64,000 nucleotides of DNA from assembly GCA_051294905.1 (NCBI GenBank), contig CM119371.1:31064001-31128000 (forward strand), given 5' to 3'. The notes under the pieces are model-generated. The model ran no database searches and was not told the origin of the DNA. It saw only the letters and a program-made list of their open reading frames with translations. Position 1 is the first letter of the stretch. The number at the start of each line of letters is the position of its first letter. The translations under genes were made by a program, and so were the position numbers. The DNA is from Botryllus schlosseri. Taxonomy: Eukaryota. Shown piece after piece: positions 1-64,000 of the stretch.

Positions 1-909
1 TTTCAAATTGGTATTTCAGAACTGGAAAATTATGTTCTCTCGATATGGCATTTGTCTTGTTGTGGGACTTGGATCGCCAGGACCGGAACATTCGGCGCCA
101 GCCATTTAGGCGCCCATGCACATGGACAATTACACATATATTTGTATATATCGAAGTTTTCGGTCAGCACCGTGGCAGTCCTTTTCGCCCAAGGTTTTCT
201 CGCTGCTGATCGTTCTGACGCACTTCCTGGATTCGCATGTTACATAGCCTTTAACTTCATATGTCTTGGCGCGTCATGGTGCGGTAATGGCCGACGCCCA
301 ACTGCCCATTTCTATAGATCATGCCTAATTTTTGTTGGGAAAGGGTACCCAATAATCAGATATCTGACAATAATAAAACGCGCGTATAGCGCGAAAAAAA
401 ATCCTGAAAAATTTCAAAAAATACACCATGATTTATGGTAATTCTCGAAATTCCCCTTTGAGCTCGGCCCCTCCAATTGGAGGGTTTGGGGTGCGAAAGC
501 TACGGTCCTGAGTAAATATTACGTAATGTTCATGCCACGCGAAGAAGACTATCATTCGTTAGTTTCTCGCAGATTAACTTCGAGCTAGCCCATTGGTATT
601 TAAAACTTAGTTAAACCATGTTATTTTGCCATTCCCAGAAAATAATGCGCTATTGAAATGATATCAGTATCGCTCACGTGTACGAGGCCATACTAAAATA
701 ATATCTTCCGTGAGGCGCAGGTGATCGTGAACTCTAATTTCTTCACGGAGCGCAATAGTTACCTTTGCGGGGCGCACTTGTACCTCGGTTTCAGACTTCA
801 GTGATAACACTATTTGGCCCTGGCAATGTTCCATCTTAATTTTCACGAATCTGCGCGCCTGCGTGGTCCATTGGACAACAGTGCACTGCAACTATAAAAA
901 AAACATCAT

Positions 910-1002
910 TCTGATTTTTTGCGCGCAACGTAGATTTTCTGTGCGCAGAGACCGTTTCAGCACTGCGCATTTGCGCACGTGCGCAGCTTAGAGGGAACAT
1001 TG
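910..1002. mobile_element. Right end of a hAT-type MITE (other end not located)
   Basis: TGCGCA-rich subterminal repeats ending in ...cttagagggaacattg (reverse complement CAATGTTCCCTCTAAG, a hAT-like TIR). Confidence 0.45.
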
Positions 1003-1326
1003 ATTACAGGGGATAGTTGTAATGAACTGCCTGGACGACAAATACCCAATCTAATATGTCCATGTACATTTCCGATCAGCTCCGGATTAATGTATTTATT
1101 AATCTTGGCTTACTATACGCACCGAAGTCGCGAGCTGTGACGTTATGAATAGTCCACTGGAATAGATATAGTCGATAGAGTTTTCAGTTTCACGAACGAA
1201 TCTCGCTACTAATATTTGTAGGTTCACATATTCGTATCAAACACTTATTCTATGTGATCAGATTCACCATCGAGTTGTTGGAAGAGCTGCATTCTAGAAT
1301 AGTTAGTTATAAAGGACGGGTTAGTC

Positions 1327-2382
1327 CAGTGGTTCCCAACGTGGGCGATATCGCCCCCCAGGGGGCGATTTGTCGGTCCAGGGGGGCGGAAATAGCCAAG
1401 GGGGCGATAGGGGGGGGCGAAAACGGACGAAGGGGCGATAGGGGGGCGATGGCGCGTTTAAATGGCTATATTGGCGTCCATGACCAAAACTGCCACACCC
1501 AAACCCACAATTGGGAGTCCGAGCTCGAAGGAGGCCCACAATTTTTTCGTGAATTAACATCAATTATAGAGTATTATTTTGGAAATTTAGGCAACTTTTT
1601 CAAAAAAAATTCGCGCTACGTGCCATTTCGTGGTCTCATATTTCTTGCTTATTGGATAAAAATCAATTGCCCATGCAGAAATACCAATTTGAAATTGTGT
1701 GCGTCTTTTAGTTTAGTACGTAGGGGCGATTTGAATATCTTTTGACATAGCAGACAGGCCACGAAATGCCATTACGTAACGAAGTCATTATACCCACGGG
1801 TCCTCCCGAATATGTTCGATTAATATTTACGGGCCCTACATTTTCCAAGACACCTCACTCAGTTTTACCAGTAAATCTGAATACATGAGCAGAGAGAGGA
1901 TGAAAATTGACAGCAATATATATGCAATTCCCAATCATATTGACCGATTCAATTATGAATGATAAAAAATTTTCCCGCTTTGCCCGAATTAGGCCGACTA
2001 ACTAAAGAGTCCAACAATTTGTGCTGAGAAGTAGCGGTAAAGAGGTATCGGGGGATTTTGGTTTGAAAGGTGCAGAAGTTTGCTTTATCGCCCTGTGGAG
2101 GGGGGTCAAGACCAACGTATTGGGGGGGGGCTGACGAAGTGCTGTTATGGTCTTTCTGGAATCAAGTCGGAGATATCACCTTCCTTGTTAGTCAACTCAC
2201 CAAAATTCAGCTGGAAAAGTGTAATTTCAAGGTCGAGCCGAAAAGTTGACCTTTTTATTAGTCAACTCTCCGGTGATTTAAGTCTGTATGCCCATTTTTA
2301 TGTTCCCAATATTTGGGGGGGGCGATTATCGGTATGGAGTTTGAAAAGGGGGCGACGAGTCGAAAAAGGTTGGGAACCACTG
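1327..2382. mobile_element. Non-autonomous hAT (Buster/Charlie-type) element with GGCGA subterminal repeats
   Basis: TIR CAGTGGTTCCCAAC / GTTGGGAACCACTG; exact 8-bp TSD GGTTAGTC (1319-1326, 2383-2390). It interrupts an older repeat that is uninterrupted at ~4910-5475. Shorter relatives at 25588-25963 and 48535-48925. Confidence 0.92.
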
Positions 2383-2870
2383 GGTTAGTCAATTAGTCGC
2401 TTTGCTGCATACTGTTAGTAGTTAGTTGCTGACATCCCACCAGGATTGTCGATATAGCGGAAATATATCTGAATCGCCCAAACGTGCTAGAAACAAATTT
2501 CTTTCGTGAGGAGAGCACGCTTCAAAGTTGATATTTATATATGGGGTGCAATATTTTACCCTGCCCTTCACATATGTACTGTGTAGCTCAGATTGCAAAG
2601 GGCGTTGTTATATTATAATCGAAATTAAAGTAGTGTTAAATCGCTCGCAACGCGTAGAAAATGTCAAGAATAATTAAAGTCTTTTAGTAATTCGGGAGTC
2701 AATTCGTAAATTTGATGTGCATATCGACGGCTGCTAACACAAACAAATTAAATTACGTGTCGACTGCCGCACAAATACTCTTCTGCTGCCGCTCATTGGC
2801 AACCCCTGATCAGCTATACCTCATAGAAATCTCACACAATTTGGGTTGTCAGAAACATCGAATAAGTCAT

Positions 2871-3165
2871 GGTCGACAAGATAGCATAATTGTGAAGCGT
2901 TCGGCTTCTTGTTTGGTGGGTAGTGGGTTCGATCCCCTGCCGGGTCACCCAAAAGTCCTAATTAGTAACAGCGGTCTTCATGACCTCCCCGCTTGTCGCT
3001 CTTGCATTACTTGGATATCATGGAATTTTGGTGCAAGACTTAGATAGCCGTACAAGGCTTCTTTGTCCGCTGACATATGCCCACCATGAACTTATGGTAT
3101 GCCTATGCACAGATCGCGTGTGTGAGTCGGTATATATGCCGCTTAACCATGATAGACAAAAATAA
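2871..3165 (+). mobile_element. Degenerate tRNA-derived SINE
   Basis: B-box-like GGGTTCGATCCC at ~2925 with a weak A box upstream, a SINE-like body (ggtcacccaaaag...ctccccgcttgtcgctc) and an A-rich end. Confidence 0.45.
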
Positions 3166-4171
3166 ACCACGTTCTTTTCCTTCACCAATTCCATTACTAG
3201 TCAGTAAATTCTTGGGAGTTGCTGCTATTGGCATATTCTCGAATTGAGGTGAGGGCGCCGAACTCAAACTCGGCCACATCAGTATGACGAGCCAGATATA
3301 GGCGTCACTCCATGAAACCTAAAACAAACTACAATGTTACTTCCCAATCCAGTTCTTGCGACGCATTTGAACTTTATTACGCACATATTATCGCCATCTT
3401 CTGACCAACCTTACTATTCCACGAAAACATATCATTGTATCCCTACTGTCTGATATTGAAATAATCATTCGACCCCGGTGGCAGATCAGCAGTATCCTTC
3501 ATTGCAACACAATTTGTATTTCTACTGTATATTTTGCTAAGGAAGCCGCTATCAGCAGGTGGTTTTTGTTGCCGGTACGGTAGGTCCCGGGAAAATAATG
3601 CATTCGGAGACCATTCCGACACTGTAAAATATTCGTGTCTGCTCTTCGTGTTTCTGCTCAATGGATCATTACGGAAATCGTCCGCGAGACGCGTGGCATT
3701 CCGTATAGCTTCATTTTTGCTCAAATGCATTCGTTGAAAATGACCTGGAACTTTTGTATGAGGAGGCATGTGTAAATTCCGTATACTTCTTATAATACCC
3801 AACGATAATTGTGATCATTTGGAATCGTACTTTGTAATGGTGTGGAGAGTGCAGTTAGATATGCATGACTTATGGTCACGAAAATGACCATTGAATTTAT
3901 GAAAACATGCTGCACTACAAAGTTCCTGATAAAACACTCACACTCACCAATTTGATCTTCTGCCGCAACGTTCACCGAGCTGTTTATCATCCGTAGATCG
4001 ATGTTTTCGCAATCTGCCAACAATCAAGATCCTGAGACGCGTGAGAATATTCTAATACATCTTATGTTCCGATATATGAGCATTTGAAAGCATTTGCAAA
4101 TCAAGGTACGACTTACCATCATGAAAACTTACAAGAATGTCTTACTAATATTGGATTATGCAGTGCGCCAT

Positions 4172-6434
4172 CAGACATGGGGTGATTACTTTATGAATGT
4201 AATCGATTGCGATTGCGATTACTTCGGAATCACGCGATTACGATTACGATTACGATTACAGCAAAATCAGTGAGTAGTCGATTACGATTACGATTACATT
4301 GGAAAAGTAATCACGATTACTCACGATTACATTTATTTTGCTTCTCAGAACTAATCTTGGCCGATATATTGGAAGACAATGTAAGGAAATACGGATTGCG
4401 ATGAACAGGCCTCATGAGATAACAACTTTGTTTTTAATGGTAGTCATTTGCTTGTTGCATCACAATGTACCCATTGCCCAACTTTATATGGGGACGATTT
4501 ATCGCACGCATAGATTTGCATTCTTGCCAGGTTCGTAACTGTCGCACCCTAAACTCCCCAATAGTGTGGGAAGCGAGCTAGAAGGGGTCTCAAAAGTCTT
4601 TCATACATCAACATAAATTAGAGTATTTTCGAGAGATTTAATTAACTTAAAAATTTTCTTTGAGCTTGGCGATTTAATGTAATTAGATCAGCGGTTCTCA
4701 ACCTTTTTGGACATGCGCCCCCCTTGGCGATGGTCAAAAAAAGTGCGCCCCCTTACTCCTACTGTACTTATGGTCATGTCAAAAAGAGCACATCATCTAA
4801 TACAGAGGTAAGCAACCTTTTTGCTAATCACGACCGCATTTCGACTACTTGTGCACCAAAATCGCGAGTAGCAATGTTATAAAGAGTTGCTGGGGCTGAA
4901 TATGGTCGCGAAATTTTTCAGATTCACGAATGAATTCCGTAATTAATAGTATAGCAGTATCACATAATATTACTATCAAATAGCCTATTTATCCTTTCTC
5001 AGTGCATGTGATCAGATTCACTGGTAGAGTTTATGGAGGTAGTGCTTTCGAAAATTTAGGGCAAGTTATAAAGGATAATGCATCTTCGGGTGGGCCAATT
5101 GGGATTAGTCACTTCGTTGCATGTTGTTATTTCTTGAGCCCCCATCAGGATTGTCGATTGTATCGGTAGTGGAAATAGTGGAAATATATTGAAATCGCCC
5201 AAATGTACCGTAAACAAATTTATTTAGTGAGGAGCACACGATTCCGATTGCGGCTCAGATTGAGAAGGGTGCTACTATATTAAAATCGATAAATAAAGTA
5301 ATGTTGAGTTGCGCGGAGTGCGAAGAAAAATTCAAGATTAATTAAATCTCTCAAAAATTCGGGAGTGAATTCGTAATTTCAATTTGCATGTCGACGGCCA
5401 CCAACACATACTAATTCAATTAGGTGTCGACGGCCGTGCAATTTCCCTTCTACGGTCGCAGGTTGCCCATCCCTGATCTGATAGTATAAATATGGTATGT
5501 CTTACGCCAAGTTTAAATCCGCATTCCAGAAAGCTGGATATTCCGAGCAAACTTATGTACCAAAGCAGGTAAAATTATTGAGATTGCCAAGGAGCATGCT
5601 CGTGTAGTGTTGATTTTAATGCCGCCAGCACCATGCTTAGAGTGGCCCGCAGTTGAAATGCAATAAATTTCAAACAAATATGGTATGACTAAGTGAAAAT
5701 TGTATTATATGAAAAGGTTCACAGTGCAGAACCTACTAAGGTTCGTTTGTGAACGTGAACTTCTAAATTTCCGAGGTTCACACACAGAACGCGAACGTGA
5801 ACCTCACGTTCACACCATCCCTATAGAGTACAATATTTAAAATCTTTGTCGCGGCAACGGCCAAACTGCGTTTAACTATAGATTACTAACCTACCGTAGC
5901 CGTAGGTTAGCAATCTATAGCTTAATTAAGCATAACCTAACATCTATACATAGGTTACTATTTGAAACAAGGAAGAGTGTTGATTATTTTCCTGTTGCGA
6001 GGTAGTGGCGTCTGGAGTGCATTGATATATCCTGATATAGAGCATGGCGGATGTTCTTACAATCAAGCTACAATTGTACATCCAATATCTGTTTACCACA
6101 TGTGGAATTGTGGATACTTCTTACTCAATGACGAGCAAGGCTAATACTTCTGACGTAAAATGAGCAGTGGCGTTTGAAAATCAGACGTTTGTGCTATCAC
6201 TAATCTGGTATAATATCTCTTCTTAGTTCACGAATGTTCAGTTTATGTCATAGTCCTTGTATAAAAAGTAATCGTTCTTTCTCAAAGAAATCGATTAGAT
6301 ATGGGAAGTAGTCGATTACGATGACGATTACTTTGGAATTTTTTCGAAAGTAATCGATTGCGATTACGATTACTTGAAAATGCTGTAATCGTCGTAATCG
6401 ATTACGATTACTAATCGCGATTACCCCATGTCTG
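4172..6434. mobile_element. Non-autonomous hAT-type element with (GATTAC)n subterminal arrays, containing nested repeats
   Basis: TIR CAGACATGGGGT / ACCCCATGTCTG; exact 8-bp TSD TGCGCCAT (4164-4171, 6435-6442); CGATTA repeats at both ends. Confidence 0.92.
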
Positions 6435-8748
6435 TGCGCCATATTATTATATTGAATAACTTTAACATGATTTTTGGTGAATATAATATTGAAGAAAGAA
6501 ATGGGAACTCAGATACTTCAGTAATTACTTACTGCCGTGCACTTGTAATATTGCGACACCAGAATTCCCGTCTTTACCCCCTTCCGCCATGATCACGATC
6601 CGGTAATGTTAAATATCATACAATACTAAGAAGGCAAGGACAGTAAATAGACCACATTTTTTGAGAAATTATATTTGAATACCGCTCTGAGACTAGAAGA
6701 ATCGATTTGAGTCCTCTTATTCAGGAGCTTTGAACATCCACAACATTAGAACATACAATAACCCTATAGTAATAAATGGGATTGATGTAATAAAATACTC
6801 TAATTCACCGGGCAAAACCACCGAGATTCTAAAAAAATTGAGCTTGGTGCGTCCAGACTATGATTGGGATTTAAGGGGAGATAGGGTAATAACAGGGGGA
6901 GACAGGTAATAACATTTCTCGCTAACCCCATTATCGCTGAAATACGTTGTCATGTAGCCTATCGTGTGTAGATCATAGTCCAAAATAAAATGAAAGTTTT
7001 GATCATGAAATTTGTTATTGTATTTCTACTTATTTAGTAAAATATCACTTCTTTTATAGTAACAATGCATATCGCCAGTGTTAGAGAGCAAAGCGTAGCA
7101 CTCATTTGAATATTTAAAGTGTTGGTTGGTCTACCAAGGCCTATTTTGTCTAGATGTCGCATTCTTGCTGCCGGCGGCCTCTACGAAAATCCATGACGTC
7201 ATGGTAGCACTAATTCGAGCTCACTGCATGGGATTCCTCGTGTGCTCCATATTTTCTCAGAAAAATCTGGTATTTATTGTTCGGAAATAAAGGCCGAAAC
7301 GAGAGGTATAGAACAGACGGGCGAAGCCTCACCCTTGACAACACAATTCATATTTGGCTTAGAATTTTTTACAACTGATATAAATCGAGTGTGACTGCCA
7401 CAATGATTACGAAAATCTAAATACCTAATCGACTTCTCAAAATATTCGGCGGCAACATAATATTGTGCTACACGCCTACATTTTATCGTCGGTACTACAC
7501 CGAGCTATACTTACCGATAAAAAACGTGGATAGCTAGGACGTTGTTTCTAATTCGAGTTTGTAACAGTTCATTTCGCGAGGTAGATCAGGAAGACAATTC
7601 GTACTTGAAAACCGCGTTTAGAAATGGGCGGCGCCGTGTCTGCTATGCTCTTTGATTAATCAACGTATCGCACAATTCAAGATGTTGAGTCGGATACATC
7701 TAATTCGCGAGTGATTTTGGCCGCCGGCTTTGCAGTAACTCAAATTTGATGATTTTGAAAAGAGGGGCTCGAGCCCCTAAACATGAAGACGACATTGTGT
7801 TCACTTTTCAAAGACATGTCTGTACTGCCACGAGAATATTTATTTTGGCCGTGATTAAAATTTACCAACAACTCGTAGCAATAATGATCAATTCAAAACA
7901 AAAATAAATATTTGGCAAAGAGCCATGTCTTATACCCAAAAGAGTCATATACGGCTCGCGAGCCATAGGTTCCCGACCACTGCCTTAAGCAGATATTTTC
8001 ATTAGGCAAAACTTCATACATTGGACTGGAAACTGAATATTTCTCGAAACAAGTGGCTCTTGTAAAATATTGCGATCAATAGGTTCAAGGTTAAATCTCG
8101 GAGGCCAGCTCCTCATCACCTAGTGCGTTTTTGGAGGACTGCTGTCACACATACACATATAACAGCAGTTCATTAGCTTGTGTTGATGGAATACTCTGAT
8201 TTCTGAACCCTGTTTAACTTCTAATGATTCAAATCGTTCTCTAACATCGTCATCTTGATCGAAATCTTCAAACGTAAATACGACTCAGGTAACACTGGAG
8301 CAGCTGCATGAGGCAATGGATGTACAGCTGGCAATATATGTAGCCGATTGTTTATTTTTCTTGCCATATCCTGCAGTTTGCATCTAATCTGTGTCTGAAA
8401 GTTCCTTGTGTGATTACATCCTTTACCGTCCAACCAAAGCTGGACTGAAGCATCGGCTCATATCGATACCAGTAGGCTACATTTTTCCTATAAATATTCG
8501 AGCGACCCCTTCGGTAATACACTTAATGCACGATTAACCCTACGTTAGTACCCTGGTAATTGTGACACCGGTATTCCCGTGTCCGTCAATGTATTTCAAC
8601 CTCGTCTATATACGAATCAAATCTTGAAGGATTCTACGACATGATAGCACGAATTCAGTCACAGGGGTTAATAGCTCGGGCTGGATAAGAGGTTATAAGT
8701 CGTGAATGGGATGTCATCATTACGGCATGACTCAATGAGAAAGGACCG

Positions 8749-9830
8749 TTAAAAATCGTATCTTGCACAATTCAGTAGAAAATGGACGACAGTTTCGGCG
8801 ATATTACAATGGAGACATAGTGGAGTATCTGAATATCCTATTTTAAACGAATGGGCTTGAAGCCTACAATGGCCGGAGCGCCGACGGAGCATGATGACCT
8901 CGAAATGCCGACATGCATGCATTGACGGGAATTTAATTGAAATTAAACTGTGGAAACGCTTATAATGTATCCCTCTATCTTCACACGCGTACAGTTCCTG
9001 CCAGAGAGTTTGCGAATATGGGCGGACAAGTGACTTAGCTTCTCCGATGGTCACCTCAGGGACCTGACGATTCGGGCCAGACAAGGCCGCGGATGCTGCT
9101 TCGCGGTCGGCGATCTCGTTGCATGGATACCTTTGTGACTGGGATTTCATCCAAATTCTACCTCTATACCTCTTCCAATAACCCGCTCAAGCAAGGGGAA
9201 AAACTTGTTAAAGATATATGTCGGCGCAGTGAAAGGGTTGGATATCGTGTTCGAGTAACTAAGCGAATCTGAAAAAATCACATATTTGTCTTCTTTGCAT
9301 CCATCATCGGAAACCCAGGACAGTGCATGAAGAATCGCTAAAAGTTCAACATGAAATACGGAATGATAAACATGACAAGTTCTAGGCTAACCGATACCGA
9401 TCGAGAGGGGTTAGAGAAAGCGTAAGTGGTTGCTATTGATGTCTTGGACCCATCTGTATATATCTCGATAGCTCCGTCGTGGCATTCAAACATATAGTCG
9501 TGGAAACATGCTTTTATGACATCTTGAGTAACATTCTTTGGGTGTAAACGTAGCAGTTGCGTATTGACGATTGGTGGGCAGGCCAACCACGCAGCTTGAT
9601 AGTGGTAGAGGTTTTTCTCCCCTGAAATTTTCCGAAACAACGGGACGTTGGAGTGAGTGTTATACGTGACAAAGCTAGGTCTAAGTAGCCCATATATCTC
9701 GTGCCATGACTCTTGCAATAGCCCTAGTGCGGAATGTTGGTCTGTATTTTGTTTGAGTAGGTAACAGCGATAAGTCATACACAGATATTTATGTCTAATG
9801 TGAAGAGGGGGCCGTTACATGCTGCTTGTA
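8749..9830 (-). pseudogene. 3' fragment of a non-LTR retrotransposon (I/Nimb/Ingi-like): RNase H plus C-terminal CCHC, frameshifted
   Basis: Minus-strand motifs in order: IYTDGSK, VIFSDSLS (~9260-9285), NEIADREA, CLHCNIAETVVHFLLNC; broken by frameshifts. Confidence 0.85.
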
Positions 9831-9849
9831 ACGCACAGACTGCGGACGA

Positions 9850-10225
9850 TGTTCATACATGAGTGCCGAACCTCGGTATGGGAAATATGCCTGTGTATAT
9901 TTTGGGTATTCGGCATACCCGCAATTTTATCATGAGCACATCCTTGTTGGCCAATTGTATACGCTTCGAAAATAATGGTCACTATGTATTACGCGAAATG
10001 GGAGGGAGGATAAAAACGTGATTTCGTGGCACATGTCAATAAGAAGAGCACGAGCCGAGAAATTCCATTTCATCGTTGCTATGAATCGGATGAACAAATT
10101 AATACTCGCTTTTTCTGAAAGTTCTTTAGTAGGGCCGCGAAATTTGACAGTGTTATTGCGAGTATGTAATTATGCATGGTAATTGCAATTCATTACTGCG
10201 CCTCATTGTCATTCACTCCGGTAAG
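9850..10225 (+). repeat. Unclassified interspersed repeat; other copies at ~26010-26830 (+) and ~29830-30375 (-)
   Basis: Shared blocks gggtattcggcatacccgc, ggataaaaacgtgatttcgt and tcatcgttg.tatgaatcggatga in all three copies. Confidence 0.75.
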
Positions 10226-10230
10226 TGGTG

Positions 10231-10387
10231 TGTATCGTGATTGGAAATTACTATTACTTGATTACAATTACTGAATTGTGCTGTAATGCGTCGAGTAAAC
10301 GTCGATAGTCATTCGTTTTCTATTGCCTTGCACGTCAGGACCTTCTGTTATGTTCGCATGAATAAAGTGTCAAGTTAATACATTACA
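10231..10387 (+). repeat. Short 5' LTR of the gypsy element (start approximate)
   Basis: TG...CA-bounded ~157 bp segment with AATAAA at 10361, directly followed by a PBS. No second LTR is present to confirm the 5' boundary. Confidence 0.55.
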
Positions 10388-10404
10388 TGGCGTTGTCGGC
10401 AGGA
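10388..10404 (+). promoter_or_regulatory. Primer binding site complementary to a tRNA-Ser 3' end
   Basis: TGGCGTTGTCGGCAGGA, one mismatch to TGGCGTAGTCGGCAGGA (complement of the animal tRNA-Ser 3' end, from memory); lies between the LTR CA and the gag ATG at 10440. Confidence 0.75.
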
Positions 10405-10893
10405 CCTATCTAAAAGAAAGGCCACACAAACTATCATAGATGGCTACGAGAGGAGAGCAAATGGAGGAACTGCTCGAACACTTGATTGCAGAATCAGAGA
10501 AACGCGAAAAATAAAGGGAAGATGAGTTGAAGAGATTGGAAGATCACCACAAAGAGGTGTTGCAGCGCATGGAAGCTGATTACAAAGATGCCATTGCATC
10601 TCTTATGGGGCAACTCAAGCCTAACTCGGAACGTTCGGAGGAAAACATCCAGTCACGTTTCTCCGAATAAACCACCAAGACTTGTGGCAGATATAGACAT
10701 AAAAGACTTTCGAGGGTGGGAGCAATTATGGGCGGATTATGCAACAGTTATGACACTAACGAGTTTACCGAACGGCGAACAAGTATCCCACCTTAAAAGA
10801 TTGTTCTCCCCAAAATTACTGGACACACTTATCCACGTATTTCATCCACAATATTCCGAACAAACCGATCTAACTGTCAAAGATATTCTAGAA

Positions 10894-12391
10894 CAGTGGT
10901 TCCCAACCTTTTTCGGTGTGAGGGCCGAATTTAAAATTTCAGAGTTCGGTCGGGGCCGCACGAATACTAGGGCAATGAAACGGACCAAAATAGTCATCAA
11001 AATATGAAAATCGGCATTGTTCCGATCAATCGCTTGACGCCATTAGCGATTGTTATGTTCATTGTGTTACCGCGCTCCCATTGTTCAGAACAATCGACCT
11101 TTGATGGCTATTTCGGAGTCGTTTTATTGTCCTGGCGAGATTTCAAAACTGCGTACAATGTTTACCGCTACTTATCTGCAGCATTGGGTGTCCATTGAGT
11201 GAATCGACTTTTCTCGCGTAAACGCGCGAAGCGCGAGAAATTTCTTTACTTCATGACTGAATCGGTCAATATGATCGGGAATTGCATATGTTGCTATCAA
11301 TTTTCATCCTGTCGCTGTTTACTTAACATGATGTACTGGTAGAGCTGAGTGAGGTGTGTTGGAAAAGGTAGAGGCCCCTCGATAATAATTAAAGATCTCC
11401 GTGGGTATTCCCGTTGGCAGAAATGTAACAGCATTTCGTCAGCCCCCGGGCTCCAATAGGGTGATAAACTGGCCCCGCATCACGTTTTTCGCTTTTGACA
11501 CGAAATTAAAGTTTTATTGTTTAGTGAGCCAGCGCGAAGCGCGAATATTTCGATAATTCATGATAAAATCGGTGAATAAGATCGGGAATTGCATGGTTGT
11601 CGTCTCTGCTCACGTAATCACATTTACCGGTAGAGCTGAGTGTCTTTGAAACTGTGGACCCCATAAAATTGAACATCTTCGGGCGTGCGGACCCCGTGGT
11701 ATGACTTCCTTACATGATGTTATTTCGTGACCTCTTGTCTGCTATATCAGAAAAAGTAGAATTGCCCAAACCTACTAAACTGAATGATCACACGATTTCA
11801 GATTGGTATTTCTTCACTGGCATATAATTTTTTTCCTGCGGGATGGTATTTGGCTTATGAGGTTCAGATTGCCAAGACAGGGACATTCGGCGACAGTCAT
11901 TTCGGTGCCTATATGGACAATAAAACCTATAGGTATTTTGTATATATAACGAAGTCTTTGGTCAGCATAAAAGCAGTCAACCAGTCAACCACCTGTTAAT
12001 GTGAAAGAAAAACTGTATTTTCTAGGAGTTGAGCCTATTTATATTTTTTAGTCAAACGACCACGAAGTGGGCAAAACTTACCATTTTTTAGGATTTTCCT
12101 CCGGTTTTGAAAGTTATGAATACCTATATATATCTATAGCTACTGCTCGTTCAACTGGAAAGTTAGGGCACATTGCATTGAAACAGCTGTGACGTAACGT
12201 TAGCAGTCTACTCACAACTTCCCTGCAATTATATAATTAAAAACTACAGAGGCCAAGCCAAGCAAGAGTATACCTATTTTATAAATATAAGTTTTTTTTG
12301 TCATAAATCGAGTTCTTACTATATTTTGGGGCCGCAAGAAGGCTATCTGGGGGCCGCATGCGGCCCTCAGGGCCGCGGTTGGGAATCACTG
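10894..12391. mobile_element. Non-autonomous hAT (Buster-type) element inserted in gypsy gag
   Basis: TIR CAGTGGTTCCCAAC / GTTGGGAATCACTG; exact TSD TTCTAGAA. Removing it joins ...TVKDILE to RIYKYLRDQRN... Confidence 0.93.
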
Positions 12392-14157
12392 TTCTAGAAC
12401 GAATCTATAAATACTTGAGAGATCAGCGGAATGTTGATCTTGATAGAGTGGAGTTTAAAGAACGCCAACAACGAGCTGGCGAAAGCTTTGACTCATCTTA
12501 TATGGATCTGAGGAAGATTGCCAATAATTCCGAACTTTGAAAGCATTGTTTTGAAACGCGTTTGACAATACGCATTATTTCAGGCGTCATATCAGGAGAA
12601 GTGGGAAAGGTCTGATGCAAACCAAATCCTTTCCCAGTTTGAAAGAAGCTGTGGACATATGTCGGAGTATGGAATCGGTGTCCATAGGTGACCAAGCCTT
12701 GGCGACTGCAAGTTCAGAATGGAATGGGCACACTGTGAGCAAAGTCATAAGGAGCAAGAAACCAGCGAGCAAAGGGGCGAACACATGTCGGAATTGTGGG
12801 TTACCTCATGCAGAAGCTGCTAGATGTCCAGCAGAAGAGGAATTATGCTTTTCTTGTAGAAAGAGTGGACATTTCTCTCGAATGTGCCAAGCAACAAACT
12901 TGCCGAAGAATATGGTGATAACATTCTAAAATCTATCGGGGCGTGTCGTTGAAAGAGCACCACCATCGGTATAGTCATTACTGTGTATGATGTTCGAGAT
13001 CGTAATTTGGGACGGCATGCTGTGTTGCCTGACAGTGGAGCGGGAATTTCAATCGCGTGCGAAGAGTGGATCATGTCGATCGGATTGAAACGTGCTGATT
13101 ATTCCAAGCCGCCTTGCGACGCTGTCCTTGCTGCAAATTTCCAGCCGATGAAATGCGTAGGATATGTTGTTTTGAAGATGGAATACGGCGGTAGGAAGGT
13201 GACTCTCGAAGTTCTCATCTGTAATGATTGCGAAGGAGCGATGCTTGCGTGGTATGTTTGTGAGGAGCTGAGAATTCTTCCGGCAAATTATCCGTCTCCA
13301 TTACCTATTGCGGAACAAGTAGTTACCGATAAACGAGACATGTTACGTGAGGTTATCGGTGATATACCTACAGAACCGGTCATGGCTGAGATCTGTCGAA
13401 TCGAGCAACGTATATTCCAGCATTTTGAAGACGTTTTCTCAAACGATGTCAAACTGTCGCCTATGACGGGTGCTGATATGAAGATACATGTCAAAGAAAA
13501 GTTTGAAGCTTATGCCACACACGCTGCACGGGTGGTTCCGTTTCCTCAGAGGAAAGATGAGAAAACTCTTATCGACGAGATGATAGTCAAGGGTATTATA
13601 GAACCGGTCACCTCGCCCACAGAGTGGTGCCATCCGATGGTACTGGTGCAGAAACCCGGTGGAGGTATACGTTTATGTGTTGACTTAACCAAATTGAACA
13701 AGTTCGTGAAACGTCCTGGATACCCTTTGGTGACAGCAAAGGAAGCTGTCGCGCAGATACCGAACAACACGAAGTACATTAGCACGTTTGATGCAACACG
13801 CGGATACTGGCAGCTCCCGCTATAGAAGGACTCTGAATTGCTCACTACGTTCATGACTGCTTGGGGAAAATTCAAATTTATACGCGCACCAATGGGCTTA
13901 TTTTCAACGGGAGATGAATACTGTCGCAGAGGGGACGAAGCACTGAGAGGGCTCCAGGATGTCGCAAAAGTCGTTGACGATATTCTTGTTCATTCCGAAG
14001 ACTTCAAGTCACGCGTCCATCGAGTATGGAGTTTTCTGCAGCGGTGGCTTGAAAATAAAATAACGCTGAACCGTAAAAAGACAAGATTCGCAAAAAGCGA
14101 AGTCAAATTTGCTGGATTCATTATATCCAAGTACGGAATATCTGTAGATCCTGATAA

Positions 14158-14212
14158 GAGCTTCTTGGAGGTACAGAACTTCAATTAAATATACTATTTA
14201 ATACTAATTAAT
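14158..14212. mobile_element. 55-bp AT-rich insertion with a 15-bp TSD in gypsy pol
   Basis: TGTAGATCCTGATAA at 14143-14157 and 14213-14227 flanks unique sequence; removal restores ...ISVDPDKVNAITEF. Confidence 0.8.
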
Positions 14213-17200
14213 TGTAGATCCTGATAAAGTGAACGCGATTACAGAATTTCATGCTCCGACCAACATCACAGAATTACGTAGCGTCATGGGAATGGTGAAT
14301 CAATTGGGGGAATTTTCGAAGGAGATAAGCACAGTGGCAAAGCCTCTTCGCTGTCTACTCGAAACGAAAAATGAATTCATTTGGTCAAGCGTACAGGCCG
14401 ACGCATTTCGGAAGACGAAAGCAGCATTGACTAATACATCTGTATTAGCAACATTTGATCCGAAGTTGCCCGCGAGTTTGCAAACAGATGCATCAAGGAC
14501 AAGAGGTTTGGGATACGCTCTATTACAGTTGCATGGTGACACATGGAGACTGGTTCAATGCGGCTCCCGGTTTATACGTGACACAGAATCGCGATATGCA
14601 ATGGTAGAGCTGGAACTTCTTGCAGTTGTATGGGCAGCACTCAAATGCAAACTATTTCTGACAGGATTTCAACATTTTGAAGTGGTTGTCGACCATCAGC
14701 CGCTAGTTTCCATTCTAAATGCTCAAACGTTGGATTCCATCGAGAACCCACGACTTCAGCGACTGAAAGAGAAGTTATCTGCATTTGTATTTACGACGTC
14801 ATGGAGAAAAGGAAAACTTCGTGCCATTCCTGATGCATTGTCAAGAGCGCCAGTGCAAGACCCAACAAGAGAGGATCAAGCAGCGGAAAGAGACGACGCC
14901 GCTTGCATGGCATGCCATCTCACCACCAAGAGCCAAATTTTCAGAAGAGAGCAAGCGGGTTGAATGCACTAGAAGACTTGGTCTTATCGCGCATGAGACA
15001 AGTTGCACTCACTGACAATAATTATCAGTCATCAATCGAGATTATCCGAAATTTGAATGGTGTAAATAACCATATTAGTCGACAGACACAATAAATACCT
15101 CAAAACAAGCGCAATGTCTTGATAAATTATTTTACCACGCGCAGCTTAATATTCTTCAATCCAATAAAATAAATTATCAAATGCTTCTCCTTGACATATT
15201 GATTCGCGGATAGAGTCACAATATTACTAATGAGGCAGCTATAGAATGTATGACTAGCCTACATCGGATGCGGCAGGTTGTTACAAATATGAAACATGAC
15301 TAGGTAGCCTAATATTGAAGTATCATTTTATATTAGGACCAATTCCTACAGCTACGTTGCACGTTTATGTTCAATACCTCGAAATAAATGCAATAAAACA
15401 GTATGGTATTGTTCAGGTTAGCTGAGGGCCTCATAAAAAGTACCAAATAAACGCATCGTATCTTCGCAAACATTTCTATAACATGTCATGTTTGCTACAA
15501 CTCCGCAAGCAACGTAGCACTCACGCAGCAAATAACATTACGGTCCATTAGTTCGGCTAAAGTACTTTTATCACGTTTCGGAAATTGACGCACCGACTCA
15601 TAAGTTAGAAGTACTTTACTCGAGTACCAAAACTGACTACGTTGACAGCCGCATATTAATTGTTAGCATTCGAAAGGTTCAAACTATTATTGTATGTGAC
15701 TGTTTAGGTCTCAACGTTCTTTGCATGCAATGCGGGAGAGGAGTAACGGTGTAAACATTTGACATCTGCTCGTGATTTTTTTGCAGGAATCGGAACCATG
15801 TCAGAATCCAAACCAACTGAACGTGAAAATACACACTTACGCAGTGCATGAGCTAAAGAGTGATAATAGTCGTTCGTGTTCGGTATACAGGTCAACTTCA
15901 AATTACTATCTCTCGCATCTCGCAGCATAACGGGGACAACACGCCCATGTTTTCCCACTAACCGAGACCTTTTCTGGGTTTGAAACTTCCCCAATGCTCT
16001 CCGCGCCTTTCAATGTCAGGTGTCATTTAAGTTAGAGTGCTAAATATGGGTCGGACACTACAACAAAGCTGCATTTGAAGATAAATTATGACTCGAGCAC
16101 GCTCGTCCAATTCTGATGGATTAAAATTTGAATCATTACACTTTACAATTTCAGCTACCAAGCCAGGGCCCATGTGACACTTGGGTATATAGTAACTTTG
16201 ACTGCTGTACCCGTTCGAAGCAAATAAGAAGAAAATTATCCTCCGCCGAGAATAATGGCTTATAATTCCGTGGTATAAGGTCGGAAAGGGAAATGGAGCA
16301 ACGTTTTGAACGAGGTATTAGTTAATGCTTGGTAGTGCGGAATCATGCGTAACTGTTTATTTGAAGCAACAATCTTTTTCCTCTTACACTTCTACGTTAC
16401 ATCAATCAAATAGTTGAGTAAGGCGTAGAGTAATAGTTACTAATGCAGCAGCTATTCATTATATTTGAAGAGCTTACATTGGCTGTGCAGCTCCGTTAGA
16501 ATACCGGCTCATCATTCGATAAAATGTCGTCGTATGAATTTACATCATTTCACATTCATTCAGCTTCCAAATAAATCTCCGAACAAATCAAATTTTAGTG
16601 CTCCATAAGACTACGCACTCAACGATTCATCTCTTTGCATACCAAGCACTTATAATATGCATATTTGTCCGATTTCCACGCGGCATGTATTCATGTATTC
16701 CTACTTCGAAATTTATTAGTCTTGTTAGTACGTGAACAATGCGACTTAGTGACAGGTATTATTATTCACAGTCAAATGGTGCCAACTGTTCCTAAATCTG
16801 ACAGTTGATATATCAATTTTGACAACATGAAATGCGTAAGAGGAGCGACCAGATAAACGTGGATATCACCTGGTAAATTACTTGCAATGTTAGAAGTCAT
16901 TTTGGGAATGGGAAATATCAGCTTAAAGCAGAAACACTTGCACGATGTGTACATTACATTGTAACAGTCGCCACTTGAATCGGATATTTCGGAGCATTTT
17001 GCACCAAGATCTTTAACGATGTAGGATTAGTGCGAACCTAGGTCTTTGGTATGCGCACCGGGATCCTGTTCGAAAAAAGCCATTGTAGTTTTTACCATGG
17101 GAAGATTTATCTGAATTGCACGAATCTACAGTAATCTTAACAATCAAATTCGATGAAATTTTCAAATCCTATCAATCGGTGTACTCAAGCGAGCCGGAAC

Positions 17201-20200
17201 CTTTGAATAATGATTTTATGGATTGAATATAATATTTGATTTCCCTGGTTGATACATTTGGAAGGTTTGAAACGTCAAGATGTACCTCAGCATTGCGGCA
17301 TTATGTGGCCCGAGTCGTCGCTGGGTATTGTGTACAAAGGGCTATCAGTTCACTGAAATAGTGGGTTGGAATTACCTTTATGGCGTCACAAGGTTCACGT
17401 TCGCGTTCACGCAGAACCTTTCAAAAAGGTTCTCGTTCACACGAATTCGAACCTTTCAGAGGTCCACACCATATCCAGTTATCTTAACTGCGGCTATAGA
17501 CTGTGCACAATGTACGGTGTACAGTACACGTGTCTAACTAATTCTAAGCAAATTAACAGTCACAATAAACATTCGCATATATATTTGATATCCAGACAGT
17601 AATGTCTGAAGGGAAGATTGTGTTCGGTGGTAAAGTTGAGGTGCTCAACTCAGTGAGAAAAAGTAGACTCTACTAAATAACATATTGAATTTCAGTAGAA
17701 CTCAGTAAAATATACCTATGGCAACGGAGTGGTCGAGTTATTTTCAGTGAAAGTCTTTAAATTACACAGGGTTGATGTGGAAACGGTCGCATACCGGTAC
17801 GTATCATCTTAAAAGTCTAAAAAAAGTGTGGAAAAGTGTGACTTCTTCATGATTGGTATCATACGCACATATTTTATTACCTCAAGTCGACAGATTTCGG
17901 TAGGTAACTTCTATTAGGAGTCAGAAAAACCAGCGAGTGTCTTTGCTGCAACCAAGTTATACCAAATCATTGGGTGTTCTAGTAACTACCATTAAAATGT
18001 TGATTCAGTCATTAATTATGTGACGAAGTGATATCGCATGATTTACTCGAAAGTGGCAATGATTGGTGTTTATCATCATGAACGCGATCTTGTAAATATT
18101 ATGAGCAACAACATGACCAACATTTTCTTCGCAGTGGCACATAATGCAGGATACATATTTAGACCAGCCGCGCCGTCCATACTATATTCGACACAGGCCT
18201 TTTGCATTGAATTTGTTTTATATATGATTCAATTCTTCATTTTCGTTATCACCATGGAAGAGAACAGAAATACGCCTATTTAGTATTTTAAATTCGACGA
18301 CAAAAGCTTCAGATTCATCTTTACCGCTACAAACTTTTATTTAGATGTGTCGACTAAACATCCTATTTCTAGACCGGCCTATCGCGGCATTTTAAACTTA
18401 ACAGCGGTTTTCAAAACAGATTTTCATCCCCCGTTGTTTGAACTCGTCAAGCTCCTTTTCTCAAACTCATTGCACATTACTCCTCTGCTTGTGCACTACA
18501 CCTGATCAATTGTAGAATGGAAGTGTATGGAGTTGTACGTACAAAACCGTCCATACAGGTATTGCGACATGGATGGATATATCTTTCCGAAAATACTGCG
18601 CGTATCATCATCGTCATTGGCTTATTAGAAATTTTCATCAGTTCAATTCACCACAAAATTGCGATAAAATGAAAAGAAAGGCAGGTGTCCAAGCGACTTT
18701 GGTTAGTCTATGGCAGGGGTTCTCAACTTCCCTTGCATAACGGGCCGCATTTTAACAGCAAAGTACGTTGCGGGCCGCAGAACATTATTTCCATGTATTT
18801 GTGGGCTGCTATTAAATTTAGGCTACTGTAGCCTATTAACCAGTCGTATACGGGCGTTTAGTACCTTTTTTTGGATTCTAAAGCATTAATGGACAGTGTT
18901 CGTAAGTTTGCTGTTGTTGTTTTTGTGAGAATATTATTTTCCAGCGCCGCAAGTATATCCCGTCATTGAGCGTGCACTGCAATAGTTGGCAAGTCGGTAT
19001 ATGCACCTTCAAACCCTTACACCAGAGAACCGAACTCTCTGTTTCAATACGTGAGCGAGCAAGTAGCTGTAGCCTCAACATTTGCCAGGTGATGTTGTCT
19101 TTGCTGTTAAGTTCCGGAAGCAGCGAATATTCGCTCAGTATGTTTAGGTTTTATTGAAATGACATCTTCTCTGGCAAATTTCATGGATTTAGCGATATTG
19201 AAAGCAATTCTGAACCATGCGTCTGTAACATCGTCGACAATTTTAACAATGCCTCGAAATATGGATTGGTGGGTTTGACACCTAGCTAGCAATGTTTTTT
19301 CTAACATCAGGCGATACTTATAACTCCGGAAGAAAGTGTGGTGGTATATTTTTTAGCTTCTACGCTTCGTTACGACAACTGATCTTCGACAAATATGTCC
19401 CATCGGTTTTCCGATTGTACCTGAGAAAGCAAATTTATTGTTCCAGGCAGACTTACAAACCCATTTCCCGCCATTCAATTGACGGGATTTTGAGCAGCTC
19501 GTAGTTGGGATGGTGTGAACCTCTGAAGAGTTCATGTCCGTGTGAACGCGAACCTTTTTGAAAGGTTCTGTATGAACGTGAACGTGAGGCTGGTGACGTC
19601 ACATTGCTAATTCCAAACCTATATGTCAGTGAATTGAAAGCCTATATTGATGTACACGATACCTGTGCGATGAATCGGGCCGCATAGAAGAACATATTTT
19701 CCATAAAATCAATATCGATTTGCCAACAATTTCAACGAGGAGTTGCGAGAGAATATGAGCTTACGCCTTAGTCTAGGCCAGGCCGGAATATGTTTCGGCG
19801 TATCAGTATTGCTACACGTTGATATTGAGCAGAGAGTAAAACGGGTTTTTATACCTGATACCGATATTACGAGATAAAACAAGATATACAGCACTTGCCA
19901 ACACCCCAATCGCACGATTTTGGTTATTATGATACAATAAACATATGAAGCAAGATTGCTGTCGTATGCGCCACCTCGATTTTTTACATCTGACAACTAT
20001 ATCAATCTCATTGATTGTTGAATGAGGATCATTCGCTGGCTATATCTAGTGCATTTTACTCTTGAAGTTGTGTTATTGCGGGTCAAGCTCACAGCAGAGA
20101 GTCCCTAAATATTCCAAAACGGGAGGCTCGATATTTCAAGCCAAGTATGGTAACAAAGCAGGTAAAAATTTTGTGATTGTCAACAGGGCTTTGGAGCAGC

Positions 20201-20342
20201 CGTAAATTAAAACTGCTCCAGCTCCGGCTCCGGAGCTTTCTTCTATTATAGATTAGCTCCGGCTCCAGTTCCGGAGCCGCATTATTACCACTGCTCCGCC
20301 TCCAGCTCCGTCTCTGAAATCATCGAATGCGCCTGTCTATAT

Positions 20343-20987
20343 CAGGGGTGGCCAACCCGCGGGCCAAATGTGGCCCGCGAGAGGATTTTGCGTGGCCTGC
20401 GAGGTAATTTTCTATTATATTATCGAAAATTAATTGCTCAGATTGTGAACTTGCGATGCCAACCAAAGATTGCAAGTCTGGCTGCGGCACTTGGGATGTT
20501 GATGACTAAAATATCAGTTCCGACGCATCGGCTGATCCACGGTCCAGTCACATTTTTAGTAAATCGTCGTACATAACAATAAACTAAAATAATACTGAAA
20601 TTTTTCTTCACGCTTCGCGTGTTTAATTGTCACACTATTTCTTGCATGGTAGCCTACCCCCTACTGAAAATGACAAAAAAAACCGCTTAATTTACCCGAT
20701 TGCGTCTAACTGTATTTGCAATTATGGAAAATGTAGGCACAAAATGATTGTCGCATATTATCGGAGACTTTCGATGTTGATGTGGCCAGACGCCGAATAG
20801 TCGCGTCCTTGCAAATTGAGCCTAGCGGGCGGTATTCAGTAGACCCGCAATATACTCAAGTAATAGTATTACTCACATAGTTTATTTATAAACTTTGAAA
20901 ATTTTACCCGCTTTGCGCGGCTAGTGGACCGTGCACTCGTTCGTCAATTGCATGTGCTCCGTTAGCCAAAAAGGTTGGCCATTCCTG
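20343..20987. mobile_element. Charlie/MER-like MITE nested in the GCTCCG element
   Basis: CAGGGGTGGCCAAC / GTTGGCCATTCCTG; exact TSD GTCTATAT; also present at the same position in copy 2 (27607-29209). Confidence 0.9.
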
Positions 20988-21143
20988 GTCTATATAGATT
21001 ACTTATCTACCCATAGGTTAGTTATCTATAGTAATCTAGAGTCTGTCAGCCGTCGGTAATATCCGATGTAGGAACGAAGACATAGGTGCCGCCGTGCCGG
21101 CTTGTGACGGCATAATTAATACTTGTCAATTGTCGATAACACC

Positions 21144-23401
21144 ATAGTGTCCTATATGGTGTCGACACAAGCAAATCGCACGGTTCAATGAAATTGTATC
21201 ACGTCACAGTTTCCATTTGGCTACAGGCAATTTGACGGTGATTTTTGACCGGCTTGCCGAGCATTAAATTTGATGAATTGGGTATCAATCGAAAGCTGAC
21301 GCTGTACTGCCTTCGAAAATATAAATTTTATTCCACTCATGGCCCTGGAACCCTCACAATCAGCCCCAAATTATTCATTGTCGAGTAGATTGGCAGTGTG
21401 ACGCAACAATGCTGTCTGGCGAAACGAGACACTAGCTCAAGAGCAAGGATGCGGCCGAGCGGCGAGAGTGGGATCAGCTGACGTCGCGGCAATAGCAATG
21501 TGCAACCGCGCCACAGAGAAACGCTGCGCTGTTGTTACTTTTTCTATGTGCTTCGGTACAAGCGAGCACACACCAGCCTTTCCTCGACTTGTCAACGTTT
21601 ATAGTGATATCAGATATATTCCAGTGAAAAACAAAGGTATGAATTTGGTGGTAACATTTTGGAATCATTTGGCAGGTATGGCCCGCAAGCTTTCTAGTTA
21701 CGGATTGAATCCGGACAGCGATACCAGTTGATTCGACACTCCTGCTGTTAAACTTTATTCAACAATCAACATTTTACCTGCTGCATTCGCGGACTAAGTC
21801 CTACCGATACGGATAAAATAAAAGCTTGTAATGTATGCTCATTAGGGCTGTTCAAAAATAACTTTTTTTTCCTGATTCCAGCCATTCACTGATTAAATTG
21901 TCAGGTTGCCACAACAAAGGCTGCACACCAAATTTGGTTCAATTCGAACATGTCTAAGCGTCCGCAGAGCCAATTAAAATTTTTAAGATGCTACGTAAAA
22001 TTGAAAAAAAAAATTTCAAATTTTTCTCTCAACCCCATGAAAATGTTGAGATGTCTTCAAAGACCATGCAAATGAAATTTGAGTCAATTCCAACCAGTAG
22101 AAACGGAGTTATTTGACTTTTTCGTTGATAATTCTCGGATTATCCACGAATCAAGGATAATTGGAGAATTATCAACGAAAAACTCCAATAACTCCACTTC
22201 TACTAGTCCGAATTGAGTCAAATTTTATTTGCATCGTCTCTGAAGACAGCTCAACAATTTCATGGGGTTGACAGAAAAATTTGAAAAATTTTTTTTTTCA
22301 ATTTTCCTGTATAAATTAAAAATTTTAATTGGATCCGCGGAGCCCTATACTTGTTAGAATTGAACCAAATTTGGTGTGCAGCGTTTTTTAAGGTAACCTG
22401 ACGATTTAATCACTGAATGGCTGGAATCCGGAAAAAAAAGTTATTTTTGAACAGCCCTAATGCTCATGCTCAATGCTCCTTGCTCACACTTAACCATAAA
22501 AGCGACTATAGAAAGTATCGACACCCACCATCAACAGCGCCACGCATCTCTGGAGCCCTGCGCAACAAGCGGGCTAAGGCAATCGATATCATAATAATCC
22601 GACATATCTAATGTAGACTACTTAACGTAGCCTACATATCTCTATCAGCTGAAGGATATTGCACGAAAATTGGTAGGGCCCTAATACATTCTGTGGACCC
22701 AGTTCTACCCTTACAAGTCAAGGAAAGGCTGGTGTGTGCTCGCTTTTAGCGAAGCGCCTATAGAAAGTATCAACAGCGCCACGCATCTCTGGAGCCCTAC
22801 GCAACAAGCGGTCTAAGGCAATCGATATCATAATAATCTGACATATTTAATGTAGACTACTTAGACGTAGCCTACATATCTCTATCAGCTGAAGGATATT
22901 GCACGAAAATTGGTAGGGCCCTAATACATTCTGTGGACCTAGTTCTACCCTTACAAGTCAAGGAAAGGCTTGTGTGTGCTCGCTTGTACCGAAGCACATA
23001 GAAAAAGTATCAACAGCGCAGCGTTTCTCTGTGGCGCGGTTGCACATTGCTATTGCCACGACGTCAGCTGATCCTACTCTCGCCGCTCGGCCGCATCCTT
23101 GCTCTTGAGCTAGTCTCTCGTTTCGCCAGACAACATTGTTGCGTCATACTGCCAATCTACTCGACAATGAATAATTTGGGGCTGATTGTGGGGGTTCCAG
23201 GGCCACGAGTGGAATAAAATTTATATTTTCGCAAGCAGTACAGCGTCAGCTTTCGATTGATACCCAATTCATCAAATTTAATGCTCGGCAAGCCGGTCAA
23301 AAATCACCGTCAAATTGCCTGTAGCCAAAAGGAAACTGTGACGTGATACAATTTCATTGAACCGTGCGATTTGCTTGTGTCGACACCATATAGGACACTA
23401 T
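21144..23401. mobile_element. Long-TIR (~450 bp) non-autonomous DNA element, MULE-like or P-like
   Basis: 21144-~21590 is a near-perfect inverted copy of ~22953-23401. TSD is 9 bp GATAACACC, or 7 bp ATAACAC if the ends are CATAG/CTATG. Internal ~240-bp tandem duplication at ~22507-23015. Confidence 0.88.
21843..22459. mobile_element. Fully palindromic (fold-back) MITE
   Basis: TAGGGCTGTTCAAAAATAAC / GTTATTTTTGAACAGCCCTA; arms pair imperfectly to the centre at ~22150; exact TSD ATGCTCAT. Confidence 0.92.
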
Positions 23402-25587
23402 GATAACACCATAATTGCACTAAAACGCACTTCACTCTCCATGCCATTGCTGTGCACAGCATTAAAATTCAGGCCTGCTGTTCAATTATGATAAATTAGC
23501 AGATGTGGTTGTTGCATATATAATAGCATCTTATGAAATACGTCGAGCCGGAGCTATTCCCCAAAAAACGGGCTCCAGCTCCGGCTCCGGCTGAATCTCA
23601 TGTAGAGCTCTGGCTGCGGCTCCAGCTCCGGTTAAAATGCACGGCTCCGGGGATCCGGGCTCCGGCTCCAAAGTCCTGATTGTCAAGGTTCATGATCGTT
23701 TAATGAGGATTTGTGTATGCTGCCAGTGCCATGTACAGAGTGGCCCGCAGTTGAAATGCAACACATTTTAACCAAAGATGTTAGAATGAAGTGAAAATAG
23801 TTATATATGAAAAAGGTTCACAGTGCAGAACCTACCAAGGTTCGTGTGTGAACGTGAACCTCTAAATATCAGAGGCTCACACACAGAACGCGAACGTGAA
23901 CCTCACGCTCACACCATCCCTAGCTTGCAGAGAGTTTCTACCATGAAAGTGAAATTTTTATCTGAATATATTGACATACTTTATTTATCATCCAATCAAT
24001 CCAAGTTTGCCAACCCCAGAAAGATGGTCATGAAACTACTTGTTCTGTTCGGTTCTACAGGCCAACTCATTTCCAAGCAGATATTTCCGACCATCAAGAT
24101 TCATGAGAGAAGACTGCGTTCCGATATAACTAATGTTCCCGTGTATGCTATACTAATGGTTTCTAAATCCGACAGACAGCCGGGCTTTAAAAACTTGTCG
24201 ACTACTTTGACCGACCACCAATGTCTGATTGACCTCAACAGCTGTCGAAGTAGGCTACATTAGTTTGATAAATATAATATATACTTTTATTGGCCTCTAT
24301 GGTTCAAAATTTATATTAAAAGCGATTTAGTCCTTATAAAGGTGGATAAATACGCTATGTATCGATTATTTATTTCCGCTCGTCAACTACTTAGGTTTCC
24401 AATATCATTTAAAATGCGCCTTTACCACTGTTGCTACAGTGTCTGCTGATAGGTACTGTCTGCCTGTCACGCCGTAAACGCTAACTGAGCACACGCTTTT
24501 CAAATGCGATGAAGTATCAGGATGGTAACCAAATCAACAGTATCTTTATATGATGGTCGAGTAATTGATCAACACACGTTTCTGTCCGTAGTTAACCAAC
24601 AGTTATTTGATATCCAACGAACATTCGGTACTATAATAAGTATCGGTGAACGACCAAGCATTTTTTCTGCCAGGACTTCCGTCGAAACGGAATACCACGG
24701 CCCTCATGAGTTAGTCTTCTTCGTTTTGTTATATTCTGCAAGATCTCATGAATAAGTCAAATATTTGAAAAAGGTTTAACAATTTTTTTTTCATGGCTCT
24801 AATTCTTATTGCATCATTTATAGTGTTGACAAACGTTACATTAACGTCGACCCGAAACTATGTAGCATGCTATTTAGGTAAGACTATCCCATTAAGTAGC
24901 AACGATATTTCAAAACTCTCAAGTCGAAGCTAATGTCAAACTAGATAAAACTTATCAAAAAAGGTTGATGCGGTCAGTAATGTTACATGGGTGGATTAAA
25001 ACAGTATTGTTACCTATTCGATATATATTCCCATACCTATTCCCATATAAACGCCTGACGATTAAATGTTGGAGACCGCAGTCAGTGCTCATAACTTAGG
25101 CCTTTAGAATATTATCAACAATAGCCCGATAGTGCGGGTTCACGCGTAGCTTTTTCATCGAAGCAGCAAGCTTATTTTCTCCCTTCTGCGTGACACTGAG
25201 CAGCATTTGTGAGGCGTTGAGGAATATTTAATGATGCAGCAACTACGGATTCCAGCGAGATAGCGAAGTGGTGTAATCCATCGCCACAGCACTGATGGGT
25301 TGCGATTACGAGCCCGACCGAAGTCGACTCCAGAATTTCAAACCAAAGTGATTGAGTTTGTACAAGCTTTTCCTCGCCACCACATCATTGTAAGCGGTGT
25401 CCTACGACAGACTAATAAGTGGTCCTTCCTACAGGTAGGGCTTTGGAGCCGGATCCCCGGAACCGTGCATTTTCACAAGAGCAATACCAAAAGCCGTAGC
25501 TCTACATGAAATTCATTTGGAGCCCGAGCCGTAGCGGGATCCAGTTATTCAATCTTTCCTCCTTGTCGCTATCTTTTCCGTCTGGCC

Positions 25588-25963
25588 CAGTGATTCCCAA
25601 CTTTTTTCGACTCATCGCCCCCTTTTCAAGCTCCACACCGATCCTCGCCCCCCCTTCAAGTTTTGTGAACCAAAAAATGGGCATACAAACTGTAATCAGC
25701 TGCGGGTTGACTAAAAAAATGTCAACTTTCGGCGAGATGTCAAACATTTTTGCAGCTAAACTTTCGTGGTTTGACTAGAAAAAAAGGTCATTTCTCCGAC
25801 TTTACTCCAATATAACCGTTTTAACGTGCCATCGCCCCTTCGCGCTATTGACCCAAAATTTGCCCATTTTCGCCCCCTATCGCCCCCTCGTCATTCTCGC
25901 CCCGCCGTCCCTAGACCGCCAAATCGCCCCCTGGGGCGATTTCGCTCGCGTTGGGAACCACTG
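25588..25963. mobile_element. Short inverted relative of the 1327-2382 element
   Basis: CAGTGATTCCCAAC / GTTGGGAACCACTG with TCGCCCC repeats; TSD decayed. Confidence 0.8.
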
Positions 25964-27440
25964 GGCTAACCAGTTTCGATGATCTATTTACATACATGAG
26001 CACTGAGCAGCGAACTTCGGTATGCTAGATATGCCTGTGAGTACTGTGGGTATTCGACATACCCGCAAATGCATCATCAGAACAACCTTTTTTGCCGATT
26101 GTGTGGTTTGAAAATGAATATCACTATGTTTTAGCCCTGTGGTTCCCGACCTGGCGGGCGTGAAAGCTCGGAAGGGGACGTGAAGAAGCGGTCAACTGAG
26201 AAAAAATTCTCGCTTTGCACAATTCACCTCCAATTTCATATTTTTCAATTCTCTCATTAACAGTGATAACCTTCCATTCCATCAAAATATCTGTTGGAGT
26301 TGCTAGCATCCCAGTTAGATTTTGTGATATAACGACAAGGGGACGCGAAATTTTTCACTGTCATAAAGGGGCGCGTATCTAAAAAAGGTTTGGAACCACT
26401 GATTAGCCGAATAGGACGTAGGATAAAAACGTGATTTCGTTGCACATGTCGATATGACGAGCTCGCGCCGGAAAAATCCTATCTCATCGTTGGTATGAAT
26501 CGGATGAGACATACTCGTTTTTCCGTGATAGGTTTTCATGCAGGACAGGAAATTGGGCAGTGTAATTGTGTATGCATGCGAATTGGAGTTCAGTAATGTG
26601 CGTTCCTTCGTTCATTCACTCTAGTAAGGATTTTCGAGCGTAAGCGTAAATAGGAGATGGCATAAGAGTAGCCTAAACGCCGCCAAACTCAGAAAAGCCT
26701 TGTCACGATTCGAGTTACTCAATGCGAGACCCAAACCCTATGATATTTCATGTTGGAGACAAATGACCATTTTGATACGCGATTTCCAAATTGTAATCAT
26801 CTGTTTCGTGTAGTCTTCTTATTGTCTGTGACATGTAAATGTGCATAGTTTAATTGGTTACGGGCACGGCGTAATGTGCATGCCACAGTGTTTAATTAGT
26901 TGCAATATTATTAAAGAAACGTCATATTCTGAGTGTCACCAATTCAAATTTTATTCGACTCATCTCAACGGGAAAATGTGGTATTCCGACAATCTGGATC
27001 GACACTCGATGGATTGGTAACGAATATATATCGAATTTCAAACCATTAGCTATGCTATAAGGTACAAAGCGGATTCCCATAGATCAGGTCGTAATATGCA
27101 CCCATATTGCTCTTATTGCAGTTATATATATCATAATATTCGCACATTGACATATTGAATTCAATTGTAGGGATTAATGTTAAGGGGTGTCAGTGTCAGT
27201 GTGAAAACATCGCATCAGTATTTTAATGCTGTACACAGCAATGGCGTGGAGTAAAGTGCGTTATAGTGCACCTATGATGTAATGAATTATTTGCATGGAG
27301 TCAGTACGAAGTCACAAGCCAGCACGGCAACACCTACGTCTTCATTGCTGCATTCGATATCACTGACGGCTGACAGACTAAGATTACTATGGAAAACAAA
27401 TCGACGTGTCACACATACGGCCTGCAGGTCGCATCCGGAC

Positions 27441-30400
27441 CAGAGCTCCGGAGCATCCGTAAATTTGCATTGCTCCAGCTCCGACTCCGGAGCTTTCTTC
27501 TATCATACATCAGCTCCGGCTCCAGCTCCGGAGCCCCATTATTACCACTGCTTCAGCTCCAGTTCCGGCTCCGGCTCTGAAAACTATCGAATGTGTCTGT
27601 CTTTATCAGGGGTGAGCAACCCACGGAATGCGAGCCATATGTGGCCCGCGAAAAGGTTTTGAGTGGACCGCGAGCTAATTTCCCATTTCATTATCGAAAT
27701 TATGTTTATCGAAATTGAATTGCTCAGTTTGTGAACTTGCAAGGCCAACCAAAAATATGATTAGTCTGGTCGCGACACTTGGGATGTTGACAGTGTTGGG
27801 ATCAAGTCACTACCTTCGAGTCACGAGTCATTTCGAGTCATTGCACATTTTGACTCGAGTCAAGTCAAGTCAATCGATTTTCGAAAGTGACTCGAGTCAA
27901 GTCAAGTCACTCGATTTTTGGAGTTGACTCGAGTCAAGTCGAGTCAAGTCAAGTCAAGTCACGAGTCAAGTCACAATTCAAGTCAAGTTGGCTTTTCGAA
28001 GTATGAGGCATGATTTTGTCATTTCAGTTTGCTGGCTGTCTGTAATACATATTGAGTGGTCATTGATTCTGAACCAATAAACGAATATAGAGTTAAATAT
28101 ACACGCAAGAAGACGCTGTATCGCTCACATATACCTAGAACTGCTAAACTACGTAAGTAATTGCATAGCCTCAGTTTATAGTTACCAGCCAAAATAGAGA
28201 ATAGAGAAACGAATTGATAAGATGCACTTTACAAACATTCGAGCCTGCGCCAATGGTTGATTACTATATAAACTATTTTCGAATTCAATTTCAATCAACC
28301 AAGAGGTTTATTTAAGGTAAGAACAGAAAACAGAAATATACATTTTACTATTAAATAACTTTACTATACTAGTTTACGACATCGTAAGATATAAGCTTCG
28401 ATCACTTCGTTTGCGGTTAATTTATTTGAGAAAGAACAATGAAGGCACAGTGAAACGCAAGATCATTGAATGCTTAGTCGCTTTCGCGGGTTACACGAGC
28501 GTTTCGCGAGCAATACGGCCATATGCAAGATACAATGATTTTTATCGACACCGATTACTTGATGACTTGAAATTTACTCGTGAATTTTGCTCCGAGTCAC
28601 GAGTCAATCCACATTTTTGATACGCCGAGTCAAGTCAAGTCAAGTCATTTTAGCAAATTGACTCGAGTCAAGTCAAGTCATACGAAAAAGGTGACTCGAG
28701 TCTGACTCGAGTCAAGTCATGACTCGAGTCGTCCCAACACTGGATGTTGATGACTAACATATCAGTTCCGACGCATTGACAGATCCAGGGACCAGTCACA
28801 TTTTTAGTAAATCTTCGTACATTACAATAAACTAAAAAAGTAGTAACAATTTTCGTTACGCTTCGCGTATTTAATTGTCACACGATTTTCTTGCTTTGTA
28901 GCCTAACCCTACCTGAAAAGGAAAAAGAAAGTCTTTTCGCGTTTTCGCTCGCAGAAAGATCGTCGACGATGAAAGGCATAAAGTGATTGTCGTATATTAG
29001 CAGAAATCTTCGATATCGATATGTCCAGATGCCGAATAGTCCTGTCCTTGAAAACTGAGGCAAGCGGTCGATATACAGTCCACCAGTAATATACCCTAGT
29101 AATAATAATATTACCTTTGAAAATGGTACACGCCTGTCGCGGCTAGTGGGCAGCGCACTCGTTCGTCAATTTCATGTGGCTCTTTAGCCGAAAAAATTGA
29201 CCACCTCTGATCTATATAGATTACTAATTTACCCGTAGGATAGATATCTATGGCAATCTGGAGTGTGTCAGGCGTCAGTAACATCGGATGCAGCAATGAA
29301 GACATAGGTGCTGCCGTGCCGTATTGGTCAATTGTCGAAAACATATCATAGTTGCGCTAGAACGCACTTTACTCGGCGGCATTGCTGTGTATACAGCAAT
29401 AAAATTCTGATGCGGCATTTTAACACTGGCACTGTGCTCGTTAACATTAAGCCATACAGCTCAATTCAATCTTTAAATGTGCGATTATTATTCAACTGTA
29501 ACTGTAGTAAAAGCTATATGGGCGGTTATCACGGCGAGATCAATGGAAATTCGATTTGTAACAAATGGCCAATGGTTTGACGTTAGATATTGGTGCACTC
29601 GTTACCAGTCCATCCGGTGTCGATCAAATTTATCGGAATATATTATTTTCCCGTTGATACGAGTCGAATAATCGAATTAAACACTGTGCCATGCACGTTG
29701 CGCCATGCCCATAACGAATTACACTATGCAGTATGCACAATTGCACATTGCATATTTACAAATCACAGTGCGCGATAATCCGAGAATACTAGATTATATC
29801 AAGCTGACATCGAGAATGAATTTATGAAACAGATGATTACAAATTGAAAATCGCGTATCAAATCAGTAATTTGTCTCCAACATAAAATACCATGGGGTCG
29901 TGACTCCTGACATCGCATTGAGTAGCTCGCACTGCGACAATTGTTGGGCTACTCTCCTGCCATCCCCTATTTACGCTCGAAAATCCTTACTCATTTCCGG
30001 GGTGAATGCCTATCGTGCCTCATGCGCAGCGATGAATTCAAGTTATCATACATAATTGCATACTCAATAACACTTTCCAATTTCGCGGCCCGATTAAGGA
30101 ACTAACACGGAAGAACGAGTATTTGCTCACCCGATTAATTCATTAATAGTATCGATGAGATGAAATTTCTCGGCTCGTGCTCGTCAGATCGACATGTGTA
30201 ACGAAATCACGTTTATATCCTCTTCCATTTCGTGTGATACATAGTGATCATTAGTTTCGAACCGTACAATCGGCCAAAAAGGTAGTGCTGAAGATGAAAT
30301 TGCGGGTATGCCGAATACCCACAATATTCACAGGTATATTTCGCATACATCGAGGTTCGGCACTCATGTATGGAAATTGAACATTGTATATATGACTGCT

Positions 30401-30695
30401 CTGCTGTTTAATCTCCAGGAGCATGGTTAGTCGGAAAAGGTAACGCCAAAGTGGAAAAGATTCTCAAATTCGCGAAAGCCTGCTGTTGAATTATGTGAAA
30501 TCAGGAGATATGGTTGTTGCATATATGATGGAATCTTATGAAATACATCGAAGCCGGAGCTACCCCTCAAATAACTGGCTCTATCTCCATCTCCAGCTCC
30601 GACTGAATTTATGTAGAGCTCCTGCTTCATCTCCAGCTCCGGTAAAAATGCACGGCTCTGGGGCTCCGGCTCCGGGCTCCGGCTCCAAAGCTCTG
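27441..30695. mobile_element. GCTCCG-repeat element, copy 2, with different nested insertions
   Basis: CAGAGCTCCGGAGC / GCTCCAAAGCTCTG; exact TSD ATCCGGAC; colinear with 20184-23678. Confidence 0.9.
27791..28742. mobile_element. MITE with (GAGTC/AAGTC)n subterminal arrays
   Basis: CAGTGTTGGGA / TCCCAACACTG; exact TSD GATGTTGA; empty site visible in the paralogous copy at ~20491-20510. Confidence 0.93.
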
Positions 30696-31670
30696 ATCCG
30701 GACGCGAGACAATTCTCAGTAGATTTGAAAATTTTTATGTTTCCTACGTTTGTACCAAATGTTGGGATTTTCAGGGCCTAATTATAACTAGCCGGCTATA
30801 CGGTGCTGTGTTTCGACTATAATTACCACTAGTATCAACAAGTTGGTGAGATTTTCAACCATATCCAAGAAGGCTACAGAGCTGGACCTAAAAGTAGTTG
30901 TTCATAATATAATTGATTAGAACTGGGTCGTGCTACAAGTCGGCAGCCACGGAATAAAGATGAAGAAAATTGGCCTGGTGTGAATGACTATAGTAGTCGA
31001 CAAACGCCATGAATACCATAAACAACAACAATACAACAAGTACAGAATTGAACTGTCCGAATAGAAACTGCAATTGCAAAAACATCCGCAGTTGCACATT
31101 GACCTATACACCGAATGATGGCACGAAAAAAACTTTGATACCGGTATGTAATGCAAGTACGACATTTAAAGTTCTTAATTTTGCTAAACTCGCGCTTATC
31201 GTGACGCAACTGTGATATTTGCACTATTCCGCTAACGTGGTTAGTTGCTTGCAACAATTAATAACCCGATCGACCAAGCTAATGTTCAGCATAAGCGCTT
31301 TAGGTACGGTTCTCATTATAAACCGCTATTTTAGGGCAGCCAACAGATCAAAATTCAACGTTGAAAGTTCTTTGAGTCTGATCTGGAGCGTTTTGGTACT
31401 ATTTCCGGCGAAACAAAATAACACATTAAGTGTTGTACAGTCGTATTGCAGCACCCTAAAGCCCGATAAGCACTAGCTTTGCGGCGCGACTAATGCACGA
31501 AATTTCCTGTACATATCGCGCTCTCGATCGTGGAAGTTGTGTACTGACGTATACTACGAAGCGTCAAGTAAATTCCTGCATGCAAACTGATAGTCTGTTC
31601 GTGATAGTCGACGTTTTGGTCAGTTTCGGAAACCACCGGCACGCTCGTCTCAATCTTAAGACGCAAATTA

Positions 31671-32900
31671 CACTGGTCTACAAATTTCGAAAAAAAAAAT
31701 TGCGCTAAAAATTTTAACGATTGATTTAGGCTAATTTAAGGTCGCTGAATCCGATTTTGTGCTCAGAATTTCTCTATCACGTCAGATTTATTAGGTATGT
31801 ATTTTTCTGATTTTCATAAATTAATCAAATTTCGGCTTCCGTTATTAATATTACGGTGAGCACACAACAGCAACAGATAAAACATTGTTATTTAACTAAT
31901 CTATAATAATGAAACCTGGATAGTTGTAGAACAGAATAAGTGAGTTTTCGGTGAGCTTGAAACCAACGGTTTTCTATCTTCTTTCAATAAGGAACTCTTT
32001 TCGACCCATAAATTCGTACGTGGATGCAACTATTTTTATTCGGTAGCAGTTATCATCTTTATATACCACTCGTCATTTAAATATTGTGATTAGTAGCTCC
32101 GTGCCTAATTTAGTTCCTTACGTTATCCATCTTTGAACATCTGCCCTGCAAACCAAATCAATCAATGCATTTTGTTAAAGCAGACTGCTCTTTCGTAAAA
32201 TTTTGCTAATAATAAACATTGTATTGTTGGTATATTATAAAAAAAGTGAATTGTTCATTCCGGCACATAACCCGAATATGTGGCCCTTCATGCTTGTTTT
32301 GATACATCAGAAGAAACGGGATTGGTGCTTTACCAAAGAAAATAGTGCTTGAAAGAATTTATCGCTAAGAATCTTCGCCTGTACTCATTATGCTAATTCT
32401 TTTTCTGCAGTTTCCATAAGCTGTCACATTTTGTCGGAATCGGGGAAGGCTGATTCTAAACTTTTCTTTCCTCTTTGGTTTATTACCATGAGATAAAAGG
32501 CCTATTTTTCATTGTCCATTAGAGACAGACAACCAGATGAAGGTAGAATTTTTACTAACATATCAACACGAAGCCTGAAGTGCGTGTTACTTCCCAAAAA
32601 AATATTTTTCATCGGTTGTAGGACAGTCAATCCGTTTCGACGTAGGACATACTGTGTCCCAAACCATAAATTGAGTTTTCTATGCCGTAACAAAGACAGA
32701 GATGAGCATTAGTTAATATCCGGTGATGTTTTTATATGGTTCCTAGGCTTTCTGTTAGGGTTTTACATGATCAAACGCCAGTTCTAATCCACAAAGCTTT
32801 GCAATTTTGACGGTTTCTGACATACCGTAAAATTTTACTTTGAACTAGAGTTGATCGAAGTGATCGGCGTTGCTATTCTAATAAAGCCTTACATCTCTAC
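31671..32900 (+). pseudogene. Highly decayed Chapaev3-like DNA transposon fragment
   Basis: TTA|CACTGG terminus; RIFTNISTRSLKCVLL and DEH*LISGD resemble the FIDSSKRSLKAVLL...EHQWKICGDLK motif of this transposase group (recalled, not searched). Confidence 0.45.
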
Positions 32901-33737
32901 TCAATTACAATTAAAAGTAGTAATTTCTAAGACATGTAAAAACTACTTCAAGGGGAAGACGAAACGAAAGGTCTGATAATTACTAAAATTCATTAAATAA
33001 CGAAGTATATTGGTCGAGGGTAGGGTGGCCGCATACTTTCAACAGTTAGTCGGAAATGGCTACATACGGAATCGCAGGACGTATCAGTAGTATGAGTAAT
33101 GTGCGGAATCCCCCCAGTCGCGATTTATAACCAACAAACAAAGATTATCAAGATAATAAGTAATTAAAGATTTACCTCATTATCAATTTTGCAGCAATAC
33201 TTTTATGATCCTGTGTGCGGCAATCAAAAAGGGGGATTAACGCTAGAGAGAAAAAGAACAAAGAATCCCGATTGACATTTGTACTCTGGCCAGACACGAA
33301 ACTTGGGATTTATTATATTAAACTGTAATTTTACTGTATTTTTCCACGATCCACAGCTGACTTCGTACACGACGGTGATAATAGTTGCATGGCCTGGCCT
33401 GTTGTTGCGTGGTCCAATTTCGTGGCTTGGGAGCAATAGCCCGTCAAACTGGTTGATTTGTCGTTCCGCGGTTGATTCAATTTCGTGTACGGTGGCTCAT
33501 ATGAATAATTGTCGGTCGTGACATCAGTATAGTTTTCTTCTGATCCATGAGATCCTGGTGCCTGTTTTATGAGTCAATACGTTTGGCTGTGTATAGTGAA
33601 GCTTGTGTCCTGTCTCATACTTGTCCACCTTTTGCTTTTTTGTTGCCTTAAATAGTAAAGAGAAATGATCTGCTAATTGTTATAAATATGTGTGTTATTT
33701 CGAGTCATATCGAGAACCAGAAAGAATGACGTGTATT

Positions 33738-34003
33738 CAGAGGTGGTCAGTAACGAAGTACTTCTACTTTTTGAAGTACTTGAAGTAGATTTTGCCTACT
33801 CGAACTACTTTTTAAGTAGTTATGATTTTAGACTACTTCTACTTCTACTTGACAGTTTTCAGTTTTGTAGGCAAAAATAAGCGTAGAATGCCTACTTACT
33901 TACTTACTTGTGAACCAGCACTCCTACTTCTACTTGAGTAGAAATCCCGGCGTTACTTCTACTTCTACTTGAGTAGCGACGGTGACTATTTTGACCACCT
34001 CTG
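33738..34003. mobile_element. hAT-type MITE with CTACTT repeats, left arm only
   Basis: CAGAGGTGGTCA / TGACCACCTCTG; exact TSD CGTGTATT; empty site in the right arm at ~41761-41790. Confidence 0.95.
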
Positions 34004-34869
34004 CGTGTATTAGAAATGTGTATTAGTCGCCCCCGACATAGATTAACTTAAATAAAGTAACATTGTGAATATAATAAGTAATTTAAAGAAATAGCTGATT
34101 CTCAATGTGGCTTACATCAATGTGTTAATTTCCGATATTACGTACCTAGTAATTGGTGCAAGCAACAACTGCTGTTCCACACCTTTACCGCTTTCTAGCG
34201 TCTTAGGATAGACAGTCCTAACCAAACAATGTATTTATGAAGGGTTCTTGTACTGCTTCACGTCTGGTCAAGCGTAATCATGCCGGTGTCTGTAAATGAT
34301 ATACAATTTACCGCGGCATATTATTTTTGTATGCTGTACATGATGTACAACTTGAATCGATCAGGTGGCGAACTAATGCTTTACCCGTCTGTACGATATA
34401 TATCGATCGCGAGCTCACCACGCACTTGTCGTTGGAGAGCGACTAATTTCGCTATAGACAATCAGTTGTGTTCGCGTGTACCGTAACATATCCTCAACAC
34501 TTGTTATACCAACACCTCCACGCATATTTACAATATCATACTAAGGATATATTGCTTCGGCAGCCACGCACTGTCGTTCGAATTCGACTAATTTCGCTGC
34601 AGACAATCAGTTGTGCTCGCGTGTGCCGTAAAATATCCTCAACACGTGTTATGCCAACACCTACAAAGCATATTTGCAGCATCATACTACGGATATATTA
34701 ATTCGGCGGAGTGTTACCGTCAGAGAATTGCTGTGTCACGCCTTCGAGCCTCGCATTTTCCGTTCGAACTCGGTAACTGCGATTACGATGTCAGATTCAG
34801 TTGTATAGTGACGAATCGGGATAGCTCGCTTCATCGGGGATCAGTGGGCTTACCTTATTTTGCTGAAAC

Positions 34870-36016
34870 AACTCGATCACACGACTGACGTTTCCGCAGA
34901 TCAATTTTTGGCGTTTGATCAACTCTTGTCTGGTTATGGGGTTTCTAATCACAGGACGATTGAGATTCGGGTGTGTCTTTTCGATACGTTGCGCAAACTC
35001 GATACCTTTCGTTCGGATTACGTATTCACACTGCGGAAAACATTTTGCATGTTCTGTCCAAACCTCGTCTTCACGGTCCCAACGAATCCCCCCGTCACAG
35101 TAAAAGCATTTGGTTCTGTCCGAATCGACGTAGTAAAACCCCGCTTTTGCCAACTGTTCAACACTAGCCTTAATTTTATTCGGTTCCCAGCCCTTGTCGA
35201 ACGTTGCGATTCTTTTTGACAACGACGACATGAGAGGATTCACGGGGTTAAGACAAGGAAATAGTTGCTCAAGACATCGCTTTTCGTCCTCGGTGGTTTC
35301 CCGTGGTTCTTGCAGATGTAGAGTGAGACGTCGTATTTTGTCGCCGAGCAAATTATCCAAATTGTCTCGTTCGTGCTCGGTTAGCGCCACATTCCCCGAA
35401 TCGTCGCCACGTGCGAAACAACAATCCGGGTGATACGGCAAGTGTATTTCAGATACATCGTCTGTAGGCCTCCAATTGCGGAGTACGCCGGAGCAGTTAA
35501 AGCACTGCGTTCTGTCCAGGTCACCGAGGTAGAATAAACCTTGTTTTGCCAACTCGCCGACCGCCCATGGTATGGGATAGCTGGGCCATTTCTCAAAGGT
35601 TTCGCGAAGCTTCGACTCCTTTCGTGCTCTTGATCAACGATATTCGCAAAGTTGATGTCGGCGTTTCCAACGGCTTTAAACTGTCTCAATAAACTTTTGA
35701 AATTCGATTTCACAATAGGTATGTTCAACGCGTCTCGTACACAATTCGCGTCATGACGCCGTGCACTCGAACCGGTCCATCGTTCGAGGTACACACTGCA
35801 CCCAAAGCATTTGATTTTGTCTTCAAACCCTAGCAAGTAGTATCCTTACGACGCTAAATCGATGCGTGTCGCGTATGCTACGTTGGAGAATTTGGCGAAC
35901 GTGGCGAGTCTGTACAATTCACTGCGGTGTCAACCGGAAGCGATACACGCGCGTTTCTGTCCGGGTGGATCAGAGTATCTCTCCATTGACGTTATGCCAA
36001 GCTCTTTCCTAAGCAT
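34870..36016 (-). pseudogene. Intronless inhibitor-of-apoptosis (IAP) pseudogene with three BIR domains
   Basis: BIR1 RLATF...KIKCFGC, BIR2 LAKQGLFYLG..DRTQCFNC...H..YHPDC, BIR3 RIATF...LAKAGFYY..DRTKCFYC...EHAKCFPQC. Stops at ~35931 and ~35847, frameshift near 35610. Confidence 0.93.
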
Positions 36017-38229
36017 GGAGTGCTAACACAGAGCTTTTGTGTCTAAACCTGCCCTATAGGTCAACCGAGTCGGCTCACACATATATTCCTAGTTTATCCT
36101 TGAGAGCTGTATAGATTACTGGTTTGCTGTACTTTTATGGCTGATTGACAACCGTTAGCTGTCGCTATTGCACCATTTACATATGTATTTACCAGGAGCG
36201 GGCAACTTTTGCAGTCAGCGGGGCGTGTATAGCATGGTACCTCGGCGGTGCGAATTGCTGAGTCGATATATTATTCGACCACCGATCAACATATACGAGG
36301 AATAAATCGTATTCAATGTATTTTAGCAATAGCAATGTCACTACAAAGCCGTTTTTCGTTGATAGTAACGAGGACAATGTGGATTTGAGAACGGTATTTT
36401 TATACAGGCACCGCCATGTCTGCTTCTTTTTAATCAATTAACACACGGTGAAATACTTAAATAAGATTTCATAGTGGTCTATAAGCTCGATACCCTAAAT
36501 TGACAGAGATATCAATTCATTAAAGTTGTTTTCTAACGATATTACAGACAACAATGCGTACCAGTAAACACACACCGAATTGTCACACTGTTGCGTCAAT
36601 TCCCCGACGACTCAGTATGAGACACTCTCGACCAACGAATGTACATTGGGCAACCGAAACAGGTGACCTTGCGTAGCGGGTATTTTCGATAACACCGATA
36701 CGGCAACTTTATACTGACAATGTGATGGAGAGCGGCTTAGTTCATCAGACAAAAACTGGAAGCAACAACGAGTAAAACACAAATCTAATGACCACACCGA
36801 CATTCACAGGTATTCGATAGACCTGATCATACCGAGGTCACCCAACTTTTGTATGGCACGGGTACGAAGCGGATACGAAGCATTTTGAACGGCTTTGCTC
36901 AGTCGTGGTTCTTGGCCTTCTAAGGCCTCTGTTAGCATCAGCCTATGTCACTGTTTGGAGTGCCATTGGCAAACGTCGCAATAGTGATCACTCGGTCATG
37001 TGTAGAATATAGAAATTGACGCCTGGCCTATTTGCACGACCTCATGACTTTGGTAAACTTACTAAAGCGGAAAGTCACAAAGTCACTGCCAAGTTGGACA
37101 TTGATTGATCGTTCTCTTGTTAGCGTCGATATTCGCTCGTACGCGCTTTCATGCCTTAGCATGTTTGTTATCATCGAGTGTGGTCATAAATAGACAGGGG
37201 GACAAATTTGATGAGGTCGTGCAAATAGGCCAGGCGTCAATTTCTATATTCTACACATTACCGAGTGATCACTATTGCGACGTTTACCATTGGCACTCCA
37301 AACAGTGAAATAGACTGATGCTAACAGAGGTCTTGGAAGGCCAAGAACCGCAACTGAGCAGCACCGTTCAAAATGCTTCGTACCCGTGCCATTACAGAAG
37401 TTGGGTGACCTCGGTATGATCGGGTCTATCGAATACCTGTGAATGTCGGTGTGGCCATTAGATTTGTGTTTTACTAGTTGTTGCTTCCAGTTTTTGTCTG
37501 ATGATCTAAGCCGCTCTCCATCACATTGTCAGTATAAAGTTGCCGTATCGGTGTTATCGAAAATACCCCGTACGCAAGGTCACCTGTCTCGGTTGCCCAA
37601 TGTACATTCGTTGGTCGAGAGTGTCTCATACTGAGTCGTCGGGGAATTGACGCAACAGTGTGACAATTGGGTGTGTGTTTACTGGTACGCATTGTTGTCT
37701 GTCATATCGTTAGAAAACAACTTTAATGAATTGATATCTCTGTCAATTTAGGGTATCGAGCTTATAGACCACTATGAAATCTTATTTAAGTATTTCACCG
37801 TGTGGTAATTGATTAAAGAGAAGCAGACATGGCGGTGCCTGTATAAAAATACCGTTCTCAAATCCACATTGTCCTCGTTACTATCAACGAAAAACGGCTT
37901 TGTAGTGACATTGCTATTGCTAAAATACATTGAATACGATTTATTCCTCGTATATGTTGATCGGTGGTCGAATAATGTATCGACTCAGCAATTCGCACCG
38001 CCGAGGTACCATGCTATACACGCCCCGCGGACTGCAAAAGTTGCCCGCTCCTGGTAAATACATATGTAAATGGTGCAATAGCGACAGCTAACGGTTGTCA
38101 ATCAGCCATAAAAGTACCGCTAACCAGTAATCAATACTGCTCTCCAGGAGAAACTAGGAATATACGTGTGAGCCGACTCGGTTGACCTATAGGGCAGGTT
38201 TAGACACAAAAGCTCTGTGTTAGCACTCC

Positions 38230-38922
38230 ATGCTTAGGAAAGAGCTTGGCATAGCGTCAATGAAGAGATACTCTGATCCACCCGGACAGAAACGCGCGTA
38301 TATCGCTTCCGGTTCACACCGCAGTGAATTGTACAGACTCGCCACGTTCGCCAAATTCTCTAAAGTATCATACGCGACACGCACCGATTTAGGGAATGTG
38401 GCGCTAACCGAGCACGAACGAGACAATTTGGATAAGTTGCTCGGCGACAAAATACGACGTCTCACTCTACATCTGCAAGAACCACGGGAAACCTCCGAGG
38501 ACGAAAAGCGATGTCTTGAGCAACTATTTCCTTGTCTTAACCCCGTGAATCCTCTCATGTCGTCGTTGTCAAAAAGAATCGCAACGTTCGACAAGGGCTG
38601 GGAACCGAATAAAATTAAGGCTAGTGTTGAACAGTTGGCAAAAGCGGGGTTTTACTACGTCGATTCGGACAGAACCAAATGCTTTTACTGTGACGGGGGG
38701 CTTCGCTGGGACCGTGAAGACGAGGTTTGGACAGAACATGCAAAAAGGTTTCCGCAGTGTGAATACGTAATCCGAACGAAAGGTATCGAGTTTGCGCAAC
38801 GTATCGAAAAGACACACCCGAATCTCAATCGTCCTGTGATTAGAAACCCCATAACCAGACAAAGAGTTGATCAAACGCCAAATATTGATCTGCGAAACGT
38901 TAGTCGTGTGATCGAGCTATGA
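38230..38922 (+). CDS. IAP copy in the right arm: open 230-aa frame with one intact BIR after an internal deletion (may be a pseudogene)
   Basis: ATG-to-TGA ORF; BIR1 N-terminus is fused to the BIR2-3 linker at ~38390; BIR3 keeps CFYC...EHAKRFPQC. Confidence 0.75.
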   Translation: MLRKELGIASMKRYSDPPGQKRAYIASGSHRSELYRLATFAKFSKVSYATRTDLGNVALTEHERDNLDKLLGDKIRRLTLHLQEPRETSEDEKRCLEQLFPCLNPVNPLMSSLSKRIATFDKGWEPNKIKASVEQLAKAGFYYVDSDRTKCFYCDGGLRWDREDEVWTEHAKRFPQCEYVIRTKGIEFAQRIEKTHPNLNRPVIRNPITRQRVDQTPNIDLRNVSRVIEL

Positions 38923-40387
38923 GTTAAATAGTGTCGATAAAACGATTGTAGTGTATCACCACCTTTTTGCGAAACTTGTGTAAGTGTGTCTTTTGTGCTG
39001 ATAACACTACCGAAAAATTAGAATGAATTTCGTGAATCGTAAAATTATTTGAGCAATAAGAAGATGACGGGGCCGCAGTGGCTTACTACGAGAGTCAGTC
39101 GGTGTGAATCAGCAGGCGCGTGGTCAGCTACGAAATACAGTCGCTATTTCTGAGGGACTCGAGTCAGTTTTGTTTACTATCACAGTTACCAACGTGCTTG
39201 TGCTCGACAGTTTTATGGGGACCTATTCTTTTATAATTGGGATTGAAAGCGATTTCACTGTACCGACATTTCTTCAAAACTACTTGAGTACTCCAAAGCT
39301 ATATTTTGTCCTTTCATTTGAAGTAAATTTAGCATGTGTTGTAAATGGCTCCATCTATCTCGATAACCTCGCTAGAATGAGTAGTTTCGTCTGGATCTGC
39401 AGTTCTCAGCACGTTGTGCATACACAGAGAGAGGGAATGCAGTGGCGACTTGCTCTAGTCGAGTAACGGGCGATGTCGATTTCACACGCATTCCAAAGTA
39501 CATCTTGTGAGAATGATGTACCACCACCCCGGCTATTCTAGCTACGACATTGGATCATTTGGCTGTACTAAGGTGGTATACCCCGACATGGTCGAGTGCG
39601 CTCGACCTTTTTCATGTAACGGTAGTTTGGGTCGCTTTTACTATTCACATGTTTACACAGGCCCCCGTATCCACGTAATAACCTGCACAATACAATCATA
39701 GCGTCATTTTTTCCGATTTGGCTACCTAAATACCCGAGTTCCGTAATCTAGGCCCGCATTTTGCGTTACTCGTGGTGTTTTTTTGGATATTTAAAGCTGA
39801 CAAGGAGGACAAATTGATAGAAAGAGAGTACATTTGGGCGAAGGGGTGACATATCTGGGAAATGGAGGACATATGCTCTCCTAAATGAGGCCGTATGGTA
39901 ACCCTATTAAATAGGAGGGTCGACGGGGACATCAAATGAATCGCATTGTGTTGCTGTCAACCAGAAAACTCGAGTTTTGTCAAACATGCGGATTGATGAC
40001 TGACATCAATTTTGTCACGCTCGATTGATCACAGCGGATTTGCGTACATCACACCACATCGAAATTACAAGTATTCGAACGACAAATTTGTTTGTTTGTT
40101 GGTAGGGTAAAGGTATTATCGTTTTGTGGTTGATAGGGCTTTGCTAATATACTTTTTATGGTGCTAACCTGATTGCACTAATAACACCTGTATAGTTGAA
40201 CATAATTCCGCCAATGGGTCGATACAAGGTTTCGCTGTACGCAAATGAATATGCAACGTCATCTCCATATCGTGTAAAGATAGTAGAACTATCGTGCCTG
40301 GAAGGGGGTGGAGGTCACTTAAACGTTTCCAGACCTCAAATTTCATCGGTTTAGCAAAGCCAGGGCTCGATACGGTCAAGTGTCCTG

Positions 40388-40960
40388 GAGAGTCAGATTT
40401 ATCCTCTAATTTGCGCTCGCTATATGTAGAAGTAACAGGACTTTACGTACCGGCCGTGGTTAACCCCAATTTGGCCCGCCAGAGTCGGGGGGCGGGGGGA
40501 TTCGGATTTCGAAATATCTCACTCATCTTTACACCTCACCGAAGGTAGACTAGATTGTATCACGTATGATCTGTCACAATTCATCCCCCATTATTACACC
40601 CCCGAAACCGAGCAAAATAAGGCCAGTCAGCTGATCGCCGGTGAAGCGAGCTATCGCCGGACTGGATGCAGCCAAATGGTCTTGAGAGTCGGATTTATGC
40701 TATATTTTGCCCTCACAACATGTGGAAATAACAGGACTTTACGTGCTAGCCGGATTTTTTGGACTTTGATTTGGCAACCCGAGTCGGGGTGGAGTCAGAT
40801 TTTGAAATCTTTCATTCATCTTTACACCTCACCGAAAGTAGGCTAGATTGCATCACGTATGATCTGACACAATTCATCCCCCATTATTGCACCACCGCAA
40901 CCGAGCGCGTTTCATCAAAATAAAGTAAGTCCATTAATCCCCGATGAAGCGAGCTATTCC
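40388..40960. repeat. ~297-bp tandem duplication inside the right arm
   Basis: gagagtc.gatttat, aacaggactttacgt and catctttacacctcaccgaa...cacaattcatcccccattatt recur in units starting at ~40388 and ~40685. Confidence 0.85.
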
Positions 40961-42819
40961 GATTCGTCACTATACAACTGAATCTGACATCGTAATCGCA
41001 GTTACCGAGTTCGAACGGAAAATGGAGGCTCGAAGGCGTGACACAGCAATTCTCTGACGGTAACACTCCGCCGAATTAATATATCCGTAGTATGATGCTG
41101 CAAATATGCTTGTAGGTGTTGGCATAACACGTGTTGAGGATATTTTACGGCACACGTGAGCACAACTGATTGTCTGCAGCGAAATTAGTCGAATTCGAAC
41201 GACAGTGCGTGGCTGCCGAAGCAATATATCCTTAGTATGATATTGTAAATATGCGTGGAGGTGTTGGTATAACAAGTGTTGAGGATATGTTACGGTACAC
41301 GGGAACACAACTGATTGTCTATAGCGAAATTAGTCGCTCTCCAACGACAAGTGCGTGGTGAGCTCGCGATCGATATATATCGTACAGACGGGTAAAGCAT
41401 TAGTTCGCCAACTGATCGATTCAAGTTGTACATCATGTACAGCATAGAGAAATAGTATACCGCGGTAAATTGTATATCATTTACAGACACCGGCATGGTT
41501 ACGCTTGACCAGACATGAAGCAGTAAAAGAACCCATCATAAATACGTTGTTTGGTTGGGACTGTCTGTCCTAAGACGCTAGAAAGCGGCAAAGGTGTGGA
41601 ACAGCAGTTGTTGCTTGCACCAATTACTAGGTACGTAATATCGGAAATTAACACATTGATGTAAGCCACATTGAGAATCAGCTATTTCTTTAAATTACTT
41701 ATTATATTCACAATGTTACTTTAATTAGGTTAATCTGTGTCGGGGGCGCCTAATACACATTTCTAATACACGTCATTCTTTCTGGTTCTCGATATGACTC
41801 GAAATAACACACATATTTATAACAATTAGCAGATCATTTCTCCTTACTATTTAAGGCAGCAAAAAAGCAAAAGGTGGACAAGTATGAGACAGGTCACAAG
41901 CTTCACTATACACAGCCAAACGTATTGACTCATAAAACACGCACCAGGATCTCATGGATCAGAAGAAAACTATACTGATGTCACGACCGACAATTATTCC
42001 TATGAGCAACCGTACACGAAATTGAATCAACCGCGGAATGACAAGTCAACCAGGGTGGTTTGACGGGCTATTGTCCCCAAGCCTCATCACGAAATTGGAC
42101 CACGGAACAACAGGCCAGGCCATGCAACTATTATCACCGTCGTGTACGACCGATGTCAGCTGTGGATCGTGGAAAAATACAGTAAAATTACAGTGTAATA
42201 TAATAAATCCCAAGTTTCGTGTCTGGCCAGAGTACAAAGTTCAATCGGGATTCTTTGTTCTTTTTATCTCTAGCGTTAATTATTTTCTCTCTAGCGGTAA
42301 TTATTCCCCCTTTTTGATTGCCGCACACATGGTCATAAAAGTATTGCTGCAAAATTGAGAATGAGGTAAATCTTTAATTACTTATTATATTGATAATCTT
42401 TGTTTGTTTATTATAAATCGCGAATGAGGGGATTCCGCACATTACTCATACTACTCGTATCCTCTCGGCTAACGCGATATGTCTATAATGACCCTACCCA
42501 TTGGTAGAATCTAGGAAAATATATTCAGTTACCGCGCTTTAGGGGCTGTGCCACGCAGTTTTAATGAGCATATAACTCATGAGAATGGTGCCGTGTTTTC
42601 TGTATTACCAGTCGATATTCGCTGCGCGCAACCAATATTTAACCGACGTCCTGCAAATACTCGACAGTTCTTTATCCCATCGCAAAAAAAGACTTCGGCA
42701 CGCACTGCGATCCATCCACAGACGGAAATTCGTGGTATCTACACGCCGAGCCTGGATAGATATACACAATCTTGACAAGTAGCCTATACTCGACCAGCAC
42801 CATTTTACGGCGCTGCATG

Positions 42820-43239
42820 TAGGGTTGGATTTGAAACTACATGTGTTTTAAAACACTGTGTTTGAAACATGTTCTAGACAATGTTTTAAACAAGACATTT
42901 CTAAAAAAAATGTGTTTCTTTGAAGTTGTAAAATTATGCCATAATTGTGAAATACTTAAAAAAACATTTTGTGTGAGGCTACAGACAATTACCACTCGAT
43001 AAAGCCGACGTATACGATACGGGATGGCTGGAGCAGTCAAAATAATCGGTTCAACAGCTATAGTACGCCGGTATTTCGCCACAGGAGCTATATTTACCCT
43101 GTGTTTTCATTTGTCAATGTCGATCCAATATGACGTCACAACATAATATTCGTGACGTCGTGGCTTTACAAGAATACAATAAAAACATGTTTTAAACCAG
43201 GGCCTTGTTTTAAACATTTTTGTTCTAAATGCAACCCTG
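42820..43239. mobile_element. hAT-type MITE with TGTTTTAAAACA repeats
   Basis: TAGGGTTGGATTT / AAATGCAACCCTG; TSD GCTGCATG / GTTGCATG (7/8 match). Confidence 0.8.
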
Positions 43240-44929
43240 GTTGCATGGAGTGCAAGTAAGAAATTTATGGCGTTTTTCTACAACGAATAACACCACGAAC
43301 AACAAACGGTCATTTGCGAGCAGGACCTGACCATCGCTCACATGATTCGAGTCATACAATTAAAAATCACGAATAATAGTGTAGTCGATAGCTCTCATTA
43401 TCTTCATCGTGTCTTGAAGTCTCCCGGATGTAGCAAATATTTCTTTAATTCTACGTTTAGCCAAATAATGTTTACAGATGTGGAACTTCTGAAAAAAAAA
43501 TCTATGCTAAGAAGAGCTTCAATACAATTGATACAAATGTGTTAGCCGATGCATCTTACCCCATATCAAGATAACGTATGTCACTCATGCACCGTGGCAC
43601 AAGTAAACATTCAATCGAACTCACCATCACAGAGATCGTCCTCTTGTGCACGCAGTTAAGATGGCAATACGCAGAGCCTAGGAGTAAATGACTCCTTTCC
43701 TCTACGAAAAACAGTCGTATTAACACTGTAGTTGGTATCGGCAGTCCAATAAGGCTCTTCTGATCCATCCCTGTTGTTGAAAGCATTTCCTTGTTTTCAT
43801 CACCAAGCGCAGCGATAACGTTGTTCGATATTGGGAAACACGCAATTATGATTATTGAGGGCGCGTCGCGCGATTTTACTTCAAATAATCAAGATGATAG
43901 TCGTTTTGTCTTGTCCTTATATAAAAGGCCCAGAAAATATCCCGTAGAAGGATGAAGGAAAAATTAAATGAGTAACATCGGGAAAAGTGCATAAAAAGGT
44001 CAGACGAAAGATCAAGATAAAATATTGTGGAATAAACAATATTTCGTGTGCCAAGGTGAATGTTGGATTGCAATACCGCATCAGTTAATAGTTTCGTAAT
44101 TCCATTCATAGTGTCTTGTGTGTTGCGTTGATATTTGCGTCGATATTTGCCGTGAGCAACCCATCCAATGCCCGAAGTCATGCAAATAGACTATTGTGTG
44201 TAAATAAATGTTGCCGTCAACGTGAGCTACCGTAATGAGATCGTGAACTTCAAAACTACAAGAAAATGTAAATGCGGACCGCTGTTCAGTTGAATTCAAT
44301 AATAACACCCTGTTACAGGATGCAATGTCCATATCGATGGTGTAATTTACTTTTCGTAAACATATCATGTTAACAGTATTCGGAAGGAATATCCGTGCCG
44401 ATATTGCTATCCCGAATTATCACCACACATGATATCACTCACCTGCAATCAGTTAAACCATCGCAAAATCTTTCCATTGGAATACACCTTGTATCACCAT
44501 TGCATGCAAATTGGTTGGCTGAACACGTCAAGTCTGCATTGAAAGTATCGTATTGCTCACCATGACAAGTTCTCAAATCTCAAGAATATAAATGCAAGAT
44601 ATATTTTTAGTCTAACCTTCACTGCAGGAAATCAATGGAATTGATGCAGTTCCCATGAAGACAAAAAGCATATTCCATTTTGAAGTTGCCCTCATGAAGT
44701 TTTTTGCGCGAGCCATTTATGCTATATATAGGCCTATCTTGAATATATCAAGTTCGTAACGACATAAAGAAAGTTGTTGGTTGTCAAATTCTAAGTAGAT
44801 TGCTGCAGTCAACTTCACTCGACTATTGATTAAGAGTAATTTTTGTTGTATTCTGGATAATATAGAACTATCAATATTAAAACGCTGAAGAACTCAAACA
44901 CGTGTTTTAGGATAATACTCTATATCCTT

Positions 44930-45312
44930 GGGAAGCGAGTGGAGCAGTTGGTAAAACACTGCAGTCACGACACCAATGGTTGCTGGTTCGAGTCTCGGCT
45001 CTGCCATGTTTCTATGTGTCGGAGGTTGATCTGGGCTCCTCATCGCCGATGTCACTGCTTGAGCGGTGTCTTACGAAAAACCCAGACGGATAAAGTGACG
45101 TCGAGCTTTGAATAATCGACAGCAACAGATACTGAAGTGGACGCGCGGAAGAGAGACTGAAAGATGGTGAATGCGTGCGAGACTGAAGTCGTCCGTGAAG
45201 TGTACAAAAGTGAAAAAGATCAACGAACTTTACAACATTCATGTTCTGGGCACAAATGACCAAATAGGCGATAAGTGCCAAATACTGTTCAATAAACAAA
45301 CAAATAAACAAA
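44930..45312 (+). mobile_element. tRNA-derived SINE
   Basis: A box TGGAGCAGTTGG (~44940), B box GGTTCGAGTCT (~44985), body, then an (AAAC/AAAT)n tail at ~45291-45312. Confidence 0.7.
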
Positions 45313-46049
45313 CGCAACATCAAGAGTGACACACACCACATAGGTAGTCAGCGAATGCTTTTTACACCACTAATCAATGAAATTGACATCGTTGTCTGAT
45401 GTAACAAATCTAACAGGCGTGCGAGGCAATCTTGATTTCATATGTTTATTGTATCATTAAAACCATATCCGTGCAACGGGGTTGGCGACTTCTGCTGTAT
45501 AACTTGTTAATGGTGTAAAATCGGTAGCAAGCATAGAAACCCGTTTTATATGCTCTGTTCAATATACCCCGTAGCAGTAGGCCTACTCGTACGCCTAATG
45601 CATTGTCCTGTCTGTCCTAGACCGTTAAGGCGTAAGCTTATATTCCCTTGCAAGTCCTCGTCGAAATTGTTGGCCAGCGACGGAAGATATTGATTTATGG
45701 GATTATTATATCATTTGATTGCCCCAGTTGATACATTTGGTGACGTTTAAAATGCCCATTTGTACTTCAGCATTGTGGCATTATGTGGCCATTAATACAA
45801 GCCATCACTTCACTAAAATGTAGGGTTGGAATTAGCAATATGACGTCACATGACGTCATGAGGTTCACGTTTGCGTTCACACAGAACCTTTCAAAAAGGT
45901 TCGCCTTCTCACGAACCCGAACCTTTCAGAGGTTCACAACATCCCTACATATTTCTTTTCGAGTTATGTAGCGTGCGAAAGTGTAGCTTATGGCGGTTAT
46001 ATCTAACAGCAGGAAGTTTATCTGGGCTTTTCGTTTTTTGGCATTTCAA

Positions 46050-47486
46050 CATGTGACGGGGAGATAACTATGACTGGTCGGATCAGAGGCGTGGCGACAA
46101 GGGTTGAAGAGGCGGCAGAGTATTAAATCGTACGAGTGTGGTGCGGGCTGCACCCGCGTGACCTTGTAGGGCAGGCCGAATACCGCCACCTCTACAACAA
46201 TACCTTCGTCAACACGATGACGGGACTGATTGGCTACCTCAGAGGGCGACAGAACTTAATCCAGGAAATGAAAAGTACATGCCCCAAGTTTGTTGACACC
46301 CGTTGGTTGTCAATGAAAAAGGTGACCTCTTGGTTGACTGGACACCGTACAAAACTGCTCGAGGATATGGACGAGAAAAGTCCGGCCTGTGCACCTTCGC
46401 CACAGTGGCGGATCCAACTGATCGTACTCGATCGCCTGTCCACCGATCTGAGCACCACCGTCACGAAGCTTCAGCTACTTGGCCTTCTCATCGTGTAGCA
46501 GCATGATGAGCTCCAGCGCATGGTCCAACGCCTTCGAGTTCTGTGCCCCGCTGAGGAGTGGGACAATGACAGCCGCGGCAAGGAAGGTTTTCTGGTCAGA
46601 GGGTGTTGGGCTGTCAAGTTCACTCAGGCACGCAACTTCGTGGAGGATCAGGGTTGTGCATTCCTCGACCTTCTCGATAACATCAACGAAGAGGAGAAGC
46701 AGTCCATGTTCGAGGCAGCTTGGAGCCTCATTGCAGGGCTTATCGACGGCATAAAGAAAATTGAAGTTGCCGACAAAGAGAGGGTCCCACCCTGTCTACC
46801 ACACCAAGTGGTGAAACTTCGTGGATGCGAAGTGAGAGAACACAACAATTATGTCTTGCTCTTTTAGATTCTAATATTATAACCAACAGTGATATATATA
46901 CTTTATTTGCAGCCCAGAGAATTGATCTAAAACACCGGGATCGGCTGTCGAACAAGTGGACACCCGAGGAGATACAAAATATCGAAGACCAATTCCAATC
47001 CATGTCTCTCCGATAACAATACGGATGTCAATTTCAAGCGCATCATTGACGAGTGCTTGTCAGGAGCAAAGGCTTGGAAGATTGAGGAGTTTGGAGAGCT
47101 TGAAGCCATCCGACGGTTCAGTGGACCCCTGGGCTCGATGTTCCCACAACTGCGACGGTCGAGGCCGATTTCTCGAAAATCAAGTGCGAGAAGGGTCTCG
47201 ACCGAGCGTCGCTCACGGATATTTCTTTGGAGGGCCTTCTCCAGGCCAAAGACTTTGTGACCAATGTGTTGTGAAGTTAGATTGAGAGCACTGATGATGT
47301 TGATGTGTCGGAGGCCTTGAATTCATGATAATGACTTACTTTTTGTGAAGTTTTCTGGTAATAGTAGTAGGGCTAAAAACACCTGAATTTCTTATTTTTG
47401 AAAATTCTCCAAAAATAAAATTTGAAAAAATCCAAAACTATGCAATTTTTGTGATTCTTGGAGAAATCCAAAAATAAACAGGCCTG
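46050..47486 (+). pseudogene. 5'-truncated hAT-like transposase and element end
   Basis: DGEITMTGRIRGVATRVEE, VWCGLH (CxxH), DTRWLS, PPCLPHQVVKLRG, and C-terminal MFP/TTATVEADFSKIKCEK...SLTDISLEGLLQAK. Stops and frameshifts present; possible terminus ...AAACAGGCCTG at 47486. Confidence 0.8.
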
Positions 47487-47535
47487 ATTATAGATCAATA
47501 AATCAAGAAGTGTACGGCTTCTTGATCTTATACAT

Positions 47536-48373
47536 CAGTGGTTCTTAACCTGGGGGTAATTACCCCCAAAGGGGTAATTTGCCAATTTTCGGGGGGTAAT
47601 TCGAAGTGAAATTTCTTATAAACTTATGACGCCGCACTTATAACGTAAATATTAATGTAGGCTAACATCTCTTTTTACAAGCTTGTAGGATATATATTTT
47701 GTTTAACTTAACATGCCATGCCTATTCTGATATCATAGTAACCGGAACCAATAGTGATTATGAATAACAGGGTCGAATGTAGTTTAGTATAATGCTAGGT
47801 AAGTCCAATTTATTTTGCAGTAGTAAGGATCATATATTGTTACATATGCTGGCAAATTGAAAGACAACAAGGGCCGTCTAAGGTCAGCTTTACGCTTATA
47901 ATGCAGTAGCAATATCGTAAAAATATAGTTGTCAGTATTGAACAGTGCAGTGGTCTAGTCCAGTCAGAAAAAATTATGTCTGGCATCATCGAAATGCCTT
48001 ACAAGAAAATATGGGAATATGTTGGAACCTTTTGGTATCACCTTCAAAATGAATAACCATTTTTCGTCATAATAGCGTTGAACTTTCTGATTGAATTTCC
48101 TTCAATGGTATCCATCAAAACGAAATAAGTTTGTGATTGACAATTGTATGAGATGCTATCTATTATCCTCCCCTTTTCCTAGATGTGACCACTGGATAAC
48201 ACAAAAACAGCATCAGCCTTCCCATTGAATTGATATTCTTAACAGGCATTTCAGTGTACATTATGACGTCACTTTGAGTGCAAGCTGTAATTTGTTATTT
48301 TTTGAAAAGGGGTAATTGCATCCTGTCATTTTCTTCTTGGGGGTAACGGTATGAAAAAGGTTAAGAACCACTG
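47536..48373. mobile_element. Buster-type hAT MITE with GGGGTAA repeats
   Basis: CAGTGGTTCTTAACC / GGTTAAGAACCACTG; exact TSD TTATACAT. Confidence 0.94.
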
Positions 48374-48534
48374 TTATACATCATGGATTCAATCCCGATC
48401 AGTGTGAGATCAAAGACGTGAATAGTGAAGCTGATGGTATCCATGGCTTCACATCCTGGCTCTCAGCATTCCTGAATATCACGGATGAGGCGTGCATGAC
48501 TTATACATTATTTCTGCACCTGCAATTTCTAGCG

Positions 48535-48925
48535 CAGTGGTTCACAACGGGGGTTATATCGCCACCAGTGGGCGATTTCGAGAAAGAATGGGATCAAAAT
48601 TCAAAAAGTGGCGACAGGGGGGCGATAGGGGGCGAAAATGTTTGAACGTACAGTGACATATATCTAATTACGATGGTCAATAAGTACACGTGAAGACCGC
48701 TTATTCTGCACATGACGCGAAAAAAGATTAACTCAACAGAAAGTACACGCGTAATTTTCCGAGCACTTGGGAAAATGGCCTTTTTTAGTAACTGCAACAG
48801 CGATCAGAGGTAGGTGAATAAATTTCCCGCTTTTATGTCACCTTTTTCGGATCCGTAAATATGGAAGGGGGGTTGTGTCGAGATTGATAAGGAGGCAATG
48901 AGTCGAAAAATATCGGGAACCACTA
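48535..48925. mobile_element. GGCGA-family MITE, decayed
   Basis: CAGTGGTTCACAAC / TCGGGAACCACTA; TSD TTCTAGCG / GCCTAGCG. Confidence 0.7.
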
Positions 48926-49066
48926 GCCTAGCGGCATATCAACATTATGCACATCATGGCACTGCCAGGCAGCCACATGAGTCGGTGTATGCGAAAAGGG
49001 ACAACAATAAAAACTTCTTATTCATATTCATGTAAAGGAAAAAAGTATTAAGAAGTTTATCTTGAA

Positions 49067-49070
<4 letters not shown>

Positions 49071-49096
<26 letters not shown>
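49071..49096. repeat. (TA)n microsatellite
   Basis: Direct reading. Confidence 0.95.
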
Positions 49097-49097
<1 letters not shown>

Positions 49098-49592
49098 CAA
49101 ATGAGTGTGGCAGCGACATTTTCTTATACGTTCCAACTCAGTAAATCGTATGCCAAGGTTAATTAAAATCTGATGCCAATGCTTTTGCCTTTCCCATCTA
49201 AATATAGTTGAGAAGATGGGTATTCAACGACGTTACTTCTGAAGAAATAGCATCACATTGTCTTGGATATAAAATATGACATAGGTAGGCTCTTCCCTCC
49301 ACCAAACCAGTTATTAGGACGTGAAAGTATAGCTTTTGTAACTCCAACGACCCTTTTTAGTAACATTTGAGAACAATTGGTTCGGGTATGAAGTAGATGG
49401 AGTTGAGATAACAGCATATTACCAAACTCCAAACCCTGATTCCTGATAATACTTGGTTCCTCAACTTCAAGTCCGACTAGTGTCACAATATTATGCAACC
49501 TTCTACATTGAGTGAAAATTCAACAAAATTCCTACACCCACTCCACGACTACAACTTCGACTTAATAGCCCTGGTCTCTACGAATGTTTCAG

Positions 49593-50917
49593 CTAGTCCT
49601 GGAAGGCATCATTCCCGCCAACGCGAGCTGCAGCGACGAAGAATGCGGCTATGATGTCTACTTTGGGAGTTCCACGGAACACCCCACAGTCGCCATCCAT
49701 AGTTTGACGTTGGAGCTGATTTACGAACGATGCGAATCGTCAGGTGACAGCTTTCCGTTAGACTTGTACAAACTACCAGATTTTGAAAATGCGCAATAGG
49801 AGCTAGAAATGACGACCGTTTAAAGTCCGGAAACAACTAGGAAAAGCACAATATCTAGACTCAATTCTTATTCAACTCAGCAGATATTAGACATATTACA
49901 GTATTATAAATGAGAATGGAATTGGTGAAGATAGTACTAACATTTCAATATGGCGGGGCTTCGAATGTTAAATTAGAGGGTTCCGGCCCCTACATTTGAC
50001 CCTCTGGTTACGTCACTGTGATAACGACCGTGAGCTATATAGCTGCAAGAACACCACACAACAGCACACCGGCATCACGGTTTACGCCAACCACACGCGC
50101 ACATAATATTATTAATGCACAATCAAAACTACAACTATAGAACTTGAACACCTAAAAAACAGCAATTGACTGCCAACTATAACTAGAATGGTAGTTTGTT
50201 CAAGTCTGCGTTTCATGTTGCGGTCTAGAGCTCTTTCTGATTGTCGTCGCCTCTGCTTCAGACGGAAGTGACATCATGGAATGCTCGTTCGAAACGAATA
50301 TCAGCGAATCCACTGCGTGCGAGTGGACATCGAGCTATCCACCTGGCATGCCCGTTGAAGCCCAAATTTCGTATTTTCGAGACTGGCAGTCAGAGAACAG
50401 CGGTGAGTGATTGATTACGGATGGCGTCACAGGCAAGTGACGCTATTCTGGCGAATCACAGGGGTGGGTACGATGTACGGGGTAACTCAGCAGCATCTGA
50501 GAGGAAGGGGTCATATTATGACGTACAACTCGTCTGGAAAAGCCGGTCACGAGCCATACTTGAGAACGTCCCTGCTGGTTGCCACGAAGAATTGCACATG
50601 CCTTATGAACTTCACGCACTTAATGCGCGGCCCGAAGGTAAGTGAGCGGTGACTTTTCGTCCCCTAGCTCATCTTTGGTCATCTCAAGACCCCGTGCCTG
50701 CAAGTGAACGTGCTGTATGGCGCTGACATCTCGGACGATAGCCGCGAGAAGGAACCTCGTGGGTCTCTGTGTGGACATCAAGTCGAGTACTGGAGAACCG
50801 CCACGATCACCATCAATTTGCGACAGAACGCGACTTTTCAGATCGAGATTCGCGCCAGAAACGTGTCCGCTAGTGAGTCGTTCCTGCATGTCGACGATAT
50901 CGTTTTCGAGAGATGCG
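49593..50917 (+). CDS. Internal exons of a MAM-domain protein gene (exons 49593-49743, 50262-50402, 50462-50637, 50689-50917)
   Basis: GT-AG joins keep the frame. Spliced product has CSFE...CEW...GHIM...CTCLMNF..LMRG..LQV...GHQVEYWRTATI...FQIEI...VDDIVFERC (a full MAM domain), preceded by LVLEG...VAIHSL...C (end of a previous MAM-like domain); phase 1-1 module. Confidence 0.82.
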
Positions 50918-51970
50918 GTAAGCCATTGCAATTTTCAGGGCTGGGAAAAATCTGGTACTGATTTTTCGAGTCTGAATCGAGTGATAGGTTTCGTGTCGAG
51001 TAGCGTATCCAAATATCACTTGCTACGACGTCACAGCAGTATGAATGGTGTAAGAAGTTAAGAGATATACATTTTGTTTCAACAGGGCAGTATAAATCCT
51101 GCTCTGCCAATTTTCATGGCGCAGTAGTCTGACTAATGGATTATCTACAGACAATAATAATAGCATTTATATAAAATTGTATGTAGCGACACCGACCTAT
51201 GCGACCATTGTACAGTACCTGAAACAGTCGAGCATTTTTTGCTGCATTGCAATTGATATGATTTTCATCGGAACTCTTTAATCGACAGGGCGCGCGAGCT
51301 CAAAATCACTGCAACACTCGAAAATCTACTGATCATCCCCGAAATGTTATCCCATCTTGCAGAATTTGTTATATCTTGTGTTTTATTTGTTATATCTTAC
51401 TCGTAAATCGGTTATTGCCCATATTTTGGTAAATCGCTCATTCTAGTCCGTGACGCACCTGGCCTTACAGGCGAAAAGCGTCACTTATCTTTTAATCAAT
51501 AATATTAATAATAATAAAACAATCACTATAGTATCTATGTCCGTTCCGCCTTTAATTATTACACTAATCAGCCCAAAATTCACTTTGAATCTTTGATTTA
51601 ATTCCCGGCTTGAGGCAAGGCATGATACTGAAGAACTGGCTGAATGAACTGGCCAATTCTGACGCAACATAACATTTTTCTCAGGAGATTAAAATCCGAA
51701 AAAAGGAAGAATAACCTGTAGTCACTATAATTTGGCGTTTTAAGCAAGTAATGGGGGATTGCGGTAGGCTGTGGTCACGGGCAACATGGCCATTGGCCAC
51801 GTAAGATCGGAAACTGCCTGCGGGCCGCTCAACACCTATGCCGTATGTTGCCCGCCCGTTCTTTATATGGTAGTTGGAACAACATTACGGATGACACGAA
51901 CGACACCTTCCTACCTTTTCATTGTATCGCAGTCTTGTGATCTTTTGAAACGATGAAAATATTAATAAAC

Positions 51971-51971
51971 C

Positions 51972-52008
<37 letters not shown>
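51971..52008. repeat. (GATT)n microsatellite, possibly a retroelement tail
   Basis: About 9 GATT units directly after AATAAA. Confidence 0.9.
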
Positions 52009-52012
<4 letters not shown>

Positions 52013-52496
52013 AATTACGAATGCAAATACATGGTCAATCGCTAACACTTTTCATGCGTCCACAAATTAGATAATGCCAGTCCTACACAATATCCAATGT
52101 TATTCCCAATTCTCTACTATAGTAGCTGAGGATAACCCCCGTCGAGTGTCAGCCGGAAATATTCGGACTCATTTCAATATAAATAGACTATTCAACTGTG
52201 TATTGTAGTTCTGTTCCTCCAAGAGAAGCTATTCAAATAATCGAGAATATTGATTTGTTACGCCGCCTTCGTTTCTTTGCACTTTGGGACAATGCTGTTG
52301 GCCTATCAGGACTTCGCGAACATATCATTTTCACTACCTTACACATAGCAGTGTGCTATATGTTTCGTATGCTGCGATATGACCAATCTACGTTTACACT
52401 CTATACAAAGTGAAGAATAGTATCGAAACTATAATTCACGTTGTGGAAATAGGAGAATAAAATCTATTTACTTGAAAATATCATCTCCCTCTACAC

Positions 52497-53462
52497 CAGG
52501 GGTGGGCAAACTACGGCCCGCAGGCCGCATGGGGCCCTCAACACCGTTCTGTGCGGCCCGCGAGAGTCTAAAGAAATAGTTATTAAAAATATTGATGCGT
52601 ATTAAAAATCGAATTAATGCAGGGACTTCATTAAACTTTTTCTGAGTATATTTCATCATAATAATTCTAAGACGGTGGTTCTCAAACGGATGGGCGCGCC
52701 GCCCATTGGGGTAGTGAAAGCATCTGAAGGGGGCGCGAAGCTGAGCTCAACTGGAATTTTTTTCGCGCTCCGCGCGATTTACAAACAATTCCAGGGCCAG
52801 TACTTTCTATATTACTTTAATGTTCAATTTCTGACGCGACAGTCCGATCTCAAGGCCCACGCAGTTTGAAAGATTTCAACTGCTAAACATCACAGAAGTC
52901 CTAAACGAGATTGACATAATTCGGATCACGAGTGTGATTTCAGATTGGCCACTCCAGTTTCAATGGTGTGCTTATAAAAACGATTCGCGCGTGTAGACTC
53001 GTTCTCTGTATGCGTACAATTAGGGTATTTATATTTTATCTACATATAGTAAAAGCGTGTTTGAAGCTGCCATGGTTATGATGCTGTCAGCATTGTGTGT
53101 CCTGGAGCTATACCAAAAGTGGAATTGGGAAATCTATGAACAGATCGCTGCTCACAGATTTAAATTCCAATCCTGTCCTAAGAATTGGGACAACCGACTT
53201 TCATCTCTATAGTTTTGACAAATTGGTTATTGCGGTCGACCAGCCCATGGAATCTCGCCACTGTTTCTCACGCTTGTACGAAATCATCGAAGTAATGTTT
53301 GATTTGTTTTAAATAAGGATATGTATTATCTCCATGTGATCACTGTATAATCAAATATCAATATTACGTTATGGTTTATAATCCCAATTTTATATAGTGC
53401 GGTCCGCGAATGGATTCAGATGGTGAATGCGGCCCGCGAGCTCAAAAGTTTGCCCACCCCTG
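52497..53462. mobile_element. Charlie/MER-like MITE, copy 1
   Basis: CAGGGGTGGGCAAAC / GTTTGCCCACCCCTG; exact TSD CTCTACAC. Confidence 0.94.
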
Positions 53463-53964
53463 CTCTACACGAATCAAATCATTGAAATTATTACTCGATT
53501 CAGATTCAAGTATACGAATCATAGCGCCCAGCCCTAGTCCTAGTACACCGAATACAAATGACGTCGCTTTCTTCTCACAGCCATGAAGAAACTCTCGAAT
53601 TCTACCGGTGTGTGACGTCAACGAGAGAGTAGCACAGTGGATAGCTCCTAATTGCTTCTGATCTTTTCGTATTTTACTACTTTTTGCTACTCCGGTACGG
53701 ATTCTGCGTTTACGTGACGTCCGAACTTGGCGTGTGAGATTCGAAATCAATACTTGAAACGACATTTCCCTGGATGTGACTCTATTGCATGATTTCCGGT
53801 TCGGAGACCGGATATTTTCTATAGTCACGAAACGTTTCCATTTATACATTGTCAAGGCCTTCGTGAGCCACTTTAGACTGCGATCACGTTTCATAGTCTC
53901 GTGAAAGCCTTGGAGGAATACTAAAGGAAGTGTTTATGAAATTCAACTGCGGCAACGCTATGAT

Positions 53965-55674
53965 TAGGCTTACCATACGTCGCGTTTTAGGCGGGATTGT
54001 CCCGCTTTTTAACGTCTGGTCCCGGCGTCCCGACCAGTCAGCCAAACGTCCCGCTTTTTCAGGCCGTACGGTACTGCTGGACTAACAAAATTTTCCAATT
54101 TCTTTTATTGCAGAATTCTTAAGTATTAATCTAGTTCTTTCCAAAAATGTATTGCTTTTGCCTGATTTCGAATTAGAAGTATGTTAAAATACGATTTAAA
54201 ATCAACCATTTTCGTAGAAATTCACCTCCCATGCAAGTTCATTTATTTAAACTCACTCAAAATTGTTATAATCCCTCTGCCGTGCTGATATTATACAATA
54301 AATAGAAGAGCCATATCTGTAATCGATAAGTAGGGGAGATGTGGTACCGATGGATCACTGGGACCGAAAATACTTGAAAAATTCTCCATGATAATTCCTT
54401 GATTACACTCCGGGAATTTGTCTACAATTACATGCTGACAGAATCTTTCCTCACATGCAAAAAAATTCGACCTTCATGAGTTGTGGGGTCTGTGACGAAT
54501 GATTTACGTCTTAGGGGGTCTAAAGTAAATTTGGATCGGCATTTTCATTTTTCTATATCACCTTTCAGACTAACAAACCCGCCATAATTTTTGATTTGAA
54601 GTATAGGGCTTGTATCAGGGTGCATAATGGCACATATTTTTTGAATCAATACCATCCTCGAGTGGACTATTTTCAAGTCAATTACAATATTTATGGGGTG
54701 GGGGACCTATGGTACCATAGCCAAATCAAGCAAAATAGATGGACCAACTAATCACTTAGCAACAGAAACTCGCCTACATATATATAGGCTGTAAATTATA
54801 GTTACCTGTGGTGTATTATCGCTATTACGAGGTATTTGAAAGTCAAAATGTCGATTTGCGGGTAATATGTATGTGGCATTAATTTTGTAAGTTTAGGCGT
54901 AAATCAAAACATGATTTTACGCCAACATTTGAGTTAATATAATCAATTTTATTCTTAAAGGTCGCGACGAAACATTCTTCATCGGCTTGCTGTAGCTTAG
55001 CTTATAGTACGCAACAAAACAAGTTACCAAATTTGAGTTTTTGAGCGTATGTCTCATTGGTCCCATGGTCGTGTGCCTTTGGACCCACCGGGTGGGGACC
55101 GATGACACGTTCGAGCAACAAATTTTAAACGTTTATAAATATTTTTCGAAAAGGCGGATATTCATGTAAATGTCCGCGATAGGTAGAGCTTGTATCGAAG
55201 TGTTGAGACAGCAAAAGATCTGCTATTCCCGACTGAAGATTTGAGGGCCAGAGATTATTTTGCGATTTTTGATCCATCGGTACCACATCTCCCCTAAGTA
55301 TGTTAAGTAGTTAAGTATGAATTGGATGTATATCACGCGAAGCGTGAAAAAAAAATTCAGTCGAGTTCAGCTTCGCGCCTCCCTTCAGATGCTTTCACGC
55401 CCCAAGGGGGGTGCCCACCAGTTTGAGAACCATTGTCGAAAGTTGATCAAGTCCCTTCATTGTTTCGATTTTTAGTTCACATTCTATCAATATTTTTGAA
55501 AGTTTCTCCAGACTCTGGCGGGCCTCATGCGGCCCGTAGTTTGCCCATCCCTGCGATAGACAAAGCTTTGCTAGTGTGACGTCATTCCAAAATGTGCTCA
55601 TATCTCATTTTGAAATCCGCAACTGGGCGCTCAAGTGCGTCCCGATTTTATGAAACAAAAATATGGTAACCCTA
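53965..55674. mobile_element. TAGGGTTACCA-type hAT non-autonomous element with nested inserts
   Basis: TAGGCTTACCATA / TATGGTAACCCTA; GTCCCG repeats; exact TSD GCTATGAT. Confidence 0.88.
54333..55294. mobile_element. Non-autonomous DNA element with GGGGAG termini
   Basis: Perfect 25-bp TIR GGGGAGATGTGGTACCGATGGATCA; flanked on both sides by TAAGTA. Confidence 0.9.
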
Positions 55675-56074
55675 GCTATGATGATGTTGTCAACGCTTTG
55701 GAATCAACCACGAAAGAGAGGCACAAACAGAAAAGCCGACACTATGATCGCCCTATCAATTGCTGCTGCCTATACCAGCGATTCCCAAACTGTGTGCAGC
55801 GGTACAATATAGGTTGCCTTCACTGATTCTGATGTGCCACGACTTTTTCTGGAACTTTTGAGTAACACTTACTGTGTAATATTGAAGATATAAGGGATGC
55901 AAACAAGCAGATGCGACTTAAAAGCGGCCCAACTTTTCAGCAGGTGCACATGTGTGATGTGTTCTGTCCACGTCAATCAAAAAATCGTGGCATTGCCGAG
56001 GAATCGGGTAATGTATATCACAATTGGGCTGCTATGTTTGTAAAAATTCTTTGATTCGTTTCACGTCGACTCAT

Positions 56075-56657
56075 AAACTAGATATCGTGCCAAAATTCAT
56101 GAGCATATTGTCCGGAACTGAAATCGCCAAGTTTATGTATCAGTTCCACTGCGGTCGTTGTCCCGAATATTTCTATGATTTCTTTACCTCGGAATCAAAA
56201 GCGCACAAGTACAACACACGCGCGTCCACGTCGTCCAAATATCATATGGTCGACCGAAAAGATCCGCTCAATCAAATATGCCGGACCTGATGTGTGGAAC
56301 AGAATCCCGCCGGCCATCCGACGTACAGTCGACGAGCATGTCCACATTCAAGTCGAAATACAAGCAATTACTACTAAATAAATACAGTCCATCCTCAAGA
56401 TTACCGGACCACGACTGACATATTTATCTCGCCCTCCCATGACATGCCACCCTATTTCTTGTCGCTTTCATTTTCTCTACTATCTTCTTTACTTTCATTC
56501 AATGTGCATGTCTCCTCTTTACATCGCCTAGGCCAAGGTGGGTGTCTGATTCCATAGACTACTCCAAGTCGCTTCGATATCGTCCTGTCTTTTCATTGTA
56601 TCGCATTTTTGTGGTGTATTGAACTGATAAAAAATTGCTAATAAACCAATGATGATG
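56075..56657 (+). mobile_element. 3' end of an L2/Crack/CR1-group LINE with (GAT)n tail
   Basis: IAKFMYQF...HKYNTR and RSIKYAGPDVWNRIP C-terminal motifs; 3'UTR ends AATAAACCAATGATGATG; second inverted copy of the 3'UTR at ~59430-59703. Confidence 0.85.
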
Positions 56658-57369
56658 GAACTCAACCTAAACCTCAATAATACTGTTCAGGATTTGCTGT
56701 ATACAAATAAAGGGGTGGTGGTGTTCAATCCATTCGGAATCCATAAATCAAGCTATCGTTTTGCAGAAAAAGACGAAGTCATTGATTTACGAAACGGACC
56801 GTTGATACTTAGTTTTCACTAGAAGTTTTGGATGTCAAAATCCAAATCCTATTCTTCGATAAGCGCCATCAAATTATATTTTCATTTGCACCTTAAACTG
56901 TATCTCAACGTGTTTTATTCTGTCTTGACTAAAATAAGTCGTAACCGGGAGACGCTGCATCCTTGGAAAACGACGAAATGTGGGTATGTTTGTCAACAAT
57001 TAAACCTGGCCTCAGTCGAATACATGTTCCCATAAACAAGCGTAGCCATCGCATTAGTCATAGTCGGCAATGCATTGACACGTGAATAGATCTTCTAAAC
57101 AACTTTCTAGTAAGTGTGCTACAAGCCGAAAAGGTTTGGGAACCACCGGCCAGAGCCCAGAACTCGGAGGTTACCGCTATTTTATCGAACTCAGTAAGCT
57201 TACAGAAACATTGGAATTGGGACTAGCCAATGGTTTCACAAAACCACGCACTGAACAATAATACGTGAAACTTGCAACAGAACTTCTATAACTTATTATT
57301 ATTATTATTATTGATGAAAAGTCGAGTGACGCTTTTCGCCTTTGAGGCCAGGTGCGTGACGGACTAGAA

Positions 57370-58089
57370 CAGGGGTGGGCAAACTACGGCCCACGGGCCG
57401 CATGCGGCACGCCACGCCGTTCTGTGCGGCCCGCGAGAGTTTAAAGAAACATTTCAAAAATTTTGATAAAATGCGTACTAAAAATCGAGTTGATGCAGGG
57501 ACTTGACTAATTTTTTCCTAGTATATTTCACCATGATAATTCTAAGACAGTGGTTTTCAAACCCCACTTGGAGGCGTGAAAGCATCTGAAGGAGGGCGCG
57601 AAGCTGAGCTCAACTGGAAAAAATTTGCGCGCTACGCGCGATTCACATCATATTCCTAGGTATTGATAGGTATTTAGTATGAATTTAGTAGAAGCGTGTT
57701 TGAAGCTAACATGGTTATGATGCTGTCAGCATTGTATGTCCTGGAACTGAGCCGAAAGTTGAATTGCTAAATCTATGAACAGATCGCTGCTCACAGAATA
57801 TTATTGAAATCCTGTTCTAGGAATCGGGCCAACCGACTTTCATCTCTATAGTTTTGACAAATTGGTTATTGAGGTCCCCCCGCCTATGAAGTCTCGCCAC
57901 TATATGTGTCTGACGCGTGTACGATATCATCAAAGCAATATTTGGATTGTTTTAAATAAGCACATATATTGTATCCATGTCCTCACTATATTGCGTTTTG
58001 GTTTATAATCCAAATTTTATATAGTGCGGCCCGCGAATGAATTCAGATGTTGAATGCGGCCCGCGAGCTCAAAAGTTTGCCCACCCCTG
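57370..58089. mobile_element. Charlie/MER-like MITE, copy 2
   Basis: Same TIRs as 52497-53462; exact TSD GACTAGAA. Confidence 0.94.
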
Positions 58090-58928
58090 GACTAGAATGT
58101 GCGGTCGGTACACCACGATGTTGGCGATATCCGATCTATAAGTATCCACCACACGCTATAACGAACTCTGCAACATGAGATAACATTTCGGGGATGGTCA
58201 ATAGATTTTCGAGTGCACTGTAAATCTAAAAGGTGGAAAAATGGTAGAAATAGTAGAGTCACCCAAAAATCGCTTATCGAGTCAATGCAATAGAACCACC
58301 TCCAAACAGCCCTCGAAGTCTGAAAATCGGCATTGTTCCGTTCCATTGTTATGTTCATTGTGTCGTGGCGCTGCCATTGTTGAAACAATGCCGATTTTTA
58401 TACTTTGCGGGCTGTTTAGGGGTTTTTCCTTGCTTTTAGTACTAGTACTCTCTGCAGAGTTGAGTCCAACAATATTTGCAATTTCTTCAGGGATCGTGGC
58501 ATATTGCCTTGAGGCAGAAGTTCAAGGACTATCGAAGACATTTGGAAGCTGAATTGGTGAATCAGGTGAAGCAGAAGTATGGTACAAACCGAAAGAATGT
58601 TGTTGAGGAAGAAGAAGCCAGCAGCTCTAGATGCAAAAGAGCCAGGGTTGTAAGTCCAGTTAATTTTTATCTTGGTTTTAAGATGAGCTAGTTAAACTCT
58701 TATTTTTCAGGATAATTTCTGTCCGGATTTTATTGAAGATCAACACATAAAAGATATGCAACAAGAAGTAAAAAGGAGGGAACCAAACCAAGTCTCGCTC
58801 CTAGACCGAATGAAGAGGACCCATCAACACCGCAGAAATTAGATTTTAGAAGGGGCTCAGTTATCGGATATACTCCTGATTTATCCAGCACGATGGGATG
58901 CTCAATGGGTAGGTACAATGGTATATAC

Positions 58929-61264
58929 TAGGGATGGTGCGAACGTGAGGTTCACGTTCGCGTTCTGTGTGTGAACCTCGGAAATTTAGAGGTTCTCGTT
59001 CACAACAGAACCTTGGTAGGTTCTGCACTGTGAACCTTTTTCGTGTATTATAATTTTCACCTCATTATAACATTTTTGGTTCAAATTTTTCGCATTTCAA
59101 CTGCGGGCCACTCTGTGCATGGCGCTGGTAGCATAAAAAATCAACACTAAACGAGCATGCACCTTGACAATCTCAAAAATGATACCAGCTTTGTTACAAA
59201 AGTTTGCTCGAAATATCCAGCTTTCCGTTCGTGAATATTTAGTGACTATATCTGCTGTGAGCTTGACCTGCAATCACACAACATCACAAGTGAAATACAC
59301 TACATTAGGGTTACCATATTTTTGTGAAGCAAATTCCGGACACTCTTTAGCGCCCACTAGCTGGTTTAAAAATGAGGTATAACACATTGAATGACAATAT
59401 GACGTCACACTAGCAAAGCGTTGTCAATCCTCATCATCATTGGTTTATTAGCAATTTTATCAGTTCAATACACCACAAAAATGCGATACAATGAAGAGAC
59501 AGGAAGATGTCGAAGCGACAAGGAGTAGTCTATGGAATCTGACACCCACCTTGGCCTAGGCGATGTAAAGAGGAGGCGTGCACACTGAATGAAAGTAAAG
59601 AAGATAGTATAGAAGAAGAATGCGACAAGAAATAGGGCGGCATGTCATGGGAAGCGAGATCGATAGGTCAGTCGTGGTCCGGTAATCTTGAGGATGGACT
59701 GTATACAGGAATGGAGTGAAACATAGGTCATGAATTGGGCCCTCTGTAGTGTGAGCTCTGCTGATTGCTACTTGCTATGGCGTGCAATAGATTTCTCCAC
59801 TGGTCTGGCGGGCCGTGCTTGGCCTGTCGGGATTGTGTTTGACAGCCCTGCTATACTGTTAGTTTGGCGCGGCTATCTCATTGTGTGTTTTTATTTTAAT
59901 CAGGTCCGAAACAACATTTTTTCCGCCCCCTTCCGTCCAAAAAAAAGCACTGATATCTAACCCACCACAGGGTAATCGATGTAACTTCTTCCGCAATTAC
60001 CATATGCATTTGGCTGTGAAAGTTTACGAATGAATACTTCAATAATATTGATTCTTCCATTAGGCCACTATAAAATGCACCAGCAGGTTGCACATCCGGT
60101 GATTTCCAACCTTTAATAGTGGCGACCTCATTTCAAACTTTAAAATGTTCCGTGGCCCAGCTAAAAACTTGATAAGCTGATTACTAAAAAAAATCAACTT
60201 GCCCAAACTTACTCCCGGCCTAGGACGGTGAATGCGTCCAACATCATCGCGATCCCCAGATAAAGGTAAACGACCCCAAGATTTGGAACCACTATCTGTG
60301 ACTAAGCATCCAATCGGCCTTGACAAACTCTAGTATTATACCGTTTGCATATAATTTCAATTACCATTAGACTTATTTCAGTAAATGATGGTAATTTATT
60401 TTGATTGCATTTTTTGGCGAATGTGGTGCCTGGTGCCTATACTAATATCAATATACGTTACATTACCTCGCGCGCAGCGCGAAGAAGAATTTCGAATATC
60501 ATAAATCTGCTTGGAAAAAATATTGTTTATGTTGATTTACGAAAAACTTTTGAGCCTACTTCAACCCTTCAAAATTCCGGACATTTAGGCATATTTTAGA
60601 AATTCCTCCCGGACGCAGATTTTTCAGTGAAATTCCGGACGTATGGCAACCCTACACTACATGTAGTCATCGAATGATGCTTATCAACCAATCAAGAAGA
60701 TTGATATCGTTTTCAGATGCAAAAATTCTAGCAGGCGTCAATCTTGACTTCACATGTTTACTGTATCATTAAAACCAAATCAGTCCGATTGAGGTGTTGG
60801 CTACCGCTGTATAACTTGTTAATGGGGTAATATGGGTAGCAAGTATAGAAACCCGTTTTACACTTTGCTCAATATCAATGTAGCAATACTCAGGCGCCGA
60901 ATACATTGTCAGATCTGGCCTATACCGTTAAGGCGTAAGCTTATATTTCCCCTAAGTCCTCGTCGAAATTCTTGGCAAAGTGACGGAAGATATTGATTTT
61001 ATGGGATTATTATATAATTTGATTGCTCCACTTGATAATTTGGTGACGGTTAATTAGTCAGTATGTAGCCTACTCCTGCATTGCGGCATAATGTGGTCCG
61101 AGTTGTCGCTAAGTGTTGTTTACATTAATAATCAACTCACTGAAATGCATGATTGGAATTAGCATTATGACGTCACGAGGTTCACGTTCGCGTTCACGCA
61201 GAACCTTTCAAAAAGGTTCGCGTTCACACGAACCTGAACCTTTCAGAGGTTCACACCATCCCTA
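58929..61264. mobile_element. TAGGGATGGTG-family element in an intron of the SAMD3-like ORF
   Basis: TAGGGATGGTGCGAAC / GTTCACACCATCCCTA; exact TSD GTATATAC. Confidence 0.94.
59306..60654. mobile_element. TAGGGTTACCA-type hAT MITE, nested
   Basis: TAGGGTTACCATA / TATGGCAACCCTA; exact TSD CACTACAT; contains a LINE 3'UTR copy. Confidence 0.92.
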
Positions 61265-61910
61265 GTATATACTATAAATTGTTATTGCCACAGGTGTATC
61301 ATATCTAATGTATATTAAGATGTTGAAAGAGGCTGAAACCTTGATTAGGTTTGATATTTTGAAGCGCACAACACAGAGCCGTTACAATATAGCTCAGGCC
61401 AAGATAAAGTGGTCTAAAGTTCCCGAGACTATTGAAGGATTACTAGGTTAGAGCATTATTTCATGAAATTGTGTGGCATTGCAAATTTTCCGCTATCAAC
61501 TTTTTTCGAATGAATTCAAGTGCAGTGGCTCTCTAACTTCTGCCGTTGCGATGCAATTGTAGAAACTTGTTTGACTTGCGCCGCACCAATAATCGTGGCT
61601 TTCACAATAAAATAGTCTCGTACCAGCCAGTTACAGTTGGATTCATTTCCGAAAATTACACGCGTTCAAAATAAATATCGGAATGCTAGAAGTGATCATC
61701 GATGGTTCTAATAACCTGTGTCTGCTTTATAGGTGATGAAGTGGTGGATTGGCGTGCTGGTATACCAACCATGGTTGGAGAAAGACACGACAATTTTCTT
61801 CATATTGGAGAGGTAAGCTGTTCGTAGATAGATGGTGTATAATATACATTGTTAAGAGTTAAGACTAACCAGTTAGTTAGTTGATGGTCAACTAGCTAAC
61901 GTTTTTTCGA

Positions 61911-62057
61911 TTAGTTGTAGTTCTAATTGCTGATTTTGAAAATTCAGTAGTTGTAGTTAGTTGCTGATATTGAAAATTCAGTAGTTCTAGTTCTAGTCGC
62001 TGATTTTAAAAATTTAGTAGTTCTAGTTCTAGTTGTTGATTTTGATTATTCAGTAGT
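61911..62057. repeat. ~34-bp tandem minisatellite
   Basis: About 4 units of tagttctagtt...gctgattttgaaaattcag. Confidence 0.8.
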
Positions 62058-64000
62058 TTGTATAAGTCTGGTTTCTACCTCGCCATCTTATCCGCGTAAG
62101 CGGTGTCTTACAAGAATCCTAGAAGTGAGCCGTGCTGCAAGTCGGCAAATACGGATTAAAAAATAAGGAACACCGGCCTGTTGTAAATGACCATAATGGT
62201 AAACCAGTGTTTCAAAATCAAGTCAATCCATATTTCTTATATGCCCTTACAACTTCTAGCAATATAAAGTCGCAAGTTTCAGTAGACCTGGTACAGGCGC
62301 CGCGCATAGCTTAAGTAATGGATTGGGGCTTGTGAGATTGAAATATACTTCATTGCAGCAGACTGACTGGTGACAAGATATTTTTGAAAGCATCAATCAA
62401 ATGAGCAACATTTTGTGACACAAATTCATGTTTATAACTTGTGCAGTGGTAATATAAATTGTCCTATGTGCTAAGCCTATCTTGATATCATAATGATCTG
62501 AAGTCCGAAGATTTCATAGTAATATTTCTTTCTGGTTTCTATATCTCCATATCCAACGATGGTCTACGATTTGCAATGGAGCCTGCACTTGGATGGAATC
62601 GTCTTCTCAAAAAACATTGAACGTTTTGATGAAGCACTTGCTCTTCTGATCGCAGCTCATTGGATATTTAACATCAAGTTTCAGAAGAATATCAAGGACA
62701 CTCTCACCTTTCTTTCGCCATACCTGCTAAAGCTGCCTGGCGTAGAGTTGACAAATCCTGTTGTGAGGGCTACCAATATGTTGGCATAAACAATGGAACT
62801 GTCATCATAGTTATGTAGGGTTAACATACGGAGGCTCAAGCGGGTCATTCGAAGTCGATTGTCAGTGCCGAATTTCTATTTTAGTCAACACCACTAAATT
62901 TAAGTAAAAATATGGTAATTCTGAACTCGTCACTTTCATTCAACACCAAAAGTTTTCCAGCCAAAAATAGCAAAATCGGCTGTCAGTCTTGATCAACTAA
63001 CTTTCCTGAATTGGTAAAATTGTCCTCCTTTTTCGATTCCGTAATATGGTAACCCTATAGTAATGACTGTTCGAATACGCATAATAAAATGCATGAAATG
63101 CCATACTTGTATGTTATTAATTGGATTTGTATTCTGCAGTATTGCATAAAGCAAAGATGTGTGGCAGCTGCCAAGATAGGTTGGGGTGGAAGGTATGTCC
63201 CCCATATAGGGTGGAGGGTATTAACCCATATAGGGAGGAAGGTAGTCCCCCATATAGGGTAGAGGGTACTCCTTCATATGGGGTGGAAGGTAATCCTCAT
63301 ATAGGGGGAGGGTATTCCCCCATATAGGGGTGATTGGGGGTGGAGTTGCATTCCACCATAAATGGTCAAAATGGTGAACCACTACTAATGGAGGAAATCT
63401 CCACCTTTTAGATTTACAGTGTGTTCTAGCTATTTTGAGTTCGCGCGCACTGTCGAATAAAAAGTTTCGATGAAAATCATATCGATGACAGTGCAGCAAA
63501 AAATGCTCGACCGCTTCAGGGACTATACAATGCTCGCATAGATCAGTATCGCTACATCCGATTTGTATAAATGCGCATTAAGGCGGCAATGACCTGAACG
63601 AAGCCGAAATATTAATCTTTCGTAGAGCCTATGTCGATGCTCTGCGCTCCTATTTTATAGGCTATCGCTCTAACCAATAAGCCGCTAGTTACACCTTTGC
63701 AGGTTAGTCAACAACACAATCTCGCTCTCTCTTCCAGTCTTTTATCCGCGTTAGCTGGAGCTTTATAGGTCATCGACGTAATAAATTGTCTGCTTATTGG
63801 CTAGTATCCAACACAGTGGACTTGGAAACGTATTCACAAATGAGATTGTGCCAAGCACGGAATAAAATGAGTTTTGGATGAATTTCGGCAACATTACCCA
63901 CATTAAACGATCGCTCTGTTTGCCACATCGTGACGGCTGCGAGCCAGACTGAAGTTCGAAGCAGTTCTTCCCAGTTTGGTTTCAAGCAGAATTCGATTCC

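Follow-up and report, generated by a model that had tools for sequence, protein, structure and literature searches.

A decayed insertion in Botryllus schlosseri that probably belongs to a non-autonomous giant inverted-repeat family with Polinton-type ends

The window analysed here is a 64,000-nucleotide stretch of the Botryllus schlosseri genome (GCA_051294905.1, CM119371.1:31064001-31128000), and its bp 33086-42455 are occupied by an element that, read directly, starts with AGTAGT and ends with ACTACT (Table 1). The first bases are AGTAGTATGAGTAATGTGCGG, and their reverse complement closes the element at bp 42455; the left and right 28-nt termini have 0 mismatches between them, and CGTATC flanks the element on both sides as an exact 6-bp target-site duplication (TSD). 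The first-pass annotation had described these ends, the duplication, and inverted arms that reach inward to a 165-bp spacer, and all of this is borne out. Given the perfect duplication and the identical termini, the element is confirmed as a genuine mobile-DNA insertion. A 6-bp flank match has a chance of 1/4096, which, together with the perfect 6-bp duplications in 10 of 12 end pairs of related elements, rules out chance as the cause of the TSD. No paralogue of the flanks, and hence no empty site for this insertion, was present among the sequences compared, and Rfam and tRNA scans of bp 32000-43500 gave no matches.

Table 1. Features of the inverted-repeat element and its flanks (window coordinates)
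Feature	Position	Strand	Basis or remark
Left target-site duplication, CGTATC	33080..33085		Read directly; identical to 42456-42461
Left terminus, (AGT)2 first	33086..33113	+	28-mer identical at both ends
Left arm with its unpaired inner 165 bp (37046-37210)	33086..37210	+	Inverted alignments; collinear with arms of relatives
Secondary MITE, left arm only	33742..34003		Ends GGTGGTCA...TGACCACC; own inverted ends
145-bp tandem repeat, 1.8 copies	34440..34707		Mirror copy 41070-41358
Left IAP copy, broken	34869..36022	-	tblastn with P0001, ORF list, Pfam, alignment
450-bp segment, left arm only	35404..35853		Right-arm deletion, judged against relatives
Patch homologous to resident autonomous Polinton	36369..36471	+	L047:3478-3580, 78.6%; mirror copy 37775-37877; blastn, tblastn
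Spacer, 165 bp; inner end of left arm, right-arm partner missing	37046..37210		Self-alignment
Right arm	37211..42455	-	Inverted alignments
Right IAP copy	38224..38919	+	ORF list, Pfam, alignment, tblastn
1992-bp segment, right arm only	38917..40908		Left-arm deletion, judged against relatives
Right terminus, (ACT)2 last	42428..42455	-	28-mer comparison
Right target-site duplication, CGTATC	42456..42461		Read directly

Nearly the whole element consists of the two inverted arms. Inverted alignment pairs bp 33086-33741 with 42455-41762 (90.9% identical including gaps), 34004-34869 with 41772-40909 (96.9%), 34872-35403 with 38916-38385 (97.7%) and 35854-37045 with 38392-37211 (95.6%); across all 3287 aligned positions, arm identity is 95.28%, a divergence of 4.7%. 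The left arm is collinear with the arms of C3:14029485-14043806, C14:16769745-16784755 and other relatives, and the spacer aligns as a continuation of the arm in a relative (C3:14034938-14035342). The MITE has a duplicated target around GTGTATT.AGA, and neither the right arm nor any relative aligned contains it. The 1992-bp segment has no Pfam family in any ORF of at least 50 aa. The window copy also lacks a 1.5-kb centre that is conserved at 91-97.6% in four relatives. With its 95.3% arm identity, its 2-kb and 450-bp deletions, its MITE, its absent centre and its damaged IAP genes, this copy is an old, decayed member of a multi-copy family, a "fossil".

Pfam (PF00653) finds BIR (IAP) coding sequence in both arms, with two BIR stretches on the left and one on the right. 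The left ORF at bp 34797-35633 matches BIR with E=3.9e-36, and relative to the intact family protein this copy encodes residues 1-134 and 143-394 in different frames, the upstream one closed at bp 35846. The right copy (BIR E=9.7e-20) is open for 232 aa and has an internal deletion of ∼150 codons, from the second half of BIR1 through BIR2, that leaves BIR3 alone. Thus the element does carry IAP sequence, as had been claimed, but both copies are broken. The intact family protein, P0001, is 394 aa long with three BIR stretches by Pfam; it is closest to ascidian IAPs (44% identical to a Styela clava IAP) and collinear with a 574-aa ascidian IAP as far as BIR3, after which the alignment stops. Pfam detects no RING in P0001, and a C3HC4 regular-expression scan of the six frames of 11 elements found none. 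The cargo therefore resembles the ascidian IAPs (BIRC7-like, three BIR plus RING) through the three BIRs, but ends at BIR3 without their RING E3 domain.

Among five copies of the IAP gene dN/dS is 0.16-0.61 (10 pairs), and a frame of at least 376 aa is open in 56 of the 78 close IAP matches in the genome. Of 11 elements examined, 5 have the gene in both arms, two further ones have remnants only (C12b partial, C13b a weak 54-residue match), and C3b, C3c and C8 have no match in a search set exclusive of C13a. Apart from the IAP, no arm ORF remains open across relatives. The intact IAP found no relative among viral contigs (IMG/VR).

The family to which the window copy belongs is large. A 300-bp terminal query of the genome gave 40 scored matches of 352 candidates, and the family terminal motif has 295 genome matches (reversed control, 54), most of them in +/- pairs separated by 13-17 kb; the first 100 matches listed include 29 +/- pairs with identical 19-mers, spaced 9.4-22.7 kb (median near 15 kb), of which the window pair is the shortest. 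This corresponds to a family on the order of a hundred 13-17-kb elements. Arm identity within an element is 99.21-100% over 2.8-6.7 kb aligned in all ten relatives measured, whereas between elements it is only 81-91%; the centres of these relatives are 92-2608 bp, with one exception that contains a putative nested retroelement, and a search of the centres for genes returned just overlapping short ORFs whose open frames are not conserved. The giant-arm layout of the window element is inherited and common to the family. Other palindromic copies were found, as anticipated in the first-pass annotation, and 10 of 12 end pairs have a perfect 6-bp TSD of their own. The two imperfect end pairs are that of C14, which agrees at 4 of 6 positions, and that of C1:38578842-38588384, a 9.5-kb pair with the same 19-mer that was considered as a sister copy and rejected, being a relative that is rearranged and lacks a TSD.

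By definition every Polinton encodes pPolB and an integrase (PMC5499653). The window element has no pPolB, integrase, ATPase, protease or capsid gene that could be found by Pfam analysis of its ORFs (53 ORF references, 8 + 45, with five ORFs in both sets) or by tblastn with every ORF of 70 aa or more from a reference Polinton, in agreement with the earlier report of no such motif. In tblastn the resident pPolB ORFs had no match either in the window or among 44 family loci, the resident retrovirus-like (rve) integrase (L047:8014-9090, rve E=2.7e-16) had no match in the element, and for capsid, packaging ATPase and protease the reference Polinton ORFs matched a 77-aa patch ORF only.

Autonomous Polintons are abundant in this genome. 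A pPolB protein query returned 402 candidates, of which 48 were scored, 43 of them without an internal stop; a PF03175 profile search gave no matches, but its controls also gave none, and the protein query gave hundreds of pPolB genes. The reference Polinton (C1:5923771-5942033) is 18,263 bp long, has AGTAGT ends and a 6-bp TSD (GCCGAG), and encodes pPolB, an rve+chromo integrase and an ATPase. The family shares with it a patch of 100-157 bp that is 74-86% identical and faces the same way with respect to the end; the patch occurs in each of the ten relatives with listed rows (up to 85.7% over 126 bp in the C9 member), and in Pfam it has only a weak, sub-threshold DUF7505 match. The termini agree over the first 6-9 nt only, AGTAGTAT(A/G) in the family versus AGTAGT(G/A)TAG in the resident Polinton. 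Autonomous Mavericks with the same ends, which the first-pass annotation had proposed to look for, did not turn up: among the 48 of 402 pPolB candidates and the 100 of 295 terminal matches listed, there was no autonomous Maverick with the same terminal sequence, and none of the family-type termini enclosed a pPolB gene. Such pPolB-free termini are expected if the family is non-autonomous, and the link to Polintons therefore rests on the 6-9 terminal nt, the length of the TSD and one short patch. The earlier assignment of the ends and TSD to the Maverick/Polinton type stands, as a pPolB- and integrase-bearing Polinton of the same genome has both features, and (AGT)2/(ACT)2 ends with a 6-bp TSD are a published Maverick diagnostic (PMC8097293).

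It is thus probable that the insertion, family, arm structure, cargo and decay demonstrated above are those of a non-autonomous giant inverted-repeat family with Polinton-type ends that is mobilised in trans. Its members have 4-7 kb arms around a 0.1-2.6 kb centre, typically 13-17 kb in total, with Maverick/Polinton-type ends 5'-(AGT)2...(ACT)2-3', and make 6-bp duplications upon insertion; in one sub-lineage, including the window copy, both arms carry a three-BIR IAP gene that lacks a RING, was probably acquired from the host lineage and has predicted outward transcription. The family appears to encode no enzymes, so that integration, and probably replication, would be supplied in trans by the abundant autonomous Polintons, whose rve-chromo integrase may make the 6-bp duplication and whose protein-primed polymerase may start on the AGT-repeat ends. 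Mobilisation by resident Polintons is plausible, since a resident Polinton has the same AGTAGT ends, a 6-bp TSD and the shared patch. Of the proposal that a helper inserted a cargo-only element as a unit, the cargo-only content and the insertion as a unit by enzymes supplied in trans hold, and resident Polintons are the plausible helpers. The window copy has lost its centre and 165 bp of its right arm, before or after insertion; two young relatives also have tiny centres, of 92 and 418 bp. Deletions, probably after insertion, have removed 2 kb from the left arm and 450 bp from the right, and the copy has gained the MITE and 4.7% arm divergence, with both IAP copies disabled. Arithmetic on the missing pieces suggests that it was originally ∼13-14 kb.

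The family might be a helper-dependent satellite of a resident Polinton virus, with an obligate hairpin genome and an IAP that protects the co-infected cell; we regard this as rather unlikely. Each round of protein-primed replication would then regenerate one arm from the other, which would account for arms that match at 99.2-100% inside a copy when copies differ from one another by 9-19%. Packaging in the capsid would hold the elements at 13-17 kb, near the helper's 18.3 kb, and the patch shared with the helper could act in cis, e.g. as a packaging site or promoter. In one lineage a captured host IAP would have shed its RING and been kept by purifying selection, because it would keep the co-infected cell alive.

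Very long inverted arms are the hallmark of foldback transposons such as Drosophila FB and Galileo, which are nearly non-coding, occur in many copies and have variable centres; FB arms are built of tandem subrepeats, and the TSDs are 9 bp for FB and 7 bp for the P-type Galileo, which differ from the 6 bp here. The window element and its relatives share arms that form most of the element, the backbone is gene-less in many members, and the termini match those of resident Polintons over so few nucleotides that the likeness could be coincidental in a foldback transposon of a different superfamily, whose DDE transposase would be encoded elsewhere. That origin is unlikely, as (AGT)2/(ACT)2 ends with a perfect 6-bp TSD are a Maverick recognition criterion (PMC8097293), both features occur in a pPolB- and integrase-bearing element of the same genome, and every arm examined contains the Polinton-homologous patch. 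The window arms are moreover mostly unique sequence, with one 145-bp x2 tandem each, unlike FB subrepeat arrays, and one family sub-lineage carries a selected host-derived gene. On the other hand, the family departs from the Maverick/Polinton elements (polintoviruses, adintoviruses), with which it has the end motif, the 6-bp TSD and terminal inverted repeats in common, both in its missing core genes and in its arms: 4-7 kb and nearly the whole element, far beyond the 46-1447 bp terminal inverted repeats given for intact vertebrate Mavericks; the end motif by which the superfamily is recognised is (AGT)2 or (AG)3 (PMC8097293). Anti-apoptotic accessory genes, homologues of Bcl2 and IAP, have been reported in adintoviruses (PMC8502044), a further likeness to the family.

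The first-pass annotation proposed that this very molecule arose when one Maverick end was copied back on itself, giving a defective or satellite genome that a helper integrase inserted as a unit. Copy-back or snap-back defective genomes, e.g. adenovirus incomplete particles, have two identical functional ends, consist of an arm plus its complement and depend on a helper; as linear molecules they resemble the family layout. The Polinton-type termini and TSD and the lack of core genes agree with such an event, as does the asymmetric junction, where the left arm is 165 bp longer than the right, as a template switch leaves it. But the palindromic layout with kilobase-long arms is present in 10 of 10 relatives measured, so that the junction type is not unique, and in the closest relatives the arms continue ∼0.6 kb inward past the window junction and enclose the conserved centre. 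A deletion inside an existing palindrome therefore suffices and is the simplest account of the near-total palindrome of the window copy. Among the matches listed no Maverick has this arm sequence beside core genes, and besides the window pair the same 19-mer bounds one 9.5-kb pair only, the rearranged TSD-less relative noted above. A snap-back origin of the window molecule is thus very unlikely; copy-back genomes are sporadic by-products, whereas the family is heritable, diversified and chromosomally integrated. For the ancestor of the family, an origin by snap-back or arm replacement is possible. An assembly artefact or a local chromosomal inverted duplication is hardly credible: chimeric long reads can yield palindromes, but the arms are 4.7% divergent with three large indels, the TSD is perfect, and related ends, hundreds in all, are spread over many contigs with a separate TSD for each pair, which also upholds the earlier argument against inverted duplication after insertion.

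Polintons are regarded as viruses that can also persist as transposons, but to our knowledge their non-autonomous parasites have hardly been described, and a full-text literature search found no non-autonomous, foldback or palindromic Polinton parasite and no IAP-carrying one. With its Polinton ends, its lock-step arms and one lineage with a selected RING-less IAP, the family is a tractable case that could show how protein-primed replicons generate and keep long inverted ends, whether Polinton capsids carry satellites, and how host anti-apoptosis genes are captured and spread.

An ORF in a Polinton end (L046:4567-4977) that looked Bcl-2-like by eye was dropped, as it has no Pfam match. At bp 28610-28640 the window itself contains a paralogous empty site for the reference Polinton, where GCCGAG occurs once. 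Larger family members of 20-23 kb exist, e.g. the 22.7-kb C1:38038584-38061309, and one of these could contain core genes or another kind of transposase. A 1902-aa ORF, read as a putative nested retroelement, sits in a copy with an inflated centre of 15 kb.

The element at 33086-42455 is real. Its 5′ terminus is AGTAGTATGAGTAATGTGCGG, its 3′ terminus is the exact reverse complement of this, and CGTATC flanks it on both sides (33080-33085 and 42456-42461). The arms are 95.28% identical overall (3287 positions aligned). Direct reading and self-comparison thus bear out the AGTAGT...ACTACT ends, the 6-bp CGTATC target-site duplication (TSD), the inverted arms and the 165-bp spacer described in the first-pass annotation. 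The absence of recognizable Polinton core genes, also claimed there, holds among the 53 ORF references submitted to Pfam (8 + 45, five ORFs being entered twice); BIR domains, which are characteristic of IAP (anti-apoptosis) proteins, are present in both arms, and nothing but BIR lies above threshold.

Inverted blocks and spacer of the window element, by self-comparison
Feature	Coordinates	Length
Inverted block 1	33086-33741 / 42455-41762	
Inverted block 2	34004-34869 / 41772-40909	
Inverted block 3	34872-35403 / 38916-38385	
Inverted block 4	35854-37045 / 38392-37211	
Spacer between arms	37046-37210	165 bp

The element belongs to a family that is spread through the 495-Mb assembly containing the window. 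Among the best 40 of 352 candidates scored with its outer 300 bp as query, +/- pairs are frequent, and matches to a degenerate 19-nt terminal motif number 295, vs. 54 for the reversed control. The first 100 of these 295 matches listed include 29 pairs with identical 19-mers, spaced 9.4-22.7 kb apart (median near 15 kb); the window pair is the shortest. Relatives were taken from nine further contigs. At 10 of 12 end pairs the 6-bp TSD is perfect and differs in sequence from pair to pair; the C14 pair agrees at 4/6 TSD positions, and the rearranged pair at C1:38578842 has no TSD. All ten relatives measured have inverted arms, 99.21-100% identical across the 2.8-6.7 kb that align (one to three blocks), while different elements are just 81-91% identical to one another; within a copy the arms are near-identical while the copies diverge. 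Centres measure 92-2608 bp, with the exception of one 15-kb centre containing a 1902-aa ORF, read as a putative nested retroelement. Four relatives have in common a 1.5-kb centre (91-97.6% identity) in which no ORF remains open across copies. On C3, same-strand family termini lie at 30407499, 30420413 and 30433327 (+), an exact 12,914-bp spacing, followed by 30447350 (-), which looks like a tandem array of the element. On C2 the pair 28655129-28669241 is nested within the pair 28650613-28682016, whose terminal 19-mer differs, and hence one element has inserted into another.

Comparison with the relatives polarizes the indels of the window copy. Its left arm is missing 1992 bp (retained in the right arm at 38917-40908) and has gained a 262-bp MITE (33742-34003, absent from the right arm) with its own inverted ends, GGTGGTCA...TGACCACC, and a duplicated target; its right arm is missing 450 bp (retained in the left at 35404-35853). 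The arms of relatives extend ∼0.6 kb beyond the position of the window junction before the centre begins, so the window copy is without the inner arm ends and the entire centre, and the 165-bp "spacer" is left-arm sequence that has lost its counterpart in the right arm. Summing the missing pieces, as arithmetic only, gives an initial length of about 13-14 kb, like that of the family. Arm divergence is 4.7% in the window copy and no more than 0.8% in any of the ten relatives, by which measure it is the oldest among the copies examined; it is a decayed member, a fossil of the family. The first-pass annotation read the palindrome as one Maverick end copied back on itself and inserted as a unit by a helper integrase. 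The Polinton-type ends and 6-bp TSD of that reading stand, but a palindrome peculiar to this copy does not: the relatives are palindromic too, and the near-total palindrome is most simply explained by a deletion within an already palindromic element, which may have occurred before or after insertion. The observation itself is confirmed and its interpretation is partly supported. Centres are also very small (92 and 418 bp) in two young relatives.

A resident autonomous Polinton lies ∼25 Mb upstream of the window on the same contig (C1:5923771-5942033; 18,263 bp). Its termini read AGTAGTGTAGTAG..., its TIR measures 0.44-0.8 kb and GCCGAG flanks it on both sides; it codes for pPolB (an ORF longer than 950 aa), an rve + chromo integrase and an ATPase. 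Its paralogous empty site is in the window (28560-28711), uninterrupted, with a single GCCGAG (28610-28640); it matches both flanks at 93-96% and adjoins a (GTCAA)n-like repeat. A pPolB query of the genome gave 402 candidates, and 43 of the best 48 scored have no internal stop, so potential helpers are abundant. Among the matches listed for both sets, none of the 17 pPolB places on C1-C5 is inside a family pair. Elsewhere in the genome, -/+ inverted pairs of the outer ∼0.9 kb from the right end of this Polinton are spaced 9.6-15 kb apart (e.g. C8:24179433/24190558, C9:649017/660059 and C11:2339934/2351851) with no listed pPolB between, an indication of other derivatives that lack pPolB but have true Polinton ends; among the matches listed, thirteen single copies of this end adjoin pPolB.

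The IAP-bearing family and the resident Polintons have in common the (AGT)2 end motif, the first 6-9 nucleotides and the 6-bp TSD. When all ORFs ≥70 aa of the reference Polinton were used as tblastn queries, the sole match in the family was a patch of 100-157 bp (74-86% identity; window 36369-36471 and 37775-37877) whose orientation with respect to the end is the same in both; nothing further is in common. Vertebrate Mavericks are recognized by an (AG)3 or (AGT)2 end motif together with a perfect 6-bp TSD, and their TIRs measure 46-1447 bp (PMC8097293); the window element has such ends and TSD but lacks the genes expected of a Polinton, and it is accordingly classed as non-autonomous with a Polinton-like end pair, not as a Polinton proper. 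The family is a unit with AGT-repeat ends that has integrated repeatedly, making 6-bp duplications. Resident Polintons would supply both the rve integrase that inserts it and the protein-primed polymerase that copies it starting at the AGT-repeat ends; a different transposase is a less likely but live alternative to that integrase. Arm identity might be renewed in each cycle through hairpin or panhandle intermediates, or kept by gene conversion. IAP matches lying on separate contigs have the same bit scores, which, together with the near-identical arms, suggests that other members have been recently active.

The IAP cargo is under selection. An intact family IAP from the C14 relative (P0001, 394 aa) has three BIR stretches, and no RING was found in it. 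Among named homologues, ascidian IAPs match it best, including a 574-aa Styela clava protein with a RING (44% identity over 96% of the query), and Phallusia and Ciona proteins likewise match. The alignment is collinear up to the end of BIR3 with nothing beyond, so the cargo is an IAP of the host lineage in truncated form. The genome holds 78 close matches (84-100% identity) arranged as -/+ pairs, 56 of them open over 376 aa or more, and pairwise dN/dS among five copies (10 pairs) is 0.16-0.61, which indicates purifying selection during divergence of the lineages. The IAP is in both arms of five of 11 elements examined (C13a lies outside the set searched); C12b has a partial copy, C13b a weak 54-residue match, and C3b, C3c and C8 gave no IAP match. 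Since the IAP is not universal, the backbone is a gene-less foldback and the IAP was either captured later or repeatedly lost. Both window copies are damaged: in the left one the upstream frame is closed and the reading frame shifts between BIR1 and BIR2, and the right one has lost ∼150 codons in frame, with BIR3 alone remaining. IAP and Bcl2 homologues are noted in adintoviruses in a passage of PMC8502044. A second IAP set, 69-74% identical to the window's, has 407-aa open frames in +/- pairs with genes 0.6-1.6 kb apart (e.g. C5:23993858-23996873 and C4:18247434-18249464), an arrangement suggestive of a further palindromic element whose IAPs lie close to the centre; a third set consists of single IAP ORFs of 566-583 aa (53-57% identity).

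In the main article texts searched, PMC5499653 and PMC6431247 among them, no element is described that combines giant arms and Polinton ends with the lack of pPolB. New here are the IAP cargo and the selection on it, the direct comparison of the family with a resident autonomous Polinton, and the demonstration that the window copy is a decayed member. Another inverted-repeat structure in the window, possibly a small foldback element, spans 21143-23402; its arms are 450 nt long (21143-21592 / 22953-23402; 97%), and inside them lies a second pair (21835-22029 / 22273-22467).

Follow-up and report, generated by a model that had tools for sequence, protein, structure and literature searches.

Mavericks/Polintons (adintoviruses) carry a recognizable signature of (AGT)2...(ACT)2 or (AG)3...(CT)3 ends and a 6-bp duplication, as set out in the available sections of PMC8097293. 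Adintoviruses have been reported with Bcl2 and IAP homologs, and IAPs are labelled on their maps (PMC8502044, accessible portion). In nematodes, according to the available text of a preprint (10.1101/2022.07.12.499685), Mavericks with WASP/KRMA cargo retain core genes and have a single cargo close to one of their ends. In planarians, Burro giant Gypsy retrotransposons contain BIR and BCL2-like motifs and, in the accessible part of PMC6431247, are proposed to tamper with host apoptosis. Bivalves and arthropods have many dispersed intronless IAP copies, read as retrocopies, and such expansions in marine invertebrates are usually taken to reflect host adaptation, with tandem duplication or retroposition as the mechanism (PMC7831173 and PMC13159474, available sections). 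Our literature search, with Repbase and subscription papers outside its scope, found no paper combining Polinton, IAP, BIR and apoptosis, and titles and abstracts held nothing on palindromic non-autonomous Mavericks. The available text of PMC8097293, PMC10748475 and the nematode preprint has no 'palindrom' or 'non-autonomous' passage, and the preprint text describes no such form.

Here we describe an element family in Botryllus schlosseri, starting from a window of 64,000 nucleotides (GCA_051294905.1, contig CM119371.1, positions 31,064,001 to 31,128,000; coordinates below are those of the window). Like Mavericks, the family has (AGT)2...(ACT)2 ends, a 6-bp duplication and terminal inverted repeats, but it lacks polymerase, integrase, ATPase, protease and capsid genes, and its cargo is doubled, with one copy per arm. 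It shares host-type cargo with the nematode Mavericks, yet has no core genes and bears that cargo in both arms. Burro is an LTR retrotransposon with its BIR inside a polyprotein, whereas here the IAP is a stand-alone ORF in a DNA element without an enzyme of its own. Dispersed intronless copies are also found in bivalves and arthropods, but those of B. schlosseri are cargo of a DNA element with ends and duplications.

The element in the window (33086-42455) is a 9,370-bp palindrome with AGTAGT...ACTACT ends, centered near 37130. Reading the sequence, we found CGTATC at 33080-33085 on the left and the identical 6 bp beyond the right end, at 42456-42461. Arm alignment placed the left arm at 33086-37054 and the right arm at 37202-42455, separated by an unpaired central spacer of 147 bp (37055-37201). 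The arms differ at 110 of 3250 aligned positions, a divergence of 3.4%. The left arm is without 1,990 bp corresponding to right-arm 38919-40908 and has a 266-bp insert at 33738-34003, seen in this arm only. This insert is a MITE with 12-bp inverted ends (CAGAGGTGGTCA) and an 8-bp duplication (CGTGTATT); it is presumably hAT-type, by the 8-bp duplication rule. A 145-bp tandem pair in the left arm (34418-34707) is mirrored at 41070-41358, and a tandem pair of ∼296 bp lies in the right arm (40363-40957). Overall, the window contains an aged, degenerate copy of a palindromic element with Maverick-type ends.

Each arm contains one outward-pointing, intronless IAP, and both copies are damaged, as the first-pass annotation had recognized. 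The left copy (34872-35986, minus strand) is a pseudogene that aligns to codons 1-381 of the natural 382-codon family ORF. It has stops at 35932 and 35848 and a frame-breaking 28-bp deletion near 35621; its BIR3 (Pfam PF00653) lies at 35019-35213 on the same strand. The right copy (38260-38922, plus strand) is still open over 220 codons and has a single Pfam BIR; it comprises half of BIR1 plus BIR3 (38575-38769, plus strand; PF00653, E=9.7e-20). It is missing 458 bp relative to the left arm, in line with the annotated loss of ∼460 bp. Relative to the family ORF the loss is 486 bp and in-frame (junction at 38385-38392), removing half of BIR1 and all of BIR2. The annotation had also regarded the left copy as lacking its 3' end, but what is missing is non-coding tail. 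Nor are the lesions complementary in function, as had been claimed, because the left arm alone covers 381 of the 382 codons. They reflect independent decay of the two arms.

IAP-bearing members of this family occupy at least 31 loci on 14 contigs. The 382-codon frame with three BIRs is open in 27 of the 38 full-length arms examined; this open-frame count, from 40 scored of 382 candidates, is biased towards best matches. Copy numbers are lower bounds. AGTAGT...ACTACT ends were present in the window element and in all 10 relatives fetched, and the target-site duplication was perfect in the window and in nine of these relatives (4 of 6 bp in the remaining one). Inverted-repeat arms of 4-7 kb fill nearly the whole of the relatives, which measure 9-15 kb. 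Within one element, the main arm blocks are 99.2-100% identical. Similarly, IAP ORFs are 99.7-100% identical within 12 arm pairs versus 94.5-99.7% (median 95.9) between elements, and one element has an identical stop in both arms. The bases after AGTAGT vary between elements and agree at both ends of most elements, while unpaired spacers are conserved between elements (92-98%). Among 10 elements chosen by end similarity, five had the IAP, three had fragments only and two had none; the IAP is thus dispensable in cis. The proposal that the IAP is cargo of an AGTAGT-ended, virus-like (Maverick-type) element and was amplified by it holds up well. Its stated alternative, a one-off retrocopy, does not hold.

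To gauge selection on the IAP frame, we relied on 18 distinct gap-free family copies. The pN/pS ratio was 0.35 (95% CI 0.24-0.51), indicating that the cargo was under purifying selection while the family spread. Shared variants comprised 42 synonymous and 30 non-synonymous changes, where neutrality predicts a synonymous share of 0.26 (p=9e-9), and all four stops were private to single copies. Among the BIRs, BIR3 had the lowest ratio (0.21), and constraint on BIR2 was weak (0.65). Private and shared variants did not differ significantly in this clean set (Fisher p=0.07). A looser count, which admitted gapped copies and used 30 and 23 rows, gave 0.28, and p=0.004 for private versus shared, but we rely on the stricter one.

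These data lead us to lean towards a non-autonomous Maverick/Polinton-type palindrome, each arm of which carries a three-BIR IAP that helps the element by keeping cells alive. Judging from the ends, a Polinton integrase and protein-primed polymerase would move the palindrome in trans. One arm would serve as the template for the other, either during transposition or between events, by fold-back or template switch. The IAP product would keep cells alive while they copy the element or its helper, so that copies carrying the IAP would be favored.

Alternatively, the IAP may be a passenger, with constraint stemming from host benefit: a few expressed copies would serve as extra IAP genes and as sources of new copies. 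Transcript data bear on this. In the single-cell run X21, sense-strand reads (150 of 22 million) pile up at the 3' end of the IAP ORF, with alleles that match family copies; this RNA may be host-transcript read-through. In X23 there were 30 reads, each of them a partial fit. Reads of X20 were rejected as family RNA, as they match for ∼35 bases and then run into another IAP gene. Run X1 may hold DNA. The RNA alleles fit one subfamily: two elements match at 21 of 22-23, whereas the youngest group matches at 5-6 of 23. This favors the passenger interpretation, as do the IAP-less relatives that still moved with ends intact and the element with a stop in both arms. Yet constraint falls on variants common to many dispersed copies. 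Moreover, a sister palindromic family (75% DNA identity) keeps an open three-BIR frame at 14 loci, recognized as inverted pairs and not by element ends. This points to long retention inside mobile DNA. We regard host benefit as a possible but unlikely source of the constraint.

Where did the gene come from? The family IAP is 45% identical to Styela and 24-33% identical to IAPs of viral contigs. These viral matches came from a further search, a single family query having given no IAP match among viral contigs. By its sequence the protein looks ascidian-type rather than viral (baculovirus-type), supporting the annotated host origin. The element itself is no viral genome; it is a gene-poor, non-autonomous palindrome. 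In a careful tree, which supersedes an earlier quick one, the nearest relatives (92/93) are full-length, RING-bearing intronless IAPs of a second large element. This element bears a Merlin transposase and has an IAP at 26 loci, with Merlin/IS1595 transposases adjoining the IAPs. This genome also has non-mobile IAPs, with RING clusters on C12, C5 and C2. Scanning metagenomes turned up 14 loci, all distant and none closely related, and when an ORF of unknown type from the Merlin-associated element was searched in the atlas, no score exceeded 0.85. The annotation had taken the lack of introns as a sign of capture. The gene is indeed intronless, but this is weak evidence, because three family-B DNA polymerase matches in this genome also lie in uninterrupted frames (1075-1455 aa) and no intron-bearing parent was found among 69 scored of 492 candidates. 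An apparent two-exon host gene on C2 was set aside, as it proved to be a copy from the full-length family that is interrupted by an insertion with direct repeats. Whatever the first capture was, the present spread is by the element.

The assignment to Mavericks/Polintons rests on the ends, the 6-bp duplication and the terminal inverted repeats, the last of which far exceed the ∼236 bp of a 17,829-bp element in this genome. That element has the AGTAGT hexamer, a 6-bp duplication and an A32-like ATPase match inside, and is a probable Polinton. Its ends gave no BLAST match to the IAP family beyond the hexamer. A pPolB-like ORF was found elsewhere in the genome (E=1.4e-5, under the Pfam cut-off). 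By our own inspection, none of 67 ATPase matches fell between end pairs among 100 of the 307 ends listed. An ORF/Pfam check of the window element and 10 relatives revealed no ORF for protein-primed polymerase B, retroviral-type integrase, capsid, packaging ATPase or protease, and no ORF of ≥150 aa resembling Polinton genes was seen in the relatives. The sole integrase in this set is part of an inserted Pao retrotransposon. Other ORFs of the fetched palindromes matched no Pfam family over the cut-off, with two weak GIY-YIG matches (E 0.02-0.04). The lack of Polinton genes in any fetched copy, the lack of a helper with matching ends among those examined, and the Merlin/IS1595 transposases next to the nearest IAP relatives would all fit a foldback or cut-and-paste DNA transposon of another superfamily, with Maverick-like ends and an IAP captured as in Pack-MULEs. 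We consider this improbable, given that 10 of 11 elements combine the Maverick signature ends with a perfect 6-bp duplication and that a Polinton-size element with the same hexamer and duplication length is present here.

The family ORF encodes a BIR protein: three PF00653 stretches, and no RING, were found in 5/5 open ORFs. An alignment-based structure model (pLDDT 78) gave cIAP1 BIR3 as the best single-domain match, at 1.4-1.6 A rmsd. Zinc spacing is atypical in BIR1. BIR3 shows two gaps of one residue each, one of them in what we take to be the peptide-binding groove; these gaps occur only in the two palindromic families and not in Styela, cIAP or XIAP. The three-BIR order is that of ascidian BIR-BIR-BIR-RING IAPs (Styela clava BIRC7-like, 574-635 aa) and of vertebrate cIAP/XIAP, and identity to the Styela clava proteins is 40-45% over 93-94%. 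Compared with all of these, ∼190-250 aa of linker and RING are missing. With no in-frame C-terminal RING, the protein is not a RING-type IAP (an XIAP/cIAP/BIRC7-like E3 ligase). The product would be unable to ubiquitylate itself or partners and would most likely serve as a stable protein that binds IAP antagonists or caspases by way of BIR2/BIR3. Its predicted role, judging from fold and constraint, is anti-apoptotic.

The first-pass annotation had read 38930-39026 as a broken RING-like tail and proposed a RING match as the check. With stops treated as X, the tail (∼38920-39030) gave no Pfam match at E≤10 in any of three frames, and it scored 1.6 bits with a general RING profile, below shuffled frames (6.5). 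Only when one frame switch was allowed did it reach 11.1 bits with that profile, where the highest score among 57 natural and 60 shuffled controls was 7.9, and 13.4 bits with a clade RING profile, where the highest among 160 controls was 11.6. Hence, the tail can be read as a weak, correctly placed RING remnant, just above controls. It lies at 38917-39030 (plus strand), past the stop codon, in two frames with stops, and is non-coding. In the sister palindromic family the remnant is clearer (25.1 bits). Because the remnant sits where expected, weak here and clear in the sister family, a short linker and a RING were probably present in the ancestor. We propose an ascidian BIR-BIR-BIR-RING IAP as the source of the gene, with the linker lost first and then the RING. 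The annotation had gone further, holding that a single live, compact BIR-BIR-BIR-RING gene can be put together from complementary halves in the two arms. Apart from the expected position of the remnant, the evidence runs against this: the RING is broken in all 28 distinct tails scored, open family ORFs stop short of the remnant, and no RNA read joint connects ORF to RING, in sparse data. The copies do not sum to a working gene of that form, since the remnant is weak and broken in every tail scored, and we hold this reading very improbable. The BIR-BIR-BIR-RING gene appears to be ancestral, and the family's live gene has three BIRs without a RING. We give almost no credence to the palindromes being assembly artefacts from fold-back reads: young copies do have arms near 100% identical, but elements have distinct flanks with target-site duplications and keep their unpaired spacers, and the window copy has arm-specific deletions, an insert and diverged arms.

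In this one genome, at least 71 IAP loci (31 + 14 + 26) appear inside mobile or repeated elements, comprising 31 Maverick-ended palindromes, 14 inverted pairs and 26 loci adjacent to Merlin transposases. Such loci provide a concrete route, through DNA elements, to dispersed intronless copies and call for caution in gene counts. They also open to test whether a gene-poor satellite can be selected for anti-death cargo, and how identical arms of Maverick-type palindromes are kept up. A bolder version, speculative and in our view rather unlikely, is that the palindromes are true Polinton-virus satellites, akin to copy-back defective genomes, which last as selfish lineages by means of anti-death genes, their IAP being shared with or taken from the Merlin element, trimmed to a RING-less decoy that resists degradation, and borne in two copies. 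If that were true and the IAP were expressed in germline or stem cells, cell survival would be biased towards carriers, and a large part of the IAP expansion in this animal would be selfish-element cargo rather than host adaptation.

Self-comparison of the window showed mirrored blocks spanning 33086-42455 around a 147-bp spacer. This palindrome starts with AGTAGT, ends with ACTACT, and is flanked by CGTATC on either side, as read from the sequence. The two IAP copies proposed in the first-pass annotation were borne out, one in each arm of this single large inverted repeat. The arms differ at 110 of 3250 aligned positions; the left arm lacks 1,990 bp, and the right lacks 458 bp compared to the left. 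The left IAP copy covers codons 1-381/382 of a natural open family ORF and is interrupted by two stops and a deletion of 28 bp. Hence, the stops described earlier were confirmed, but the 3' end of the family ORF is not missing. The loss of ∼460 bp reported for the right copy is 458 bp relative to the left arm and, relative to the family ORF, an in-frame loss of 486 bp, leaving a 220-codon frame that keeps BIR3. The left arm also contains a 266-bp MITE (33738-34003) with its own 8-bp duplication, by which rule it is presumably hAT-type. Elsewhere in the window lie a 2.3-kb foldback element unrelated to the IAP palindrome (21143-23402; CATAGTG...CACTATG ends, a 240-bp tandem pair), which we take to be Mutator-like from its flanking 9-bp direct repeat; the decayed gag-pol of an LTR retrotransposon, which gives zinc knuckle and RT-RNase H matches (10500-15000); and broken GC-rich ORFs with no Pfam match (46100-47300), which look like a decayed transposase.

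Using the left copy as query, we obtained 382 candidate stretches in the genome. The best 40, which were scored, are 92-94% identical (excluding the window itself), and many are divergent inverted pairs. By coordinate count, there are at least 31 family IAP loci on 14 contigs. Ten related elements of 9.7-20.7 kb were selected by end similarity. All ten have AGTAGT...ACTACT termini, nine with a perfect 6-bp duplication. Identity between the main blocks of their arms is 99.2-100%; in two elements, inner blocks fall as low as 95%. Of the 11 elements compared, the window copy has decayed furthest, its arms being 3.4% apart. Apart from the IAP, long ORFs in the ten are either short unknowns or belong to a single Pao retrotransposon insertion, an open 1902-aa Pao/BEL polyprotein in one arm (fetched stretch L039, 3375-9080). 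Because such ends and a 6-bp duplication define Mavericks, according to passages of PMC8097293, and because the long ORFs lack core genes, we class the window element as Maverick-type and non-autonomous. The IAP is not the one-off retrocopy that its absence from relatives would have implied: five of the ten end-selected elements carry it, while three have fragments only and two have none. The end motif has 307 genome matches versus 93 for a reversed control, and the data suggest about a hundred elements of this end type, not all IAP-bearing.

No stop or frameshift was seen in 27 of 38 full-length arms, a sample biased to the best matches. All five open ORFs examined (382-419 aa, stop to stop) encode three Pfam BIRs and no RING. 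Across 18 distinct gap-free copies, pN/pS, corrected by the transition bias of the flank, was 0.35 (95% CI 0.24-0.51). Shared variants were 42 synonymous to 30 non-synonymous (neutral synonymous share 0.26, p = 9e-9), and private variants, including all four stops, were 32 to 43; the two classes did not differ significantly in these copies (p = 0.07). Constraint was tighter in BIR3 (0.21) and BIR1 (0.32) than in BIR2 (0.65). A structure model from a 20-row alignment (pLDDT 78) had cIAP1, ML-IAP and XIAP BIR3 as its closest single-domain matches, at 1.2-1.9 Å. As to origin, the earlier proposal of a host-derived IAP on a virus-like element was supported. Among homologs, ascidian proteins of the BIR-BIR-BIR-RING type rank first (45% identity over 94% in Styela clava), which points to the host being an ascidian; viral-contig IAPs are 24-33% identical.

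A protein search of the genome, with the best 69 of 492 candidates scored, gave two further IAP groups. Among these 69, a sister family accounts for 14 loci with three-BIR frames of 388-411 aa, in convergent inverted pairs 0.6-1.6 kb apart at 8 of them. One fetched copy (L054, G000:C6:10856500-10858500) is 75% identical in DNA to the palindromic family, and its family has the clearer broken RING remnant. The other group comprises 26 dispersed loci with an intronless 555-583-aa IAP and intact RING, a few broken. One 10-kb context (L051, G000:C3:31138900-31148899) is gene-dense, 32-39% GC, with same-strand ORFs for an LRR protein, an IS1595/Merlin transposase, an E2 ubiquitin-conjugating enzyme and unknowns. 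An IS1595/Merlin transposase lies within 4 kb of the IAP at 25 of 26 loci, and a second 19-52 kb upstream at all 26. The repeated, low-GC element, at least ∼20-30 kb, combines two such transposases, the LRR protein, the E2 enzyme, a full BIR-BIR-BIR-RING IAP and a set of ∼155-aa unknown ORFs with only two database relatives. No family-B polymerase match was found near it, and it may represent an endogenous virus or else a giant cargo transposon. Maximum-likelihood analysis of the BIR region (20 rows, 384 columns) placed the two palindromic families in one clade (100/100), sister to the Merlin-associated IAPs at 92/93, under the starred level; since this genome's non-mobile IAPs were left out, that sisterhood may reflect a common host lineage only. 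Also among ascidian IAPs in the tree is P0012, a BIR-BIR-BIR-RING protein of ascidian type (644 aa) that is assigned to the bacterium Endozoicomonas ascidiicola (167-kb contig), either because a symbiont acquired it by horizontal transfer or because of contamination. AT-rich DNA also has convergent inverted pairs of broken RING-only remnants, with a spacing of ∼9-13 kb (L055, G000:C1:3170400-3172300, and others like it), which may be one more palindromic family; L055 has no BIR within 1.5 kb upstream. Uninterrupted frames of 1075-1455 aa contain three genes for family-B DNA polymerases (G000 C5:11747469, C11:12224684, C16:22340523), which suggests that intronless host genes are common in this genome.

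The annotation had also described a broken RING tail, completing an intronless BIR-BIR-BIR-RING gene with a short linker. Pfam search of the tail gave no match in any frame, and as a single frame it scored below shuffles against a general RING profile. Once one frame switch was permitted, with breaks read as X, the tail in the window reached 11.1 bits, where the best of 117 controls had 7.9, and 13.4 versus 11.6 (160 controls) with a clade profile. Most of the remaining 26 family tails fell inside the control range; the sister-family tail scored 25.1 bits. We read the tail as a genuine but dead RING remnant, and the ancestor as having a short linker and RING, with the live product of both palindromic families RING-less. 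The reconstruction would then describe the ancestor and not the live gene.

In single-cell RNA run X21, 150 of 22.2 million reads aligned. About 90-100 (by depth) piled at the ORF 3' end and tail on the sense strand, an orientation we assume from the second-mate rule for such libraries. Two family elements share the read alleles at 21 of 22-23 sites; for the youngest group, agreement is limited to 5-6 of 23. The other three runs gave no usable expression support. This RNA is only suggestive of family expression, because host read-through of a palindrome would also yield sense RNA from one arm. Upstream of the IAP, on the central side of the arm (L012, 974-1251), RNA reads form a second pile whose ends are loose; it apparently comes from another repeat with that stretch in common.

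Within 12 arm pairs, ORF identity is 99.7-100%, versus 94.5-99.7% between elements. One element has an identical stop in both arms, and the bases following AGTAGT differ among elements but agree at both ends in most. These features argue that one arm was probably copied from the other. Copying could occur while a folded single strand is being replicated, as in the racket model for Polintons, or through later gene conversion; the diverged arms of the window copy show that conversion is not continuous. Spacers are common to some elements at 92-98% identity.

Anti-apoptotic cargo is described in parts of reports on adintoviruses (PMC8502044; maps not tied to species) and Burro retrotransposons (PMC6431247), and nematode Mavericks, in the portion of that report considered (10.1101/2022.07.12.499685), are likewise cargo-bearing Maverick-type elements. 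Titles and abstracts retrieved by literature search held nothing on palindromic non-autonomous Mavericks, nor on these amplifying IAPs. The genome has a 17,829-bp AGTAGT...ACTACT element with ∼236-bp inverted repeats (98%), a 6-bp duplication and a weak A32 ATPase match (E = 0.006), and elsewhere a pPolB-like ORF (E = 1.4e-5, under the cut-off), so Polintons are probably present. The ends of the 17,829-bp element show no resemblance to the palindromic family past the hexamer. A mover other than a Polinton is a less likely alternative, as is an IAP benefit at the level of the host. RING-less IAPs are stable, and this one is predicted to act by binding antagonists or caspases stably. Most likely, the family is a Polinton-dependent palindromic satellite that would gain from its RING-less IAP.
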